From assembly GCA_963665295.1 (NCBI GenBank), contig OY762209.1:640001-704000 (forward strand): a stretch of 64,000 bases of DNA. Direction: 5' to 3'. Below are positions 1-64,000 of the stretch, one piece after another. The DNA is from Syntrophorhabdaceae bacterium (GTDB lineage Bacteria > Desulfobacterota > Syntrophorhabdia > Syntrophorhabdales > Syntrophorhabdaceae). The notes under the pieces are model-generated. The model did no database searches. It worked only from the letters and a program-made list of their open reading frames with translations, and was not told the DNA's origin. Numbering within the stretch: position 1 is the stretch's first letter; every line of letters starts with the position of its first letter. The position numbers and the translations under genes are program-made.

Positions 1-792
1 ATAGCCGCTGCAAACGCCTTGAGCGACATCTATGCCATGGGCGCCGTACCCGTAACAGCCCTCAATATCGTCTGTTTTTCCCCACAGAAATTCGACCTCT
101 CCGTATTACGGGAGATTCTGCGGGGAGGAATCGACAAGATAGAAGAATCGGGAACAAGCCTCCTTGGCGGGCACAGCGTTGTGGACGAAGAGATCAAATA
201 CGGCCTTTCCGTAACAGGCCTCGTCCATCCGGACAGGATTGTGAGGAATGAGGGCGCGCAACCGGGTGATGTCCTTGTCCTCACCAAGCCTCTCGGTACG
301 GGCATTTTGACGACGGCCATGAAAAGCAATCTGGTTTCGCCCGGGGCGGAGCGGCGTTTGATCACGGTTATGGCCGCCCTCAATCGCCGGGCGTCGGAAA
401 TCATGCTCTCCGTCGGCGCCCACGCCGCAACCGATGTCACCGGGTTCGGCCTGGCAGGTCATCTCAAGGAAATGATAAAGGAAGACCTCGGGGTAGAGAT
501 CTACGCCTCCGGACTCCCCTATTTCCCTGAGGCAAGAGAACTGGCTGCCAAAGGGATTCTCCCGAGTGGCTTTTACAGAAACAGGGATTTCTATGGTCCC
601 TTTGTAGAGGCGGAAATAGAGGGGTTTCCCTTCGACGTCATCTTTGATCCCCAATCGTCAGGCGGCTTATTGATCGCCCTGAAGGAAGAGGACATGGGCT
701 GCTTCAGGGAAGAGGCATGGCGGGCCTCTCTGGACCATTGGTTGATAGGGCGCTTTGTTGACGAACCAAGGGGGAAGATATGCGTCAAATAA
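1..792 (+). CDS. selD: Selenide, water dikinase (selenophosphate synthetase), 5'-truncated by window
   Basis: Frame is open from base 1: IAAANALSDIYAMG, GGHSV..EIKYGLSVTG, LTKPLGTG, ATDVTGFGLAGH, DPQSSGGLL are SelD/PurM-fold motifs. Confidence 0.95.
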   Translation: MAAANALSDIYAMGAVPVTALNIVCFSPQKFDLSVLREILRGGIDKIEESGTSLLGGHSVVDEEIKYGLSVTGLVHPDRIVRNEGAQPGDVLVLTKPLGTGILTTAMKSNLVSPGAERRLITVMAALNRRASEIMLSVGAHAATDVTGFGLAGHLKEMIKEDLGVEIYASGLPYFPEARELAAKGILPSGFYRNRDFYGPFVEAEIEGFPFDVIFDPQSSGGLLIALKEEDMGCFREEAWRASLDHWLIGRFVDEPRGKICVK

Positions 793-859
793 TGCTGCCC
801 GCAGTCCCATCCGGGACCCGGGAGCACCGAGGACCCATTGTCGCAAGGGGAAAACAGGC

Positions 860-1168
860 ATGAAACCATTTGAGCCCCAAATTATCGTTTTTTTACGGTG
901 AGTATTGCAGTTATGCAGGCGCCGACGGAGTCTCCGTTTTCGGGTGCCTGGAGGGAAACTGCCATTTCGAGGCAGGCAATCCGAGGGCGAAGAAACGGGT
1001 GGAACACCTCTGCGGGTTGCGGGATGAATCGGAATGGGCGGCGGACGGGTGGGGATGTACAATATGTCCTCTGCCATGGACCTGTTGTCCGCCGAGGCCG
1101 CCCGGGAGATCACGGCAAAGGTGGGAGCCCTGGGGCCCAATCCCGCGAGACCCCACCGGCCCGGGTAG
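860..1168 (+). pseudogene. mvhD: Degenerate hydrogenase iron-sulfur (delta) subunit, MvhD/FlpD family
   Basis: Across three frames: MKPFEPQIIVF / YGEYCSYAGAD-GVSVFGCLEGNCHFEAGNPRAKKRV / GMGGGRVGMYNMSSAM..AEAAREITAKVGALGPNP; two frameshifts and loss of the central segment. Confidence 0.8.
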
Positions 1169-1237
1169 AGATGAAAGCTATCCGGCTATGGATGTCCCCG
1201 TCGCCCCCTGCCGGTTCTCCCGTCAAGAACGGATATA

Positions 1238-1537
1238 TCAGTCCGCAACCGGTCTATTGTAGTACTTGTTGCAGGCGGTGCACTCGAAATAATGCATCAT
1301 TCCACCAATATCGCCGAGGATCGGGTCCTTGTCGATCCTGAAGATCCGACCGCTGGGCGTATTACAGCACGGACACGTATCGCCTGTGCCCCTTGCATCT
1401 TCCCGTGCACCGGCTGCCTGTGCCTCAAGGGCGTGAAGTCGTGCTTCCAACTCATTCATCCACTCGGGCGCGCCCGCCGCATCTTTCCATACCGGTACCT
1501 TTTCCATAAGTTCCTTCAATTCCTTCATGTTCACCAT
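1238..1537 (-). CDS. Hypothetical protein, coiled coil plus C-terminal zinc ribbon
   Basis: 99 aa; CPCC and CTAC pairs; AAGGAG-type RBS upstream. Confidence 0.65.
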   Translation of the reverse strand: MVNMKELKELMEKVPVWKDAAGAPEWMNELEARLHALEAQAAGAREDARGTGDTCPCCNTPSGRIFRIDKDPILGDIGGMMHYFECTACNKYYNRPVAD

Positions 1538-1727
1538 ACGGCTACCATCTCCTCCTTATTACCAAAAATAGGCAAAACCCCCGCCACTGTGTTAATCTCA
1601 ACCAGGGCAAGCAGATTCTTTCACGGGCGCAGTGTTTTGTCAACCCCTCTTCGCCCGGGTCCTTATCGCTCCCCGCTCGCCGACTCCTTCCGTTCTTCCG
1701 CCGAAAAACCTACGGGAACCCCTTAAA

Positions 1728-2057
1728 TCAAACCTCGTGGAAGGCGACGTTGACTTCGTAGCGATAGATTTTCCCCAGTTCGTCAACCTTGTAGCGTGAA
1801 TCGGAACGGCGATTCAACGTATCCTTTGCCTGGAGAGCCTCCTTCAGTTCGCTTATCCCCTTGCCTTTCTCGATCGCCGCGTCCTGCATCTCGACTAACC
1901 GCATCCCGGCATCGACCAAAGAAGTCACCAAATCTTCGAGTTTCAGGTCCAGCTCTGCTCCCGAAAGGGATGGCCGGCTTTCCTTTAATGATTTTGCAAT
2001 GTCCGCAGCAGCTTTTATGCTCCCCCGGGCTGTCGTGATCGTGGCCAATTCAGACAT
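1728..2057 (-). CDS. Hypothetical helical/coiled-coil protein
   Basis: 109 aa ORF with AGGAGG RBS; amphipathic helical pattern. Confidence 0.6.
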   Translation of the reverse strand: MSELATITTARGSIKAAADIAKSLKESRPSLSGAELDLKLEDLVTSLVDAGMRLVEMQDAAIEKGKGISELKEALQAKDTLNRRSDSRYKVDELGKIYRYEVNVAFHEV

Positions 2058-2335
2058 TCTACCTCCTGGAAATTAAAAGTCTTTACGTGCTATGCCTTTG
2101 TTAACGCATTAGTATACCATGGGGCGGCAAAACCGGGCGTACCATAATAATGAGTATTTAATGCGTAGACCATGTACGTACTAACCGTTTACTAAGTTCC
2201 CGACAAGGGCTTCGAGGCCAAGGTCTTCCCATCGGCAAGAAAGGTTGGACTCCTCCCGGGTGGACCGCCCGCGTCAATCCGGGGGCCCGGACAAATCCAG
2301 TCGCTTCATGGAAGCATACCGATGAAGGCTCCTCC

Positions 2336-3403
2336 TCAATATGTATGGAACATCCTCTGAATTTCTTTGGTATTCCTTGTTTTCGTGAGGGCCAGCATGA
2401 GGAGGACGCGCGCCTTTTGAGGGTTCAGCGTATCGGACGCGATAAAATCCAACTCGTCGTCATTGACCTCCCCGTTGCGGGCAACGATGCCCTGTCCGAC
2501 GCGACTCGAACGGACGATCACGGCGCCCTGCTGTCGGGCTTGTGCCAATGCCCGTTTCACCGTACCCGACAGGCTGCCGTCTCCCACACCCCCAAAGACA
2601 ATTCCTTGCGCTTTTCCGGCTACAAAAGCATCGATGGCAAGGCGGTTCATGTTTACATAGCCGTAAGCGATGTCAACCTGCGGCAAGATGTCCAGTTGCA
2701 TGATGTCGAATTCGGAATCCGTGGTATGTGCCCGCGTAGACTGTCGATAGAAGACGGGCTTGCCTCCCTGTATGTAGCCAAGCAGCCCGAGTTCTGCCGC
2801 CTTGAACGTGTCCGGCGTTGATGTATTTGTCTTCGTCACATCCCGGGCGCTATTGATCTGATCGTTAAGCACGACCAGTACCCCCTTACCCGCCGCCTCG
2901 CGGCTGCCTGCCACTGCGACGGCATTGTACAGGTTCATGGGCCCGTCCGCGGACATGGCCGTGGAGGGGCGCATGGCCCCGACAATGACTACCGGTTTCC
3001 TGCTTTTAACCACCAGATTGAGAAAATACGCAGTCTCCTCCAGAGTGTCCGTGCCGTGAGTGATGACCACACCATCGACGTCATGGCGGGCAAGGAGCAT
3101 ATTCACCCGTTTGGCAAGTATGAGCCAATAACGGTTGTCCATATTCTCGCTTCCGATCTGAAAGATTTGTTCACCTTTCACAAGGGCTGCCTTTTTCAAT
3201 TCCGGGACTGCGGCGATGAGCCGTTCTATGGACTCCGTCGCTGAGGTGTACCCTATCGTCGTCGCAGGCGTTGCCCCGGAACCCGCAATCGTTCCGCCGG
3301 TCGCCACGATTACCACATTAGGCAAGCATTGGGCACGCGCGAATGAAACGGCAAAGGCAAAAAGGAGTATGACGAAAAGTCTGACACGTAATGGACGTTG
3401 CAT
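2336..3403 (-). CDS. ansB: Type II (secreted) L-asparaginase / glutaminase-asparaginase
   Basis: Signal peptide; ATGGTIAG and HGTDTLEET catalytic motifs; LNPQKARVLL C-terminal motif. Confidence 0.93.
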   Translation of the reverse strand: MQRPLRVRLFVILLFAFAVSFARAQCLPNVVIVATGGTIAGSGATPATTIGYTSATESIERLIAAVPELKKAALVKGEQIFQIGSENMDNRYWLILAKRVNMLLARHDVDGVVITHGTDTLEETAYFLNLVVKSRKPVVIVGAMRPSTAMSADGPMNLYNAVAVAGSREAAGKGVLVVLNDQINSARDVTKTNTSTPDTFKAAELGLLGYIQGGKPVFYRQSTRAHTTDSEFDIMQLDILPQVDIAYGYVNMNRLAIDAFVAGKAQGIVFGGVGDGSLSGTVKRALAQARQQGAVIVRSSRVGQGIVARNGEVNDDELDFIASDTLNPQKARVLLMLALTKTRNTKEIQRMFHTY

Positions 3404-3509
3404 GCCGCCTCTCCTGGAAGGTTTTGTACTACTCTACATGGCGATTATTGTGGTGTCAAGCAAAACGCATGGGTCAAGGCATGGGATGAATTGTGAATGG
3501 CCGCCTGTT

Positions 3510-4493
3510 CTAGAAGGACGCGGTCAGGACGAGGCCCATCAAGGGGGCGGCGCTGAAACCCGTGCTGTCAATTCTTTCACCTGTTCTGTCCTCTATTCTT
3601 ACGGAACCCGCGAAAACAGCGCCTCCGTACACGCTCACAAGGAGGTGTTTTCCCAACCGGCGGGTAAGATTGAGATATCCTGTCACCGCGTTGACCTGAC
3701 CGACGCCCCCTGGTACCGGGCCGCCCTGGGAGAGACGAAAACGGCTTGACCTGTACCCCCCGCCAAGGGCGATCACCCAGCTACTTCCCATCGTGTATCC
3801 CAGTTCAAGTCCGGCAGATCCCACAGGACCTGTGCTCAGGGGGCTTGCAAGGCGAAGCCGGTCGTTGATCCTCCAGTCCATAAAGAGAGCGGGAAACGGG
3901 ACGGTTTCCTCCAGACGGTAAAGGAGGCCGACGCCAAAACCGACGGCGAGCCTTGGGTTTGGCGTGTACGTCGCTCCCAGGGCCCCGCCGTAAATGATCG
4001 ATCTGCCGAAATCAGCCCCTTCTTCCGCAGAGTACTGGACCACAGGGGCGGCGAAGAGTCCCCACTTCGGAGCAAAGCCGTATCGCATCTTTCCGTTCAC
4101 CCCTACCCTGTGCACCTTGTTCCATGGATCGGCGACTGCAAAACCGGCAAGGGGCGTAAAGTTATAGTCGTCGGATCCATGGAAGAAACCAAGGCCTATA
4201 TCGGTGTTCCCGCTTACTTTTACCGACGTCTCCGCCCCTGCCGTGCAGCTGGTAAAGGTGACATTTCCACCGCCCCTTACATGGGCTTTCGGCATGTAAA
4301 GGGACGATGCGTCGAAGGAAAACCTGAGCTTCTCCCATGTCTTCACATCGGAAGCCTTGTCGGGAACCTGTCCATAGAGGACGTTGAACCCGCCAAGACA
4401 GAGGAAGAAAACCATCGTTCCCAGGCAACGGATGCTCGGAACCCATGCTCGCGGTCTGTGCGCAGACTCCACTCGTATCTCCATTCGCGACAT
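3510..4493 (-). CDS. Outer-membrane beta-barrel protein (DUF6268-like); start may be downstream
   Basis: Hydrophobic signal region, alternating amphipathic beta strands, C-terminal Phe (TASF). Confidence 0.7.
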   Translation of the reverse strand: MSRMEIRVESAHRPRAWVPSIRCLGTMVFFLCLGGFNVLYGQVPDKASDVKTWEKLRFSFDASSLYMPKAHVRGGGNVTFTSCTAGAETSVKVSGNTDIGLGFFHGSDDYNFTPLAGFAVADPWNKVHRVGVNGKMRYGFAPKWGLFAAPVVQYSAEEGADFGRSIIYGGALGATYTPNPRLAVGFGVGLLYRLEETVPFPALFMDWRINDRLRLASPLSTGPVGSAGLELGYTMGSSWVIALGGGYRSSRFRLSQGGPVPGGVGQVNAVTGYLNLTRRLGKHLLVSVYGGAVFAGSVRIEDRTGERIDSTGFSAAPLMGLVLTASF

Positions 4494-4532
4494 TCCCGGT
4501 TTTCCCTTGTCTTCTCCCCTTGAGGGGCACGC

Positions 4533-5102
4533 CTATTCCACGGTCCTGATATCCAGGCTTGCGCCCAGACCATCCGGGGCAGTTGCCAGTATTGTGAAAG
4601 ATAACTGTCCGGTCTTGAAACCCAGTACTTCCTTGTATGCCCGACTACCTGAAAGGGGCGCCCACCTTCTGGCGTCTCTACTTATGTAGAGGGTATAATT
4701 CCTGAGGAAATCCGCCTTTTCCTCTTTGCTCATTTTGGAAAAGCTCCGGGCGTCGAGCTTGTTGAGTCTCGATAATTCGTCCGATGAAAGATTCTCAGCC
4801 ATCCTGACGAGGAAGTAGAGCTTCTGTTTGGCAACAATTTCGATTTGCTCCTCTTTGAAAGCCATGAAATCTGTCTCCATGGAAAGCTTCACAGGAATGG
4901 TCTCCCCTTCATTGACGTAGAAAACGCAATCCTTCAGATTCCCCGGTTCAGGGTAACTCCTTAACCGGCTGTAATGCGCCGTTGTTTCGGGTGAATACGC
5001 TTTCATATACACTCCGTTGCCTGCACAACCTGTAAACGATAAGACGAAGAGGGCAAAGGCCGCTACATGAATGCATACCTGTCCACACTTGATTGATTTC
5101 AT
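4533..5102 (-). CDS. Hypothetical lipoprotein
   Basis: Hydrophobic stretch ending in lipobox FTGC; AAGGAG RBS. Confidence 0.7.
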   Translation of the reverse strand: MKSIKCGQVCIHVAAFALFVLSFTGCAGNGVYMKAYSPETTAHYSRLRSYPEPGNLKDCVFYVNEGETIPVKLSMETDFMAFKEEQIEIVAKQKLYFLVRMAENLSSDELSRLNKLDARSFSKMSKEEKADFLRNYTLYISRDARRWAPLSGSRAYKEVLGFKTGQLSFTILATAPDGLGASLDIRTVE

Positions 5103-5598
5103 TGTTTTTCTCCTTTTTGGTATTGGTCAATACTTTGCTCTGCCGGAATCACCCGATCCCGAAACGGTCCGGAGACAATCGACCGGCCACTCATGTCCTA
5201 CTTTTGGGCATGTCCTCCTTCCGACATTCGGTTCATACCTCTAAAGGTATAGTTTATTATACTTCTTGTCAAGTCTAATTATCGTCCAGAGGACAAAGTG
5301 GTCATGCATGGCGTTTTTGGCAAGGGCATGAGGCGTGAGAGCGACAAGGGGTATTGTTACGGACTCACTGACCCGGTGACGATGCAGACACCCTCGTCAT
5401 GTCATTCCCTATGGTGGGAAGATGATCTCCGGTTGGCGGCCTGTTGCAACATAGGGTATTATGGGTTTTTTGAGACGTAACCCGGCCGGTCCGTTGCGAA
5501 GAAGCATGTCGGGTTGGTTCCCTATTTCCCGGTTTGAGGCGGTATTATGGGTCTTCTGTCGATAATGAGGGTTTTACCCCCGGACGGACCCCGGACTC

Positions 5599-6303
5599 CT
5601 ACCCGCCCAGATAGGCGTGGATGACTTTCTCATCATGGAGCAGGTTCAAAGATGTGTCTGCCAAGGCGATGCGCCCCGTTTCGATTACATACCCACGTTG
5701 GCTGATTTCGAGGGCCATTTGCGCGTTTTGCTCCACGAGGAGGACACTCGTGCCCTGTTTGTTTATTTCCGCAATAATGTGGAAAATCTCGCGGACCAGA
5801 ATGGGAGAGAGCCCCATCGATGGTTCATCCATCAACAGAAGCTTCGGTCTCGCCATCAACGCCCGTCCCAGAGCCAGCATTTGCTGTTCGCCTCCGGACA
5901 GGTTTCCCGCGGGAAGCTCCGACTTCTTGCGCAGCACGGGAAAGCGGGTGAAGACGGCTTCCATATCGTCTTTCAAGGTGTGGCTTTTTCCGGTAAAAGC
6001 TCCCATTTCGAGGTTTTCCCTCACTTTCAAGGTAGTGAGAATGGCCCGTCCCTCCGGAACCTGAATTATGCCGCTTCGGACAATCGTCTGCGGGGATTGG
6101 CCGGTAATATCCTTCCCTTGGTAAATGATGTTTCCCCGGGCAACCTTCAGTAAACCGGAAATCGCATTGAGGGCCGTGCTCTTACCCGCCCCGTTAGCGC
6201 CGATGAGGGCTACGATTTCACCCTCGCCTACATTGAGGGATATCCCCTGAAGCGCCTTGATGTGGCCGTAATTCACGTAAACGTCGTTAAGTTCCAGGAT
6301 CAT
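5599..6303 (-). CDS. livF: Branched-chain amino acid ABC transporter ATP-binding protein
   Basis: GANGAGKS, VPEGR, LSGGEQQM, DEPSMGL, VEQNA. Confidence 0.95.
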   Translation of the reverse strand: MILELNDVYVNYGHIKALQGISLNVGEGEIVALIGANGAGKSTALNAISGLLKVARGNIIYQGKDITGQSPQTIVRSGIIQVPEGRAILTTLKVRENLEMGAFTGKSHTLKDDMEAVFTRFPVLRKKSELPAGNLSGGEQQMLALGRALMARPKLLLMDEPSMGLSPILVREIFHIIAEINKQGTSVLLVEQNAQMALEISQRGYVIETGRIALADTSLNLLHDEKVIHAYLGG

Positions 6304-7061
6304 CGGTGCTCTTCCTTTCCCAGATAAGCCTCTATGACGAGAGGGTTGGACTTCACCTCATCCGGGGGACCAAGGGCGATCAATTCTCCAAAATTGAGTA
6401 CCGCCACCTGCACGCACACGCCCATAACGAACTTCATGTCATGCTCAATCAGGCAGATCGTATAACCACGGTTGTTGATCTGCATGATTTCGCCCATAAG
6501 TTCTTCCGTTTCCGCAGGATTCATTCCGGCCACCGGTTCGTCTACCAGAAGCAGCTTTGGTGAAGTAGCCAGCGCCCGGGCCAGTTCCAGCTTCCTTTGC
6601 TCCCCATAGGAAAGGCTGTCCGCCTGGCGCTTCGCCTTATCGGCCAGATGAAAAAGATCGAGTATCTCCATGGCCTTTTCGCGCATGGCCTTTTCTTCGC
6701 GCCCCTGTATGGGAAGGTTCAGCAACATTGCCACAGGAGAATAGGTATAAAGGCGATGCATGCCTGCGAGCACATTCTCCAGAAGAGACAGCTCCTTGAA
6801 AACCCTGATGTTCTGGAAGGTGCGCCCCATTCCCCGGGCGGCTATGGATGAAGGGGAAAGGTGGGTTATGTCGTTGCCGTTAAAGATAATCCGCCCCGCA
6901 GTAGGACGGGAAAGCCCGCTGATGATATTGAATAGCGTGGTTTTTCCGGCGCCGTTCGGGCCTATCAGGCCGAAGATCAGCCCTTCCCCGACTTGCAGGG
7001 ATAGAGAATCGAGGACCCGTAGTCCGCCGAAGTCTTTGGTTATGTTTTCCAGTCGCAGCAT
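6300..7061 (-). CDS. livG: Branched-chain amino acid ABC transporter ATP-binding protein
   Basis: GPNGAGKT, RTFQ, LSYGEQR, DEPVAGMN, IEHDM, EAYLG. Confidence 0.95.
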   Translation of the reverse strand: MLRLENITKDFGGLRVLDSLSLQVGEGLIFGLIGPNGAGKTTLFNIISGLSRPTAGRIIFNGNDITHLSPSSIAARGMGRTFQNIRVFKELSLLENVLAGMHRLYTYSPVAMLLNLPIQGREEKAMREKAMEILDLFHLADKAKRQADSLSYGEQRKLELARALATSPKLLLVDEPVAGMNPAETEELMGEIMQINNRGYTICLIEHDMKFVMGVCVQVAVLNFGELIALGPPDEVKSNPLVIEAYLGKEEHR

Positions 7062-7072
7062 TTATTCTTACG

Positions 7073-7906
7073 TTAATCCTTCTTCTTTACTGTGGTGATT
7101 CCGTTTGGCAGATAAATCACTACGAGAACCAAAATAAGGCCGTTGAGAGCCAGCCGGTAAGGCCCTATAAACCTGAGCATTTCCGGCAGAATGGTCAGGA
7201 TGGTGCTGCCGACCAGGGGCCCCCAGAACGCTCCGGTGCCGCCCAGGATGGCAAAGGTCAGTATATCTACGGCAAAGTCGAATCCATACTCCCGGGGCGA
7301 AAGAAAAAAGGTGAAATGCGCATTCAGGCCGCCGGCCACGCCTGCGATAAAAGCCCCGATAGCAAAGGCCCATACTTTGAACGAGGTCGTCTTGATGCCC
7401 ATTACCGTTGCAGCCACTTCATCTTCCCGAATGGCCTCCAGAGCCCGGCCGAAACGGGACTTCCTGAGCTTCAGGAAGAAATAGATGAGCACCCCCATTA
7501 CCGCAAGAAGATGCCAGAGCTCAGTCTTGGGCGGTACGCCGTTTAAGCCTACCGAGCCGCCGGTAATGGTCATATTCAGGAAGGCTACCCTGACCACTTC
7601 ACCAAAGCCAAGGGTGGCCATGGCCAGGTAAACGCCCGACAGCCGCAAGGTAGGCAAGCCGATGATCAGGGCTACCAGAGCCGGCAAAATGCCGCCGGCA
7701 AGCAGGGCGAGGCCGAAGGGCGCACTCAACTTCATGGTAAAGAGGGCGGCAGTGTACGCGCCAATCCCCATAAAAGCGGCATTCCCGAGCGACAACTGGC
7801 CGCAGGCGAGGGTAATGTATATGGAAAGGGCCAACATGCCATGCACAAGGATGGTATAGAAGAGGGTATTGTATGTTTGCCAGAAGGATGACAGAAATTC
7901 GCTCAT
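7073..7906 (-). CDS. livM: Branched-chain amino acid ABC transporter permease
   Basis: GQLSLGNAAFMGIGAY, LRLSGVYLAMATLGFGE, GRALEAIREDE; start moved to ATG 7906 with AAGGAG RBS. Confidence 0.93.
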   Translation of the reverse strand: MSEFLSSFWQTYNTLFYTILVHGMLALSIYITLACGQLSLGNAAFMGIGAYTAALFTMKLSAPFGLALLAGGILPALVALIIGLPTLRLSGVYLAMATLGFGEVVRVAFLNMTITGGSVGLNGVPPKTELWHLLAVMGVLIYFFLKLRKSRFGRALEAIREDEVAATVMGIKTTSFKVWAFAIGAFIAGVAGGLNAHFTFFLSPREYGFDFAVDILTFAILGGTGAFWGPLVGSTILTILPEMLRFIGPYRLALNGLILVLVVIYLPNGITTVKKKD

Positions 7907-7916
7907 GCCGTCTCCT

Positions 7917-8798
7917 TCATCCTTTCCGTTCCATGTTTGAGCCGAATATGCCGGAAGGCCTGACAAGGAGAATGATAAACAGGAGGCCGAAGGAAATGGC
8001 GTCGCGAAAATCGGAAGACAGGTAGGCGACGCTCATTATCTCCGCGAAACCCAGAATCAATCCACCCAGTACGGCGCCCCTGATATCTCCCATGCCGCCC
8101 AGAATGATGACGGCTATTCCACGGTGCATTATCGGACCACCCATGAAGGTGTGAACGGCATTGAAATTGATCCCTGTCAGCACCCCGGCAGCCCCGCCCA
8201 GAGCCGAAGCCACAAAAGCGGTAAGCTGGAAGGTGCGCTCTACGGGAATACCGAGCAAGGCGGCAGTGCGAGGGCTTTCCGCAACGGCACGGACCGCTTT
8301 GCCCCACTTCGTTCTATTCAACAGGAAGATGATGACCAGCATTAAACCGAGGGCGACGCCGATGATGATGAGCTGCAGCGAGGTGAGTTGTATCGCCCAA
8401 AAGCTGTAGGAGGTGACCGGCATGAAGTCGAAAGGAAAGCGATAGACCTCAGCGCCGAAAATGCCCTGGGAAATGTTGACGACGATGGTGGCGCACCCGA
8501 TGGTGGCAATCATCGGCGCCAGATGATGAAACGGCCTTTTTCTTAGAGGACGCACGGCAGCCAGATCTATCAGCCAGCCGAGCACGCCTGAGGCCATCAT
8601 TCCCACCAGGATCGCGGTGATCGGGCTTACGTTGAATTTTGTCACAACAATAAGACCGGCAAAAGCGCCGATCATAAAAACGGCACCGTGGGCCAGAGTT
8701 ATGACTTCCAGAACACCAAAGATCAATGTAAAGCCGAGGGCGAAAAGGGCGTACACCGCGCCCAGGCCCAAGGCATTCGCAAATTGTTGTAAAAACAC
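7917..8798 (-). CDS. livH: Branched-chain amino acid ABC transporter permease
   Basis: YALFALGFTLIFGV, GKAVRAVAE, ILGGMG, RPSGIFG. Confidence 0.93.
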   Translation of the reverse strand: MFLQQFANALGLGAVYALFALGFTLIFGVLEVITLAHGAVFMIGAFAGLIVVTKFNVSPITAILVGMMASGVLGWLIDLAAVRPLRKRPFHHLAPMIATIGCATIVVNISQGIFGAEVYRFPFDFMPVTSYSFWAIQLTSLQLIIIGVALGLMLVIIFLLNRTKWGKAVRAVAESPRTAALLGIPVERTFQLTAFVASALGGAAGVLTGINFNAVHTFMGGPIMHRGIAVIILGGMGDIRGAVLGGLILGFAEIMSVAYLSSDFRDAISFGLLFIILLVRPSGIFGSNMERKG

Positions 8799-8853
8799 TC
8801 TTTCCGCCTCGCTAAGCCAGAATAGTCGGGAATACCACGCTTATCAAATGGAA

Positions 8854-9990
8854 CTACTCGGCAAAAATGGCAAACTTGCCTTTATCTATGGTCAGCACGC
8901 GTCCCTTCTGTTCGGCGTCGCGGTGTTCGTTGAAGGAGAAGGGACCGCCTACGCCTTTAAAATTCTTCACCTTAGCCAGGGCATCACGGAGGGCCGTTCT
9001 GTCTTTTTCCAGATTGCCGGACATCTTTACAGCCTTGATCCCTTCCGCCATGATATAGAGGGCATCATAGGACTGAGCGGCGAACTGATCCGGAGCCACG
9101 CCGTATTTCTTGGTATAGGCTTTGACAAAAGCCTTGTTTTTGGGACTTGGATCATCCAGGAACCACGGACTGCCGCTCAAGGAACCTTCCGCGGCCTTGC
9201 CGGCAATTTGGATAAGCTTTGCCGTGTTAAAACCATTGCCGCCGATAAATCTCACCTTCTCCGGCAGCCCCAGTTTTCTGGCCTGCAGGATGATATTCGA
9301 AGCCTCTTCTACAAGGGCCGCGCAGACAACGGCATCGGGGTTGAGGCTTTTGATCTTGGTAAGCTGGGCCGAAAAATCGATGTCTCCCTTGGCAAAGGTC
9401 TGTATTGTCACTACCTGCAACTTTTCCGCATTGACGGCTCTTAAGAAGATTTCATGGCTTGACTTGGTCATGGAATCGTCATTGCCATAGATAAGGGCGA
9501 CTTTCTTCAGTCCCAGTTTTTTTGTCGCCACCTTGATGACTATGGGAAGAATGTCCGCTTCCGCTATGGAATTACGGAAAACATAAGGGCCGATGGCGGT
9601 AATGCCCTCCGCCGTGTTGGAGGTGCCGAAGACGACTGTCTTCTGGGCATTGGCAAATGGATCGGAGGCAAAAGCCGAGTTGGAAAGAGTCGGGCCGAAG
9701 ATGGCCAGTACTTTGTCCTGGAAGATGAATTTTTTGAAGACGTTGATCGCTTCTTCCTTCTTTGCCTGTTCATCCTCTATAACGAGGGCGATCTTGTTCC
9801 CGTTTATACCGCCCGCCGCATTGATCTCATCGGCGGCGAGGACAAAACCGTTTTTAATGGGCACGCCATACTTGGCGACAGGCCCTGTCAAAGCCTCGGC
9901 AACGCCGATCTTGATTTCCGCAGCCTGGACCGTGAAAGCCAGAGATACTACGAGCGCAACAAAAAGAGTGATTTTTACAAGTGACTTCAT
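8854..9990 (-). CDS. livK: Branched-chain amino acid ABC transporter substrate-binding protein
   Basis: Signal peptide; IKIGV..ALTG, EINAAGGING, DFSAQLTKIK; first gene of the liv operon. Confidence 0.9.
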   Translation of the reverse strand: MKSLVKITLFVALVVSLAFTVQAAEIKIGVAEALTGPVAKYGVPIKNGFVLAADEINAAGGINGNKIALVIEDEQAKKEEAINVFKKFIFQDKVLAIFGPTLSNSAFASDPFANAQKTVVFGTSNTAEGITAIGPYVFRNSIAEADILPIVIKVATKKLGLKKVALIYGNDDSMTKSSHEIFLRAVNAEKLQVVTIQTFAKGDIDFSAQLTKIKSLNPDAVVCAALVEEASNIILQARKLGLPEKVRFIGGNGFNTAKLIQIAGKAAEGSLSGSPWFLDDPSPKNKAFVKAYTKKYGVAPDQFAAQSYDALYIMAEGIKAVKMSGNLEKDRTALRDALAKVKNFKGVGGPFSFNEHRDAEQKGRVLTIDKGKFAIFAE

Positions 9991-10298
9991 CCGTTCCCTC
10001 CTGGGTACTTATTTAGAATGTTGTTAACCCGAATGAGTCGGCAAGTCAAGGATTTTTTGTGACTTTTTTCACTGCCGACGGATTACGATAACCATTCCCC
10101 TCCGCCATTTATAAGTCCCGTGCCCGGGGAAGAGGATCTCCAATCAACGCGCATGGTTCCAATGCCGCGTCCCCGCTCCATCCTGTCCTGGTTTTCATAC
10201 GTTCCCCGGCCCTCATAAGGCTAAGGAAGCCGCCGGAATCGCCCCATGACCCCGCGGGGACGCTCCGCTCGACCACGACTTCCCGACAACATTTTCTT

Positions 10299-10326
10299 TT
10301 GACGGAAGTGGGTGCCGGGGTATAAT
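10299..10326 (+). promoter_or_regulatory. Sigma70-like promoter of the decarboxylase gene
   Basis: TTGACG-N16-TATAAT about 40 nt upstream of the GGAGG RBS and ATG 10367. Confidence 0.6.
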
Positions 10327-10366
10327 AGAAAGACAGAAATTGAACAAAAGCGGGAGGTGGTGGACC

Positions 10367-12226
10367 ATGGACGACCGGATAGACGTGAATGCCCTTTTTC
10401 TCGGGCCCAAATCCGAGAATTATCAATTTTTTAAGGAGATGCTCAATTTTCTCATGGACGACCATGCGGAGTGGCGACGCTATTTTCATCCGGAAGATCA
10501 GCCTATTGTGACCCGCGAGGCACAGGAGGAAGCCGGTTTTCTCTCCACCCTGCAGAGGACCCGCGAGGCCCTCGTCGAATTGGCGGGCAACCTGCAGCTC
10601 TCGTCCACTCCGTGGTTCTCTCCGCGCTACCTTGGCCACATGACCACCGACACCCTGATGGCCGCCAATCTTGGCTATATGCTGACTCTTCTTTATAACC
10701 CCAATAACTGCGCCTTCGAGGGCTCTCCCGCAACCACTGCCCTGGAAATAGAGGTAGGTCGGCAACTGGCGGAACTCATGGGTTATGACCCGCAAAAGGC
10801 CTGGGGACATATTACATCAGGCGGGACCGTGGCGAACTACGAGGCCCTCTGGATGGCCCGCAACCTGAAATCGATTCCCGCCGCGGTGAGGGCGGTGCAG
10901 CCCGAACTTGTCACCGGTCTGGATGATTGGCAACTGTCGAACCTTCCCACTGCCCGGGTCCTCGACCTGCTCGATGCAATCAAGGCATCGGGGCGCTTTG
11001 AGGAGGTGCGGCAAAATTGCGTACGGGGCGTGGGCATGAAAGGTAATGGAATGGGCAAGGTTCTCGTCCCCCAATCAAAACACTATTCCTGGACAAAGGC
11101 CGCCGATATCCTGGGTATCGGGCAGGAGAACCTTATCTCCATTCCCGTGGGACCGAACTACCGTATGGACACGAAAGCCCTGAAGCGTCGCATCGACTCA
11201 CTTATCGCAGAAAAGACACCCGTACTCGCGGTGGTGGCTGTCGTGGGCACCACAGAAGAAGGCGCGGTGGACGAAGTCCATGAGATCGTGAGACTCAGAG
11301 ACCGGTATGAGGATCAGGGGGTATCGTTCTATCTGCACGTTGACGCAGCCTACGGGGGCTATGCGCGGGCCCTGTTCCTGGACGAGGGCATGCGGTTCAT
11401 GGAATATGCCGAAGTCGGCAGGCAACATGCCCGGCAAGGCGTGCTGCACCACGATACCGACTGGCTGAATGTGAGCGTATATGAGGCCTTCAAGGCCACG
11501 AGCGAGGCGGATTCCATCACGGTAGATCCCCACAAGCTGGGTTACGTCCCCTATGCGGCGGGAGCCATCGTGGCCAAGGACCGCCGTGTAATAGACATAA
11601 TCTCCTATTTCGCCTCCTATGTCTTTGAAAAGGACGAGGTGAGCCCCATGTTGCTGGGAAGCTACATCATGGAGGGTTCGAAGGCCGGTGCGACTGTGGC
11701 CGCCGTCTGGATGGCCCACCGTGTCGTCCCCCTCAACATCAAGGGCTACGGACGTATTATAGGGCACAGCATCGAAGGTGCTTTCCGCTTCTATCGCTCC
11801 CTTGAATCCCACGGTACATTTGCCGTCCATGGCAGAGAGTTCGAAATCGTCACCCTCACCGCTCCGGACATCAATGTTGTGGACTATGCCGTCCACGAAA
11901 AAGGCAACGGAAGCCTGGAGGAGATGAACAGGCTGAACCGGATGATCTATGAGCAGTGTTCGTATAAATCCGGTCCGTTATACACAAATGAGTTCATCAC
12001 CTCCAAGACCTCCCTGACCAGGGAAGAATATGACGACGCACCCTTCTCTTTCCTTGAGAAACTGGGAATAGGCAGAGACGAATGGGAGGCAACGGGAAGC
12101 GTGTATGTCCTCCGTTCCTGCGTCGTCACCCCCTACCTCGTTCACAACACTTACGAGGCATACTGGAACAGCTTCATAGAGGCCATGAAAACAGCCGTGG
12201 CCCGCGTCCATCAAGCGCAGCCTTGA
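10367..12226 (+). CDS. Group II PLP-dependent decarboxylase, tyrosine decarboxylase-like
   Basis: NALFLGPKSEN N-terminus, GHITSGGTVANYEALW, HVDAAYGGY, SITVDPHK (PLP lysine), ~620 aa. Confidence 0.85.
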   Translation: MDDRIDVNALFLGPKSENYQFFKEMLNFLMDDHAEWRRYFHPEDQPIVTREAQEEAGFLSTLQRTREALVELAGNLQLSSTPWFSPRYLGHMTTDTLMAANLGYMLTLLYNPNNCAFEGSPATTALEIEVGRQLAELMGYDPQKAWGHITSGGTVANYEALWMARNLKSIPAAVRAVQPELVTGLDDWQLSNLPTARVLDLLDAIKASGRFEEVRQNCVRGVGMKGNGMGKVLVPQSKHYSWTKAADILGIGQENLISIPVGPNYRMDTKALKRRIDSLIAEKTPVLAVVAVVGTTEEGAVDEVHEIVRLRDRYEDQGVSFYLHVDAAYGGYARALFLDEGMRFMEYAEVGRQHARQGVLHHDTDWLNVSVYEAFKATSEADSITVDPHKLGYVPYAAGAIVAKDRRVIDIISYFASYVFEKDEVSPMLLGSYIMEGSKAGATVAAVWMAHRVVPLNIKGYGRIIGHSIEGAFRFYRSLESHGTFAVHGREFEIVTLTAPDINVVDYAVHEKGNGSLEEMNRLNRMIYEQCSYKSGPLYTNEFITSKTSLTREEYDDAPFSFLEKLGIGRDEWEATGSVYVLRSCVVTPYLVHNTYEAYWNSFIEAMKTAVARVHQAQP

Positions 12227-12306
12227 CGGATGACTGATAAGGCATGCCATCATGAAGGCGGCGACCGGCCAAAAAGGACAGGGAGTTTCTCGCCTTCGAC
12301 GTAAGC

Positions 12307-14229
12307 CTATGGTTGCTGTGTCACGGTAAAGGTCTTATTCTTTGATGGGTTGCCGGCAATATATACTTTTATCTTTCCGTTTCTCTGCTTTCCGGTCGCG
12401 TTCTGTGTGACCCAATAATTGACCCTGTCCGCCGTCATGGAAGAGACGCTTAACCATGGGGCCCCGGAGCTCACCTCCGCGTTCCATGCGCAACCTGCGG
12501 GAACGGTCACGGCAAAGGATGTGGACTGGGGCGAGGACGTGGGGGTGGCGCTCGTGGGCCAAAAGGCGGTGACGGCGCACGGCATGCCTGCCTGGGCGAC
12601 GCCGAAAGTCTCGCCGCCTATGGCGACGGTGCCGCTTCTGGCGATAGCCGTGGCGTTCGCGCTTGCGGTAATCCTCACTGAACCTTTGTTATTCTTGAAC
12701 GAAACGAGGTCGGCGCTGAACCATGTGTCCGAGGCGGCGATATAGGGACTGCTGCAACTCTTCGCCCCTTTGGCGGCAACCGTGACATTTGCGTATCCTT
12801 CCTTATAGGAGAAAGATTTCTTCCTGGGAGAAACGGGGTAGCTGCATGTCACTTTGTCGAAGGCGGCCCATACGGACCTGTTTGCCTTCATGGAGACCTT
12901 GCATGTCCCCGTGCCGGTGCAGTCACCGGACCATCCCGCAAAGACGCAATCCGTGTCGGGTTGGGCAGTGAGGGACACGGAAGCGCCTTTCCCGTAACTC
13001 GCACTGCAGGCAACGCCACAGGCGATGCCTGAAGAGTTGGAGGTGACCGTACCTGTGCCGGTCCCTGATTTGGCGACCACAAGCGTGGGGAGATCGGGAA
13101 GAGGTTCAAACACGCCTGTGTGCGTAAGGTCATGATGGAACATGGGCCACGGTGACGAGGCAAGGCCCGCGGACGAACTGTGGATGGCATAGAGCTTATG
13201 GTCCTCCGACCCCACATAGATGGTCTTGTCCGCGCCGATGACGGGGGAAGAGGTGACCGGGCCTCCCGTGGCATAGGACCACTTGAGGCTGCCTTTTGGA
13301 TCGACGGCATAAAGGCTGGAGTTATCCGAACCCACATAGATGATCCCGTCGGCCCCGATGGCAGGAGAGACAATGCCTCCCGCGGCATAAGACCACTTGA
13401 GGCTGCCGTTGGGACTGACCGCATAGAGGCTGTCCGATTCCACATAGATGGTTTGGTCGGCTCCGATGGAGGGAGAAGAGGTAACCGGGCCTCCCGTGAC
13501 ATAGGACCACTTGAGGCTGCCGTCGGAATTGACGGCCCAAAGATTGAAGCCCTGCGATCCCACATAGATGGTCCCGTCGGCTCCGATAGACGGGGAAGAG
13601 GTGATCGAATTTCCCGTGGCGAAGGACCACCTGAGGCTACCGAGGGAATTGATGGCATAGAGCCTGGTGTCCGTCCCGGCAACGCCCGACCCCACATATA
13701 TGGCCCCGTCGGCTCCGATGGCGGGGGAAGAGATGATCCCGTCTCCCGTGGCATAGGCCCATTTAAGGGTACCGTTGGGATTGACGGCATAGAGATTGCT
13801 GTCCAGGGACCCCACATAGATGGTCCCGTCGGCCCCGATGGCGGGGGAAGAGGTGACGGCCGTCCCCGAGGTCGTGTTTCCCGTGTCGTAAGACCACTTA
13901 GGCCAACCATTCGTGGTGAAGGCGTAGAGATTGCCGTCGTCCGACACCACATAGATGGTTCCGTCGGCCCCGATGGCGGGGGAAGAGGTGATCGGGCCTC
14001 CCACGGCATAGGCCCATTTAAGGGTACCGTTGGGATTGACGGCATAGAGTCTGTAGTCCTCCGACCCTACGTAGATGGTCCCGTCGGCCCCGATGGCGGG
14101 GGAAGAGATGATCGGTCCTCCCGTGGTATAGGACCACTTGAGGGTGCCCGGCGTTCCCGAGCCATGGACCATGCCGGACGAAATGATAAGGAATACACCT
14201 GCGAACAATCCGTAAACGCATCTTCTCAT
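12307..14229 (-). CDS. Secreted PQQ-like beta-propeller repeat protein with InlB B-repeat-like and BACON-like C-terminal domains
   Basis: Signal peptide; ~8 repeats of SSPAIGADGTIYVGS..LYA.NP.G.LKW; KSGTGTGTVTS...FAGWSGDC module; WLSV...N.TG..R.G.I modules. Confidence 0.85.
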   Translation of the reverse strand: MRRCVYGLFAGVFLIISSGMVHGSGTPGTLKWSYTTGGPIISSPAIGADGTIYVGSEDYRLYAVNPNGTLKWAYAVGGPITSSPAIGADGTIYVVSDDGNLYAFTTNGWPKWSYDTGNTTSGTAVTSSPAIGADGTIYVGSLDSNLYAVNPNGTLKWAYATGDGIISSPAIGADGAIYVGSGVAGTDTRLYAINSLGSLRWSFATGNSITSSPSIGADGTIYVGSQGFNLWAVNSDGSLKWSYVTGGPVTSSPSIGADQTIYVESDSLYAVSPNGSLKWSYAAGGIVSPAIGADGIIYVGSDNSSLYAVDPKGSLKWSYATGGPVTSSPVIGADKTIYVGSEDHKLYAIHSSSAGLASSPWPMFHHDLTHTGVFEPLPDLPTLVVAKSGTGTGTVTSNSSGIACGVACSASYGKGASVSLTAQPDTDCVFAGWSGDCTGTGTCKVSMKANRSVWAAFDKVTCSYPVSPRKKSFSYKEGYANVTVAAKGAKSCSSPYIAASDTWFSADLVSFKNNKGSVRITASANATAIARSGTVAIGGETFGVAQAGMPCAVTAFWPTSATPTSSPQSTSFAVTVPAGCAWNAEVSSGAPWLSVSSMTADRVNYWVTQNATGKQRNGKIKVYIAGNPSKNKTFTVTQQP

Positions 14230-14509
14230 GCCGTATCTCCTTAAGGCCGACCCGCACTCAAGCGCCGGACCGCGCTGCCGGCAACGGAGGGTATGGGCAA
14301 TGCAATGGGGTGGACGCGCCGTGGGGCAATCGCTTTCAGACGGTTTTCTCTCCCGGTCTTACCGGCACGGCGTTCAAGGATATCCCCATTTCATATGGTA
14401 CTGAATGAACGGTTTTGGTGTCAATGTTTTTTGAAAAAAGAGCATAGTTCCGACAGAAGGGACTGCTTCGCCGTTGCGGCGCTGCCTTGGGACAACGATG
14501 GCAATCAGG

Positions 14510-14743
14510 TTATTTCAACAGGGTTCGTTCCCATCCCGGGTGATACTTGAATGAAACGCTGATTCTTACCCTGTAGCCGACCGGCTTCCCGTTTTCCAGC
14601 ACTACATCCTGTCTCACCACCTCACCGACACGGAGGTCCATGACGCTCTTCGCGGCAGTCTCTACGGCCTGTCGTGCTGCGTCTTCCCATGAGACTGCGC
14701 TGGTTCCTACAATCTCATTAATGACATACACACTTTCCGCCAT
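14510..14743 (-). CDS. Dodecin family flavin-binding protein
   Basis: EIVGTS..SWEDAA..AVETA.KS..DLR...V..YRV....SFKY; GGAGG RBS. Confidence 0.88.
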   Translation of the reverse strand: MAESVYVINEIVGTSAVSWEDAARQAVETAAKSVMDLRVGEVVRQDVVLENGKPVGYRVRISVSFKYHPGWERTLLK

Positions 14744-14980
14744 AACAGCCTCCTTATGTATTTGCGTCTTTGAGGATGCCTATGTTGTTAATAGGCATCC
14801 ATAAGAGACATGTCAAGGCAGCGTCCATCACGAAAAGGAACGCCGGGAGGCCGGGGTTGACGGCGATGGAACCCCGTGGAGAAACCCGGCGATCCGCGCC
14901 GCGGGAGGTGGGACGGGCAAAGGCCGTTACCCGGCTTGACATGGGGTCGATTGGCGGCTATGTTTAGGTGTAGAGACTTT

Positions 14981-15490
14981 ATGAACGTTAAAGACGATAT
15001 ACTGAAAGACAAGACGATACTGATTGTGGACGATGAACCGGACGTCCTGGATACCCTCGGGGAACTCCTTTCCCCGTGCACGGTGGTGAAAGCGGGAACC
15101 TTCGAGGAGGCAAAGGGACAATTGCAAAGCCGACCCTTTGATGCGGCCATCCTGGATATCATGGGGGTCGATGGGTACAAACTCCTGGGAATAGCCGTCG
15201 AAAGAGAGGTCACTGCCGTGATGTTTACCGCCCACAGTCTCAGCCCCGAGAATGTGATGATATCCTACAGGCACGGTGCCGCCTACTTTGTGCCGAAAGA
15301 CAAGATGGATGAGATGCCGGAAATCCTCGGGAACATTTTCGAGGCAAAGCAAAAGGGCCGGAACACGTGGGTGACTTTTTCGGATTGGGCCGAACCGTAT
15401 TACAGGTTCAAGTTCGGGCCCGGGTGGCAAAGGACGAAAGTGGAGTTGGAGGAGGAGTTGGAGACGGTCAAGATCGATAGGATCGCGTAG
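14981..15490 (+). CDS. Response regulator receiver protein with short C-terminal extension
   Basis: ILIVDDEPDV, AILDIMG (phospho-Asp), FTAH; start at ATG 14981 is an estimate. Confidence 0.85.
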   Translation: MNVKDDILKDKTILIVDDEPDVLDTLGELLSPCTVVKAGTFEEAKGQLQSRPFDAAILDIMGVDGYKLLGIAVEREVTAVMFTAHSLSPENVMISYRHGAAYFVPKDKMDEMPEILGNIFEAKQKGRNTWVTFSDWAEPYYRFKFGPGWQRTKVELEEELETVKIDRIA

Positions 15491-15577
15491 GGACCGTTTT
15501 ATGGAGCGAAGTCCGCACAAGATTGCAGTCTTCGCTCCATGCGGCTAATTTTCCCGTCTCAATGATGCAGGCAGGTC

Positions 15578-16168
15578 CTATTTCCCCGGTTTGTACTTCT
15601 CATTACATTTTGCGTCGTTGAAGTCACATACGTTTATGGGACATGTCTTTATATTCTTTCTCGTGGCGAAGTCATAGCACTTTACCTGCAAATTACATCC
15701 CGGCTCACTCTTCGGGCAGGTCAATACCGCGTCTGAACAGCTTGTGCCATGCCATTTGCCGAAATTGTACGTAAAACCGTCGGGGGTCTGGCGCATGTTG
15801 GAGTATCTCCCCTTAAGGTAGTTAATCCATTCCTGTTTCGCAAGGTAGCGCCCGGTGCCCCGTTTGAGGGTAGTAGTTTCCAGCGCAGCCTTTGCTTTGA
15901 GGTAATCCTCATGGGTGAATTGCGTGCATGTGTTCGCGTCCTGCTGGTCGGGCGACAGGCTTGGGGCGGCAGCCTTGATTGGTTCAGGCGCCTGGACTGC
16001 CTGTCCGCCCGTTACCGCATCTTTCGCAGCGGCGGCGTCAGGCACTGCCGGTTTTGGCGCAGCTTGTCCCACAGCGTCCTTTGCGGCGCCCTGTATCGCA
16101 TCCATCAACCCCGCATTGGCCGTTGCAGCAAACCCTATGATAATCAGTACCAGAAACAATTTCCTCAT
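15578..16168 (-). CDS. Secreted hypothetical protein, Ala/Pro-rich linker plus Cys-rich domain
   Basis: Signal peptide (ANA), GGAGG RBS, eight Cys in the C-terminal ~115 aa. Confidence 0.75.
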   Translation of the reverse strand: MRKLFLVLIIIGFAATANAGLMDAIQGAAKDAVGQAAPKPAVPDAAAAKDAVTGGQAVQAPEPIKAAAPSLSPDQQDANTCTQFTHEDYLKAKAALETTTLKRGTGRYLAKQEWINYLKGRYSNMRQTPDGFTYNFGKWHGTSCSDAVLTCPKSEPGCNLQVKCYDFATRKNIKTCPINVCDFNDAKCNEKYKPGK

Positions 16169-16481
16169 AACCCCCTCCTCCTTTTCGTTAATTTATTCTC
16201 ACAGTGTGAATCCTATCCGAGGTAACCGCTCTCTGTCAAGACCAAAACCAGTGTATACCCTATATCAGGGGCGGCGAACCCGGTTTCCCGCTGGGCCGGT
16301 TATATACTTCCACTTCGCGTATCGTGCCTGCAAAACGTGAGGGGCCCCGCTCCAGGACGCATGGTCTCTACTTTTCAAGCCTTTCGGCTGCCGTTCGAAT
16401 CGCGGGAGGCAGGTTCCCTGACAGAAGTTCCATTGCAGTGATGATTGTTGTGGAGAGCAACGTATCGAACCGCGGGAGATT

Positions 16482-16973
16482 TCATTGTCCTAAAACAATG
16501 TTTGGTATGTGTTTCGCCTGCCACTCTTTGCCTTCACTGGAAATATTCGTGATAACGACGCCCGCCTGTGTTTCAAAGGTAATCCTGGGTTTCGCCTGGT
16601 CCCGGAAATCGATGGTACCGGAGGCTATTGCCCCATACTGGTTCTTTCCTTTGATAAGATGGACCCCTTTTGAAACGACCGTTCTTTCGACAAGAAGGTA
16701 GACTTCGGCTTGCGTATATATGCCCGTTCCTGCACCGCCCTCAAAGATGCTCACCACATCTATCGAATACCCGGTATATCTTAAATGACCGACGATTGGA
16801 GGTCTGTAGGATTTGCCGTTTACCATAAATTCCACGGCAATGTTTGTTCCGTAGCCGGAATCAGGGTCAATGGGAAAACAGATTGAATGTGCGAATATTA
16901 TGGAAAGGCACAAGAAGACCGCCCCCATCCTGTGCGCCCCCTCCAACGACCACCGCAGTCCCCGATTCTTCAT
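16482..16973 (-). CDS. Hypothetical exported beta-rich protein (start uncertain)
   Basis: Hydrophobic N-terminal segment followed by a beta-rich region; AT-richer codon usage. Confidence 0.45.
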   Translation of the reverse strand: MKNRGLRWSLEGAHRMGAVFLCLSIIFAHSICFPIDPDSGYGTNIAVEFMVNGKSYRPPIVGHLRYTGYSIDVVSIFEGGAGTGIYTQAEVYLLVERTVVSKGVHLIKGKNQYGAIASGTIDFRDQAKPRITFETQAGVVITNISSEGKEWQAKHIPNIVLGQ

Positions 16974-17243
16974 GCGCCACCATCCCTCAAAGAGCATGAC
17001 CGTCGACTCCATGAACCAGGCCTCTCCATATAATATAATCATTCGCGCCCCCTTACTCCATTTCGAAACCGGCGGGAACATACTTTCGGCCTTGACGTAA
17101 GGCCGGACACTTTTATAAAGTAGAGACGGCAGGAAAGAGATTATCGAGAAGCCTTTCGGATAAAACCGGATTGGGCGTTCGGGTCGAAGGGACAACATGA
17201 ACGCAGCCGGTACTGATAAATTATTGAATCAGGAGGCAGGGCC

Positions 17244-17537
17244 ATGACCGAAACAGAAATAGATATCCTCATGAAATGTTTCATGGATGTGATGACAAAG
17301 GAGTATGGACTCGTGAACGGCACGAGCAAGGAAGTGGTTGCTCAACTCAAGGCAATGAACATCACGGTAGGCGACAACACGGACACTGAGCCTGATCCGG
17401 CCCGGCAAGGGTTGCATGTGGTTCAGAACGTGGACGGCAAACGGGTCCTCCTGTTCTTTATCGGACGGCCTCACCCGGAGGAAGGGGCCATGGTTGTCCG
17501 ATACGGTGTGCCGGTGAAGGGATCAGACTGTAATTAG
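17244..17537 (+). CDS. Hypothetical protein
   Basis: 97 aa ORF with AGGAGG RBS. Confidence 0.6.
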   Translation: MTETEIDILMKCFMDVMTKEYGLVNGTSKEVVAQLKAMNITVGDNTDTEPDPARQGLHVVQNVDGKRVLLFFIGRPHPEEGAMVVRYGVPVKGSDCN

Positions 17538-17596
17538 GGAGTCCGCACCCTGGACAAGGTACTGCGTGGGGCATGTCGGCTGCTGGCGGTAATCAT

Positions 17597-18550
17597 ATGA
17601 AAAAGCTGCTGGAAGATCACGGGTTCATACTGATGGAGGCCTCTATCGTCGAACGGTTGCGCCGGTCGGGTCATGTGCGGCTGCATCCGAGTCTTGCCCA
17701 TGCACCTCTTATCTATGACGATGCAGGCAGGGAAGCCCTCCGGAATATCTATGAAGAGTATATCGATGTTGCTTTCGATGCAGGCGTGCCCTTTCTCATG
17801 TATACGCCCACGTGGCGGGCCAACCGGTCCCGGGCTCTCGAAACGGAACCTTGTCATGCTGTTAATGGCGATGCAGTGCGTTTCATGAGCCGGATCCGTG
17901 AGACCCATCGGTCTGGCGGCGGGCTCATAAAGATCGGCGGGATGATCGGTTGCAAGAATGACTGCTACAACCCGGCGGAAGGCCTCTCCGCCTGTGAATC
18001 CGAAGTATTTCATGCCTGGCAGGTTGAAGAACTGGCGCAGGCGGGTGTGGACTACCTGATCGCCGCGACACTTCCAAACGTTGAAGAAGCAATCGGTATT
18101 GCAAAGGCAATGGAAAAGACAGGTTTACCTTATATCATCAGTTTCGTGATATCCCGGGACGGCTGTGTTCTGGACGGAACGAGTCTCAGCGCCGCCATAG
18201 ACCTCGTTGATTCCAATACCCGTCAAAAACCGGTAGGATTCATGGCGAACTGCTCTTATCCGTCGTTTCTTTGCGCCGCCGATCAACCGGTCTCACTCTT
18301 TACACGGTTCATCGGCTGTCAGGCAAATGCCTCCGCAATGGACCATTGCGATCTCGACAACGCGGATCAATTGGAAGCGGAACCGATATCGGATTGGGGA
18401 AAAGAGATGTTGACCCTCAATCGATCATATGGAGTGAAAATACTGGGCGGTTGTTGCGGAACATCCGCCGGGCACTTGCGCTACCTCGTCGAGCATATAA
18501 ATGGTTCACAACTCCCGGCACGGGAAGATGGTGCTCCCCCACAACGCTGA
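17597..18550 (+). CDS. Homocysteine S-methyltransferase family protein
   Basis: TPTWRAN, DCY.P, ANC, ILGGCCGT zinc ligands. Confidence 0.88.
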   Translation: MKKLLEDHGFILMEASIVERLRRSGHVRLHPSLAHAPLIYDDAGREALRNIYEEYIDVAFDAGVPFLMYTPTWRANRSRALETEPCHAVNGDAVRFMSRIRETHRSGGGLIKIGGMIGCKNDCYNPAEGLSACESEVFHAWQVEELAQAGVDYLIAATLPNVEEAIGIAKAMEKTGLPYIISFVISRDGCVLDGTSLSAAIDLVDSNTRQKPVGFMANCSYPSFLCAADQPVSLFTRFIGCQANASAMDHCDLDNADQLEAEPISDWGKEMLTLNRSYGVKILGGCCGTSAGHLRYLVEHINGSQLPAREDGAPPQR

Positions 18551-18804
18551 AGCGGCACTGTTCCGTCCCTTCTCCGCGTCCGCCTCTTCCCTGTCTTACC
18601 CATGTCCAATGAAAGCTGAAGGCGGGCAATCCTCAAATATCCCTTGACAACCTCATCGATATGGCAAGAGAATATTGAAAGACAGATTATGGTGAACTTC
18701 GAGGCGCCGAAATGCACGGAGGCGAGTCGGAAGCGGGGAAGTCATAGAGATTTCAATAACCTCCTCCGCCTCCAAACGGCAGGCCGGCAGCGGTAAGGTT
18801 CGCG

Positions 18805-20049
18805 ATGGGGTGGGATTTCAGTATGAATATAGACATACGCCGGATGGTCCTGGTGATCGGCAGCGCGATTGATCTCGTGGGGGTGGACGACGCACTCCAT
18901 GGGCGGCGCGTCGGAGTGATCGCCTATGAATGCGCCAAGCACCTCGGCTGGGACCAGAAGGCCCGGAATATGCTCTTTGACGCCGGGCTCCTGCATGACT
19001 GCGGCGTGTCATCAACCCGCGAGCACCATACCATCGTAAGTGAGCTTGATTGGCAGGGCTCTCAGGCCCACTGCCGGAAGGGGTACGAGTTGCTCAAAGA
19101 CTTCAGGCCTCTCGCGCACCTTGCCCCCATCATATTATACCACCATACCCATTGGGAGGACTTGCCGACTCAGAAGTTGTCTCCCCTCGTCTCCCGCTTC
19201 GCGAACCTCATTTACCTCGCGGATCGGATAGACGCACAGGCCATGCCCTATTACACGGATAATTCACTTCTTCTCCACGTGGAAGAGCTTCGGACTCTCA
19301 TGAGCCGATATAGTGGAACGTTTTTTGCGCCCGAGTTAGTCGATGCCTTTCTTTATGCCTCCCAGACCGAAGCATTCTGGTTGGCCCTGGACGCGGATCT
19401 GGTCCACCGTTATATAAGCGAAGTCGGAGGCGACCACAAGAAGCAGCGCATCAGCATAAAGGAGTTGAAACAGTTCGCTCTCATCGTGGCGGATATCGTG
19501 GACGCCAAGTCCCATTTTACTACCGCCCATTCACTGGGCGTGGGCCGGGTTGCCCGACTGTTGGCCGGCAAGATGGGCATCACCGGTAAGCACCTGGACC
19601 TCATTGAGATTGCCGCCCTTCTCCACGACATCGGCAAGCTCCAGATTCCGGACGAAGTGCTGGAAAGCAAGGCAAAGCTCACCATAGAAGAACGGGCGTT
19701 GATAAAAAAACACAGTTATGTCACCTACCAGATATTGCAACGGGTCGGAGGGTTTGAGGAGTTGGTCGATTGGGCTTCCCAACACCATGAATCACTCAGG
19801 GGCGACGGATACCCATTTCACCTGTCGGGCGGCGAAATACCCATCGAGTCCCGGATCATCAAGGTGGCGGATATATATCAGGCCCTCGCCCAGAACCGTC
19901 CCTACAGATCGCCCATGGCTCCCGCCGATATCCTTCGTTTGTTGCGCTCCATGCAGACGGACAGCGAACTCGACCCGACGGTTGTTGATTTCGTTGAACG
20001 TAACCTCGACGAATGCCACAAAGCAGCCATAGGCCCGGAGGTCGAATGA
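18805..20049 (+). CDS. Tandem HD / HD-GYP cyclic-dinucleotide phosphodiesterase
   Basis: N-terminal LLHDCG...HH domain and C-terminal LLHDIGK, HHE..RGDGYP, RPYR. Confidence 0.9.
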   Translation: MGWDFSMNIDIRRMVLVIGSAIDLVGVDDALHGRRVGVIAYECAKHLGWDQKARNMLFDAGLLHDCGVSSTREHHTIVSELDWQGSQAHCRKGYELLKDFRPLAHLAPIILYHHTHWEDLPTQKLSPLVSRFANLIYLADRIDAQAMPYYTDNSLLLHVEELRTLMSRYSGTFFAPELVDAFLYASQTEAFWLALDADLVHRYISEVGGDHKKQRISIKELKQFALIVADIVDAKSHFTTAHSLGVGRVARLLAGKMGITGKHLDLIEIAALLHDIGKLQIPDEVLESKAKLTIEERALIKKHSYVTYQILQRVGGFEELVDWASQHHESLRGDGYPFHLSGGEIPIESRIIKVADIYQALAQNRPYRSPMAPADILRLLRSMQTDSELDPTVVDFVERNLDECHKAAIGPEVE

Positions 20050-20111
20050 TTTCGACAACCCCATGAAAGGTTCACCCCCCGCCAAAGCCATCTCACCGGT
20101 GCCCCCGCCTT

Positions 20112-21257
20112 TCACTCCTGACTCTGACTTCTGACTTCTGACTCCTGACTGTTCTTCTTAATCGCGTCTGCCCTCGCATGGGCGACCTGGCAGAAATATT
20201 CCACCGGCGCATCCATCTCCCCCGTCTCCAGCCAGGAATGGGCGGGACACCAGAGGCACATGTTTGTCAGGGCGCATTTACGACAGGTTTCGCGGAACTC
20301 GCGGCGCGACGAGCGCTTATCCCGCACCTTGGAGACAAGCTGCTCCCATGCCTCGCGGAGCGTCCCCCGGCGCAGATCGTACATGGTTTCCGGCGCCCAC
20401 AGGGAAGAACAGAGGCGGAACCTGCCGTCGTAACCGACGTTGAAACTCCCCGTCCCCGCCCCGCAATGGAAAAGGTGGTCGCAGCCACGACGGGTGAAAC
20501 CCGCATCGATAAGATCGTCGCACCCGGCCCGCAAAGCGCTGATGCGCCTTTCGTCCGCCCCCTCCAGGGCAACGATCTCCTCGGGCGTGAGGCGTTCAGC
20601 CCGGATCTCTGCGTTGCGCCCTTCATTCCGGTCAAAGCGCAGATGCAACTGGGGGTCAAAGCGGAAATAGTCCTTCGTGCGAGGGCGGCAGAAGGCGGCA
20701 ATAGCAGGCATTTCGTGGAAGTTGGATCGCATGGCCATGGCCTTCAGGCGAACCTTCACGTCGCTCTTCAGCAGCCGGTTGAGACCCTTTGTAAAAGCGG
20801 CAAAGGACCCGGGCCGGCGGGTAACACGCTCGTAAATTTCCTGAGACGCGCCATAGACAGTGACTTCCATATCCCGAGGCGGGTATTTCCTGAACAGGGC
20901 GATATGCTCGTCCCTCAGGAGCGTCGCGTTTGTAAAGACTGAAACGAGGAGGCCCTTGCGCTTGAGATTGAGGTAAATCTCCGGGAAGTCCTCGCGCAGG
21001 AGGGGCTCTCCGCCGGAAATGAGGACCCACATCGCGCCAAGGGCAACCGCCTGATCGGCAATACCGCTGATCTCCGGCAGAGACAGCTCCGTTGACTGGG
21101 CTTCCCTGTCATTGACGGGAAGATTGATATAACAGTGGCGGCAATTATTGTTGCAGCGCGCCGTAATCTCCAGGTCAAAGGAAAGGACGGCGTGACGCTC
21201 CTTGAGTCTATTCCAAAGGGGGAGGTCCTGGATTTCCTTTGCTGCAAAGGGGCGCAT
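20112..21257 (-). CDS. Radical SAM/SPASM peptide maturase (rSAM-3)
   Basis: CNNNCRHC, SGGEPLLR, CGAG...C, CRKC.....CLWCP...C. Confidence 0.92.
   Translation of the reverse strand: MRPFAAKEIQDLPLWNRLKERHAVLSFDLEITARCNNNCRHCYINLPVNDREAQSTELSLPEISGIADQAVALGAMWVLISGGEPLLREDFPEIYLNLKRKGLLVSVFTNATLLRDEHIALFRKYPPRDMEVTVYGASQEIYERVTRRPGSFAAFTKGLNRLLKSDVKVRLKAMAMRSNFHEMPAIAAFCRPRTKDYFRFDPQLHLRFDRNEGRNAEIRAERLTPEEIVALEGADERRISALRAGCDDLIDAGFTRRGCDHLFHCGAGTGSFNVGYDGRFRLCSSLWAPETMYDLRRGTLREAWEQLVSKVRDKRSSRREFRETCRKCALTNMCLWCPAHSWLETGEMDAPVEYFCQVAHARADAIKKNSQESEVRSQSQE
20115..20150. repeat. Heptamer tandem repeat (CTYCTGA)n in the 3' end of rSAM-3
   Basis: ctcctga ctctga cttctga cttctga ctcctga ct. Confidence 0.75.
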
Positions 21258-22214
21258 TTATACTACCGGGCCGGTCGTCATGCCGCTGCGCGCCAGAATA
21301 TCACGCGTCTTGCCGATAAGGGCCTTATCGAGTCCCGCACCGCGATAACGGGCCCGCACCCGCAGGTTCACACTGTGCCAGCCTGCCCCTTGAGGACATC
21401 TGTCAGGGCTCCGGACCATGGTTACCTGCGCCGCAGGGGTGCGCGCAGCGTTCAGAGTCATGGCCAGCGTCCATTCCATAACCGGTCCTTCCTGCTGCAA
21501 GGACGCGTTTATATTGAATTGATCCGGAGGAAAAACACGGCAAAGGTCGTGAGTCTGCCCCGGCTTCAAGGGCACCCTCACCTCGTAACGCGTCGAAGGG
21601 TGCAAAGCCTTTAGCCAAAGCCGTGCGACGGCTTGATATATGCCTGTGCCCTGAACCCGCTCCAGTCCCTTGATCGATCGTGCCCGGACGGCCCGGTTCC
21701 ACCATTCCCGAAACGATATCCGCACTTTTGCACAGCCTTTGAGCGGTTTCCGCGCGGTCGGCGTTGGCTTGCCTTCCCGTTCAATCTTTGTAACGACGCC
21801 GAGGACATCGTTTCCGCGGGTGGGGCCGTCATTGCCGTTATCGCTTCTATCAGGTCGGGTGATAATATAATGTCCTCCCCTGTCCGTACCCTTCGCGATA
21901 GTCCTATGCCCGAAGAGCCGTCCGTCACGGCGGGTAACGGCAATATCACCGACCTTAATATCATCGATAAGGCGCGATTCAATGTGGAGCATATCGCCGG
22001 AACGGATGCAGGGGTACATGCATGATCCCCGGGCAAGAAATGTCGCCTTGCCGCAGTCCGCCAACACACGTCCTATTTCCAATGACTCGACGATCAGGCT
22101 TCCCTGCAACCTTTCTCCCCCCATACCTCCTGTCTTTTCGGGAAGTCCGCATGACAGGGCACATTCCCTTTTGTCTTTTGACCGGAACGGACAGGAATAA
22201 AGATTACAGTCCAT
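21258..22214 (-). CDS. S24/S26 signal-peptidase-like protein with C-terminal GNAT-like motif (start uncertain)
   Basis: RGSCMYPCIRSGD, VGDI, GHR, D.....DG, VLGVV; C-terminal VRARYRGAGL. Confidence 0.75.
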   Translation of the reverse strand: MDCNLYSCPFRSKDKRECALSCGLPEKTGGMGGERLQGSLIVESLEIGRVLADCGKATFLARGSCMYPCIRSGDMLHIESRLIDDIKVGDIAVTRRDGRLFGHRTIAKGTDRGGHYIITRPDRSDNGNDGPTRGNDVLGVVTKIEREGKPTPTARKPLKGCAKVRISFREWWNRAVRARSIKGLERVQGTGIYQAVARLWLKALHPSTRYEVRVPLKPGQTHDLCRVFPPDQFNINASLQQEGPVMEWTLAMTLNAARTPAAQVTMVRSPDRCPQGAGWHSVNLRVRARYRGAGLDKALIGKTRDILARSGMTTGPVV

Positions 22215-22258
22215 CTCTTTGTGGTGAATTTTCAGACAATGTGATAGAGGCCCTCATG

Positions 22259-22567
22259 TCACGTTGCGCGAACGACAACCATCTTCCTTTGCGCCAGCTC
22301 CCTTATCAGTCCCATCACGTCCTTCTCAATTTCTTCCAGAGACGCGGCATACTCCAGCCCTAATTCCGACGTCACAGCCCGGAGGGTCTTTTGTCCGTCA
22401 AGGCGCATCCAGATCGCCTTGCCTGTCTCGTTCAACGTGTAAAGCTCATCGTCGGCATCGCCGATACCGGCGACGAGGGGAATAATGATCACTTCGTCCT
22501 CGATCACACGGGCAACTATATCTTCAGACGGCATATAAATGCCGTCGAGTTCGATTTCCGTGTTCAT
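22259..22567 (-). CDS. PqqD family RiPP recognition element (RRE)
   Basis: VARVIEDEVIIIP, LYTLNETGKAIW..LDG, EYAA....IEKDV..LI.EL. Confidence 0.92.
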   Translation of the reverse strand: MNTEIELDGIYMPSEDIVARVIEDEVIIIPLVAGIGDADDELYTLNETGKAIWMRLDGQKTLRAVTSELGLEYAASLEEIEKDVMGLIRELAQRKMVVVRAT

Positions 22568-22652
22568 AACGCCTTTTCGTGCTCCTTCCGCACTTTCATT
22601 TTCAGTCTGCGTATCTTTCCCGTTCGTAAGGGTCACCGGGGATAGGCAGCGC

Positions 22653-22838
22653 CTAACTCTCTATCTGATCGCTGCACAGATTGGTGCAACCAGTGTCGGA
22701 ATGGCAATTAAGGAAATGGGATAGAAAATTGCTGGTTGACCCGCCACCCTTACAGGCTCCCAGCACCGCCTCTTCCGGCCTGCCCCGCACAAGGACAATC
22801 AGTTCCGGTTTGCAGTATGACTTCTTGGTCTGTTGCAT
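22653..22838 (-). CDS. Putative RiPP precursor peptide 2 (61 aa)
   Basis: MQQTKKSYCKPELIVLVRGRPEEAVLGACK-GGGSTSNFLSHFLNCHSDTGCTNLCSDQIES; leader shared with precursor 1. Confidence 0.85.
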   Translation of the reverse strand: MQQTKKSYCKPELIVLVRGRPEEAVLGACKGGGSTSNFLSHFLNCHSDTGCTNLCSDQIES

Positions 22839-22908
22839 TCTTGTCTCTCTTTTCAAACACCCATATTTGTGTTTCGAATACTACCAGATAAACGACCTTT
22901 TGGCAATA

Positions 22909-24069
22909 TTAACGGCAAAACCCTTCGATACGCTCCCGCCATCCCGTTACCTCCCATGCATTCTCGTTCATTGTGATCAGCCCCAGATATCGCGCCTGGC
23001 CGTGGGCCACCTCGCACAGATATTCCACCGGAGTGTCCAGTGTGCCATGTTCCATCCAGGATTTGGCGGGGCATTGTCCGCAGAGCCCTTTGAGGAAGCA
23101 CCGGCCGCAGCGGCGCAGGTAATCCGGGTTGGCGGATCTGATTTCCCGCAAAGGGGGGAATGATTTCTCCAGGGCGGATTTCAAGGTCGTTTCGCGCAGA
23201 TCAACCGCCATATCCGGGGCGCGCAGGCCCATGCACATCTGCGCCTTCCCGTAAGCGTCGATGCAGGCCCCGTGTCCGGCGCCACAGGAGAAGAGTTTGT
23301 CTCCCGGCGGTCCCATGAACCTTCCGCAGAACTGCTTCATCTCTTTCAGATAAAGGGGGTTGCGTGACACCATGCCTACGGTCTCCTCGGGTGTTGCCCG
23401 GAGCTTTATGATGCGCGCGTTTTTCGCCGGATCGTCCCGCCGGGAACGGAGGTCGAAATTCATGGAGTAATCGGGCATTTTATCCATCCGGGGAATCGTC
23501 CGCGCCCATGATTCAAATGCTGTCAGGTCGTTTTTCAGCAAGGGCAGCAGGGCCGCCTTCACAATGAAAGGGACCTGATGTTTCTCCAGAAGTCCGACGC
23601 CGCGGCGAAACTCCGCGAAGGCGCCCTTCCTGCCCACGGCCCGATCATAGGACTCCGGCCGCATTCCATAAACCGTGACCTCCACCACCCGCCCCGGCGG
23701 CATTTTCGCCAGCAGCGTAGCCAGTTCCGGGGTGATAAGGCAGGCATTGGTGAAGAGAATGACCCGTATCCCCCGACGGCGGGTGAATTCATACAACTCT
23801 GCAAAATCTTCACGCAGGAGGGGCTCGCCGCCGGTGAGCCGGACAGTCAGGCACCCGAGGTTGGCGGCCTGGGCCATGACATCCTTGACAAAATCCGTAC
23901 TCATTTCCCGGTTGCGGGCGTCGGCGTCGCCTTCCGGAAGATTGATGCAGCAGTGGATGCAGTTGTTATTGCACCTCTCCGTCAACTCCATGTCGAGTTG
24001 GCCCAAAAGTGGCCGCGTGCCGTGTCCGATAGTGAATTCATGGGGCTTTAACGTTCTTATATAAGTCAT
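22909..24069 (-). CDS. Radical SAM/SPASM peptide maturase (rSAM-2)
   Basis: CNNNCIHC, TGGEPLLR, CGAG...C, CGRC.....CGQCP...C; start ATG 24069 with GGGGAG RBS. Confidence 0.92.
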   Translation of the reverse strand: MTYIRTLKPHEFTIGHGTRPLLGQLDMELTERCNNNCIHCCINLPEGDADARNREMSTDFVKDVMAQAANLGCLTVRLTGGEPLLREDFAELYEFTRRRGIRVILFTNACLITPELATLLAKMPPGRVVEVTVYGMRPESYDRAVGRKGAFAEFRRGVGLLEKHQVPFIVKAALLPLLKNDLTAFESWARTIPRMDKMPDYSMNFDLRSRRDDPAKNARIIKLRATPEETVGMVSRNPLYLKEMKQFCGRFMGPPGDKLFSCGAGHGACIDAYGKAQMCMGLRAPDMAVDLRETTLKSALEKSFPPLREIRSANPDYLRRCGRCFLKGLCGQCPAKSWMEHGTLDTPVEYLCEVAHGQARYLGLITMNENAWEVTGWRERIEGFCR

Positions 24070-24238
24070 GTATACTCCCCCATCATCAACGCCGCCCACG
24101 CCTGGTTGATCCCCCCTTGCACACCGCGGCAGGTCCGGGACCCCTCCGCCTGCGTTGAGCCTGTCACACAGTTCCCATGGTTCGACTTCGCCCGCCGTGG
24201 GCGGGCCAAAACCCATAAGGGCCGGGAAGCAAAGGGGG

Positions 24239-24412
24239 CTAGCTTGATGTGATCTCGTTGCACCCGCCCCAACCTTGTTCATCGCAATAGGATAGGAATT
24301 CCCAGGGGCCGGCTGCAAAACTTGATTTACACGCGCTTAAGACAGCCTCCTCCGGCTTGTTCCGCACCAGGACGATCAGTTGTCTCACCCACGCCTTCTT
24401 GCTTTCTGTCAT
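24239..24412 (-). CDS. Putative RiPP precursor peptide 1 (57 aa)
   Basis: MTESKKAWVRQLIVLVRNKPEEAVLSACK-SSFAAGPWEFLSYCDEQGWGGCNEITSS; GGGGAGG RBS. Confidence 0.85.
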   Translation of the reverse strand: MTESKKAWVRQLIVLVRNKPEEAVLSACKSSFAAGPWEFLSYCDEQGWGGCNEITSS

Positions 24413-24429
24413 CTTTCCATCCTCCCCTA

Positions 24430-26436
24430 TCAAGGACCGGGTTTGCGTTCCAATTGTTGAGCCCCTGAACCTATAAACCTCTTTATCTCCCCCGCTATCT
24501 CTCCGCTCTTGTCGAACCGCATCACGTAACATGGCGCTTCATTGCTCAGCTCTCCGATCAGATCGAGGGTCTTCTCCCACCAGTCGGCAGTGACGAAGGG
24601 TTTGATGACGCAGGCGAGCAGACGGCGCACGACCTCCTTGCGGTCGGTGAGGGGCGTGATGGTATTCGCCTTCGCCTTTTCGATAAAACAGATGGCCCGA
24701 AGCGGCGCATCATTGCCGGAGACGACGGGCACGTCGCCGTGGCTCCAGGTGCCGTATATCCGCCAGCCGTCGCCCGTGCGCCGGACGATGTTCCGGTCGT
24801 CGCATAGGATTTCGACATTCATCTCACCCCTTGTCCCAGCCTCGATCAGCATATTGGTCGCAGTGGATTTCCCCGCCTCGGAGTGGCCTACAAAGAGCAC
24901 GCCCGCGCCGTTCAGGATTGCCCCTGCCGAGTGGAGGTAGCAGCCCCGGCGATCTGCCAGCAGGCGGGCGATGAGTATCTGATCGGAGGGGAACATGGTC
25001 AGGGAATGGAGGCCGCCCTTCCGCCAGGTATCGCTCCGGATATGGTCGTTGTAGATACGGGCGCGGGTATGATCGGCGTTGAAGGTCGCCACGCGGTGCA
25101 GCGACGGGTCGTCCGCCTCGGGGGAGATGCCGAGATAGATGTAGGAGCCGTTCTGCCGGGAGATTGCCCAGGGCGGTTTGCGGTAGAGTACCCTACCCAG
25201 ATCCTTGCCCGTGAGATCGGGAAGTTCGAAGTGGTGGCGGATCGTAACCGTGTCCGCTCCGGGTCCGTCGGCGCGAAAGGAGTCAAACTTCAGGTGAAAG
25301 GTCTGATCGTCTATGGTGAGGTCGCTGTCCACCCGGATCGTGATCCCGGCAATCCGGTAATAGCGGCGGTGGTCGGCCCGCCACTCTTCCCTGAACCCTT
25401 CGTCCTCCTGCGCCACATCGCATAAATGTTCCACGGGTGCCGAAAAGCGGCCATGCTCCAGCCAGCCGTACACGGGGCACCAGCGGCAGTCTTTGCGCTT
25501 GTCACAGGGGCCGCAATTTTCCCCGTACTCCGCGCCGCCGAGCACCCTGTCCGCCAGGGTGGGGATGAACGTCTCCCACGCTTCCCGGACCGTCCCCTTG
25601 CGCAGGTCATAGCGCATGGCGGGATCTTTGAGGAAGGAGCAGAAGGTCATGCCGCCGTAAGGATCAATATGGAAATCCCTCTTTCCGGCAATGCAGCGGG
25701 CAAAGAGGCGGTCGTCGCCGTCAGTCTGTCCGCACAGGCGGGCGTGCGCCTCTTCGCAGGAGAGATCGGGCGGGTCCAGTTCCACTACATCCCGGGGGTC
25801 GAGGCGCTGACGGACGATCTCGGCGTTGCGCTCCGGATCACGGCACGAGGAAAGATACAACCACGGGGCACCGACGCGCCAATGTTTGCTCAGAGACTTC
25901 GCTAGATCCTGCATCTTTTCCCATTCATGCCGGTTGTCCCGCATGGGGATCAACTGGATGATGAAGCCCGCCCCCGCCTCCTTAAGATAACGGAGGCCTT
26001 CCATGACCTTTTCGAAGCCGCCGGGGTGGCGGGTCACATGGTCATAGGTTTCTCTTGTCGCGCCATAAAGGGCAATCATCTTACTCCCCTTGCGTTTGAG
26101 GAGACGGGCTATTTCCGGCGTGATGAGGGTTCCGTTCGTATTAAGGGTATAGGAGACGGCTTTCCCGGTCACGTACTCGAATATTTCAGGAAAGTCGGGG
26201 CGCACCATGGGTTCGCCGCCCGAGATGGACCAGCGGCGCGTGCCCAGGGCACGGGCCTGATCGACCACGTTCTTGATCTCGTCAAAAGTGAATTCCTCTT
26301 CTTGTTCTTCGGGATGTTCGGGCAGCCACAGCCAACAATGACGGCAGCGGTTATTGCACCGGTAAGTCAGGTCGATCCGGCCTTCCAGAGGCAATCGCAC
26401 ATCGTGCAACTTCTCGTACGTGAGCAGACTTTTCAT
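24430..26436 (-). CDS. Radical SAM/SPASM protein fused to a C-terminal HprK-related P-loop domain (rSAM-1)
   Basis: CNNRCRHC, SGGEP, CGPC.....CRWCP; C-terminal LHSAG, GHSEAGKST, CDDR, GTWSHG. Confidence 0.9.
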   Translation of the reverse strand: MKSLLTYEKLHDVRLPLEGRIDLTYRCNNRCRHCWLWLPEHPEEQEEEFTFDEIKNVVDQARALGTRRWSISGGEPMVRPDFPEIFEYVTGKAVSYTLNTNGTLITPEIARLLKRKGSKMIALYGATRETYDHVTRHPGGFEKVMEGLRYLKEAGAGFIIQLIPMRDNRHEWEKMQDLAKSLSKHWRVGAPWLYLSSCRDPERNAEIVRQRLDPRDVVELDPPDLSCEEAHARLCGQTDGDDRLFARCIAGKRDFHIDPYGGMTFCSFLKDPAMRYDLRKGTVREAWETFIPTLADRVLGGAEYGENCGPCDKRKDCRWCPVYGWLEHGRFSAPVEHLCDVAQEDEGFREEWRADHRRYYRIAGITIRVDSDLTIDDQTFHLKFDSFRADGPGADTVTIRHHFELPDLTGKDLGRVLYRKPPWAISRQNGSYIYLGISPEADDPSLHRVATFNADHTRARIYNDHIRSDTWRKGGLHSLTMFPSDQILIARLLADRRGCYLHSAGAILNGAGVLFVGHSEAGKSTATNMLIEAGTRGEMNVEILCDDRNIVRRTGDGWRIYGTWSHGDVPVVSGNDAPLRAICFIEKAKANTITPLTDRKEVVRRLLACVIKPFVTADWWEKTLDLIGELSNEAPCYVMRFDKSGEIAGEIKRFIGSGAQQLERKPGP

Positions 26437-26539
26437 GGTTCAGTGAGACTATGGTACCGAAACCCTCCACATTAAGCAATACCTTTCAATTTGAAAGGTA
26501 AACACGCCCCCGGGGCCCCGGGGGCAAAACAATTAAGAT

Positions 26540-26719
26540 CTACCTCCGCCGGATTTCCTCTATCTTTTCCGCCGGCAATCCCAGCCATTCCAGGAAACTC
26601 TGATGGCCGTCCGGGTTCTCGGCCTCGAACAGCCCGTGCCAATTCTCCATCGCCTTATCGTCAAGACCGATCGCCCGGAACCGCCTGACCCATTCGTCCA
26701 CCGTTACCATCTGATTCAT
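26540..26719 (-). CDS. Small protein resembling the C-terminal domain of some MerR regulators, no HTH
   Basis: W..RFRAIGLDD.AM..WH..FE...P..HQ.FLEWLG....I..IR; AAGGGAG RBS. Confidence 0.7.
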   Translation of the reverse strand: MNQMVTVDEWVRRFRAIGLDDKAMENWHGLFEAENPDGHQSFLEWLGLPAEKIEEIRRR

Positions 26720-26768
26720 CGTCTTCTCCCTTGTCTCGAATGATTTTACCATAGCTATGATAGAGATA

Positions 26769-26799
26769 AGGCTACAGTGTGAACCGGTAGACAGGTCAA
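26769..26799 (-). promoter_or_regulatory. MerR-type promoter with 19-bp spacer and dyad
   Basis: TTGACC-N19-TAGCCT with imperfect palindrome TGTctACCGGTtcACA in the spacer. Confidence 0.6.
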
Positions 26800-26831
26800 G
26801 AAAAAAATAATGGGGCTCAGATTCCTTTACC

Positions 26832-27578
26832 TTATTTCGATGGACGCCATTCGAGCCTTGCCCGGCAAAGCTCCTTGCCGTCCCCGGCGCGCCTCACGGA
26901 GCATAGTTCCCGGTCATCGGTTTCCTCACACACTACCACGACTTCGTCCTTCGGCAGCGCTTCAGAAAGAAAGCTGAGCTCAATCGACCGGGGCTCCGTC
27001 GCTAAAAGGTGTTCGTAAGAATGACTATCTATCATCCATTGCAGGTATTTGGCCGAGTTCACATGCCGGTTCATGTCGATATCGGAGAAAAGCACCTTGA
27101 ACCGGGCAAGGTCCTTGCCGCTTTTCAATTCCTGCACCTTCTCCAGGCTGGTTTCCATCTCATCCTTTCCCGGTTGCCACGGAAAGCTGTCCAATTTCCG
27201 GTCAAACCTTTGCGGGCGGCCGCTTGTCTTATCCAGTACCATCCATGAAGAAGTGGCGGAGACCAGTCTTTCTCCTGCCGAGGCAATGGTAAAGTCGCGG
27301 AGGGCATAAAACCTTACTGTCTTTTTTCCCCACGTTTCGATTGTGATGTGCTCGCCCCATGCAGGGAGTCGCGTGATGAGCATCTTGACCTTTATCAGCA
27401 CCCACATCAGATTCCGTGCCGACAGTTCGTCCTGCCCGTAATGTGTCCCTTTGGCATGGTTCCAGGCTGAATTCAACAGATAAGCAAATAGTGTCTGTGG
27501 GCGTAACCGGCCCAGGATATCTACATCGAATGACTCGACAAGTCGCTGTTCCTTCCAAACGTCCGGGTTTTGGCCCAT
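26832..27578 (-). CDS. Acyl-ACP thioesterase (double hotdog)
   Basis: SDIDMNRHVNSAKY catalytic motif, P.WGE.I.IETW; GGAGG RBS before ATG 27578. Confidence 0.9.
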   Translation of the reverse strand: MGQNPDVWKEQRLVESFDVDILGRLRPQTLFAYLLNSAWNHAKGTHYGQDELSARNLMWVLIKVKMLITRLPAWGEHITIETWGKKTVRFYALRDFTIASAGERLVSATSSWMVLDKTSGRPQRFDRKLDSFPWQPGKDEMETSLEKVQELKSGKDLARFKVLFSDIDMNRHVNSAKYLQWMIDSHSYEHLLATEPRSIELSFLSEALPKDEVVVVCEETDDRELCSVRRAGDGKELCRARLEWRPSK

Positions 27579-27905
27579 TTGATCCGGTTTTCCTCCGCTA
27601 TGGTTTTTGTGCATTCCGGCCTGCTTCGAAAGTATTCCCTGTCCCTCCGCGCCCCGAAGGTCCCGGACCCCGGGATATCCCTTCCGATCACATGGAGGGG
27701 CCTCAAGGCGCGCATAGCGAGAGATGGTCAAGGATATCGCGAAGGCCTCACCGGCGTCAACAACAAGTTCGCTCCGAACTTTTTAATGGATACTCCCTAT
27801 GCGAAGGCATTTCCGCCATGTCACATGGCAAATATTGTGGGAAAAGACCGGCTGAGGGTGTACAATGAGTGAGAAAAGGTCAAATCACCGGAGACGTTAT
27901 ATATC

Positions 27906-29093
27906 ATGACAAAGCGCATCGCATGTATTATTATTGCCGGCTTTTTTACGCTTTTCGCCGCATTTGCCATCCGATACTCCTACGGGCTGGTTTTGCCCCA
28001 AATGCTGACGGCCCTCGATATATCCAAGGCGGAGGCCGGAATCATCTTTTCCTCCTACTTCATAGCCGCCGCCCTGCTTTCGCCGCTGGTCGGCATTCTC
28101 GTAGACAGGTTTGATGCGAAGATCATACTCACCGTGTTCGTCGCCATTCTCGGCGCAGGGGCCTGCCTCATGGCAACAGCTTCCTCGGTCGTCGGGGCCT
28201 CCATCTTCTTCGCCATAACAGGGATAGGTCATTCCGCGTGCTGGGCGCCGGTTGTTGCCGTGGTGATGCGATGGGTCAGCCCGGAGAGAAGGGGGATCGC
28301 TATCTCCGTAGTAGACCTCGGGACTACGGCGGGCATCGGCGCATGGAGCATCCTGGTGCCTATCATCATGAGAGGCCACGATTGGAGGACCGTTTGGACG
28401 ACGCTCGGCATAACCGCGCTGGCCGTGGCAGCCATGAATTTCTTCCTCATAAAAAGTCGTCCCGACACGGACGCTCAGAAACCGGGCGGCACGCAAAAGG
28501 TCGAGGCGCCTGCCGGCGGACATTACAAGGTAATTCTCCGGGACAGAAGGTTCTATCTCATCGGCCTTTCCTATCTGTTCATCAGCTTCTCCATAATCAT
28601 CCCCTTCACGTTCCTTACCACCTATGCGACGCAGGTATTGACCATACCCTATGCTTCGGCCACGGGTCTCCTCCTGGTAATGGCTGTCTCGGGCGCAATA
28701 GGCAAACTGGTTCTGGCACATATATCCGACAGGGTGGGAAGGATCAGAATAATGATGCTTTGCGGACTTCTTACGGCTGTGGCCGCGCTGGGCATGGCCT
28801 ATTCCAGGGAATTGACCGGGTTACGCCTCTATTCGGTGCTATTCGGCATCGGCTATGGAACCCTGTGGGCGGTTTATGCCGCCTCAGCACGGGATCTCTT
28901 CCCGGCGAATTATGTCGGCGGCGTAGTCGGGCTCTGGACCCTTTTTCACGGCGTGGGTTCGGTGATTGCCCCGGTTCTGAGCGGTTGGACCATAGACGCC
29001 GGCGGCACCTACTATTGGGCGTTCATCCTTGCCGCATCCGCTTCGGTATTGTCCATGATCCTGTTACTGCCCGTGAGAATAGCCCGATCTTAA
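27906..29093 (+). CDS. MFS transporter
   Basis: About 12 TM segments; G.LVDRFD and SDRVGR motif A copies. Confidence 0.92.
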   Translation: MTKRIACIIIAGFFTLFAAFAIRYSYGLVLPQMLTALDISKAEAGIIFSSYFIAAALLSPLVGILVDRFDAKIILTVFVAILGAGACLMATASSVVGASIFFAITGIGHSACWAPVVAVVMRWVSPERRGIAISVVDLGTTAGIGAWSILVPIIMRGHDWRTVWTTLGITALAVAAMNFFLIKSRPDTDAQKPGGTQKVEAPAGGHYKVILRDRRFYLIGLSYLFISFSIIIPFTFLTTYATQVLTIPYASATGLLLVMAVSGAIGKLVLAHISDRVGRIRIMMLCGLLTAVAALGMAYSRELTGLRLYSVLFGIGYGTLWAVYAASARDLFPANYVGGVVGLWTLFHGVGSVIAPVLSGWTIDAGGTYYWAFILAASASVLSMILLLPVRIARS

Positions 29094-29216
29094 GGGGACA
29101 GAAAGAAAGCGGACCCGTTCCGCAGGTGGCCGGGTTCGATCATAATCGGTGGCCGGGGTGGCGCGGAATACGCACACGGTCCTAAACTCAACCGCTCTGT
29201 CACTCAGTTCCGCAAA

Positions 29217-31163
29217 TTACGTCCTAATTTCCCAATCATCCGGCACAAGCGCTTTGCCATCGGTCCACCGTTCTATCGTGGCTGCCATGTAATGCTTATC
29301 ATCTGAGAAATATGCGTGCTCCAGTACCAGAAATTGCAGGGAGTTTTCTTTGGCGAAACGATACAAAAAATCAAAATACCTTTGCAGGTTTGTAACCTCT
29401 TTTGATTTTTTTAATACTATCTCCTTTTGGGGTTTTCCTGGGTCTGCCGGGTAATATGGTCGGCTTAGCTGATCCAAAATGATAAATCCTGGCACGGGCT
29501 TGGAAATAAGACCAAAATGTTTATGCAAGGCAAGAATCACTGCCAGGTGAAGGCTGAGATAATTCTCGTCGGAGCCAATGTCGCGCATTGGGATTCTGCG
29601 TGTTTCTCCCAGAATACCCGATTCAAGTTTTCTGGGATCAAAAAAGACCGGTCTTCCGTCATATGTCTTGTCAAACGGAAGTTCCTTTAAGATGCTCGTG
29701 GCGGCTTGGGATAATATTACTGATGTGTCCTGTAACCGGTCGAGTTTGGCAGATACATCCAGTTCAGACTCTAATGACGCAATTTCCTCGCGGAGAGCAG
29801 ATAGGCCTTCCTTTGGAAATATTTGTTCGCTCGCTTCAACGCTGGTCTCCAAGAACAGGCTCACCCTTCCGACGATCCTCTGACGTCTCTGATCCAAATC
29901 TACATGCATTTGTATTTGCTTTTCTTCTTGAATTAGCGAGGCTTTACGCTTTCTAAGCTCTGCGAGTTTCTCTGCCACCTTTTCTTTTTGGTTTTCGAGA
30001 TCCAATAAATAATTTCCCAGCTTTGGCCGGTCGCTTCTTACGTGCTCCAATTCAGCTCCGACCTTTCGTAACGCCGTCCTTACTTCATTTGCCAAGTCAT
30101 GGCCTACGGACAATGGCTGCTGGCACAGGGGGCATTTATGATCATCCGTTAAGGGTATCAAATCTACTGCCTTTAACCGCAACTGTTGAAGGTTGGTAGT
30201 ACTTTCATACTCGTCGGTCTGATTCAAAAAAAATTTTGCAGATGAGATTCTGCTCTTAATGCGTCGCAGTTCTGATATAACAGCGTTTTCTTTTTCAGTA
30301 ATCTCATCCAGTTCATCACTACCTTCAAAAGGCGACTTCTCCGTCGTCCACTCGGCCACTGAGCGCAATGCCTCAGAGACTTCCGCAATAGAGACCTCGT
30401 CGGCTGATGGAATGGTACCGTCATATAGTCCAACTTGAGAGGCTTCAGCTAAAAGATTAAGAGATCGTGATACTTCCTCATTCTTAAGGTTCTGAACGCG
30501 CGCATATCGTCTTTCGGCTTCCGCCAGGGCACGCCGCAACCTCGCGAGGCGATTCTCTTTGGCGACGGTTTCTTCATCGGTAATTCCGAGAAAATAGGGC
30601 AACGTGTCGATAATGCTTTGCCGTCTTTGATCGTTTGCTCCACGAAAAAGAGTTGTCTTACTGATAATAACATCATCATCGAGTATCAAATACGGGATTA
30701 AGTTGCGTGCCGAAATTCTTGCTCGGGGCCTCGTTCCCGAATCGAATGTTTCCGATTGGACATCTCCAAGACCTATTATCTGTTCAAATTTCCGCACAGC
30801 CCCGTCCCGATTTGTTATTGTGTGTAAATCGCTAGAAGTAGGTGGTATGTTAATCTTCTCCCCAACGAGAAAGAAAAAATCCTCACTTTTGGTTTTGTTC
30901 GGGTCTGGGGATTTACGACAGACCAGAAAGCGAGTCTGTTGCTGGACCCAGAGTAAACCAAACCATGAACAGGCATTCCTGATTCTATCGGGGATATGGC
31001 ATTTTGATGAGCCCATGACAAAATCAAATATTTCGGAAATGGCTGATTTGCCTGTGTTGGAATCTCCCGTAATGATATTGACTTTCCCTGGCTTTAGTTT
31101 TATTGTTCTCTGCGATTTGTCATGATCCCATAGAATTATCTGTTCAAGATTCCAATATTTCAT
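29217..31163 (-). CDS. lmuB: Lamassu/ABC-3C SMC-like ABC ATPase (DUF3732-type)
   Basis: Walker A GDSNTGKS, long coiled coil with CPLC hook, GSDENYL signature, IILDQ Walker B, LEHA; ATGA overlap with upstream gene. Confidence 0.85.
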   Translation of the reverse strand: MKYWNLEQIILWDHDKSQRTIKLKPGKVNIITGDSNTGKSAISEIFDFVMGSSKCHIPDRIRNACSWFGLLWVQQQTRFLVCRKSPDPNKTKSEDFFFLVGEKINIPPTSSDLHTITNRDGAVRKFEQIIGLGDVQSETFDSGTRPRARISARNLIPYLILDDDVIISKTTLFRGANDQRRQSIIDTLPYFLGITDEETVAKENRLARLRRALAEAERRYARVQNLKNEEVSRSLNLLAEASQVGLYDGTIPSADEVSIAEVSEALRSVAEWTTEKSPFEGSDELDEITEKENAVISELRRIKSRISSAKFFLNQTDEYESTTNLQQLRLKAVDLIPLTDDHKCPLCQQPLSVGHDLANEVRTALRKVGAELEHVRSDRPKLGNYLLDLENQKEKVAEKLAELRKRKASLIQEEKQIQMHVDLDQRRQRIVGRVSLFLETSVEASEQIFPKEGLSALREEIASLESELDVSAKLDRLQDTSVILSQAATSILKELPFDKTYDGRPVFFDPRKLESGILGETRRIPMRDIGSDENYLSLHLAVILALHKHFGLISKPVPGFIILDQLSRPYYPADPGKPQKEIVLKKSKEVTNLQRYFDFLYRFAKENSLQFLVLEHAYFSDDKHYMAATIERWTDGKALVPDDWEIRT

Positions 31164-31645
31164 ACACGCATCCCTAAACAATGGAGAGAGATTTGCATTG
31201 AACCGACCTGCCCAAACCATCTGCCTAAACGCTCGGCCATCTGCAGCGAGGTTTTTAATTGGCTGTTATCTGCAATGACTTTGCTCTTATTTTTTAATTT
31301 TCCGGTAACAACTATCTTATGTTCTGGCCCAAGCCCTATCATTCCGTTCGACAGGGCAAGATGGAGGCCGGATAACGAAAGCCGTTTTGCATCTTGAACG
31401 GAAGTGGCCAGTTCAGTAGGAACCCATGCATTACGATTGAGCCACTCCACCAATCCTGTCTTTGTATTCGTACCGTGTAGGGTCTTGGCATACAGACTGG
31501 AAGATACGATCGGTAAAGGTAGATAGACAAGGGGATACTCACAGCCAGCATCGTCTTCTTTCACATAGCCTTCAACAAATTGCCAAATAATTGAGGCTAC
31601 ATAGGCCGGGTTGGTGGCGGCGAAAATATCAAGCGATTTCTTCAT
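31160..31645 (-). CDS. lmuC: Lamassu/ABC-3C middle component
   Basis: NPAY, YLPLPIV, AERLGRWF motifs; lies between effector and ATPase. Confidence 0.78.
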   Translation of the reverse strand: MKKSLDIFAATNPAYVASIIWQFVEGYVKEDDAGCEYPLVYLPLPIVSSSLYAKTLHGTNTKTGLVEWLNRNAWVPTELATSVQDAKRLSLSGLHLALSNGMIGLGPEHKIVVTGKLKNKSKVIADNSQLKTSLQMAERLGRWFGQVGSMQISLHCLGMRV

Positions 31646-32855
31646 CGCTATTGTCTCCCTGTTGTTTAAGCCGGGCCTGATAATCTGGATGCCATCCAAC
31701 TCTCAATTCATCGGCAAGTTGCTGATAGATGCCGCTTGTATAGAACGGTTGATTCCAGCTCTTTCGAGGAGGAGGTATTTCCACAGAGGCATTTTGATGG
31801 GACCAGTCGAGCAGCTTTCGGCCCACTTCTTTCTTCGTACCTTCAGGCGAACGGGCATGATCATGCCGCATGGGACCGTGATAGTCTCTCCAGGCTTCTA
31901 CCAGTCTCTCGTCATATTCCGTCAAGGTCGTTGCGAGAGATATGTCGTATTCAAGCCACGCTCGGCGCTGGTTAATAGCCCGATATCTTGCCAAAGCAGC
32001 TCTTTTTATGCGCTCCTTGCCACCATCAACTAATCGAATCTGTTCTTGCATTCTCTCACCAATATGCGCCATCACATCGTCCGGTGTCTTCGTACTAAAC
32101 ATGTCCGGTAACGCGTCATCCGCCGTATCAGCTATGAGTTGAGCTATCCTGTCTTGGAGTTCTGTTTTTGGGATTTCGCGAAAATCCTTATGAAGCAATG
32201 AATATACAACTCGTTGATGCCACCACTCAATGAGAATTTTAACGATGAAGTCTCTTTTGTCCTGACGCAGTGTATTTTTCAGGCGAGATTTAACCTCGTC
32301 AGGTATGTGAGAAATGTCAAACGATCCCGGTTTGATTCGCATATGATCCACGAGCAGCTGGCGATCTGACAATTCTAGTTTGAGAAAAGCTTCAGCACCC
32401 TTAAATCTCTTTTCGAATGGCAACTTATTAGCTTTCCTTTCCTCCGCCTCTTTGCGTTTCTGACATATCTTCATAGCCGCTTCTGAAAGGCGTATTGTTA
32501 CCAATGACTTATCCGCGGGGTTATCGCAAAGTCGTGCGAGAGCGCTTTCGGGCCTTACACGGGAACAAGTCACAAGGATATAGTGATGATCAATGTCAAT
32601 GGGTTTTGAACACCATATTCTCATGGTTTTCCAGAAAGCATCTGTATTTTCAGAGATATCCGGCTGTTTGACTCTGCTGTGTTTTATCTGGAATAATGTT
32701 GGGGTATTGCCATGCAAGAAAACATCATCTTCCGTCTCAACTGAGACGACTCCATTATCATCCGCATCCAATAATACCACCAAGGCATATAAGCCTTGGT
32801 GTACATACCCAAGATAAGAATCCGTGGCATCGAATAATGTGTTCGTCGTGTCCAT
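31629..32855 (-). CDS. lmuA: Lamassu/ABC-3C effector: N-terminal PD-(D/E)xK (Cap4-like) nuclease plus ABC-3C C-terminal domain
   Basis: GYVHQGLYAL, VETEDDV, FQIKH; C-terminal G.YQQLADE.RVGWHPDY. Confidence 0.8.
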   Translation of the reverse strand: MDTTNTLFDATDSYLGYVHQGLYALVVLLDADDNGVVSVETEDDVFLHGNTPTLFQIKHSRVKQPDISENTDAFWKTMRIWCSKPIDIDHHYILVTCSRVRPESALARLCDNPADKSLVTIRLSEAAMKICQKRKEAEERKANKLPFEKRFKGAEAFLKLELSDRQLLVDHMRIKPGSFDISHIPDEVKSRLKNTLRQDKRDFIVKILIEWWHQRVVYSLLHKDFREIPKTELQDRIAQLIADTADDALPDMFSTKTPDDVMAHIGERMQEQIRLVDGGKERIKRAALARYRAINQRRAWLEYDISLATTLTEYDERLVEAWRDYHGPMRHDHARSPEGTKKEVGRKLLDWSHQNASVEIPPPRKSWNQPFYTSGIYQQLADELRVGWHPDYQARLKQQGDNSDEEIA

Positions 32856-33318
32856 AACCCCCTTAAGGTTCCTTTTAGACAATATAGACGAATACTCTAT
32901 GAAATCTGAATACGGCTGTTATCCGTGCTCACACAAATCCGATAGTAATCAACCAAAGGAGTGAGCACGTTTCTGAATGTATCATTGTTATTATACAAGA
33001 GATTTTCTGAATTACAATCAAAATCTAGAAGGGTTAGTCGAAAGATTCCAAATACTTCCTGTTCCGTCACTTGCAATCATAGGTTATCCATGGCGCCAAA
33101 AGGCACCTCTGAACTTCTCATAATAGTCGATACCACATCTATTGGTCTACTAAAAGGGTCCTAAGCGGCATAATTGACTGTCTTTCTTCATATCCAAATC
33201 CCTTTATCATTAAATCAGTTTCTAAAAAATTCAAGGAGGGAAAATCATGGGGATAACGATTCGCTACAAGGGAAAGGCAAAAAGCATTGAAGCGATCGAC
33301 AGCCTGATCGGGGAACCT

Positions 33319-33505
33319 GTAACAGTTTAGTCCTCCACCTCCGACCAACTCATCAACTTGAATTGCGATACAGAGCCCTCCGTGCGGTCTTCATGTCGGA
33401 AGTGAGAAGTATCTCCAGGAACTCCCTCGGCTTATGTCCCTGTCTCAAGGAGGTAAGCACAAGGCTCGGCAGAATGCTGTGGGTTCTCAATCCTTTTTCC
33501 GAGCG
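33319..33505 (-). mobile_element. IS66-family right-end remnant
   Basis: RSEKGLRTHSILPSLVLTSLRQGHKPREFLEILL..* then a terminus reading GTAACAG on the + strand at 33319. Confidence 0.6.
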
Positions 33506-33520
33506 GAAGGAACATAGGGG

Positions 33521-33836
33521 TCACCCATTAAAGGGCCCCTGTCAAGAGATAATATTCCCCCTCACCCATTAAAGGGCCCCTGTCAAGAGGCAATATTCCC
33601 CCGCAGCAAAAAACTAAGCATTTTTTGCAGGGTCTAATACGCCAACACCGGTACGTCGCTCCTTGACCCCTGTCTTCTGCGTCTGCTTTTTCTTCTCTTT
33701 CTCGGTTCGCATCTCTGACCTGCACCAGTCACCCATCGGGATTAAAGGTCTCTTATGGACCTCGTGTCTAATGACCCAGAAAATCGTCAGTTCCCTACCG
33801 TGTCCAATGTGTGGTTCTCAGCACCTATGGTTATAA
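33521..33836 (+). repeat. Copy 1 of ~275-bp direct repeat, preceded by a 41-bp tandem duplication of its start
   Basis: 33562-33836 matches 38808-39082; 33521-33561 and 33562-33602 are near-identical 41-mers. Confidence 0.92.
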
Positions 33837-33980
33837 GCCAACCCCTATGTAGGCTCACGGCACGGGCAGATCAGGTTCGCCAGGAGTTTTTCCCTTGGCT
33901 AAAGTTTTAGACGGGATAGGCCTCCCAATCAGCCCTCAAGGTTATAAGCCAACCCCTTTACCGGTTCCGCCTTCCCGCCG
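33740..33980 (-). ncRNA. Putative IS110 bridge/seek RNA (boundaries approximate)
   Basis: Two stem-loops sharing an 18-bp repeat (33829-33846, 33940-33957), each followed by an 8-mer matching a junction (AGGGCTGA, GGTGCTGA). Confidence 0.6.
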
Positions 33981-34205
33981 AATAGTTTCATTTCATCATA
34001 GACAACCTGGTCTCGTAAGATATGATATGATGCCCGCGCCAGTTTATTACTGATTGCCTTTATGGCCACTATCTTATTGGTCCTGGCCATTTTCTTCTGA
34101 TAATACCGTTGTACTACGGGATAATATCTCTTCGCAAAGTGAGTTAGGATGGATATAGTGGACACCATATGCGGTACAATATGGATACATAACGGAGGTG
34201 TCCGA

Positions 34206-34514
34206 GTGGCAAAGATTCCCAGAGGAGTGTTTACAAAAGAGTTCAAAGAGGAAGCGGTAAGAATGGTGACGGAGGGCGGTCTCGGCATACCTGAGGTAGG
34301 CAGAAGACTGTCACTTGCGAAGTCAACCCTCGCTCGGTGGGTAGCCCAGGCAAAAAGGGGCGGCCTTGTGGTAACGCGAGGTCAGGCGACGGACCAGGAC
34401 ATGGAAGTGGCCCGCCTGAAGCGTGAGATAGCTGAGCTCAAGATGGAGCGCGATATTTTAAAAAACGCGACCGCGTACTTTGCCAGAGAGTCGCTCAAAG
34501 GTACGCGATCGTGA
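34206..34514 (+). CDS. IS3 OrfA (HTH plus leucine zipper)
   Basis: FTKEFKEEAV, TLARWV, ERDILKNATAYFA; A6C slippery run near 34460. Confidence 0.9.
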   Translation: MAKIPRGVFTKEFKEEAVRMVTEGGLGIPEVGRRLSLAKSTLARWVAQAKRGGLVVTRGQATDQDMEVARLKREIAELKMERDILKNATAYFARESLKGTRS

Positions 34515-35371
34515 AAATCCTGCGACTCAAATATCCCCTTGCCCTTCTCTGTCAGGTACTCGAAGTATCTCGAAGCGGTTACTATGCATGGTTTAACCGC
34601 CCGCTTTCGCGACGCGCCCAGGAGGAAGAACGGCTGGAGATAGAGATAAAAGCTGCTCACAAAAGAACCCGGAAGACCTGCGGTCCCGAGAGACTGCAAA
34701 AGGATCTTGCCGGGCATGGCGTAAAGGTGGGCATCTCAAGGATCAGACGGATAAGGAAGAGGCTCGGTATACGGTGTAAACAAGTGAAGAAGTACAAAAC
34801 CACCACAGACTCGAATCATTCGCTCCCCGTGGCGGAGAACATCCTTGATCAGGATTTTACCGTGGAGGCTCCCGACGAGGTGTGGGTCAGCGATATCACC
34901 TACATCCCTACCGATGAGGGCTGGCTCTACTGTGCCGCCCACAAGGACCTTTTTACCGGGGAGATCGTGGGCTACGCCCTGGGGGCGAGAATGACCAGGG
35001 AGCTTGTGCTTAGGTCTCTCATAAGAGCAGTGGCAGTAAGAAAGCCACCGAAAGGCCTGATCCACCACTCGGATCGGGGAAGCCAGTACTGCTCTACTGA
35101 ATATCAGAGACTACTCCTGCAGTTCGGCATGAAAGCTTCAATGAGCAGAAGGGGCAACTGCTACGACAACGCGCCCATGGAAAGCTTCTGGGGTACGTTG
35201 AAAAATGAGCTTATCCATCACCGTAATTACCATACGAGGGATGAGGCGACCGGGGAGATTACCGAGTATATAGAAGTCTTCTATAACCGGGAGAGGCGCC
35301 AGAAACGGCTCGACTATTTATCTCCTGCGGCATACGCAAGAAGATACTATGCCCAGAAAAGGGCGGCGTGA
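34511..35371 (+). CDS. IS3 OrfB DDE transposase
   Basis: WVSDITY, HSDRGSQY, CYDNAPMESFWGTLKNE. Confidence 0.95.
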   Translation: MKILRLKYPLALLCQVLEVSRSGYYAWFNRPLSRRAQEEERLEIEIKAAHKRTRKTCGPERLQKDLAGHGVKVGISRIRRIRKRLGIRCKQVKKYKTTTDSNHSLPVAENILDQDFTVEAPDEVWVSDITYIPTDEGWLYCAAHKDLFTGEIVGYALGARMTRELVLRSLIRAVAVRKPPKGLIHHSDRGSQYCSTEYQRLLLQFGMKASMSRRGNCYDNAPMESFWGTLKNELIHHRNYHTRDEATGEITEYIEVFYNRERRQKRLDYLSPAAYARRYYAQKRAA

Positions 35372-36354
35372 GAGACATTATTGGTGTCCACTATTGACAT
35401 CGGGGGTCAAAGTTCGCTGCTTCTATATATGCCCAGGAGAGATACCTGTTCCCGTTTCTCCTGTTGCCCTCCCCCTTGTTCTTCCCGTTTGAAGAGCGAA
35501 CACTTCTTACACATCGGCAATAGGAGGAGTAGTCTCCCACCCGGGGAAAGCGCGTGATAGATCCTGCCTCCAGCATGACGGTGAGGCCGAGGATATCTCC
35601 GATGCCGGGCAGGGTGAGGAGGCCTTTGAATTCATCCCTGAGTTTCGCCTCTGCAAGGATCACCCCTTCGATGCGGTCTATCTCTTTGGTGAGCTCACGC
35701 ATAATCGTAACGCTTGCGTTGACGGAGAGAAACAGATGTTCCTCCGGGAAGAGCTTTCTTACCTCAACCTCATCAAACTTCTTTACCACATCTCCCCTCA
35801 CGATAATTCCCAAACTCCGGCTTATGATGTTCTTGATGCTCAGGATATGGGAAGATCGATGACGCACCAGATGCAACCGTTTTCTCAGGAGATCCCGGAT
35901 GGGCCTCTCTTCCCTGGGATAAATATACCCTGTAGGCAATATCCCCAACCGTAAGAGATTGGCAAGCCAGAGGGCGCTTCTCTTATCGTCTATGTTCTTG
36001 AGTCCCTCATATTGTTTGATGGCTGCGGGATTGGCGAGACGCACCGTATATCCATTCTCCATGAGCCCATCCACGAACCAGTACCAGTTGAAGGTAGACT
36101 CCACCGCGATCGCGGACACCTCTTTCCTGAACGGGTCCAATGTGCCAAGAACAGTCGGGAGATCATTATTCAGCTTCTTCTGAAAGATGACCTTATTTGC
36201 CTCGTCAACGATACCTAGATAATTATTGTTTGAATGCAAATCTACTCCTACGTATAATGTCATTGGGCACCTCCTCATGAGTGTTTTGGTCAACCTCAAC
36301 ATAGTACAGCAAACCGTTGACTATGCGTAGGTGGTGCCCTTTAGATGATTATCA

Positions 36355-36459
36355 GCCCTTGACACGGGACAACAGGGCTGGCCCTTGGAGTAAAAGCATG
36401 TATTTCTAATCAGTTGCATCATCGCCAGAGCGTTTTGTCCTGTGTCAAGGGCAGACCCC
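36355..36459. repeat. REP/MITE-like element, copy A (left arm is the IS110 insertion site)
   Basis: Near-identical to 43052-43157; ends GTGTCAAGGGCAGACCCC. Confidence 0.85.
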
Positions 36460-36832
36460 CATGTCCCACTACTTTCCTGAGTTCCCGAAACAATGTAACG
36501 AGGAATTGAGATAAGTATCTAATAATGCAAGGCTAAAATGCACTTTTGCTTTCATAAATCATCGTTACGATGCCTACTGTTATAACGATGATTGGGAGAC
36601 GTCGTATGCTGGGCTATCCTTTATTAGGCCATTTAAAGAGACTGTAATTATAGATGCATACGGCCTGACCTCCCTTTGATGGGAGGAAAGACCCGCATGC
36701 ATCGTTACAATAACACGGGAACTCAGGTACTTTCGCATCGCCCATAGTCAGCTCGAATTTCGATACAACGCCGCCTGTAGGAACACTAAGGGGATGTTGG
36801 TTCAAAGGGAAAACTTATCAGATGAACAACGA

Positions 36833-36870
36833 AGATCAATTGCTACCTTGAATCGCACGTAAGTTCCCTT
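36833..36870 (+). repeat. 38-bp dispersed repeat (second copy 42451-42488)
   Basis: agatcaaYtgYtaccttgaatYgcaSgtaagttccctt, 4 mismatches. Confidence 0.7.
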
Positions 36871-37024
36871 CGAACCAACATCCCCTGCGTCAGTGACAGC
36901 TTCTAGGAAGAGGGGGCTAAAGAATTGGGGAAACTTCAGGGAGGTTGGCATTGACAATAGATACCTGTGGGGATAGAATTTTAGAAAGCGGAGTATTTTG
37001 CCAGGCAGGCAGGAAAGGGGGACT

Positions 37025-37723
37025 ATGGACATTATAATCACAGATCTTACGAGATTTGCAAATCCTGATATACTGTGTACGGCTGGGGTCAATCCTGAGA
37101 CAAATGAATGCGTTAGACCACTGCCCTACCTTGCTACGAGTGAGTGTCGCAGACTGAACATTCTGCCTGGAGCCACTATACGTGGAAATTTCGTTTCGGA
37201 ACGGCGCGCTAATCCACATTCAGAAGACAGAAAGCATGGAAAATTATCTTTTCTGGGGCCGTGCGGTTCAGAAAAGTTTAGATCCATTTTGGAGGCCACT
37301 ACCTGTCCTTCGGTAGAAGCAGGATTTGACATCCCCCTCGAAGAGGGACAGAAGCATGTACCAAACGATACGCCTCCTCGTATTTCCATAATTACTTTAT
37401 CAATTGATCCTACGGAATTGAACATAGTTTCCGATTCTTATACGCCAGGAAAAATAAAGGTAATCTTTACTGATCGTGCCGGAAAATCGTTCCGATATTT
37501 ACCTATTACGGATTTGGGATTCTACAATTACGCTCAGAAGCATGTTAGAAACAACGATATTGAGGGGTTAAATGGTTTCATTCATTCTCAAGAAAAGATC
37601 TTTATTCGTCTCGGCCTGAGCAGGAGTTATAAGGACCCTAACGGAAGATACGGGTTTTGGCTGCAAGTTAATGGTATCTACACGTTTCCGGAATACTTGG
37701 AAGAGATTAGGTGCTATAAATAA
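37025..37723 (+). CDS. Dual OB-fold-like domain protein
   Basis: CTAGV......VRP, PHSED, LPITD, IRLGLSR, LQVNGI pattern; first gene of the DUF488 cassette. Confidence 0.6.
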   Translation: MDIIITDLTRFANPDILCTAGVNPETNECVRPLPYLATSECRRLNILPGATIRGNFVSERRANPHSEDRKHGKLSFLGPCGSEKFRSILEATTCPSVEAGFDIPLEEGQKHVPNDTPPRISIITLSIDPTELNIVSDSYTPGKIKVIFTDRAGKSFRYLPITDLGFYNYAQKHVRNNDIEGLNGFIHSQEKIFIRLGLSRSYKDPNGRYGFWLQVNGIYTFPEYLEEIRCYK

Positions 37724-37744
37724 ATAATAGGAAATATCGAGATT

Positions 37745-38356
37745 ATGATTCATGAGATTTATTCAATAGGATATGCGGCGTTTTCAATCGGAGAATTCGT
37801 AAACGCGTTATTGAAGCATGGGATCAACGCGATAGCCGACGTTCGTTCTCAGCCCTATAGCAGATTTAAACCAGAATTTAATCGTGACAACTTGAGACGG
37901 GTTTTAAGAACACATAATATTGGCTATGTTTTTCTAGGAGATGAATGCGGAGCAAGAATTGGCTCATCTGAATACTATGTGAATGGAAAAGTGAGCTTTG
38001 ACTTAGTAAAGGATGATAAAGGATTTCAGAGGGGGCTGCGGCGTCTCCGGAAGGGGGCAGGGAAGTATCGTCTTGCTATCATGTGTGCCGAAAAAGACCC
38101 AATAATGTGTCACAGAACCATTCTAATCTGCCGCAATTTACGTTCCCCCGATATTGTTATTAAGCATATCATAGAAAACGGATTCATTGAGGACCACAGC
38201 GATACCGAGAAAAGGCTTTTACGGATTCATAACTTGGATCGATCCGACTTATACAGCACTTATGGTGAACGCCTCGAAGAAGCATATAGTCGTCAGGGCG
38301 AAAAGATTGCATATAATCCCTTGCGGGAACCGCAAGAAAGATCATTGGAATACTAA
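37745..38356 (+). CDS. DUF488 domain protein (long form)
   Basis: IYSIGY, ADVRSQPYS, FN...L, MCAEKDP..CHR. Confidence 0.85.
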   Translation: MIHEIYSIGYAAFSIGEFVNALLKHGINAIADVRSQPYSRFKPEFNRDNLRRVLRTHNIGYVFLGDECGARIGSSEYYVNGKVSFDLVKDDKGFQRGLRRLRKGAGKYRLAIMCAEKDPIMCHRTILICRNLRSPDIVIKHIIENGFIEDHSDTEKRLLRIHNLDRSDLYSTYGERLEEAYSRQGEKIAYNPLREPQERSLEY

Positions 38357-38359
38357 CGC

Positions 38360-38797
38360 ATGATTACGCTGTACACAATTGGCTTTACAAAAAAAAGTGC
38401 TGATATTTTCTTCACGAAATTAAATCAGGCTGGCGTGAGCAAAATAATAGATATCCGCCTCAATAATATTTCTCAGCTTGCAGGATTTACAAAGAAAGAA
38501 GATCTAACATATTTTTTGAGGAATCTTTGCAATTGTTCTTACAGCCACCAGCCAATTCTGGCACCCACTAACGATATTCTTGATGATTATAGAAAGAAAA
38601 AGATTGACTGGTCGGAATATGCAATGCGGTTCCGAAGGCTCCTTGAAAATCGTGCGGTTGAAACCATAATACCGGTCAATGAGCTGCAAAACTCCTGTTT
38701 GCTTTGCAGCGAGCCGACAGCCGAGAAGTGCCATCGTAAGCTCGTGGCTGAGTACTTTAGGGAACGCTTTCCCGATATCAAGATTGAGCATTTGTAG
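38360..38797 (+). CDS. DUF488 domain protein (short form)
   Basis: YTIGFTKKSA, IDIRLNN.SQLAGF, LAPT, LLCSE.....CHR. Confidence 0.85.
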   Translation: MITLYTIGFTKKSADIFFTKLNQAGVSKIIDIRLNNISQLAGFTKKEDLTYFLRNLCNCSYSHQPILAPTNDILDDYRKKKIDWSEYAMRFRRLLENRAVETIIPVNELQNSCLLCSEPTAEKCHRKLVAEYFRERFPDIKIEHL

Positions 38798-38807
38798 GGG
38801 ATAGGGG

Positions 38808-39082
38808 TCACCCATTAAAGGGCCCCTGTCAAGAGGCAATATTCCCCCGCAGCAAAAAACTAAGCATTTTTTGCAGGGTCTAATACGCCAACACCGGTAC
38901 GTCGCTCCTTGACCCCTGTCTTCTGCGTCTGCTTTTTCTTCTCTTTCTCGGTTCGCATCTCTGACCTGCACCAGTCACCCATCGGGATTAAAGGTCTCTT
39001 ATGGACCTCGTGTCTAATGACCCAGAAAATCGTCAGTTCCCTACCGTGTCCAATGTGTGGTTCTCAGCACCTATGGTTATAA
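38808..39082 (+). repeat. Copy 2 of ~275-bp direct repeat, including a truncated IS110 3' end
   Basis: Matches 33562-33836; cut exactly at the IS1634 left IR. Confidence 0.92.
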
Positions 39083-40824
39083 CCTGACTTCCCGCCCCAT
39101 TATAACGAGGAAACCCATCTAACCCATTAATAAACATAAGATTAAGTACGATTTCCCTTGCATTTGGCATCGTTACAAGTTATAGTGTTGTAACGATGAA
39201 GGAGGGAATGCATGGCGATCGTCTATCAGACCAATAAGAAGACCGGGGTCAGGTATGCCTATGAATCGGTCTCATACTGGGATAAGGAGAGGAGGCAGTC
39301 CAGGGCAAAGCGTGTGTGCATCGGAAGGGTAGACGAAGAGACCGGGGAAATCATTCCCACCAGGAAAAAGAAGGTGGGGCCAAAGACGATCAAGCCTGGC
39401 CCGGTGCCCATCACCCGGACTGCCCGGTTGTTCTATGGGGCCACCTACCTCTTCGACTGTATCGGGGAAGAGATAGGGGTGACAAAGGATTTGAGGACCT
39501 GTTTCCCCGATAGCTATCGTAAGATCCTCTCCCTCGCCTATTACCTCATATTGGAGGACAAGAACCCCTTGAGCCGCTTCCCCCGGTGGGCTCACGTTCA
39601 TTGGCATCCACATGGGGAAGTCATCTCCTCCCAGAGGAGTAGCGACCTCTTTGCCGCGATCACCGAGGAAGGAAGACAGCGGTTCTTTACCCTCCAGGGG
39701 AAGCGCCGGGTAGAGAAGGAATATCTCGCCTATGACAGCACGTCCGTGAGCAGCTACTCCCAGTGCCTGCGGCAGGTACGCTACGGGAAGAACAAGGACC
39801 ATGAGCACCTTCCCCAGATCAACCTTGCACTCCTCTTCGGACAGCAGTCACGCCTGCCCTTCTATTACCGGAAGCTCCCGGGTAACATCCCCGATGTGAA
39901 GACATTGAGGAAATTGCTCAGCGACATGAACGCCCTGGGTTATGAGAAGATCAAGGTAGTCCTGGACCGGGGCTTCTACAGTGCGGCCAACATCAACGAC
40001 ATGTATAAGCATCATATGAAGTTCCTGATCGCCGCAAGGCTGCCCCTTAGGTTTGTCGAGACGCACCTTGACCCCGTCAGGGAGAAGATGCGGAGCTTCA
40101 CCCATTACAGTAAGCCCCACGGGCTCTATGCCTATTCTTTGCCGATCGCCTGGGACTATGTGCAGGATCGGCCCTACAAAGGAGACACCCTCGCGGAGGA
40201 CCGCCGGATGTATCTTCATCTGTATTTCTCTCCGGAGAGAGCCTTAGAGGATGAACTGGCCTTCACCACCCGTCTCTCTGATTGGCAGGAAGAGCTGGAA
40301 CGCGGTACTCGCTATCCGGATCATGAGAAATACTATGCGAAATACTTCGAGGTGAAGAGTACGCCGGTCCGGGGGACAAAAGTGGTTGCTAAAGAAGAGG
40401 TTCTCATAGAGGCGAAACGCAATTACGGATACTTTGCCCTCCTAAGCAACGAGATAAAGGACCCCCTTGACGCGCTCACCATTTACCGGAACAAGGACCT
40501 GGTGGAGAAGGCCTTCGAGAATCTTAAAGAACGACTGAACGTACGCAGGCTTGCCGTCTCCTCCGAGCAGAGTCTCGACGGCAAGCTCTTTGTCCAGTTC
40601 ATCGCCCTTATCTTCTTATCTCACATCACCAGGAAGATACAGGAGAGCAACCTCTTCAAAGATTACACGCTGCAGGAAGTCCTGGATGAGCTTGATGTCA
40701 TCGAATGTTACGAAGTACCGGGGCAGCGTCTCATGGCGGGGGAGATGACGAAGAAACAGATGGAGCTTTATGCGAGGCTGGGGGTTATGGCGCCGGGCTC
40801 GTTACAATAGGGCGGGAAGTCAGG
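39083..40824 (+). mobile_element. IS1634-family insertion sequence
   Basis: Perfect 15-bp terminal IR CCTGACTTCCCGCCC; no target duplication visible. Confidence 0.88.
39212..40810 (+). CDS. IS1634-family DDE transposase
   Basis: YDSTS, YGKNKD, PQINL, LDRGFYS, YRNKD.VEKAF..LK. Confidence 0.9.
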   Translation: MAIVYQTNKKTGVRYAYESVSYWDKERRQSRAKRVCIGRVDEETGEIIPTRKKKVGPKTIKPGPVPITRTARLFYGATYLFDCIGEEIGVTKDLRTCFPDSYRKILSLAYYLILEDKNPLSRFPRWAHVHWHPHGEVISSQRSSDLFAAITEEGRQRFFTLQGKRRVEKEYLAYDSTSVSSYSQCLRQVRYGKNKDHEHLPQINLALLFGQQSRLPFYYRKLPGNIPDVKTLRKLLSDMNALGYEKIKVVLDRGFYSAANINDMYKHHMKFLIAARLPLRFVETHLDPVREKMRSFTHYSKPHGLYAYSLPIAWDYVQDRPYKGDTLAEDRRMYLHLYFSPERALEDELAFTTRLSDWQEELERGTRYPDHEKYYAKYFEVKSTPVRGTKVVAKEEVLIEAKRNYGYFALLSNEIKDPLDALTIYRNKDLVEKAFENLKERLNVRRLAVSSEQSLDGKLFVQFIALIFLSHITRKIQESNLFKDYTLQEVLDELDVIECYEVPGQRLMAGEMTKKQMELYARLGVMAPGSLQ

Positions 40825-40845
40825 AGGGAACAGGCTCCCCGCGGG

Positions 40846-42135
40846 TTACTCCAGTCTGAATCGTCCCGAAGCCTTTTCAATATTGTTCGAAAGATTGGCG
40901 AGGAGCTCGGATGCCCGCGCCACCTGGGCGGCGCTCGAAGAGGCATCCTTCGAGACGGAGGCTATTTGTTCTATATCCTTGCTGATGCTCTCCGAGGTTG
41001 CCGACATCTCATCCGTGGCGGATGCAATCTGGTGCACCATGAGTTGGAGCCCGTCCGCGCTTCCCACAATCTCCTGGAGCGCGGAGCCCGCCTGTACCAC
41101 AAGTTCCACCCCGAGACCGACGTTGCTCGTCGCGTAGTCCATGGAACGGACGGCTTCGAGGACCTCTTGTTGGATCGCCCTCGTCATCTTTCCTATTTCG
41201 GAAGTTGACAGCGCTGTTCTCTCCGAAAGCTTCCTTACCTCGTCCGCGACAACCGCGAACCCCCGCCCGTGCTCCCCCGCCCGGGCCGCCTCAATCGCCG
41301 CGTTAAGGGCGAGCAGGTTTGTCTGATCGGCGATGTCGTTAATGACATTGACGATCTCCCCTATCTGTTTTGACCGTTCTCCCAGGGACTTTACGAAGGC
41401 GGCGGAGGCGTTCACTACCTGCGCGATCTCCTTGACCTTCTCCACCGACTTTATCACTATCTCGTCCCCGTTCTTGGCCACCACCACTGTTTTCGAGGCC
41501 GATTCCGCGATATCGCCTACGCTTTTTGCGATGTCGAGAATGGTCTGCGACATTTGTTCCGATGCCGCCGCCACTTGCGAAGATCTGGACGCCTGTTCGC
41601 CCGATCCCATCGACATCTCTCCTGCGCTCGCGGCCAGTTCGCGAGCCGCCGAAGAAATGTCGCCTGCCGCTGATTTCATATCCTTCACAAGGACCCGCCA
41701 TGTGGTCAAAAGCTTTAGCAGTGCATTCTTAATGTCATTGAATTCATCTTTAGTCTGAACACCCAAGTGGGAATCCATCGTGAGATCACCCTCAGCAAGC
41801 CTCGATGTGATGCCGGTAACGGTCCGGATGGGAGATGCAATACTGCCCCGTATCACCAAGGATGCGGCGATACCGAATGCAAGCGACCCGATACCGAGCA
41901 TGAGAAAATACATCCTTATTCCGCTGTTGATATCCAGGATCTCCTTGAGCCTCGCGGTCGCGGTCACGTCCCCCGGCGCACCTGCCTTTTCCGCCGCGCT
42001 GATGGCTTGGCTCGCCTTACTGTCCGCGTTCATCGTGCCCTGAAATCCGACTAAGCCAAGGAGCACGATGACGGCCAAGCAAATTCCGAACCCAAAATTC
42101 AAGCGGTTTTTGATACTGACGTCCCTTATCTTCAT
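40846..42135 (-). CDS. Methyl-accepting chemotaxis protein with very short periplasmic domain
   Basis: Two TM segments, [40 protein letters not shown]. Confidence 0.95.
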
Positions 42136-42187
42136 CCCTTTCCCCCTTCCAAGTAATAGTGGAATGATATCTTTCCTATGTCCGTGA

Positions 42188-42214
42188 TTTTCGACCTGAT
42201 CTGATTTGTCTTAA
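42188..42214 (-). promoter_or_regulatory. Possible sigma28 (FliA) promoter of the MCP gene
   Basis: TTAA-N15-GTCGAAAA versus consensus TAAA-N15-GCCGATAA, ~50 nt upstream of the start. Confidence 0.4.
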
Positions 42215-43044
42215 GCCAATTCCCGGCAAACACATATGATTTATGGTTATCCATTATGCCCTTTACTGATGGTCATGTGAAGATCGGGACGGGCCCGCTC
42301 CGGAGATAACCCTTTTCTGCGGTAAGTTACATAGATTAATTACTTTTCCAATCTCCATACCGCCTATTTCGAGCGAAAGAAAAGGCACTCCACTAAGAGA
42401 GGGGAGGCGGGGTGCGCCATGGAACCGACGCACCCCAGACGGTTGAACCGAGATCAACTGTTACCTTGAATTGCAGGTAAGTTCCCTTTGGATCTCTGAG
42501 AAGTAATCGGGCAAGTCGCGCCACAAAATGCCGCACTTAATGCGCTGTAAATACGCCATATTCGCGCCAGCAGTCGCTATTTCAGACACGGTACTTGCTT
42601 CTCGGGATCACATTCTCACTTCTACCAGCGATGGAACGCTGAATGCGCTCGTTTTCAAACTAACTTTCTTGATTCTCGCCGGCAGACCGGCTGTTTAGCC
42701 GTACCTGAACGACAAAACCCTTTCCTTCTGCCGTATATCCGCAATATTTTGTAACCGCCCCAACTTCCCGAGGCGGGCGGGGAAGGGTTTTCCCGACGGC
42801 GAGCATCGCGGATGTTTTGGGGACCCTGCCGGTTCCTGTGAACGGTGCCGCGGTTTTTGCGGCACGATGCGCCGGATAGGAGGATCTCGCGGGACAGGAC
42901 CGGCAGGCTTTGCGAGCTGCCAGGGCGCCTTGACATGAAAACTTGCTTCGCACTGAGCATCGAGGGCACTGGAGGCGTGCAAAGGGTCAAAACAGGAGCG
43001 CAGCGTAGTCCACCAAAAGGAACATAGGGTCTGAAAGGAACATA

Positions 43045-43157
43045 GGGGTCTGCCCCTGACACGGGATAACAGGGCTGGCCCTTGGAGTAAAAGCACGTAT
43101 TTTTAATCAGTTGCATCATCGTCAGAGTGTTTTTGTCCTGTGTCAAGGGCAGACCCC
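43045..43157. repeat. REP/MITE-like element, copy B with intact inverted termini
   Basis: GGGGTCTGCCCCTGACAC ... GTGTCAAGGGCAGACCCC. Confidence 0.85.
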
Positions 43158-43163
43158 TATTCG

Positions 43164-43275
43164 GCACTTGTGGTCAAAAAGCTTAATAATAGACCCAGGA
43201 AGTGCCTCAACTACCGGACGCCCCATGAGGTCTATCGTCAGGCTCTAGGTGGTGCACTTTGAAGTTGAATTCGCC
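43164..43275 (+). mobile_element. IS30-family right-end remnant
   Basis: KLNNRPRKCLNYRTPHEV..AL* followed by GTGCACTTTGAAGTTGAATTC terminus. Confidence 0.8.
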
Positions 43276-43457
43276 CCTACTGCTTTTGAAACGGCATTCC
43301 GGTTGCAATGCAATATTTTCCTTGAAATTTCATATGACATGGATCACAATAGATTCCATACGAGACTTTATGCAACGGTTTGGGGAGGGGTGCGTCGGCA
43401 TGTCATTACTTCACGTACATCCCTTTGAGGTTCCTACAAATAAGAAAGGAGATATGT

Positions 43458-45464
43458 ATGAGCAACCCATGGAAGGACAACGGAAAAAGGGCGTCCCGTC
43501 TCACAAAAGGACCTCGTGAAGAGAATGACATGGAACCGGTAAGGATGTTCCTCCTCTTCAGTCTTGCCTTCTGCCTTTTTATGCTCCCTCCGTGGATGGC
43601 TTTACCGGTTCACGCAGACCCCCTTCAACCGCAGGCCGCTACCGAACCGAGCGCACGCTACGGGCACACGATGGCCACAGTCGGGGAAAAAGTCTACCTC
43701 TTCGGCGGCAGCGACGGCGCAACGGCCGCAAGTTCTTCGGGGGGAAAGATTCGGGACGAAGTGTTGAATGACCTATGGGCGTTTAGCATAGACGATGGAT
43801 GGGAAAACGTGTTGGCCATCGACGCCCCTGCAACCCGCAAGGGCCATAGCACGGCAGTATACGACGACAAGGTGTTCATTCTCTTCGGCGCGGACAGCAA
43901 TGGCAATGCCCTGAACGACACACAGGCATACAGCGTGACCGACAACTCCTGGAGCCAGGTAAACCCCCAGAGCGCCTTGCCCCCGGCCCGCAAGGATTCC
44001 GCCGCGTCTGCCGTAGACGGCAACATCTATGTCTATGGCGGCAGGAACGGAAGCGGACAGCTTTCCACCGGAAGTGTATGGAAATTGAACTATGCCTCCG
44101 GCATGATCAGGCAATGGACCGAGGGTGCGACCCATCCGGACATGGCGCGCTACGGGCACACGCTTACGAATGTGGATGGAAAACTGTATGTATTCGGAGG
44201 GAGTAACGGCGGTTCGTTTTTGAACGACCTGTCGTATTATGACCCGGAGTCCAATTCATGGACAAAGATCACGCCGGGGTCGGACAAGCCCCCGGCCCGC
44301 GCGTTTCATAACGCTGTACCGGGCACGGGCAAAATTACAGTTTTAGGCGGCACCGGCAAAACCGGTGGACTGGACGATGTGTGGGAGTTCGATATCGTTG
44401 AAAAAAAGTGGGTACGAAGACCCGACCTTCCTGTTCCCCGCGCCGAGTTCTCCGCCGAGGCGCTCCCCTCTTCCTCATCCGGCGGCAAAGGTGCCTCACC
44501 CGGCGGCATCCTCATATTCGGGGGCATAAGTAACGGTCAGGTAGTTGCAGATACCTACATCTACTCACCAAGCGCAACTACCCTCACCGTTGCCAAGTCC
44601 GGCGCCGGTTCCGGTACCGTGAAAAGCAATCCTTCCGGCATCAAATGCGGGTCTGCCTGTTCCGCCTCCTTTGCCGCAGGCACGGTCGTCACCCTCACCG
44701 CAGCCCCTGCCGGCGGCTCCGCCTTCGACGGCTGGTCCGGCGGATGTTCCGGCACAGGTACATGCCAAGTCACTATAACTGACAATATTGCCGTCACCGC
44801 CTCTTTTTCCGTCCCCCCGTCAATCGGCGTGTCCCCTGCGTCCCTTAACTTCAATTCCATGATAAAGGGTGTTTCCTCCACGAAGACGGTAACCATAAAG
44901 AATACGGGGAGGAAGGGGGGCGCTCTTCTCGTGTCCGGTCTTGCCATAACCGGAAATAATGCAGAGGAGTTCTCCTGGATCAGTGATACGTGCACCGCTT
45001 CCCTCGAACCGAAAAAGACCTGCACCGTATCGGTGACCTTTACCCCCGCGTCCTATGACCAAAAAACAGCCACTCTCACCATCTCCTCCAATGATCCCAA
45101 GAAGACATCAGTCGCCGTGAAGCTTGCAGGGAAGGCAGGACCCCCCAAGATGTCGGTCTCCCCCACGTCCCTCAACTTCGGTTCCGTATCTCTTGACAAG
45201 TCCCCCAAACCGCAAAAGACCATTACCGTCAGGAATACGGGTATCTCCGATCTTACCATCTCGTCCATAACCTTAACCGGCGATGTTGCCTTTACCCAGA
45301 CGAACAATTGCGCGACGGTCATTGGGAAGAAATCATGCACTATCCAGGTCGGCTTCGCCCCCACTCTCATCGGTAACTCAGATACCACTACCATTAAGAT
45401 CGATTCTGACGATCCCGCAAAAGGAACAGTGACGGTGAAGGTAAAAGGGACAGGAAAGAAGTGA
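43458..45464 (+). CDS. Secreted Kelch-repeat protein with InlB B-repeat-like and two choice-of-anchor D/ASH-like Ig domains
   Basis: Repeats R.GH....LFGG...ND.W; KSGAGSGTV..FDGWSGGC; SP.SLNF...N.G...L.I...SNDP; AAAGGAG RBS. Confidence 0.85.
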   Translation: MSNPWKDNGKRASRLTKGPREENDMEPVRMFLLFSLAFCLFMLPPWMALPVHADPLQPQAATEPSARYGHTMATVGEKVYLFGGSDGATAASSSGGKIRDEVLNDLWAFSIDDGWENVLAIDAPATRKGHSTAVYDDKVFILFGADSNGNALNDTQAYSVTDNSWSQVNPQSALPPARKDSAASAVDGNIYVYGGRNGSGQLSTGSVWKLNYASGMIRQWTEGATHPDMARYGHTLTNVDGKLYVFGGSNGGSFLNDLSYYDPESNSWTKITPGSDKPPARAFHNAVPGTGKITVLGGTGKTGGLDDVWEFDIVEKKWVRRPDLPVPRAEFSAEALPSSSSGGKGASPGGILIFGGISNGQVVADTYIYSPSATTLTVAKSGAGSGTVKSNPSGIKCGSACSASFAAGTVVTLTAAPAGGSAFDGWSGGCSGTGTCQVTITDNIAVTASFSVPPSIGVSPASLNFNSMIKGVSSTKTVTIKNTGRKGGALLVSGLAITGNNAEEFSWISDTCTASLEPKKTCTVSVTFTPASYDQKTATLTISSNDPKKTSVAVKLAGKAGPPKMSVSPTSLNFGSVSLDKSPKPQKTITVRNTGISDLTISSITLTGDVAFTQTNNCATVIGKKSCTIQVGFAPTLIGNSDTTTIKIDSDDPAKGTVTVKVKGTGKK

Positions 45465-45519
45465 AAGGGGGCCGACGGTTGCTTCATTTTCGCAGATACA
45501 TACTGGGACCCCCACTGGG

Positions 45520-47466
45520 GTAGAGTAGAGAACTGGCGCCCCATCCGGAGCCGCTTCTGCACTTTTCGATGCACGCATCTACTGCGGACTATAGCGGTCG
45601 GCAGGGTTTCCAGTTCCCCCTCATCAAACCGTACGTTCAGTTTTCCCGAATACGGCTTTCCAATCATCTTTTTCCAGAGGCATTCGCCGTCCAGGCGGCG
45701 GTGGTCGGGATTCTATAGAGCCCGAGGCGTTCATAAAGGTATGGGGTGGGGTATGCTTTATATCCCCTGCCCTTTACCCGGTGTTTCCGCTTAAGGTATG
45801 TCCGTACCCGTTCTTCGAGATAATCCTTGATCCGGGAGAAGGCTTTGCTGTTGTGACGATAGTAGAAGTAGCCGGACCAGTTCGTTGAGCCTCGCGATGA
45901 TGAACCCGGTCGGCAGGGCGAGATTTCTCCGTATGGTGATCTCCTTTATCTCTTTTCTAATGTGCAGCATTGCTTTCTTCGAGGGAACGACGAGGGGGAA
46001 CGTTTTTCCGGTCCGGCGGTTTTTTGTCACGCGTACCGTGAACCCGAGGAAGGTAAAGCTCTCTTTTGTCGCATTGATGATCTTTGTTTTATCGGCATTG
46101 AGGGTAAGCCCCAGGTCATGGAGAGCGTCCGCCATTTTAATGAATACTTTGTCAACGTTGTATCTGCAGAGGAGCACAAGATCATCCGCGTATCTCACGA
46201 GCCTTGTACCCTCCATGGCAATGTCAAAGAGATTGAGATAGATATTCGCGAGGAGAGGAGAGATTACCCCTCCCTGCGGCGTTCCCTTGTCGTTGCCGGT
46301 ATATCTCCGTTTTCCCTTCTCCTCTTCCACGAATGGAGCTTTGAGCCACATTTTCAAGAGCCTCAGGATATGCTTGTCCACGACCCTTTTGGCCACTGCT
46401 TCCAGTAATCGGTCATGCGGGATGGTGTCAAAATACTTCGTAATGTCCGCATCAATGACCAGGGTGTTCTTGCAATAGAGCTGAAGGCTCACCTCATCCA
46501 TCGCCTTGTGGGCGCTTCTTCCGGGTCTGAAGCCGTAGGAACTGTTTTGAAAGTCTGCCTCGAATATGGGTTCGATTACCATTTTGACCGCCATCCGGAC
46601 GACCCTGTCTTTGATGACAGGTATCCCGAGGGGTCGCTCTGTGCCGTCCGGTTTTGGAATATAGACCCTCCGTACCAGCTGGGCTTTGTAGGTATTGGTA
46701 CATAATTCCTCGGTGATGTGCTCTAAGAATCTTTCCACCCCTTCGCTCTCTATTGCATCGAAGGTCACCCCATCTATTCCCGGGGCACCCTTCTTCGCTT
46801 TGACAAGTTTATAGGCAAATTCAATGATGTCCTTGCGGTAGACCTTGTCATAGAGAGCGTAAAACCTGAACTCTTTCTCCTGCTTGGCCTTCTGGTAGAG
46901 CTTCGTCCGAAGTTCCCGGATCTTGTCTGGAGTTTTTAGCATGAATGCAATCTCCTTTCCTTCCCTTCTTTCAAAGCGTGATGAAGGCATTGCCCCTTCC
47001 CTCTCCCGGAGTTTTGTTGTCTCCTGGGATGATAACGGTACTATGGGCAACTCCGACTCCCTTCAGGGCCAAAGAGAACTTCGTTTCCTTATATCTCTCT
47101 GTTGCCGTTCAGGCACCTTGAAGGGTCTCCCGTGCTCCCCCATATGACTTCTCCTGCGTGTCACCCCTGCCACCCCGGGAGCCCGCCTGTCGGTTCCGGT
47201 AGTTATTGTCAGGACAGACATGTCAGCCTTCCCCCAACGTCCACGGGGTCGGCGGCTCCACATTTCAATTACGAGGCTACCTATAGGTTCGCGTTTCCAC
47301 TGCAACCCGCAGGTTTGCTCAACCCACTTGAATGGGCCTTTGTGAGGGAACTTAGTGCTTCGGGTTACCCCTCACACCTCCCTCGCGCTACATGGGTGAA
47401 CTACCAAATTCCCATGACCGGACTTAAACCGGCAAGTCATACGTTCTACACGGCATACGGACGCTC
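45520..47466 (-). mobile_element. Group II intron
   Basis: 5' GAGCGTCCG; D5 AAAGCCGTATTCGGGAAAACTGAACGTACGGTTTG; 3' end CTACTCTAC; internal RT gene. Confidence 0.88.
45664..46942 (-). pseudogene. ltrA: Group II intron reverse transcriptase/maturase, frameshifted in domain X, no endonuclease
   Basis: PGIDG, RPLGIP..DR, YGFRPGRS, GTPQGGVISPLLANIYL, YADD, FLGF; after LNELVR the expected GYFYY..YLYERLGL continues in another frame. Confidence 0.85.
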
Positions 47467-47804
47467 GTTGAATTATCAAATTATCTGCGGTTTGCAGAAA
47501 ACCAAAGGTTTGGGCGTCGAAAAAATCCCTAATGATGCCACCCTTTAACTGTTTCTTCCCGCACACTCCCGGCTGGAACGATGGCCGTGGCGTCACAAAA
47601 GAGACAGTCAAGGTATCTTACGGCACGGTCCTTCACAATTGACATTTGGCACCTTTTCAACGCTGCGCCATACAGGCCCTGTGCGCCCCTAATCTCTTCC
47701 CCGTCATTCAACTGCTTTAAAGGACTTGGGGAGGTCCTTTTGTTAGTCTTCACGAGACGCTCGGGTACGTCAATAGTACCCGGCGCCAGGGCAGGAGCGC
47801 TCCC

Positions 47805-48320
47805 ATGCGGGTACAGTATGATGAAGACACGGCTGAAAAGGCATATCTCGGATGGAAGGAATGCGGGTATAACGCCAGGAAAGCGTCGCGGCGCCTCGCG
47901 GCAGAGGGGCTTGTCATACACAGAAATACGATCTCGGCATGGAGAGACAGATGCGACTGGAAGACCCGCGCCCAGAGAGAACAGAAAGAGGGTACGACAG
48001 TGAAAGAAGCGAACAAGGACGATACCGGGCTTATCGCAGGTCTTGAAGCCCAGAGAAAGCGGTATGAGGGGTTCTTCGAAACCCTCGGGCCTACGGTGAT
48101 TGACGTCCAGGCCACCTATGCCTACACCGCCGTCGTGAAAGCCATCGCGGACGTTCATAAAAAGATGGACCCTAAGCTGGAAATGTACTGCGCGGCCCCG
48201 GCAGTCATGGAGGCGTTCGTAAAGTCCATTCACGCGAAAGCCGAAACCCTCGATAAGGCTTTCGTCCTTCAGGTCTTCAATCTGATAGACGCTTTCTTTG
48301 AGGAGATAGAACCCCAATAA
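47805..48320 (+). CDS. Phage-like HTH protein (terminase small subunit/DUF1804-like)
   Basis: N-terminal HTH ending TISAWRDRCDW, helical C-terminus; AGGAG RBS. Confidence 0.5.
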   Translation: MRVQYDEDTAEKAYLGWKECGYNARKASRRLAAEGLVIHRNTISAWRDRCDWKTRAQREQKEGTTVKEANKDDTGLIAGLEAQRKRYEGFFETLGPTVIDVQATYAYTAVVKAIADVHKKMDPKLEMYCAAPAVMEAFVKSIHAKAETLDKAFVLQVFNLIDAFFEEIEPQ

Positions 48321-48554
48321 TTCCGGGAAAACGAAAGGACAACCCCCCCCCTTCACGGTGATTCACAAGAGGCACAAACAGGGAAATGTCGATGGAGGGC
48401 GGGAAAGCGCTTTCGCCAAAGCAGGATGGGGAATTATGGGAAGCACTGCTCTTTGACAATGGCATATCGGGAAAGCTTAGTGTGGGACGTGGGACGTCCT
48501 CTTCGTCCTGTCCAGGAAGATAGCCTTTTGTCATTGATAATTAGATTCTAAGTG

Positions 48555-48579
48555 AGTATACTGAGTATACCAAGTATAC
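48555..48579. promoter_or_regulatory. Probable antitoxin operator: three AGTATAC boxes at 9-bp period
   Basis: AGTATAC at 48555, 48564, 48573, immediately before the AGGAG RBS. Confidence 0.65.
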
Positions 48580-48592
48580 GAGGAGATATTCC

Positions 48593-48829
48593 ATGAATAA
48601 GCAGCATTTAAAGAATATTAGCGCAAAGGTGCCGGACGACTTGCTTGTGAGCATCGATGAAATCGCGGTATTGCGAAACAGAAACCGTGGCGAGATCGTA
48701 CGAGAGGCCCTGAACTTTTATATTGATACTATGGCTGATTACCGAATTGCCATTGACCGCCTCGGAGATCCTACCGACGAGATACAAACAGAAGAAGAAT
48801 TCCTGACAGAACTTGGTTGGGATATCTGA
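48593..48829 (+). CDS. Ribbon-helix-helix (CopG/RelB-like) antitoxin
   Basis: ISAKVPDDL...IDEIA....NRGEIVREAL; acidic C-terminus. Confidence 0.85.
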   Translation: MNKQHLKNISAKVPDDLLVSIDEIAVLRNRNRGEIVREALNFYIDTMADYRIAIDRLGDPTDEIQTEEEFLTELGWDI

Positions 48830-49089
48830 TGTATGCTCTAAAACTTAAGAGGAGCGTGCAGGGAGATTTCAAAAGGATAGGCCGGGAGGCGGCCAAAACG
48901 GTCTTGGATGTAATCAGAAAGGATCTGTTGACAAACCCAAGAGCAGGGAAGCGGCTGAAAGGGAAAGAGGGCGTATTGTGGAGCCACCGCGTAGGGGACT
49001 ATAGAATTATTTACACTTTCAATGACGAAGAGCTTTTTCTTCTCGTGGTGAGGGTCGGGCATAGAAGGGAGGTTTATAGGGGCATATAG
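48829..49089 (+). CDS. RelE/ParE family type II toxin
   Basis: GK.LKG, RVGDYRIIY, VGHRREVYR; TGATG coupling to the antitoxin. Confidence 0.9.
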   Translation: MYALKLKRSVQGDFKRIGREAAKTVLDVIRKDLLTNPRAGKRLKGKEGVLWSHRVGDYRIIYTFNDEELFLLVVRVGHRREVYRGI

Positions 49090-49707
49090 GGTTCCTGATA
49101 CCTTCCCGCAACTCTCATCTTTTTCGGGCAGGAACTGGTTTGGCATTTTCACTTTTGCGCGGCGCGGGACGCCTTATGCGCTCGCTTTCAAGCTACGTTT
49201 CCTGGTTCTCCCGACCGTCCGACCTTCTATATCAATAGGTGGAACAGCTTAATCATTGCCTTTTTCCAACTGGCCTCTATTTCCGGCGTCAATTGATCAA
49301 AATAATCTGAAAGCGCCGGGTGGAATAGGTGGGGGCATGGGGCGGGGGCTTCAGATGCGCCCGGCTGTGAAGGGGTGATGGACGGCGGCGTATATCCATA
49401 CGCAAGAGTCCACGCCCCTTTGCAGAGGGGTGCATATGGAGTCTTCGCTCTATGCCCGCGCCTATCCACTGCCCCATCCACACCAACAAGCAACAGGAAG
49501 ACAAGAACCTCCGATCACCTCAAACCCTCGCGGCTCTCGCTCACGCTCATCCTTCAAGCGCTGTTCACCTCCGTACGACGTGACCGTGGCTCCACCTCCG
49601 CTCCCTTCCCAACCCTCCGTGCCTCTCACCGCTGCCCGAATATTTGATTTAAGGCCTTATTTGGTGTAGAGTAACGTGAAAATACGGGTGTTTTTCTTCT
49701 GGTATCT

Positions 49708-50832
49708 ATGCGTATAGGATTGGCTATTCAAAATTTTGACCCTAAAAAGGGCGGCGCGGAAAGGTATACTTTCGACTTGTCTACCCACCTTGCGCGGCGG
49801 GGGCACGACGTGTTCGTTTTTTGCGCGAACGGGGTTTCCGTGCCGGGCGTTACCCTCGTGAAGTGCGCCGTCCAATCCTTTCCGCGGTGGATGCGGTCCC
49901 TTTCCTTTGCCCTTAACCACAGGAAACAATTGAAATTACACCCTATGGACGTGGTCCTCGGGTTCGGGAATACCCTTGAGGCGGACGTGTACCAGAGCCA
50001 TGGAGGGGTGCAGCATGTCTGGATGGAGCGGGAGATCGCGAGTTATCAGGACCCCCGGGAAAGGCGGTTGAAGGCGCTCCTCCTCAAGCACAGCATCAAC
50101 CAGCGGGTGCAGGAATGGCTCCAGGAATACGCCATCAGGAAGGGGAAGTGCAAGAGGATCGTGGCCATTTCCGACATGATCAAGGGACACATGGCCGCAC
50201 ACTACGGGCTCGGCGACGAGGCCTTCAGCGTGGTCTATAACGGCGTCGATACGGAGCGGTTCAAGCCGGGCAAGGCCGCGGCGGACAGCGCGGGAGGTAT
50301 AAAGAAGATACTCTTTTCCGCAGGCAACTTCAGGCTCAAAGGTCTTTACCCCCTCCTTCTCGCACTGGGGGAACTCTCGAAGGAGCGGAAGGACTTTCAC
50401 CTTACGGTCCTCGGCAGGGGCCGGAAGGACAGGTACGCCGGTCTCATAGAGAGGCTTCATATCGCGAACTTCGTCACTTTTCAAGGGGAGACGGCCCATC
50501 CCGAAGAGGTCTACGCCTCTTCCCACATACTGGCCCATCCCACGTTTTACGACGCGTGCTCCCTCACCACCATGGAGGGCATGGCAGCGGGACTGCCCAC
50601 CATTACCACGCGGTGGAACGGCGCGTCGGCCCTCGTAACTCCGGGCAAGGACGGTTATGTCCTCGACGAACCGGGTGACACGGCGGCCCTCGCCTCGGCG
50701 CTCCGGGACCTCCTGGACGATACGCGGAGAAAGGAAATGGGAAGAAACGCGCGCCTCAAGCTCGAAGCCTACACCATTGAAAGGAACGCGGCAGAGATGG
50801 AGAAAATACTGGTCGAGGTAGGAAATGGATAA
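49708..50832 (+). CDS. GT4 glycosyltransferase (WaaG-like, LPS core)
   Basis: GGAERY, YNGVD..RF, KG, PTFYDACSLTTMEGMAAGLP. Confidence 0.9.
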   Translation: MRIGLAIQNFDPKKGGAERYTFDLSTHLARRGHDVFVFCANGVSVPGVTLVKCAVQSFPRWMRSLSFALNHRKQLKLHPMDVVLGFGNTLEADVYQSHGGVQHVWMEREIASYQDPRERRLKALLLKHSINQRVQEWLQEYAIRKGKCKRIVAISDMIKGHMAAHYGLGDEAFSVVYNGVDTERFKPGKAAADSAGGIKKILFSAGNFRLKGLYPLLLALGELSKERKDFHLTVLGRGRKDRYAGLIERLHIANFVTFQGETAHPEEVYASSHILAHPTFYDACSLTTMEGMAAGLPTITTRWNGASALVTPGKDGYVLDEPGDTAALASALRDLLDDTRRKEMGRNARLKLEAYTIERNAAEMEKILVEVGNG

Positions 50833-51457
50833 CATATCGGGCGAGTGGTCGAAGCTCTTCGCATACAGGGACAAGATACACAAGAGGTACAGGGACATAT
50901 GGGACGTCCCCCTGGTCAAGAAGAGGTCCCACCTCCTCCGGCGCTACCTCAAGAACGGCATGACCGTCCTCGACGTAGGCGCGGGCGCGAAGGGGATGAA
51001 ATCGGAAATCGCGGGCCTCGGGATCAGCGTGACCTACAAGAGCATGGACATCGACAGGGGCAACGAGCACGATTATTACGATACGGCCGACATCAAGGAG
51101 AAGTTCGACGCAGTGATCATGTTCGAAGTGATCGAGCACATGGGCCTCGAAGAGGGGCTGGAACTCTTGAAGAACCTCCACAAGGTGGTGAAGGACAAGG
51201 GCATCCTCATCTGTTCCACACCCAATATCTTCAACCCCTCGCGGTACATGAGGGACTCCACCCACAGGACATTTTACGGGTACGACGAGCTTTGCGGCCT
51301 TTTCAATCTCGCGGGCTTCGGGATAAAGGACGTGTTCCGATCCTTTAACGACGCCTTTCACCGCTATATCCTGAAGGTCTATATCCTGGGCTTCCTCTTC
51401 CGTATCCTCACCCTCGATTACGCCCTGTCCGTCTTCGTGGTGGGAGAAAAGGAATGA
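50825..51457 (+). CDS. Class I SAM-dependent methyltransferase
   Basis: VLDVGAG, FDAVIMFEVIEH, STPN. Confidence 0.88.
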   Translation: MDNISGEWSKLFAYRDKIHKRYRDIWDVPLVKKRSHLLRRYLKNGMTVLDVGAGAKGMKSEIAGLGISVTYKSMDIDRGNEHDYYDTADIKEKFDAVIMFEVIEHMGLEEGLELLKNLHKVVKDKGILICSTPNIFNPSRYMRDSTHRTFYGYDELCGLFNLAGFGIKDVFRSFNDAFHRYILKVYILGFLFRILTLDYALSVFVVGEKE

Positions 51458-51512
51458 TAACCCACACCAGCCGGCCCCCGGCCGGACCCCTTCCCGCGGG
51501 TGCGGAACCGGC

Positions 51513-52496
51513 GTGAAAGTCGTCTTCTTTATCCAGGGCGTAACGGTGGCGGCGAGCAGGCTGAGGGTACTCCAGTACCTCCCCTGGTTCGACAAAGCGG
51601 GCATCTCCCATGAGGTCCATGAATTCCCCAGGGGGTTCAAGGAGTGGGTGTACATGCTCCGGACCATCGGGAAGACCGACGTGGTCTTCGTTCAAAGGAA
51701 ACGCCTCCCCCTCTACGTGCTCGTTCTACTCAGGCGCATGGGAAACAAGATCGTCTATGATTTCGATGATGCGGTCATGTTCAAAAACTCCCTTTCCCCC
51801 GACCCTTACTCCAAAAGAAGGATGATGAGCTTCAAGAGGATGCTCAGGTTCACCCATCTCGTGATCGCCGGCAACGGGTTTTTAAAGGAAGAGGCGGAGA
51901 AGTACCACGGCCGTGTCCGGGTGCTGCCCACGCCCGTGGACGGGGAACGGTACAAGGAAAAGACCTATACGGAAAGGGACACCGTCAATATCGGGTGGAT
52001 CGGGGACCATGGGAGCATCCATTACATGGAGAGCTACAAAGACGTGTGGGAGGAGTTGGGCGCGCGGTTCGGGAAACGGGTCGCCCTCACCATCATCTGC
52101 GACACCTTCATCGACACGGCCCGCATAGAGACGAGGAAAGTGCAATGGACCTATGACAGGGAGATCGACGACCTTTCAGGCCTCGACATCGGGGTCATGC
52201 CCCTCTTTGACGACCTCTGGTCCCGGGGTAAGTGCGGCTTCAAGATCATCCAGTATCTCGGCGTGGGGGTGCCCGTGGTCTGCACGCCCGTGGGCATCAA
52301 CAAAGACGTGGTGGAAGACGGGGTCTCGGGCTTCTTTGCCTCCGCAAAGGAGGAGTGGGTCGAAAAGCTCTCTACCCTCATCGGGGACGGGGCAATGCGG
52401 ACCCGCATGGGCAAGGCAGGGAGGCGGCGGATCATGGAGGGCTACACCGCCCAGGTCTGCGCGCCGAAGCTCGTCCAATGGGTGAGGGACCTGTGA
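51513..52496 (+). CDS. GT4 glycosyltransferase
   Basis: SRLRVLQY, YDFDDA, IGWIG, DIGVMPL....SRGKCGFKIIQY. Confidence 0.9.
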   Translation: MKVVFFIQGVTVAASRLRVLQYLPWFDKAGISHEVHEFPRGFKEWVYMLRTIGKTDVVFVQRKRLPLYVLVLLRRMGNKIVYDFDDAVMFKNSLSPDPYSKRRMMSFKRMLRFTHLVIAGNGFLKEEAEKYHGRVRVLPTPVDGERYKEKTYTERDTVNIGWIGDHGSIHYMESYKDVWEELGARFGKRVALTIICDTFIDTARIETRKVQWTYDREIDDLSGLDIGVMPLFDDLWSRGKCGFKIIQYLGVGVPVVCTPVGINKDVVEDGVSGFFASAKEEWVEKLSTLIGDGAMRTRMGKAGRRRIMEGYTAQVCAPKLVQWVRDL

Positions 52497-53446
52497 AAAG
52501 GGCCGTCTTTCTTACCCACCGCAACCCCCAGGGTTACAGGATACAGCAATATTTCCCGTTTCTCGAAACAAGGGGTTTTAACGTCGAGCTTTGCACCACG
52601 GAAATGTCCTTCCTCCATCTCCTGGAGCGGATACGCGGCGTCGATGTCCTCTATATCCAGCGGCTCCTCATAAACCCCCTGAAGCTGCCCCTCGTGCGGA
52701 AGTTTGCGAAGCGCATCGTCTTCGACTTCGACGACGCGGTCATGTACGGGGCAAAGGGCGAGAGCGAGACAAGGCGAAGGAAGTTCAGGAAGATGGTCCT
52801 CGCCTCCGACGCAGTCTTCGCAGGGAACAGGTTCCTCGCCGCAGAGGCGGGGCGCTACCGCCGGCAGGGCGTTTATTATGTCCCTACCGTGGTGGACACG
52901 GGCGAATACCCCGTAAAGGCCTATGAAGGCTCCTCAACGCGGCCCGTTGTCGGATGGATGGGAAGCAGCTCCACCCTCCATTACATTCTCGAAATGTCCG
53001 GCCTCATCGAATCACTCCTTAAGACGGGGTGCTCCTTCGAGGTAGTGGCGGACCGGCCGCCCGAGCCGGGAATTACGGGCATGACATTCAGGAAGTGGGA
53101 AAAGGAGAAGGAGAAGGCCTTCCTTCTCGGCTTTGACATAGGCGTAATGCCCCTCACCGACGACGTCTGGTCCAGGGGCAAGTGCGGCCTCAAGCTCATC
53201 CAGTACATGGCGGCGGGCCTCCCCTCAGTGACTGACCCTGTAGGGGCGGCGATGGAGATCATCACGGACGGCGTAAACGGCTTCCTCCGGGCCGGAAGCG
53301 ACGAATGGAAGGCGGCGATCGAGGAGCTTGCAGGGAATAGCGGCTTAAGGAAAAAGATGGGCCGCCTCGCGAGAGAGACGGTGGAGGAACGCTACTCCCT
53401 CCACGTCTGGGGACCGAAGGTGGCGGAGATTATGGATTCTCTATGA
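52493..53446 (+). CDS. GT4 glycosyltransferase, paralogous to the upstream gene
   Basis: YRIQQY, FDFDDA, VGWMG, DIGVMPL....SRGKCGLKLIQY; GTG start overlapping upstream stop. Confidence 0.9.
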   Translation: MKRAVFLTHRNPQGYRIQQYFPFLETRGFNVELCTTEMSFLHLLERIRGVDVLYIQRLLINPLKLPLVRKFAKRIVFDFDDAVMYGAKGESETRRRKFRKMVLASDAVFAGNRFLAAEAGRYRRQGVYYVPTVVDTGEYPVKAYEGSSTRPVVGWMGSSSTLHYILEMSGLIESLLKTGCSFEVVADRPPEPGITGMTFRKWEKEKEKAFLLGFDIGVMPLTDDVWSRGKCGLKLIQYMAAGLPSVTDPVGAAMEIITDGVNGFLRAGSDEWKAAIEELAGNSGLRKKMGRLARETVEERYSLHVWGPKVAEIMDSL

Positions 53447-54843
53447 AGGTTCACGAGATAAACGGCATCACATGGCACCTTTCCGATGACGGTCTCCTTC
53501 CCGTGGTCCGGGAAATATCCGGCAGGGAAGAGACGAGGCGCGGCTACACCACCCAGCCCTACGGGAGCGGACAGGTCTTCATAAAATACTTCAGGGAAAA
53601 GGGCATCCCCGGTTTCGTGAGAAACAGGGTCCAGCCCCGGGGCAAGAAGGAATACGACACGGGCCTCACTCTCCTCTCCTTCCCCATTCCCACGCCGAAG
53701 CCTCTGGCCTACGGCATCTCCCCCACGGGCTCCTATGTGATACAGGAGTGGCTCGACGGCATACCCTTCTCCCAAATGTTCAAAGAGGGGGACAAGGCCG
53801 ACCTTCTCATGGGTCTCGCCCGCCTACTCAGGTCCCTGAAGGACCACCACGTGAGGCACAACGACCTTCACCTCGACAATATCCTTGTTTTCCATGGCGA
53901 CCCCTTCCTCATCGACCTTCACAAGATGAAGATAAAGAAGATCTTCGCTGCACGGGACGAGGCCTCCAACCTCTCCCATGCCCTCGTGTCTCTCTACAAC
54001 GACCTGGACGAGGACGAAAAGGTGGCCTTTTTCCTGGAATACGGCTCCATGAGCATCCGCAACAAGGTGGAGACCGAGATCGGCAGGCTCATCTCGAGGT
54101 GGTTCACGAAAAAGAAGAAGAGGGCCTTCGAGGGGACCTCGAAGATCACCGTCACGGGCGACCGCCTCTATGTGACCGGTATGGAAGGCCGCGCCCTCGG
54201 GGACTTCGTGGAGACCATAAAGAATGACAAAAAGGTGCGCGTCGAACGGTACACGGACCACATAAGGAAGATATACCGGGACAAGAGGCGGCTCAAGAAG
54301 GCATGGAAGGCCCACGTCATATTCCTCTATATGAACCTTCCCACCGTGCCCGAGCCCTATTACTGCTCCCTGCCCTCTTCCGGAAAGCCGGGCTATATCG
54401 CCATGGAAGACCTGAAAGGCAAGGGAGAAGAACTGGACAGGTACCTCGACCGGCATTACGACACCATGACCTACGGCGAGAGGAAGCGCTTCATCGACGG
54501 CCTCGCCCGGTTCTTCGACCCCCTGTTCAAGTGGGGCATCGTCCATAACGATATGAAGGGGTGCAACCTTTTCGTGGTAGGAGGCAGGAAGTTCATCCTC
54601 CTCGACGTGGAGGACTTCGCCTTCAGCTCCCTCCATACGGAAAGTCTCAAAACCATATTCCTCCAGCTCAACACGACCCTCCCGAAGAGGATCGTCATGA
54701 GAGACCGGATACGGTTCTTTATCAGGCTCACTGCATTCCTGAGCCTCGACAGAAAGGCCCTCTTCCGGGTGCTCCTCTGGAAATCAGCGGGAAAGGAGAT
54801 CGTCTACGAGGGGAAATCGGGACTCATGAGGGAATCATGGTAA
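53443..54843 (+). CDS. Lipopolysaccharide kinase (Kdo/WaaP/InaA family), two kinase-like domains
   Basis: HNDLHLDNIL..IDL and HNDMKGCNLF..LDVE. Confidence 0.85.
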   Translation: MKVHEINGITWHLSDDGLLPVVREISGREETRRGYTTQPYGSGQVFIKYFREKGIPGFVRNRVQPRGKKEYDTGLTLLSFPIPTPKPLAYGISPTGSYVIQEWLDGIPFSQMFKEGDKADLLMGLARLLRSLKDHHVRHNDLHLDNILVFHGDPFLIDLHKMKIKKIFAARDEASNLSHALVSLYNDLDEDEKVAFFLEYGSMSIRNKVETEIGRLISRWFTKKKKRAFEGTSKITVTGDRLYVTGMEGRALGDFVETIKNDKKVRVERYTDHIRKIYRDKRRLKKAWKAHVIFLYMNLPTVPEPYYCSLPSSGKPGYIAMEDLKGKGEELDRYLDRHYDTMTYGERKRFIDGLARFFDPLFKWGIVHNDMKGCNLFVVGGRKFILLDVEDFAFSSLHTESLKTIFLQLNTTLPKRIVMRDRIRFFIRLTAFLSLDRKALFRVLLWKSAGKEIVYEGKSGLMRESW

Positions 54844-55836
54844 GGGCGTCGAATATGTTCCCTTCCACCGTACGGGACCCGGAGACGATAACAAAGGAAC
54901 CCTGCTCCTGATCGTCCTCAACCCAGCCGACGTCCACGCCTTCCTCCTTGAACCGGTCCGTGTTTGAACGCTTGTAGCCGACAAGGTGGGGCACATCCCG
55001 TGTGTTGATCCGCACCGTTACCTTTCCCGCTAGGGCCGATTCCCGGACCTTTGCGAGGATTGCGAGACGGAAGGCCCAGGTCTTCACCACGTACCCGAAG
55101 GACGGGTGGTAATGGCCCGCCACAACCCTTTCCTTTATGACCTCGTTCTCCGTGAGGCCCATCTTGACCACCGGTATGCCCGCCCTTATGGCGTGAAGGT
55201 AGAGGTAAAGGACCCTCGTCACGGCCTCTTCGAAGGCGACCGGGGTGTACGTCCCTTCCCTGTACATGGCCTCCAGGCGTGTGCCCTTAAGGACCACTAG
55301 GGGATAGACCCTTATGTAACAGGGCGCGAGACCGGCTACGTTCCGGGCCGTCTCCACTATGTCCGCCATGGTCTCCCCGGGAAGGCCCGCCATGACCTGA
55401 AGGGCCACGGAAAACCCCGCCTCCCTGAGCCGGAGGAAACTCCTTCCACGTCTTCCGCCGTGTGCCGCCTGTTGACGGTCCGGAGTATATCGTTGTTGAA
55501 AGAAGGCGCTCCAAGCTCGATCACCTTGACGCCGTTTTCGCTGATGATCCTTATGGTCTCTTCATCCAGAGGCACGGGCTTCGTCGATATCCTGAAACCG
55601 GAGATCCTGTCCCTGTAGGGGTCAAAGCACGCAAAAAGCCGGGTGAGGCCGGCCGGGTCGAGGCCGAAGATGTTCCCCCCGTAAAGGCCCACTTCCACCG
55701 GGCCCCGGACAGGGGCAAGGTATTTTTCTATGGTAGCGGTGAGGGCGCTGTCGCCGATGTGGGTGATATAGACCTGATCGCAATAGATGCACCTGCCCTC
55801 GCACCCGAGGTGGGGCAGGAATATGGGGACGATCAC
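54824..55836 (-). pseudogene. Elp3-like radical SAM protein with a single frameshift (~55443)
   Basis: IVPIFLPHLGCEGRCIYCDQ, YGG, RISTKP, IELG; continues in another frame as SFLRLREAGFSVALQVMAGLPG..RVYP..GHYHPSFG. Confidence 0.8.
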
Positions 55837-56504
55837 TGCTCTTTCCTGATCTCGTCGAGGAGAAGCTTTGCGGCGTGCTGTTCCGCTTCTTTCTTGCTCT
55901 TGCCCATGCCCTTTGCCTTGAGGGCGGTGCCCACGAATACGACCACCGTGAAACCGTCCTTCGTCTTCCGGGCAAACTTGTATCTCGGGAGCATGCCCCA
56001 TCTCTTCTGGGAATACTCCTGAAGGGTGTTCTTGGGGTTCTTCTCGTTCAGCTTCTCTTCATCGAAGTAAGAGGAAAAGAGGGTCTTGATGATCCCCGTG
56101 ACCTTCCTCATGCCGCCATCCAGGTAGATTGCGCCGATGAGGGCCTCGAACATGTTCGACAGCACCTTCGATTCCTCAGGTACGCCGCCGTCTCCGTTGC
56201 CGTAGCACATGTGCCGGCTGAGATAGATGCTCTTCGCCACTTCGGTGAGGGTCTCTTTCTTGACAAGGCACGACCGCGCATTGCTCAGGAATCCCTCGTG
56301 TTTGTCCTTGTACTTCTTGTAAAGGAGAATGCTGATGACCGTGTTCAGTATGGCGTCGCCCAGGTATTCGAGCTTCTCGTTGTTCGATCTTCTCGATTCC
56401 TTCTTTTCGTTAAAACACGACGTATGGGTGATAGCCTGGTTGAGAAGCTCCCGGTCCTTGAAAGTATATGCGATAATCTCTTCTAACGGGGTCGGATATT
56501 CCAC
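55833..56504 (-). CDS. rnc: Ribonuclease III
   Basis: NEKLEYLGDAIL, FEALIGAIYLDGG, dsRBD PK..LQEYSQ..GKSKKEAEQ.AA. Confidence 0.95.
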   Translation of the reverse strand: MEYPTPLEEIIAYTFKDRELLNQAITHTSCFNEKKESRRSNNEKLEYLGDAILNTVISILLYKKYKDKHEGFLSNARSCLVKKETLTEVAKSIYLSRHMCYGNGDGGVPEESKVLSNMFEALIGAIYLDGGMRKVTGIIKTLFSSYFDEEKLNEKNPKNTLQEYSQKRWGMLPRYKFARKTKDGFTVVVFVGTALKAKGMGKSKKEAEQHAAKLLLDEIRKEQ

Positions 56505-56525
56505 TGTTACCGCGTCGTAGGGTTC

Positions 56526-56557
56526 AAAAAGAGGCAGGGCCGGTTAAGGCCCCGCCT
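56526..56557 (-). terminator. Rho-independent terminator after the acyl-CoA ligase
   Basis: GAGGCGGGCC-loop-GGCCCTGCCTC followed by TTTTT on the minus strand. Confidence 0.7.
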
Positions 56558-56567
56558 CGCTGATTCA

Positions 56568-58148
56568 CTAAATCTTGAACGCTTCCTCCATGCCTGAATA
56601 CTGTTTTCTCAGTTTCGGTTTTTCAATCTTGCCGGTCGGGTTCCTGGGCACTTCGCCGAAGAACACCTTGCGCGGTCTCTTGTATTTCGGAAGAGGCTCA
56701 CAGAATTTCATAACCTCTTCGACGGTCAGGGTCTTGCCCGGCACCACTTCGATAATCACTGCCACGATCTCGCCCAGACGCTCGTCGGGAAGCCCGATGG
56801 CCGCCGCGTCCTTCACGTTCGGGTTGGTGTGGAAGAAATCCTCGACCTCGACGGGGAAGACGTTCTCGCCGCCCGTGATGATGATGTCTTTCTTGCGGTC
56901 CACAAGCCAGATAAAACCGTCTTCATCCTGTCTCGCCATGTCGCCGGTGAAAAGCCATCCGTCGATCAGGGATTTTGCCGTTGCTTCCGGGTTCCTGTAG
57001 TATTCCCTCATTACGCCGTTGCCGCGGACACAGAGCTCGCCCGGGTCTCCCTGGGGCACCACTTTGCCGTTCTCATCGACGATCCTCGTCTCCCAGTTGA
57101 ATCCCGGTATGCCGATGGCGCCGATCTTGTGCTCGTTGCCCATGCCCAGGTGTACGCAGCCGGGTCCCGTGGACTCGCTGAGGCCGAAGTTCGTGTCGTA
57201 ATCCATGGTGGGGAAGTATGACTTCCAGTGTTTGATAAGCGCCGGCGGGACGGGCTGGGCGCCTATGTGCATGAGTCTCCACTGGCTCAATTTGTAGTCT
57301 GAAGGTTTCAATGCTCCGCTGTCGAACTTAAGCAGGATATCCTGCGCCCACGGAACGAGGAGCCACACGATGGTGCCGCCCTCTTCGCTTACCGCTTCCA
57401 GCGTATACTCAGGAGAGACGCCTTTCAGTATGACTGCCTTGCCGCCTACGACAAAGCTGCCGAACCAGTGCATCTTCGCGCCCGTGTGGTACAGGGGCGG
57501 GATAAGGATGAATACGTCGTCCTTTGTCTGTTTGTGGTGGGCATTCTCGGTAACGCACGCTGAAGCCATGTTGTTGTGGGTAAGGAGGATAGGCTTCGGC
57601 TGTCCGGTCGTGCCTGAGGTGAAGTAGAGGCCGCAGGGATCCGAAAAGCTGATCTCCAGGTCGAGGGCCGATGCATCGACGCCTGCCATGAGGGTCTCAT
57701 AGGACTCGGCGAAAGCCGGAGTGTTCTTGCCTACGCAGATGTAGCCTTTGACGGTGGGAAGCTGGTCCTTTATCGCGTCGATCCTTCCCGTGAACTCCTC
57801 GTCGAAAACCAGGTATGCGGGCTCGGCCACGTCGGCACAGTACTTCACGTCTTCCGCGGTAAACCGGAAATTGAGGGGCACTACCCACGCGCCGGTCCTC
57901 ACGATTCCGAAATACGCCACGAGCCAGTCGATGGAGTTCTGCATGAAGTGCATGACCTTGTCGCCCTTCTTGATGCCCTTCTTCGTAAGCAGGTTGGCGA
58001 ATTTGTTTGCCTTGTCGTCAAATTCCTTCCACGTGATTTCAATTCTCTTCTTCTCTGCCGGTATACGCTCCACAAGCGCTATGTCCTGTGGATACATCCG
58101 TGCATTCCGCGCCAAAATCTCTCCAATGTGTACGTGTAAATCTCCCAT
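56568..58148 (-). CDS. Class I adenylate-forming acyl-CoA ligase
   Basis: FTSGTTGQPK, FGLSE, TGD, DRKKDIIITGGEN, GKIEK. Confidence 0.93.
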   Translation of the reverse strand: MGDLHVHIGEILARNARMYPQDIALVERIPAEKKRIEITWKEFDDKANKFANLLTKKGIKKGDKVMHFMQNSIDWLVAYFGIVRTGAWVVPLNFRFTAEDVKYCADVAEPAYLVFDEEFTGRIDAIKDQLPTVKGYICVGKNTPAFAESYETLMAGVDASALDLEISFSDPCGLYFTSGTTGQPKPILLTHNNMASACVTENAHHKQTKDDVFILIPPLYHTGAKMHWFGSFVVGGKAVILKGVSPEYTLEAVSEEGGTIVWLLVPWAQDILLKFDSGALKPSDYKLSQWRLMHIGAQPVPPALIKHWKSYFPTMDYDTNFGLSESTGPGCVHLGMGNEHKIGAIGIPGFNWETRIVDENGKVVPQGDPGELCVRGNGVMREYYRNPEATAKSLIDGWLFTGDMARQDEDGFIWLVDRKKDIIITGGENVFPVEVEDFFHTNPNVKDAAAIGLPDERLGEIVAVIIEVVPGKTLTVEEVMKFCEPLPKYKRPRKVFFGEVPRNPTGKIEKPKLRKQYSGMEEAFKI

Positions 58149-58178
58149 TCCTGTAACCCCCTGTTCGTTTTTTTGTTG

Positions 58179-58207
58179 TTGACAAAACCCTGGGCTAAAT
58201 TTATCAT
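58179..58207 (+). promoter_or_regulatory. Sigma70-like promoter of the plus-strand acyl-CoA ligase
   Basis: TTGACA-N17-TATCAT. Confidence 0.6.
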
Positions 58208-58251
58208 GCAATGTATACACGAAGCAACACAAAAAAACTGGGGAGGGTTAT

Positions 58252-59847
58252 ATGAACTTTGCAATGTTTTCAGGACTTAACGCAAGTAAGTTTCCAAAAC
58301 GAGAGTTCATCATCGAGAGCTACCCGTCGAAAGGTTTGAGGAGGAGCCTTACGTGGGAACAGTTTGATGACCAGGCAAACAAATTCGCCAACTACCTGAC
58401 GAAAGAATGTGGAGTCGGGAAGGGCGACGTAGTCCTTCATCTTATGATGAACTCCATGGAGTGGTATGCCAGCTATATCGCCGTGCTGAAAACGGGCGCC
58501 ACGGTGACACCGCTGAATTTCCGCTTCGCAAGTGCCGATATCAAGTATGCGGCGGACGTGACAAAGTGCAAGGCTTTTCTCTTCGGCGAACAGTTCCTCG
58601 CAAGGGTAGAGCCCATAATGAAGGATATGGATTACTGCAAGAACTTCATCTGCCTCGGTGCGAACGTGCCCGCAAATATCAAGTCCTATGCCGACATAAT
58701 GGCAAAGGGCGATCCGGCCCCGTGCCTCGCGGACACCAAGGATGACGACATGGCGGAGCTCATGTTCACCTCGGGCACCACGGGAGCACCCAAACCGGTG
58801 TCTCACACGCACCAGACGCTCTTCTACATAGGCATAGGCAACGCCCTTACCTACAACGAGGGGTACAGCAGCGTATACCTCTCACCTCATCCGTTCTACC
58901 ACAGCGGCACTCTCTTCCTTTCCTTCCCCTCCTACATCGCCGCAGGGAAAGTCCTCATGGCCATGGAAACACAGCCGGAATTCTACCTCCGCTCCATGGC
59001 GGACGAGAAATGCACCGGAGGATGGAACACGGTGCCCACATGGTCCGACGTAATCAACGCCATCAAGACGGGAGCGGTCGATCTTTCGAAATATGACCTT
59101 TCCGCCCTCCGTCATATCGAGATCGGCGCCCAGCCGGTCCCGTACATACTCCTGGAAGACTCGAAGAAGATATTCCCGAAGATTCCCATCGCCAACATCT
59201 ACGGTATTACGGAAGGCGGAGGCGGAGGCCTTACGAACTGCTATGACGAGGACATTATGAGGAAACCGGGCTCCATCGGAAAAGCCACGGCCTTCATGGA
59301 GGCAAAGGTTGTCGATGGAAACGACAACAGACTGACCGGCGGCAAGGTGGGCGAGCTTCTTCTCAAGGGTCCGCGCCTCATGAAGGAATACGCCTTCAAC
59401 CCGGAGATGACGGCCAAGACCATAAAGGATGGCTGGCTCTACACGGGCGACCTCGCCTATGAAGACGAAGAAGGGTTCATCTTCTTCGCGGACAGGTCCA
59501 AAGACCTTATCATCAGGGGCGGCGAAAACATCTTTCCCGCCGAGATCGAGGACGCCCTGAGAAAGTTCCCGAAGGTTGCCGACGTGGCCGTTTTCGGATA
59601 CCCCCATCCGCGCCTCGTGGAGATCGTTATGGCCGTGATTCAGCCGAAAGAAGGCCAGACCATCACCGACGAAGAGATCATCGAGTTCTGCAAGAGCAAG
59701 GGCCTCGCAAAATACAAATGGCCCGAGAAGATGGTATATGAAACCATCCCTCGTAACCCCGCGGGCAAGATCGAGAAACCGAAGCTGAGAGAAATCTATG
59801 TGAAACCCGCAAAAGAAGCGATGGAAAAAGAGTTCAAGAAACAATAA
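58252..59847 (+). CDS. Class I adenylate-forming acyl-CoA ligase
   Basis: FTSGTTGAPK, YGITE, TGD, DRSKDLIIRGGEN, GKIEK. Confidence 0.93.
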   Translation: MNFAMFSGLNASKFPKREFIIESYPSKGLRRSLTWEQFDDQANKFANYLTKECGVGKGDVVLHLMMNSMEWYASYIAVLKTGATVTPLNFRFASADIKYAADVTKCKAFLFGEQFLARVEPIMKDMDYCKNFICLGANVPANIKSYADIMAKGDPAPCLADTKDDDMAELMFTSGTTGAPKPVSHTHQTLFYIGIGNALTYNEGYSSVYLSPHPFYHSGTLFLSFPSYIAAGKVLMAMETQPEFYLRSMADEKCTGGWNTVPTWSDVINAIKTGAVDLSKYDLSALRHIEIGAQPVPYILLEDSKKIFPKIPIANIYGITEGGGGGLTNCYDEDIMRKPGSIGKATAFMEAKVVDGNDNRLTGGKVGELLLKGPRLMKEYAFNPEMTAKTIKDGWLYTGDLAYEDEEGFIFFADRSKDLIIRGGENIFPAEIEDALRKFPKVADVAVFGYPHPRLVEIVMAVIQPKEGQTITDEEIIEFCKSKGLAKYKWPEKMVYETIPRNPAGKIEKPKLREIYVKPAKEAMEKEFKKQ

Positions 59848-59867
59848 GCGAACCGGTCCCGCACAAG

Positions 59868-59915
59868 ACGGGGGAGGGCCTGCGCAAGCAAGCGGGCCCT
59901 CCCCCGTAAATTTTT
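59868..59915 (+). terminator. Rho-independent terminator
   Basis: ACGGGGGAGGGCC-loop-GGCCCTCCCCCGT followed by AAATTTTT. Confidence 0.7.
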
Positions 59916-60503
59916 GAGTCGTACCCCGGCCCATGCGCGAATATGCCTGATTCAATGCGTCAATGAATGAAGGCGTGATGCCTTCGTCCCGGCGTCGCGG
60001 CAAGGATATCCGCCTATTCCGGTCCCTTTCAATTATCCTTTCGGCACGCACCTTCCGCCGGTTTCATTGCTTCCGTCCATCGCGAACAGTGTTCTCACGA
60101 CCTTGCTTGAGCAGGTTCTTCTAGACAAGGCCCATGTGCGTGTGTATCTTATATTTATCTGTCGCAACCGGATTCAATGGTTAACTGCCACACAGGCTGT
60201 ATGATTAGGGGGATTCCGTGAGAAGAGGGAAGAATACGGCAGACGTTTTGGGAGTAATAGCCCTTTTCTCGTCTTTTGTTTCTGTGCCGCCAATCCAGGG
60301 TTTACCGACAACCGGCAGGGCATGTTCTATGGCGCCGACGCGATACGCAATGGGGATTACAGGACTGCTCTCGCTCAATTTGGAAAAGCAAGCCGGGGGG
60401 CCGGGAAGATCCATGCCGGCCCGACCTTTTGAGGGCCACGAAACGATGTGATTTTTGCAAGGCCTACTGCCTCGGCCTCATTTAATACAAAAGGAGGAGA
60501 AGA

Positions 60504-63005
60504 ATGAACCGTAATGTATTCGGCACCGGTATCAGCGTTGCCCTGACCGCCGCCTGCGCGGTCAACCCCGCGGTAGCCCAGCAGATCTACGGCACCCCGG
60601 GCTCGCCCAGCTCCACCATGACCATCGAGGGCAGCCAACTGCCGCCTCAGCCCCAGAAGTTCAAGGGTACAATCGGACGCACCGCGGAAGGGTCGAAGCC
60701 ATATTGGCCGGCTCGCGTCGTGCCGCCAAAGGGAGCTCCCAATGTGCTCATCATCATGACCGACGATTCGGGCTACGGGGTCCCAGGCACCTTCGGGGGC
60801 GTGATCCCCACGCCGGCACTGGACCGTATTGCCGCAAACGGATTGCGGTACACCAACTTCCATTCGACGGCCTTGAGTTCTCCCACCCGGGCGGCGCTCA
60901 TCACGGGACGTAATCACCACTCCAGCGGCTATGGGGTCATTGCCGAACAGGCAACCGGCTTTCCCGGTTATGACAGCTTTATTACCAAGGACAAGGCAAC
61001 TATAGGCCGGGTGCTCAGGGACAACGGTTACGCCACATCGTGGTTCGGAAAGAATCATAACACGCCGGAGTTTCAGGCAAGCCAGGCGGGCCCCTTCGAC
61101 CAGTGGCCCATCGGCATGGGTTTCGAGTATTTTTACGGATTCATGGGGGGCGACACAAATCAGTGGCAGCCGAACCTTTTCCGCAACACAACCCAGATCT
61201 ATCCTTTTGAAGGCAAGGAAGGGTGGAACCTCACTACCGCCATGGCCGACGATGCGATCGACTACATGGCACGCATGAACGCGCTCACGCCCGACAAGCC
61301 GTTTTTCGTCTACTATGTCCCCGGCGGAACTCATGCGCCCCATCATCCGACGCCCGAGTGGATCAAAAAAATCAGTGACATGCACCTCTTTGATCAGGGC
61401 TGGAACAAACTCCGGGAGACCATATTCGCGAACCAGAAGCGCCTCGGCGTGCTCCCGGCCAATGCGAAGCTCACCCCGTGGCCGAAGGAGATTCTCAAAG
61501 AATGGGATCAGCTCACCGCGGATGAGAAGAAGCTTTTCATCAGGCAAGCCGACGTGTTTGCCGCCTATGTGGCCTATACGGACCACGAGATCGGCCGCGT
61601 GATTCAAGCGGTCGAGGATATGGGAAAGCTTGACAATACCCTCATCATCTACATTAACGGCGATAACGGCACGAGCGCGGAGGGCCAGATGAACGGCACG
61701 CCCAACGAAATTGCCATGTTCAACGGCGCCAATCCCTCGGTTGAGGAGCAACTCAAATATTTCTACGATGCGTGGGGATCAGACAAAACGTATAACCATA
61801 TGGCGACGCCATGGGCATGGGCCTTCGATACGCCTTTCTCGTGGACAAAGCAGGTTGCATCACACTTAGGCGGCACAAAACAGGGCATGGCGATCTCCTG
61901 GCCCACGGTGATCAGGGAAAAGGGCGGCATCCGCCACCAGTTCCACCACGTCATCGACATTATGCCTACCGTTCTGGAGGCAGCCAAGATCAAGCAGCCG
62001 AAGATCGTGGACGGCATCAAACAGAGCCCCATCGAAGGGGTCAGCATGCTCTATACCTTCGATAAGAAGAATGCGAACGCGCCATCCACGCGCAAGACCC
62101 AATACTTCGAGATGATGGGCGACCGCGCGATCTACCATGACGGCTGGATGGCCGGGACCAAAGTGATGCGCGCTCCCTGGGACGTGACAGCCCTGCCCCG
62201 GGACCCCCTGACCTATCCGTGGGAACTTTACAACCTGAGGGACGACTGGACCCAAACCGAAGACCTTGCGGCAAAGAACCCCGTGAAACTGAAGCAACTG
62301 CAGGCCCTCTTCTGGAAGGAGGCGAAGAAATACAAGGTATTGCCCCTGGACACGACGGTGGTGGCCAGGATTATCACGCCCAGACCCAGCCTGACGGCGG
62401 GCCGCAAGGTCTTTACCTGGACCCGGCCCATCACGGGCGTCCCGAACGGCGACGCACCGAGCGTTCTCAACGCGTCGTACAATTTCAAGGCAGAGATCGA
62501 GGTCCCTGAAGGAGGTGCCGAGGGCATGCTCATCACGCAGGGCGGGAGATTTGCGGGATATGGCTTCTACCTCCTTAAGAACAAACCTGTTTTCGTCTGG
62601 AATTTGATGGACCTGAAGCGCGTGCGCTGGGAGGGGCCCGCGCTCACGCCGGGCAAGCACGTTATAGAGTTCGATTTCAGATACGCCGGCATGGGGGCAG
62701 GCACCATGGCCTTCGGCAGCTATGCCGGACTCGGTCGGGGCGGCACGGGCGTGCTGAAGGTGGACGGCAAGGATGTCGCCACTGAAAGGATGGAACACAC
62801 CATCCCTTTCATTCTTCAGTTTGATGAGTCTCTCGATGTAGGATCAGACACGCTGACCGGCGTTAACGACGCGGACTACAAGCCTCCCTTCAAGTTTACC
62901 GGGAGGATCGACAAGGTTACGCTCACCATCGACAGGCCTCAACTCTCGCCTGAGGATATCAGGAAACTGGAGGCGGCGAAACGCAACAACAAGGTAAGTG
63001 AATAG
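60504..63005 (+). CDS. Secreted Ser-type arylsulfatase with C-terminal beta-sandwich extension
   Basis: PNVLIIMTDD, SSPTRAALITGR (Ser at the formylglycine site), FGKNH, GDNG; signal peptide. Confidence 0.92.
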   Translation: MNRNVFGTGISVALTAACAVNPAVAQQIYGTPGSPSSTMTIEGSQLPPQPQKFKGTIGRTAEGSKPYWPARVVPPKGAPNVLIIMTDDSGYGVPGTFGGVIPTPALDRIAANGLRYTNFHSTALSSPTRAALITGRNHHSSGYGVIAEQATGFPGYDSFITKDKATIGRVLRDNGYATSWFGKNHNTPEFQASQAGPFDQWPIGMGFEYFYGFMGGDTNQWQPNLFRNTTQIYPFEGKEGWNLTTAMADDAIDYMARMNALTPDKPFFVYYVPGGTHAPHHPTPEWIKKISDMHLFDQGWNKLRETIFANQKRLGVLPANAKLTPWPKEILKEWDQLTADEKKLFIRQADVFAAYVAYTDHEIGRVIQAVEDMGKLDNTLIIYINGDNGTSAEGQMNGTPNEIAMFNGANPSVEEQLKYFYDAWGSDKTYNHMATPWAWAFDTPFSWTKQVASHLGGTKQGMAISWPTVIREKGGIRHQFHHVIDIMPTVLEAAKIKQPKIVDGIKQSPIEGVSMLYTFDKKNANAPSTRKTQYFEMMGDRAIYHDGWMAGTKVMRAPWDVTALPRDPLTYPWELYNLRDDWTQTEDLAAKNPVKLKQLQALFWKEAKKYKVLPLDTTVVARIITPRPSLTAGRKVFTWTRPITGVPNGDAPSVLNASYNFKAEIEVPEGGAEGMLITQGGRFAGYGFYLLKNKPVFVWNLMDLKRVRWEGPALTPGKHVIEFDFRYAGMGAGTMAFGSYAGLGRGGTGVLKVDGKDVATERMEHTIPFILQFDESLDVGSDTLTGVNDADYKPPFKFTGRIDKVTLTIDRPQLSPEDIRKLEAAKRNNKVSE

Positions 63006-63086
63006 AGCATGGTGACGACCCCGAAGGTAACGATTGCCCCGGGGTCGTCTGCTTCTTTGTGCCAATCTGAGATAAAGGGGGACTGA

Positions 63087-63398
63087 ATGGCAGGGATGTG
63101 TTGGCTGAAGACTGTATTCGCGGTAGCGGCAATGGTGGGCCTCTCCCTTCCGCTACGGGCGGAGCCGCCTCTCATGCGGATGACCACCCCGATTCCGCCG
63201 GGCATCGCATCGCCCCACAAGGTGGAGACGCGCCTCGACACCCTCAATTTCTTTGACGGTTTCCGGGACCGCGCCACAGTGGACAAGCTCTACGACAACC
63301 TCGATTTCCAACGGGCCGTCCAGACATACCTGTTTGCACTGCCTGTCGTGAGTCAGGCGGCCCCGAGCCGACTGAATGATGCGGGTTTTGCATCGTAG
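63087..63398 (+). pseudogene. N-terminal fragment of a DUF1254/DUF1214-type exported protein
   Basis: Signal peptide then MTTPIPPGI..VETRL.TLNFFDG..LYDNLDFQRAVQ.YL.ALP; stops at ~100 aa. Confidence 0.65.
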
Positions 63399-63407
63399 AT
63401 GAGACGC

Positions 63408-64000
63408 ATGAGCGACGGGAAGAAGGAAAAGAGACCCAAAAACGGACTTCAGGGTATCCACATGGTGGCGAAACCCATAGGCCCGCGCTGCAACCTCGAC
63501 TGTGAATACTGTTTCTATCTGGACAAGCAGGCCCTCTTCGGCCCCGACGAGAGGTATCGCATGCCTGACGAGATATTGAAGGCATATATCACCGGTTATA
63601 TCACGGGCCAACCCACGCCCTTCGTGGAGTTCGTGTGGCAGGGCGGAGAACCGACCCTGCTCGGCCTCGATTTCTTCAAGAGGGTAGTGGAACTGCAGAT
63701 ACCGTTTCTCGCGAGAAAAACGGTATCGAATTCCCTGCAGACCAACGGAACGCTTCTCACGGACGAGTGGTGCGCCTTTCTCAAGAAGCACCACTTCATG
63801 GTGGGACTCAGCCTTGACGGTCCGCGGAATATCCATGACCGGTACCGCCGCGACCGCACGGGGGCAGGTACGTTCGACCGGGTCATGAACGGCCTCAGGC
63901 TCCTGCAAAAACACGGGGTTGAATATAACATTCTCGCCTCCGTCGCCCGTGAGACGGCAAAGCATCCCCTTGAAGTCTATCGGTTCTTCAAGAATGAGGG
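63408..64000 (+). CDS. Anaerobic sulfatase-maturating radical SAM enzyme (anSME), 3'-truncated by window
   Basis: AKPIGPRCNLDCEYCFYLDK, WQGGEPTL, QTNGT, SLDGP; absent from the ORF track because it has no stop in the window. Confidence 0.92.
   Translation, partial: MSDGKKEKRPKNGLQGIHMVAKPIGPRCNLDCEYCFYLDKQALFGPDERYRMPDEILKAYITGYITGQPTPFVEFVWQGGEPTLLGLDFFKRVVELQIPFLARKTVSNSLQTNGTLLTDEWCAFLKKHHFMVGLSLDGPRNIHDRYRRDRTGAGTFDRVMNGLRLLQKHGVEYNILASVARETAKHPLEVYRFFKNE

Follow-up and report, generated by a model that had tools for sequence, protein, structure and literature searches.

LPP clusters (LppA/B/K/S/D/N) combine a discrete RRE, an SpI/S26-like leader peptidase with a Ser-His-Asp triad (LppS), an HprK-like kinase, an MsbA-like exporter, and a [Y/W]xxP leader (Popov et al, 2026; PMC13381572). 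They occur mostly in Bacillota and include an NTP transferase, their leader follows YxxPxVLxHQxIxFETxxS, Ser3 of the core is phosphorylated, and the main text of the paper contains 0 mentions of radical SAM (PMC13381572). A C-terminal Ser is phosphorylated by the kinases PadeK and PsmK (PMC6993621). In the sactipeptide thuricin CD, made with TrnC and TrnD, the radical chemistry of just one of the two partners is strictly required. Precord et al (2023) predicted six uncharacterised groups to be sactisynthases (PMC10288494), and their 'Other Uncharacterized' group 6 is, in leader and core pattern as listed, the same family as the precursors described here. Group 6 has 13 rows in the supplementary dataset, 8 listed with three radical SAM (rSAM) enzymes; by-eye comparison equates rows 2749 and 2753 with precursors of two loci collected here (L048 and L031), and by our own count the group is probably among the predicted sactisynthases. 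The listing is computational, and its entries give no experiment, kinase, peptidase, or division of labour. The "new class" proposed as a candidate in the earlier note on this DNA does lie outside every characterised family, but the family had already been catalogued as this group. No product or reaction for the precursor family was found in the literature searched, whose coverage leaves out most subscription journals.

The cluster lies in the window, the 64,000-nucleotide stretch of DNA that was analysed. It comprises seven intact minus-strand ORFs running from 26436 to 20112, in the single run, order, and place first described: a fusion of rSAM-A with an HprK-like kinase, precursor 1, rSAM-B, precursor 2, the RRE, a peptidase of the S26 fold whose tail is GNAT-like, and rSAM-C. 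The features are as follows.
25381..26436, minus strand: rSAM-A radical SAM/SPASM domain, about residues 1-352 of the 668-aa fusion (PF04055, 82.5 bits; AF2 pLDDT 92.7)
24430..25380, minus strand: HprK-like P-loop kinase domain, fused to rSAM-A (weak ScmC and HprK_rel_B matches)
24239..24412, minus strand: precursor 1, 57 aa (leader HMM match; SD GGAGG)
22909..24069, minus strand: rSAM-B radical SAM/SPASM enzyme, 386 aa (PF04055)
22653..22838, minus strand: precursor 2, 61 aa (leader HMM match)
22259..22567, minus strand: discrete RRE (PqqD-like), 102 aa (PF05402, 51.6 bits; cutoff 23.4)
21258..22214 (alternative start 22124), minus strand: soluble S26/SipW-fold peptidase with a truncated GNAT-like domain (TIGR02228, E 1e-7)
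20112..21257, minus strand: rSAM-C radical SAM/SPASM enzyme, 381 aa (PF04055; 341 GTDB relatives)

The start of rSAM-B is most likely the ATG at 24069, with an SD-like GGGGAG, rather than the TTG at 24318. A promoter and terminator scan gave counts at chance level (6 versus 3.7 and 10 versus 7.8). NCBIfam and Pfam profiles matched no lasso cyclase, YcaO, or Lan enzyme among the seven genes, in agreement with the earlier note. The cluster in this copy also contains no ABC transporter; an exporter of the family type lies 270 kb away and scores 726 bits, within the range of 610-862 seen for the family.

The genome's six-frame ORFs, 120,437 in all, were searched with a leader HMM made from 111 homologues that did not include the window's own two peptides. 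Precursor 2 scored E 5e-14 and precursor 1 E 2e-11, while the next genome match stood at E 1.6 and the best match on reversed ORFs at E 1.2, and the two precursors are therefore not chance ORFs. The family pattern is WxxPxL…ExVLxxCK (fuller leader consensus WxxPxLxVLxRxxPEExVLxxCK), followed by a core that usually has four Cys and ends in C-x5-Ser. Precursor 2 has a YxxP leader, the CK, and a four-Cys core with this ending, in which the penultimate Cys is C51. Both of the "two Cys-rich precursors" of the earlier note are thus real, but precursor 1, with its leader, CK, GP-x6-C, and C-x5-Ser end, has only three Cys in its core and is missing the Pro that 101 of 113 precursors keep in WxxP. Among 108 unique cores, the C-terminal residue is Ser in 99 and Thr in 6, the last Cys lies six residues from the end in 89, and conservation is limited to the Cys, the K that follows the first of them, the GP, and the Ser at the end. 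None of the potential acceptor residues is conserved save a Gly at -8 from the second Cys (55/108), and there is no conserved aromatic position. Cyclophane chemistry is unlikely because such an aromatic is absent, with 12 of the 108 cores devoid of W, Y, and F, and membership in the cyclophane RiPPs (triceptide, darobactin, streptide type) was rejected on the same ground.

The family is large and present in bacteria and methanogens, the cassette being conserved over many anaerobic phyla as well as methanogens. The precursor profile matches 3,519 clusters (50% identity) at E<=0.001 and 1,268 at E<=1e-10, and a metagenome scan yielded only 8 loci. Among 43 loci of at least 15 kb, collected with rSAM-C as the query so that its own count of 43 follows from the selection, rSAM-B is present in 43, the peptidase in 42, the kinase in 41, a precursor in 41, the RRE in 38, rSAM-A in 36, and an ABC transporter in 28. 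The leader HMM and neighbourhood comparison that had been suggested for this locus places the precursors beside rSAM and RRE genes at 41 of these 43 loci, which upholds the original reading of a RiPP cluster.

All three rSAM enzymes have the CxxxCxxC motif (C27/31/34; C33/37/40; C35/39/42) and, as first noticed, SPASM cysteines, in each case the full seven-Cys motif C-x11/12-G-x4-C-x41-CxxC-x5-C-x2-C-x18-C. They are paralogs with 33-39% pairwise identity, and the cysteines are well kept: the seven SPASM Cys in 47/47 rSAM-A orthologues, the SPASM Cys with an extra Cys269 in 63/67 rSAM-B orthologues, and eight C-terminal Cys in 76/76 rSAM-C orthologues. A seven-Cys SPASM/Twitch enzyme adjoining a Cys-rich precursor, the arrangement by which sactipeptides and ranthipeptides are recognised, is found here, and the SPASM spacing is that of the sactisynthases RumMC and TrnC. 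An eighth conserved Cys ahead of the SPASM motif (rSAM-A 45/47, rSAM-B 54/67, rSAM-C 76/76) brings the enzymes closer to anSME and SuiB, which are fully ligated and do not form thioethers, than to CteB; in SkfB, such an extra Cys need not ligate the auxiliary cluster. The folds nearest to the AF2 model of rSAM-A are SuiB (top), SkfB, PqqE, CteB, and anSME, and the best NCBIfam matches of the enzymes include AhbD, NirJ2, and MftC. Because all family matches are far under cutoff and the fold matches are 14-19% identical, with structure and PDB searches yielding only remote SPASM relatives, these matches do not assign a function. Active-site linings differ among the paralogs. At the catalytic-site positions of Precord et al, rSAM-C has Y, T/S, F, and T/S, as do StsB and SkfB, and rSAM-A has W, S, N, and A; we place little weight on these residues because the mapping is our own and positions 2-4 are partly common to BlsE and PqqE, occurring in non-thioether enzymes too.

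Judged from the sequences and a quick tree, there have been at least seven independent losses of rSAM-A, and where the enzyme is missing, so is the penultimate Cys of the precursor. At least four Cys are found in the core at 60 of 63 loci with rSAM-A versus 0 of 15 without it (44/45 versus 0/9 in a first set; 16/18 versus 0/6 in a fresh set). The tree requires at least seven changes in rSAM-A presence, and independent pairs run six in one direction and none in the opposite one (paired sign test, median p 0.031, range 0.031-0.0625), a test that rests on this quick tree and on genomes that are mostly incomplete MAGs. At loci without rSAM-A, 20 of 20 cores have three Cys, 18 of 20 keep C-x5-S/T, and the cores are about five residues shorter; a search of 13 of these genomes turned up no rSAM-A orthologue at another site (best 36% identity; control 60%). 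The exceptions are three loci that have rSAM-A but only three-Cys cores (L054, L106, L112), and the window's precursor 1 is also of the three-Cys type despite the rSAM-A in its cluster. The joint loss of enzyme and cysteine points to a cysteine-directed, probably thioether, chemistry that is split among the paralogs, and its repetition provides natural two-enzyme and three-enzyme versions for comparison. The earlier note overlooked this link, as well as the C-terminal Ser and the Cys-type peptidase.

The HprK-like domain retains His502, a Walker A motif at 517, and Asp546-Asp547, and the kinase motifs are intact in 88 of 97 homologues. There is no clean covariation between kinase state and the terminal Ser: six precursors have a terminal Ser/Thr although the kinase motifs at their loci are altered, and another six have none although the kinase is intact.

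Peptidases of the S26 fold are known for Ser-Lys or Ser-His-Asp catalysis. The enzyme here has Cys65 at the position of the catalytic Ser, with His103, Asp122, and Asp129 invariant, and a working Cys nucleophile, if true, would be unusual for the fold. It matches PF00717 weakly, in addition to TIGR02228, and its AF2 model (pLDDT 81.8) is closest in Foldseek to the signal peptidase complex (7p2p, E 1.6e-3), with weaker GNAT folds and no match at E<=0.001. Cys-type enzymes make up 13 of 76 homologues and form one clade (97% SH-aLRT in a quick tree) that covers at least five phyla. The E, L, and C of the precursor junction are kept in 9 of 9 precursors from Cys-type loci, and no difference in the junction was found between Cys-type and Ser-type loci (9 versus 100 precursors).

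We narrowly favour a model in which the cluster makes a ribosomal peptide with several cysteine-derived rings. By analogy with LPP and lasso systems, the RRE would bind the W/YxxPxL leader and present it to three non-redundant SPASM enzymes, each of which would bond a Cys of the core to a carbon in its vicinity through a SAM-derived radical, most likely as a thioether. rSAM-A would serve the penultimate Cys, a reaction suggested by the observed covariation, and rSAM-B and rSAM-C would serve, in either assignment, the always-present Cys of GP-x6-C and C-x5-Ser. The HprK-like domain would phosphorylate a Ser, with the C-terminal one as its most likely target, a step to which we give slightly better than even chances. 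The S26-fold enzyme, here with a putative Cys-His-Asp triad, would cut the leader at the conserved ExVLxxCK junction, and an MsbA-like ABC transporter would export the product; this copy may borrow the exporter encoded 270 kb away. Methyl, acetyl, or prenyl groups are added in some branches. Cysteine-directed crosslinking as the likeliest chemistry agrees with the multiply crosslinked peptide envisaged at the outset. If site-specific maturases indeed act on hypervariable cores, they would be useful for peptide macrocyclisation. We are doubtful of the stronger claim of a new RiPP class in which three SPASM paralogs would work as an assembly line on one cysteine each, with a non-sactionine chemistry (clusters that are fully ligated; phosphorylation linked to the Cys-x5-Ser unit at the C-terminus) and a leader cut by a signal-peptidase-fold enzyme that has undergone a Ser-to-Cys nucleophile switch.

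Each paralog conserves at least eight Cys in its C-terminal part, which also suits an unlikely reading in which fully ligated auxiliary clusters act as electron acceptors for other radical chemistry and the terminal Ser is a substrate of an rSAM enzyme rather than of the kinase. The reaction could yield an aldehyde or thioaldehyde from Cys or the terminal Ser (anSME-like oxidation), decarboxylate the C-terminus oxidatively (MftC-like), or form a heterocycle. AhbD, NirJ2, and MftC among the best family matches, SuiB as the top fold, the fixed C-x5-Ser spacing, and the persistence of the terminal Ser beside broken kinases at two loci (L006 and L078) all fit, but the matches are as remote as described above, and one enzyme tracks one Cys. 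In an arrangement we rate as slightly less likely again, rSAM-B and rSAM-C would form an obligate complex like TrnC/TrnD and rSAM-A would be an optional addition for one extra ring, so that the product would be a thioether peptide but not made by one enzyme per cysteine. Of the three enzymes only rSAM-A is lost, and rSAM-B occurs at all 43 long loci; no locus was found that separates rSAM-B from rSAM-C, those lacking rSAM-B being short or at a contig edge. However, the loci were chosen with rSAM-C as the query, both enzymes keep CxxxCxxC and a complete SPASM motif where the auxiliary domain of TrnD is truncated, and loci without rSAM-A have two enzymes and exactly two non-junction Cys.

It is very improbable that the family is active elsewhere and this copy is partly decayed or incomplete, with a weak precursor, a peptidase inactivated by the Ser-to-Cys change, a truncated GNAT domain, and no exporter. 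The lost Pro of precursor 1, the missing C-terminal part of the GNAT-like domain, and the lack of a transporter in the cluster would fit such decay, but the seven ORFs and every catalytic motif are intact, the Cys-type peptidases form a widespread clade with invariant His and both Asp, the precursors at such loci have an unchanged junction, and the genome does encode a family-type exporter.

The preferred model, a peptide with several cysteine-derived rings, can be set against the known systems. The resemblance to SynChlorMet drawn in the earlier note holds for the parts (an HprK-like protein, PqqD, and SPASM enzymes) and for the hosts, which are similar anaerobes, but membership is rejected because the cluster falls far below the cutoff of all five models (TIGR04248-TIGR04252). 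ScmA (TIGR04252, cutoff 35) matches neither precursor, even with the threshold relaxed to E<=10, although it also misses the genome's own SCM-type precursor candidate. ScmC (TIGR04249) reaches 28.2 bits against a cutoff of 125 and 148.7 for the genome's own SCM-type cassette; ScmE/ScmF give 57-88 bits against a cutoff of 400, with the genome's SCM-type enzyme at 299 on ScmF; and ScmD gives 24 bits on the RRE against a cutoff of 100. The precursor is a different one, and three rSAM enzymes and one RRE are found here in place of two and two. The SCM-type cassette of the same genome also has an S26 domain.

Sactipeptides such as thuricin CD (TrnC/TrnD) and ruminococcin C (RumMC1/2) are alike in having Cys-rich precursors with several enzymes and precursors, and their maturases share the SPASM spacing (x2/x18 or x2/x14). 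In contrast, this cluster combines a discrete RRE with a kinase, an S26 peptidase, and three full-SPASM paralogs that have diverged from one another, and its Cys are spread along the core instead of clustered for a hairpin. Paeninodin and pseudomycoidin share the WxxP leader, an HprK-like kinase with a DD motif (PadeK, PsmK), and the C-terminal Ser (PMC6993621); lasso membership was rejected, as neither a macrolactam cyclase nor a B2 peptidase is found among the seven genes or the recurrent annotated families. For the set of RRE, S26 peptidase, and HprK kinase, LPP is by analogy a closer functional precedent than SynChlorMet: LPP-type parts occur at most of the 43 long loci (peptidase 42, RRE 38, kinase 41, exporter 28). 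Membership in LPP was rejected because the leader differs, there are three rSAM enzymes, and no NTP transferase is present among the annotated families. Relative to LPP, this cluster is distinguished by its three SPASM enzymes, its Cys-rich core with a terminal Ser, and, in this copy, the putative Cys nucleophile of its peptidase.

The seven genes that the earlier note had read as one minus-strand run (an rSAM-A/kinase fusion, precursor 1, rSAM-B, precursor 2, an RRE, a peptidase and rSAM-C) are all intact and in the order it gave. The run and its surroundings comprise:

26436 to 20112, minus strand: the seven-gene cluster
26505-26526: GC-rich hairpin after the 70-aa ORF
26540-26752, minus strand: 70-aa ORF directly upstream of rSAM-A
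29217-32882, minus strand: three-gene Lamassu/ABC-3C anti-phage system, with matches to LmuA, LmuC and LmuB
45791-47050, minus strand: reverse-transcriptase ORF (PF00078)

CxxxCxxC and SPASM cysteines, likewise claimed for all three rSAM enzymes, are present in each, and the SPASM motifs are complete; A, B and C are paralogs with 33-39% identity to one another, and no NCBIfam rSAM model reached its cutoff for any of them. The shared leader proposed for the two small ORFs was borne out by a profile HMM built without them, which matched them at E 5e-14 and 2e-11, with the best background match at ~E 1. The cluster is almost certainly a RiPP pathway; genuine and intact, it belongs to a large rSAM RiPP family that has been catalogued before but is uncharacterised. 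Because its GC content (0.55-0.61) is close to that nearby (~0.52-0.59), it has no sharp island boundary. The 70-aa ORF has no real Pfam or NCBIfam match and may be what is left of the C-terminus of a MerR-type regulator. The Lamassu/ABC-3C genes sit in a low-GC stretch (0.45-0.47), and IS3, IS110 and other transposase genes come next.

An iterated leader profile gave 115 precursor matches in 65 of 81 loci; in 113 of these matches the junction Cys (the first Cys, in the CK after the leader) could serve as anchor. Removal of four broken or read-through cores and one duplicate left 108 cores for analysis. The leader reads WxxPxLxVLxRxxPEExVLxx and is followed by CK (K in 104), while the core is hypervariable save for its Cys residues, a GP ~8 residues ahead of the second Cys (G in 55, P in 48) and its C-terminal end. 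There the terminal residue is Ser in 99 cores and Thr in 6, and the last Cys lies exactly six residues from the end in 89/108; no conserved aromatic position was found in the 108 cores. The profile matched 3,519 protein clusters at E<=0.001, and 148 of the 150 top matches of the large search end in Ser/Thr, an ending that the profile itself favours. Individual loci depart from this pattern: a precursor at L106:8702-8890, adjoining a stand-alone kinase and rSAM-B, has Phe for the otherwise invariant junction Cys, and an archaeal clade (L051:8350-8831, L128:6358-8345) has shortened precursor tails, mostly without the terminal Ser, with rSAM-A, rSAM-B, rSAM-C and the kinase motifs all retained. 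Locus L023 has 11 leader matches with divergent cores.

Comparison of precursors between loci with and without rSAM-A suggests that the Cys residues are enzyme substrates and that A serves the penultimate one. In some loci the kinase is a stand-alone gene and rSAM-A is missing. Among the loci found with rSAM-C as query, counting those with a precursor and the window but leaving out two fragment cores and the precursor-less, A-less L033, a core with at least four Cys occurred in 44/45 loci with A vs 0/9 without. A new set, gathered with the kinase as query and cleared of 11 duplicates and of the precursor-less loci, gave 16/18 vs 0/6, with A-status and part of the Cys counts scored by eye; pooled, the counts are 60/63 vs 0/15. 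Locus L122, which has a kinase, a 3-Cys precursor and two B/C-like rSAMs on another contig, was removed from the new set for having no rSAM within 20 kb. On a quick IQ-TREE tree of B+C (77 rows; L085 lacked a full row), A-status requires 8 changes, at least 7 of them forced by well-supported branches. Across 7 independent pairs, the Cys trait changed in the same direction in 6.0 on average, in the opposite direction in 0 and showed no difference in 1.0 (sign test, median p 0.031, range 0.031-0.0625). All 20 A-less cores have three Cys, 18 of the 20 retain C-x5-S/T, and the median core is 29 residues long instead of 34; the loss thus comprises the penultimate Cys together with its spacer. A search of the rest of 13 A-less genomes, mostly incomplete MAGs with three 92-98% complete, turned up no A orthologue; the best identity was 36%, corresponding to B or C, against 60% for a positive control. 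Three loci (L054, L106 and L112) carry A yet have cores with only 3 Cys, and L106 and L112 also hold a second module with a stand-alone kinase. The window itself has one 4-Cys and one 3-Cys precursor.

The conserved active-site lining differs for each paralog, and the SPASM spacing of A, B and C is that reported for RumMC, the long gap excepted. An additional Cys lies ahead of the SPASM motif in A (45/47), C (76/76) and B (54/67); a further extra Cys occurs in 63/67 B. The auxiliary clusters are reported to be fully ligated in anSME, SuiB and PqqE and to have an open site in CteB, and SkfB has a conserved Cys that is unligated (Grell et al.). By this analogy, the additional Cys tells slightly against thioether formation. 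AF2 modelled A with confidence, and the folds nearest to the model (SuiB, SkfB, BlsE, PqqE, CteB and anSME, at 14-19% identity) do not settle the function of A. We consider that the peptide rings are probably thioethers.

In the HprK-like kinase, the His, Walker A and DD motifs are intact in 88/97 homologues; four have DE, three are broken and two truncated. PadeK and PsmK are reported to phosphorylate a C-terminal Ser and to require the DD motif (PMC6993621), and by analogy the terminal Ser of the precursor would be the kinase's natural target. With intact kinases, 129 precursors end in S/T and 6 do not, and 6 precursors with altered kinases still end in S/T; kinase/terminal-Ser covariation in these precursors does not confirm the terminal Ser as target. 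The reported target of LppK, the kinase of the linear polyphosphorylated peptides (LPP), is core Ser3 (PMC13381572).

The peptidase combines an N-terminal domain of signal-peptidase/LexA fold with a GNAT-like C-terminal domain; the Foldseek matches are weak, with none at E<=0.001. His103, Asp122 and Asp129 are invariant in 76/76 homologues, and at the nucleophile position 63 have Ser and 13, the window copy among them, have Cys. All 13 Cys-type enzymes group on a single branch (97% SH-aLRT, quick tree) and have the GNAT-like tail, which is truncated in the window copy. The LPP peptidase LppS, with a Ser-His-Asp triad, is reported to cleave off the leader only with its RRE (PMC13381572), and the window peptidase may likewise remove the leader. 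The junction is unchanged in precursors adjoining Cys-type enzymes, and a cut after ExVL would place the junction Cys at +3, like the modified Ser3 of LPP. Locus L039 has one Ser-type and one Cys-type peptidase, each behind its own RRE. No exporter was found in the window's cluster. On the family exporter profile (members 610-862 bits), an ABC transporter encoded at genome position 391408-393252 reaches 726 bits; it belongs to a lasso-type cluster, and conceivably the window's cluster uses it in trans. As the best explanation of the whole, the full model of the cluster has our slight preference.

rSAM-C relatives were confirmed in 341 cases in GTDB contigs, and the first set, being the best 80 of these, is biased to close relatives; the hosts of the relatives are Deltaproteobacteria, Chlorobiaceae, Omnitrophota, Acidobacteriota, Chloroflexota, Planctomycetota and methanogens. 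The distribution is patchy: the kinase domain occurs in 12/401 genomes of its own phylum (own genome counted), in 0/11 others of its own family, and in 14/401, 7/301 and 6/105 genomes of three further groups. Across the 43 loci that span 15 kb or more, the cassette is stable (B 43, C 43, peptidase 42, kinase 41, precursor 41, RRE 38, A 36, ABC exporter 28), with a methyltransferase and a GNAT domain as variable extras among family loci. In the A-less branch, L016, L022 and L043 encode a LynF/TruF-like prenyltransferase and a geranylgeranyl-reductase-like protein, with a methyltransferase too in L016 and L022. Locus L097 has a kinase, RRE, S26 and ABC in an LPP-like layout, with no rSAM or precursor detected within 20 kb.

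Three RRE systems thus coexist in the genome, and the leaders of at least two are of the [Y/W]xxP type, a point relevant to leader discrimination. The lasso-type cluster (L131, G000:C1:385000-393300) has an RRE, a cyclase-like protein, an HprK-like kinase, a B2 peptidase, the ABC exporter, an unannotated ORF of 286 aa and an ORF of 446 aa. A separate SynChlorMet-type cassette (L132, G000:C1:5097400-5102200) contains a pair of RREs and a pair of rSAMs, a fusion of ScmC with an S26 domain, and a divergent YxxP precursor that has CxxG repeats.

The SynChlorMet-type resemblance suggested for the window's cluster did not extend to membership, which fails on all Scm models; the genome's separate cassette passes ScmC. 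The family corresponds to group 6, 'Other Uncharacterized', of Precord et al. 2023 (PMC10288494). Its text predicts six of the uncharacterised groups, those comprising over five unique sequences, to be sactisynthases, and since exactly six groups (6 and 14-18) fit in the portion of the supplement consulted, group 6 is likely to be among them. No experimental description of the family was found in the literature covered, which lay largely outside subscription journals. With LPP (Popov 2026, PMC13381572) the cluster has its toolkit in common, but not its leader or its rSAMs.

What the first reader, a model, noticed from the sequence alone, without database searches (positions are those of the whole stretch)
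33722..36359. IS110 3' non-coding region carries 8-mers matching its own target and circle junction (bridge-RNA signature)
Seen, minus strand: two stem-loops each contain AGGGGTTGGCTTATAACC. Three nt later, loop 1 reads AGGGCTGA (33929-33936), identical to the left flank junction (36352-36359). Loop 2 reads GGTGCTGA (33818-33825), which is the sequence formed by joining the right end (CTGGTGC) to the left end (TGATAATC). GC is present at both junctions. Known: IS110/IS1111 recombinases use bispecific RNAs with target- and donor-binding loops. Inference: a readable, reprogrammable guide RNA that targets the REP-like arm CTGCCCTTGACAC. The shared TGA may be structural, so the true guides could be shorter.
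Basis: partly seen in the sequence, partly recalled or inferred. Interest (0 to 1): 0.75.

Follow-up and report, generated by a model that had tools for sequence, protein, structure and literature searches.

The report
Broken IS1111-type element with guide RNA

Summary
The element is an IS110-family, IS1111-type insertion sequence on the minus strand. It runs from 36354 to 33521, not to 33722. Its transposase gene is split by an IS3 element (34140-35409).

It sits in a REP-like palindrome at GTCAAGGGC-TGA-CCCC, with TGA at both junctions. An uninterrupted paralogue, a second remnant copy and homologues all place the right end at ...TTGACAGGGGCCCTTTAATGGG-TGA. Joined to the left end, that sequence would form a TTGACA-17 nt-GATAAT promoter.

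Loop 1 is a real target guide. In 49 non-redundant RNA/flank pairs, the 5 nt before its conserved TGATTGG match the 5 nt of left flank at 82-94% per position, against 42-86% when partners are shuffled (0 of 2000 shuffles reach the observed total).

Loop 2 as circle junction is refuted. CTGGTGC is a conserved internal motif next to a covarying helix, and it does not covary with loop 2. The best donor-loop candidate is a multiloop at 33792-33725 (GATGGG-TGA-C matches the right end), but it could not be tested because the ends do not vary.

This is a new member of a known kind, and it is inactive in this genome. No RNA data were available.

The parts
36355..36460 (-). Left part of the REP-like palindrome that serves as target. 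The left arm is GGGGGTCTGCCCTTGACACAGGAC (36460-36437). The right arm runs up to the insertion point, ...GTGTCAAGGGC (ends at 36355).
   Evidence: Inverted repeat I3. 92% identical to the uninterrupted paralogue at 43160-43049. Coordinates.
36352..36354 (-). TGA core at the left junction (LT-TGA-LE).
   Evidence: The same TGA is present once in the 5 unoccupied sites GTCAAGGGCTGACCCC.
36264..36351 (-). Left end, 88 nt, starting TAATCATC. The subterminal inverted repeat TAAAGGGCACC is at 36343-36333. GA of the core plus TAAT gives the would-be -10 hexamer GATAAT.
   Evidence: Positions 2-7 of the left end read GATAAT in 60 of 60 homologues with a left end.
35413..36263 (-). Transposase, N-terminal 283 codons (DEDD/RuvC-like domain plus most of the Transposase_20 domain).
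   Evidence: Pfam PF01548 and PF02371. 79% identical to residues 1-283 of the intact homologue P0001.
34140..35409 (+). IS3-family element (orfA 34149-34514, orfB 34511-35371) inserted in the transposase gene. TG...CA ends. The 3-bp duplication AAG is at 34137-34139 and 35410-35412.
   Evidence: Pfam HTH_Tnp_1 and rve. Inverted repeat I5. Boundaries. Contigs of public runs break at 34140 and 35409 and show about 3.5-fold depth there.
33929..34138 (-). Transposase, C-terminal 69 codons plus the stop codon TGA (33931-33929).
   Evidence: 77% identical to residues 285-353 of P0001, with no other lesion.
33910..33979 (-). It consists of the outer stem (33979-33969 with 33921-33910), the 5' side GGAACCGGTAAA+GGGG (33968-33953), the hairpin GGTTGG..AACC, and the 3' side guide AGGGC-TGA-TTGG (33936-33925).
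   Evidence: Outer stem: 10 of 10 pairs show compensatory changes. Guide/flank covariation.
33879..33899 (-). Small hairpin between the two RNA domains (GCCAAGG...CCTGGC).
   Evidence: Read from the sequence; its length varies among homologues.
33867..33874 (-). 5' strand (CTGATCTG) of a long-range helix that closes the second RNA domain.
   Evidence: Pairs with 33722-33715. At least 7 of 8 positions pair in 50 of 56 distinct homologues, with compensatory variants, and 0 of 2000 shuffles reach the observed value.
33793..33866 (-). It is a paralogue of the target-binding module: outer stem 33866-33852 with 33802-33793, 5' side TACATA+GGGG, and 3' side ATAGGTGC-TGA (33828-33818). Its role is unresolved.
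   Evidence: Outer stem: 9 of 12 pairs show compensatory changes. No covariation with the right end (227 of 2000 shuffles reach it). Weaker tracking of the left flank. Table.
33725..33792 (-). Candidate donor-binding multiloop. The 5' strand is AACTGACGATTTTCT (33792-33778), followed by two hairpins (33777-33766 and 33763-33745) and the 3' strand GATGGG-TGA-CTGG (33737-33725).
   Evidence: The 3' strand shares at least 7 nt exactly with the right end plus flank in 55 of 63 homologues. The 5' strand is partly complementary to the left end AATCAT, with at least 6 nt in 17 of 60. Both sides are invariant, so covariation cannot be tested.
33715..33722 (-). 3' strand (CAGGTCAG) of the long-range helix.
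33603..33714 (-). Conserved tail of the 3' region, function unknown. It includes the A/T-rich hairpin GCAAAAAA..TTTTTTGC (33628-33606).
   Evidence: Homology continues here in the homologues. Coordinates.
33521..33602 (-). Right end, present as two tandem 41-nt units (33602-33562 and 33561-33521). Each carries TTGACA, the subterminal repeat GGGGCCCTTTA and the terminal ATGGG-TGA. The last TGA is at 33523-33521, and TTGACA of the terminal unit is at 33545-33540.
   Evidence: The remnant copy 2 and the homologues have a single unit. The flank CCCCTATG resumes the palindrome.
33509..33520 (-). Right flank CCCCTATGTTCC, which is the rest of the palindrome's right arm.
   Evidence: Matches the paralogue ...GGGGCAGACCCCTATGTTCC.
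38808..39082 (-). Remnant of a second copy: the last 275 nt of the element, 100% identical to 33562-33836. Its own right junction reads ...GGGTGA|CCCCTAT. It is cut at 39082/39083 by another insertion sequence.
43049..43160 (-). Uninterrupted paralogue of the target palindrome (...GTGTCAGGGGCAGACCCCTATGTTCC), used here as the 'empty site'.

Best explanation
Window 36354..33521 (minus strand) is one copy of an IS110-family insertion sequence of the IS1111 type. It is about 1.56 kb once the IS3 insertion is discounted.

Shown here:
- It encodes a DEDD transposase, now split by an IS3 element.
- It has subterminal inverted repeats and a 408-nt region downstream of the stop codon.
- It sits in a REP-like palindrome at AGGGC-TGA-CCCC, with the TGA present at both junctions.
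- The region from about 33980 to 33715 has a conserved, covarying RNA-type secondary structure.
- In the first internal loop of that structure, the 5 nt before a constant TGATTGG have the same sequence as the 5 nt of left flank, and they change with it across homologues.

Inferred from the published IS1111 seekRNA and IS621 bridge RNA work:
- The transposase binds this RNA.
- The 3' side of loop 1 pairs with the bottom strand of the left half-site plus the core.
- The conserved GGGG(+1-3 nt) on the 5' side of loop 1 pairs with the top strand of the right half-site CCCC.
- A downstream multiloop (GAyGATTTTC ... GATGGG-TGA-C) holds the joined ends of the excised circle.
- Recombination occurs at the TGA/GA core.
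- Joining the ends creates a TTGACA-17 nt-GATAAT promoter that drives the transposase gene and the RNA.

This genome holds no intact transposase of the family, so this copy is a fossil.
For: Family: Pfam PF01548 and PF02371. NCBIfam NF033542 'IS110 family RNA-guided transposase', 169.8 bits against a cut-off of 140 for the intact homologue. IS621 transposase is the best solved relative, E = 2e-5.

Ends:
- Uninterrupted paralogue of the palindrome.
- A 275-nt remnant with its own GGGTGA|CCCC junction.
- Homologues L019, L020, L100, L102, L110, L111, L112 and L137 all run on to ...TAATGGGTGA|CCC(C). L019 carries an uninterrupted GGTCAAGGGCTGACCCC just downstream.
- Five unoccupied GTCAAGGGCTGACCCC sites in the genome.

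Guide:
- Mutual information is highest between flank -1/-2/-3 and the RNA positions just before TGATTGG (1.00, 0.87, 0.61).
- Identity at -5..-1 is 0.90/0.94/0.86/0.82/0.94 against 0.86/0.66/0.49/0.42/0.43 after shuffling, n = 49, with 0 of 2000 shuffles as high.
- An exact match of at least 7 nt to the left junction occurs in 39 of 53.

Structure:
- 95.5% of cells pair, against 81.1% shuffled and 28-44% with partners slid. 20 of 25 pairs show compensatory changes.
- The long-range helix is supported.
- Many G-U pairs are seen. On the opposite strand they would be A-C mismatches (inference), which fits an RNA made from the transposase strand.

Promoter: TTGACA lies at 33545-33540, with 17 nt to GATAAT once the ends are joined.

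Literature:
- In IS1111 seekRNAs the top-strand match lies 5' of the bottom-strand match (PMC11187229, section 9 read).
Against: - No RNA data. The run search listed no holder on record as RNA, so transcription, processing and binding are all inferred.
- No Rfam family matches the region.
- The single-sequence fold of 33975-33700 is no more stable than shuffles (z = +0.79). The structure rests on comparison alone.
- Right-half recognition beyond CCCC is weak: 8 of 2000 shuffles reach it.
- The donor-loop assignment has no covariation support, because the ends and the loop are invariant (667 of 2000). The right-end variant GGGCGA seen in several homologues is not mirrored in the loop, which reads TGGGTGAC in every row shown.
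- Part of the 'guide' signal comes from relatedness among homologues, so the shuffle counts are not probabilities.
- The transposase lacks the usual G--P----SG motif. It reads RCVK----SN where IS621 has GLTP----SG, although the serine is kept (alignment).
Confidence: 0.85

Rival explanations
1. The element ends at CTGGTGC (33722), GC is the junction dinucleotide, and loop 2 (GGTGCTGA) is the donor loop reading the circle junction CTGGTGC+TGATAATC.
For: In the window alone, GGTGC in loop 2 equals GGTGC at 33726-33722.
Against: - Homology with copy 2 and with every homologue examined runs across 33722.
- The empty-site paralogue puts the end at 33521.
- 33722 is the first base of a covarying helix strand.
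- GGTGC at that place is conserved in 57 of 82 RNAs whatever loop 2 reads, and only 1 of those 57 (the window) has GGTGC in loop 2.
- There is no -35 element upstream of 33722, whereas the true end carries TTGACA.
Confidence: 0.02
2. A seekRNA-only model. Only the first module (about 33979-33910) acts as a guide, reading the target and, during excision, the flanks. The ends are recognised by the protein through the subterminal inverted repeats. The internal GATGGGTGAC is then not an RNA guide but something else, for example an alternative internal right end as in the A/B and A'/B' boxes of ISPpu9.
For: - For ISEc11 an 82-nt seekRNA holding only target matches sufficed for movement, and the donor flanks had to be changed along with it (PMC11187229, section 10 read).
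- ISPpu9 moves as modules bounded by repeated end boxes (PMC12288879, abstract and sections 4 and 13 read).
- Here the internal and terminal ATGGGTGAC are direct repeats about 200 nt apart.
- The donor loop has no covariation support.
Against: - In all 82 RNAs with this part, the internal copy is followed by CTGG or CCGG plus three more bases, never by the flank CCCC.
- No solo copy of the 200-nt tail was found in the genome.
- The internal copy has no TTGACA upstream.
- It lies in a multiloop closed by a covarying helix, which is where Durrant et al. place donor-binding nucleotides in IS1111 elements.
Confidence: 0.25
3. The conserved motifs work as DNA, as protein-binding sites or recombination sites, and no guide RNA is involved.
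For: No expression data. The single-sequence fold is not unusual.
Against: - 20 of 25 pairs show compensatory changes, and G-U pairs are frequent on one strand.
- The guide and flank covary in register.
- The family is experimentally RNA-guided (PMC11187229, PMC11208160).
Confidence: 0.03

Closest known systems
IS1111-group elements with a 3' seekRNA (ISEc11, ISPa11, ISKpn4; Siddiquee et al. 2024, PMC11187229)
   Same: DEDD transposase. Long non-coding region downstream of the gene. Subterminal inverted repeats. Site-specific insertion (ISPa11 also inserts into a REP). An internal loop whose 5' side is complementary to the top strand of the target and whose 3' side is complementary to the bottom strand. 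A first module of about 70 nt, similar in size to the 82-96 nt short seekRNAs.
   Different: A different transposase clade: the best solved relative, IS621, matches only at E = 2e-5, and the G--P----SG motif is altered. The variable guide is very short (5 nt) next to a constant TGA core and a constant CCCC. In the window's subclade the guide overlaps the last codons and the stop codon. There is an extra paralogous loop. None of this has been tested experimentally for this clade.
IS621 bridge RNA (Durrant et al. 2024, PMC11208160; Hiraizumi et al. 2024, PMC11208158)
   Same: A two-specificity logic, with a target loop and a donor loop that share a core, and a junction promoter in the excised circle. 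The base after the core is T in the target module (as in the left end) and C in the donor candidate (as in the right flank). This recalls the handshake guides; that parallel is inference only.
   Different: IS621 carries the RNA in its left end, upstream of the gene, with two simple internal loops and a CT core. Here the RNA lies downstream, the order of the strand matches is reversed, the donor candidate is a multiloop, and the core is TGA (or GA).
ISPpu9 of Pseudomonas putida (PMC12288879)
   Same: An IS110-family element inserted in REP sequences, with repeated end-like boxes inside the element.
   Different: ISPpu9 belongs to the IS110 group and lacks subterminal repeats. Its downstream sRNA (Ssr9) is dispensable and moves as its own module. 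No such solo module was found here.

Membership tests
IS110 family (DEDD, RNA-guided transposases) | Transposase with an N-terminal DEDD/RuvC-like domain and a C-terminal Transposase_20 domain | tested here: met
   PF01548 (E = 3e-12) and PF02371 (E = 6e-11) on the N-terminal part. NF033542 at 169.8 bits, above the cut-off of 140, for the intact 78-79% homologue. The window's N-terminal part alone scores 134.8, below the cut-off because it is truncated.
IS110 family (DEDD, RNA-guided transposases) | Conserved catalytic serine in the C-terminal G--P----S(G) motif | tested here: inconclusive
   In the alignment to IS621 a serine aligns with the serine of IS621's ESG. I take that to be S241, the catalytic serine named in PMC11208158; the residue number does not come from the alignment. 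The surrounding motif reads RCVK----SN instead of GLTP----SG.
IS1111 group | Subterminal inverted repeats of 7-17 bp | tested here: met
   Left end TAAAGGGCACC (36343-36333) against right end GGGGCCCTTTA. That is 8 bp perfect in the window, and TAGAGGGCAC/GTGCCCTCTA (10 bp) in L019. The repeats are set back 11 and 8 nt from the ends, counting the TGA.
IS1111 group | The longer non-coding region lies downstream of the transposase gene | tested here: met
   408 nt downstream (33928-33521) against 88 nt upstream (36351-36264).
IS1111 group | Insertion at one specific target sequence | tested here: met
   Copy 1, copy 2 and the closest homologues sit at ...GGGC-TGA-CCCC. There are 5 unoccupied identical sites in the genome.
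seekRNA / bridge RNA | Loop nucleotides that match the target and covary with it across orthologues | tested here: met
   (n = 49-53, 0 of 2000 shuffles). The order of the strand matches is as published for IS1111.
seekRNA / bridge RNA | Conserved secondary structure supported by compensatory changes | tested here: met
seekRNA / bridge RNA | A donor-binding loop that matches and covaries with the element's ends | tested here: inconclusive
GATGGGTGAC matches the right end in 55 of 63, but both are invariant, so no covariation is possible.
seekRNA / bridge RNA | The RNA is made and binds the transposase | not testable with these tools
   No run on record as RNA.
seekRNA / bridge RNA | Match to a curated RNA family model | tested here: not met
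   No Rfam 15 family matches 33000-37000 at E up to 10, apart from two unrelated weak hits. I did not check whether Rfam holds any bridge RNA model at all.

The most novel reading that the evidence does not exclude
The RNA of this clade is a three-loop guide. Besides a target loop and a donor multiloop, it carries a second, paralogous target-type loop (33866-33793) as an arm of the donor multiloop.

The base just before this loop's TG tracks the base just before the core in the target (0.82 against 0.44 after shuffling; G with G in L051, L133, L071 and L167). In the window, its 5' side ACATAGGGGT is complementary to 10 nt of the right flank (ACCCCTATGT, counting the last base of the core), a better match than loop 1 gives.

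The loop could be a dedicated handshake or excision guide that reads the junctions, or a second target specificity. Either would be a new way of wiring a bridge recombinase.
Probability: 0.15. Interest if true: 0.6.

Novelty: new member of a known kind. Interest (0 to 1): 0.3.

Why it matters
RNA-guided IS110/IS1111 recombinases are being developed as genome-editing tools, and natural diversity feeds that work. This clade has hundreds of relatives in public genomes and metagenomes: 256 and 522 stretches confirmed by tblastn. It offers a very legible code: 5 variable nucleotides, a constant TGA core and a constant CCCC. It also has a donor multiloop and an unexplained extra loop.

For this genome the finding is ordinary annotation. 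It is a decayed insertion sequence in a REP-like repeat, nested with three other mobile elements. The case also shows why ends of IS110-family elements should be set from empty sites and other copies, not from matches to the RNA.

Tried and rejected
- Rfam scan of 33000-37000 at E up to 10: only mir-548-like and RAGATH-16-like chance hits elsewhere.
- Single-sequence folds of 33700-33975 and 33500-33975: no more stable than shuffles.
- Run search: no listed holder is on record as RNA.
- Contigs of runs X1, X3, X4 and X6 laid on 33300-36700. They confirm the IS3 boundaries and the repeat depths. The joints (33538>33720, 33549>33715, 33747>36069) have sides under 30 letters, and I could not interpret them.
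- Loop 2 against the right end: no signal (227 of 2000 shuffles).
- Loop 2 5' side against the right flank, family-wide: no signal (272 of 2000).
- Looking for loop 2 matches in either junction: nothing consistent beyond similarity to the left flank.
- A second set of genome copies starting TGATAATCATAT turned out to be a DDE-type element with a 571-aa open frame, so the resemblance to this element's left end is coincidental.
- Earlier findings of the scan near this place: none.
- An ISPpu9-like solo tail module: none found in the genome by blastn.
- I did not search ISfinder (no tool), and I did not see the supplements of Durrant et al. (covariance models, Supplementary Table 5), which may already include this clade.
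Full report
**What is there.** On the minus strand, the window carries a transposase gene with the two Pfam domains of the IS110 family (PF01548 and PF02371). The gene is split. Codons 1-283 lie at 36263-35413 and codons 285-353 plus the stop at 34138-33929. These two pieces are 79% and 77% identical to the matching parts of an intact 353-aa homologue (P0001, from L004/L018) and have no other lesion. Between them sits an IS3-family element on the plus strand (34140-35409). It has TG...CA ends and a 3-bp duplication AAG. Contigs of public runs break at its ends and show about 3.5 times the depth there. NCBIfam names the intact homologue 'IS110 family RNA-guided transposase' (169.8 bits, cut-off 140). 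The nearest solved structure is the IS621 transposase (E = 2e-5).

**Checking the observation.**
- the 18-mer occurs twice (33957-33940 and 33846-33829);
- AGGGCTGA is at 33936-33929 and again at the left junction, 36359-36352;
- GGTGCTGA is at 33825-33818;
- CTGGTGC is at 33728-33722.

Two things differ from the description. First, the TGA of the first 8-mer is the transposase stop codon. Second, 33722 is not the end of the element.

**Where the element ends.** Four independent lines agree.
1. A 112-nt paralogue of the palindrome upstream of the element lies uninterrupted at window 43160-43049. It reads ...GTGTCAGGGGCAGACCCCTATGTTCC. In the finding's locus the same palindrome reads ...GTGTCAAGGGC, then TGATAATC..., and resumes only after ...TTTAATGGGTGA with CCCCTATGTTCC at 33520.
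2. A remnant of a second copy (38808-39082) is 100% identical to 33562-33836, so it runs across 33722. It ends ...GGGTGA|CCCCTAT.
3. Where the contig allows, all finish ...TCTCTTGACAGGG(T)GCCCT(C/T)TAATGGGTGA followed by CCC(C). L019 has an intact GGTCAAGGGCTGACCCC next door.
4. The genome holds five unoccupied GTCAAGGGCTGACCCC sites.

The target is therefore AGGGC-TGA-CCCC in the right arm of a REP-like palindrome. TGA stands at both junctions, and the element spans 36354-33521. In this copy the last 41 nt are duplicated in tandem (33602-33562 and 33561-33521). Copy 2 and the homologues have one unit.

The left end (TAAAGGGCACC) and the right end (GGGGCCCTTTA) carry subterminal inverted repeats. 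The right end also carries TTGACA (33545-33540). Joining the ends over one TGA would leave 17 nt to GATAAT, which is the junction promoter known for this family (PMC12288879, section 4; PMC13604230, passages). No comparable promoter lies upstream of the gene within the left end.

**The RNA.** I collected 160 related loci. Of these, 97 (with the window) had the conserved anchor, giving 85 distinct 3' regions. An alignment of 63 full-length ones (A2) supports three structural features:
- a stem closing the first module (10 of 10 pairs with compensatory changes);
- a stem closing the second module (9 of 12);
- a small hairpin.

Overall 95.5% of cells pair, against 81.1% after shuffling and 28-44% with partners slid, and 20 of 25 pairs show changes on both sides. 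A further 8-bp long-range helix joins CTGATCTG (33874-33867) to CAGGTCAG (33722-33715). It pairs at 7 or more of 8 positions in 50 of 56 distinct sequences, with variants such as CTATTTCG/CGGAATAG, and no shuffle of 2000 reaches that. The structured RNA therefore runs at least from about 33980 to 33715. The single-sequence folds alone are unremarkable, and no Rfam family matches.

**Loop 1 is a target guide.**
- The strongest mutual information between any flank position and any RNA column is between flank -1, -2, -3 and the three bases just before the conserved TGATTGG (1.00, 0.87, 0.61), always as identity.
- In 49 non-redundant RNA/flank pairs, positions -5 to -1 agree at 0.90, 0.94, 0.86, 0.82 and 0.94. 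Shuffled partners give 0.86, 0.66, 0.49, 0.42 and 0.43, and 0 of 2000 shuffles reach the observed total.
- Examples: GGGC with GGGC, GACC with GACC, AGTC with AGTC, GATG with GATG, GGTT with GGTT, CACC with CACC.
- 39 of 53 share 7 or more contiguous bases with their own left junction.
- The 5' side of the loop ends in a conserved GGGG that is complementary to the nearly constant CCCC of the right flank. One to three further bases track the flank weakly (8 of 2000 shuffles).

The order (top-strand match 5', bottom-strand match 3') is the one published for IS1111 seekRNAs (PMC11187229, section 9). These sequences are related to one another, so the shuffle counts overstate independence. The many different guide/flank pairs are the real argument.

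**Loop 2 is not a circle-junction guide.** The seven RNAs with GGTGC in loop 2 read GGTGC (the window only), GGAAC (4), GGAGC (1) and GGTGT (1) at that place. Loop 2 shows no relation to the true right end (227 of 2000).

It does follow the left flank more than shuffles do, chiefly at the base before TG (0.82 against 0.44; 0 of 2000). In most of the family, however, it stays AAGAT(T/C) while loop 1 and the target change. Its role is open. In the window its 5' side, ACATAGGGGT, is complementary to 10 nt of the right flank, counting the last base of the core. This was noticed after the fact and is not seen family-wide (272 of 2000).

**Donor recognition.** Inside the domain closed by the long-range helix, after the loop 2 arm, lies a multiloop. 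It consists of AACTGACGATTTTCT, two hairpins, then GATGGG-TGA-CTGG (33792-33725). The 3' strand has the same sequence as the right end plus core plus the first flank base (7 or more nt in 55 of 63). The 5' strand is partly complementary to the left end AATCAT (6 or more nt in 17 of 60). The layout parallels loop 1 (GGAACC...TGATTGG against GGAACyGA...TGACTGG). It also fits the remark that in many IS1111 orthologues the donor-binding nucleotides sit in a multi-loop (PMC11208160, passage).

Because the ends and these strands never vary together, there is no covariation test. The right-end variant GGGCGA is not mirrored in the loop. I therefore rate this assignment at about even odds. The alternative is that the ends are read by the protein through the subterminal repeats, as the 82-nt seekRNA result for ISEc11 suggests (PMC11187229, section 10).

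**State of the element in this genome.** There is one full-length copy broken by IS3, one 275-nt right-end remnant cut by another insertion sequence (a DDE transposase at 39212-40810), and one internal transposase fragment outside the window (genome 818737-819402). I found no intact transposase of this family in the genome with this query. The guide is therefore readable but idle. Five perfect targets remain unoccupied.

**Comparison and verdict.** This works like, and passes the testable membership criteria of, the IS1111 group of the IS110 family with a 3' seekRNA/bridge RNA. The criteria met are the DEDD transposase, subterminal repeats, downstream non-coding region, site-specific insertion, covarying guide and covarying structure. 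Untested or inconclusive are RNA production, the donor loop, and the altered serine motif.

The right end, the GC junction and the donor reading of loop 2 are wrong. This is a new member of a known kind. The interest is modest and comes mainly from the clean 5-nt code and the unexplained extra loop.

**Papers and how much of each I saw.**
- PMC11187229: abstract and sections 6, 8, 9, 10 and 13.
- PMC11208160, PMC11208158 and PMC13604230: passages only.
- PMC12288879: abstract and sections 4 and 13.
- PMC13626964 and 10.1101/2025.10.25.684509: abstracts only.
- No supplements were seen.

Noticed in passing
window 34140-35409: A complete IS3-family element (orfA/orfB with overlapping frames, TG..CA ends, 3-bp duplication AAG). 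It is multi-copy, judged by about 3.5-fold contig depth in public runs.
   Followed up: partly
window 39083-40810 and 36476-36727: A DDE transposase gene (532 aa, PF01609) begins just beyond the point where the second copy's right-end remnant is cut. Its 30-nt terminal sequence (39083-39112) is 80% like 36476-36505. That stretch forms a 31-nt inverted repeat with 36697-36727 (77% complementary), which suggests a 252-bp miniature derivative beside the target palindrome.
   Followed up: partly
window 33521-33602; also L151 and L058: The last 41 nt of the element (the would-be -35, the subterminal repeat and the terminal ATGGGTGA) are duplicated in tandem, with two substitutions. Two homologues also show tandem partial right ends. 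Repeated right ends may be a recurrent by-product of the recombinase.
   Followed up: no
window 36789-36886: A nearly perfect 23-bp inverted repeat with a 52-nt loop. It scores as 'mir-548' in Rfam (33 bits, far below the gathering score of 90). It is probably another repeat or miniature-element hairpin, not a microRNA.
   Followed up: no
genome C1:192984, 818622, 818709, 1118878, 2371390: Five unoccupied perfect target sites, GTCAAGGGCTGACCCC. Two of them are the two arms of one palindrome next to a transposase fragment (818737-819402), which is itself cut on both sides.
   Followed up: partly
window 33929-33979 and L018/L019/L020: In the window's subclade the transposase frame runs on through the first RNA stem and the target guide and stops at the core TGA (353 aa). 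In other clade members the frame stops before the RNA (the tblastn match to P0001 ends near residue 337-340). Retargeting would therefore change the last residues of the protein.
   Followed up: no
window 33538-33720 and 33747-36069: Low-depth contigs of runs X1 and X3 join these places (skips of 181, 165 and 2321 nt) with short sides of 22-28 letters. They may be repeats or other organisms, and are not interpreted.
   Followed up: no
window 33846-33837: The 5' side of the loop 2 arm, ACATAGGGGT, is complementary to 10 nt spanning the last core base and the right flank (ACCCCTATGT). That is a better match than loop 1's own 5' side. It is not seen in homologues.
   Followed up: partly
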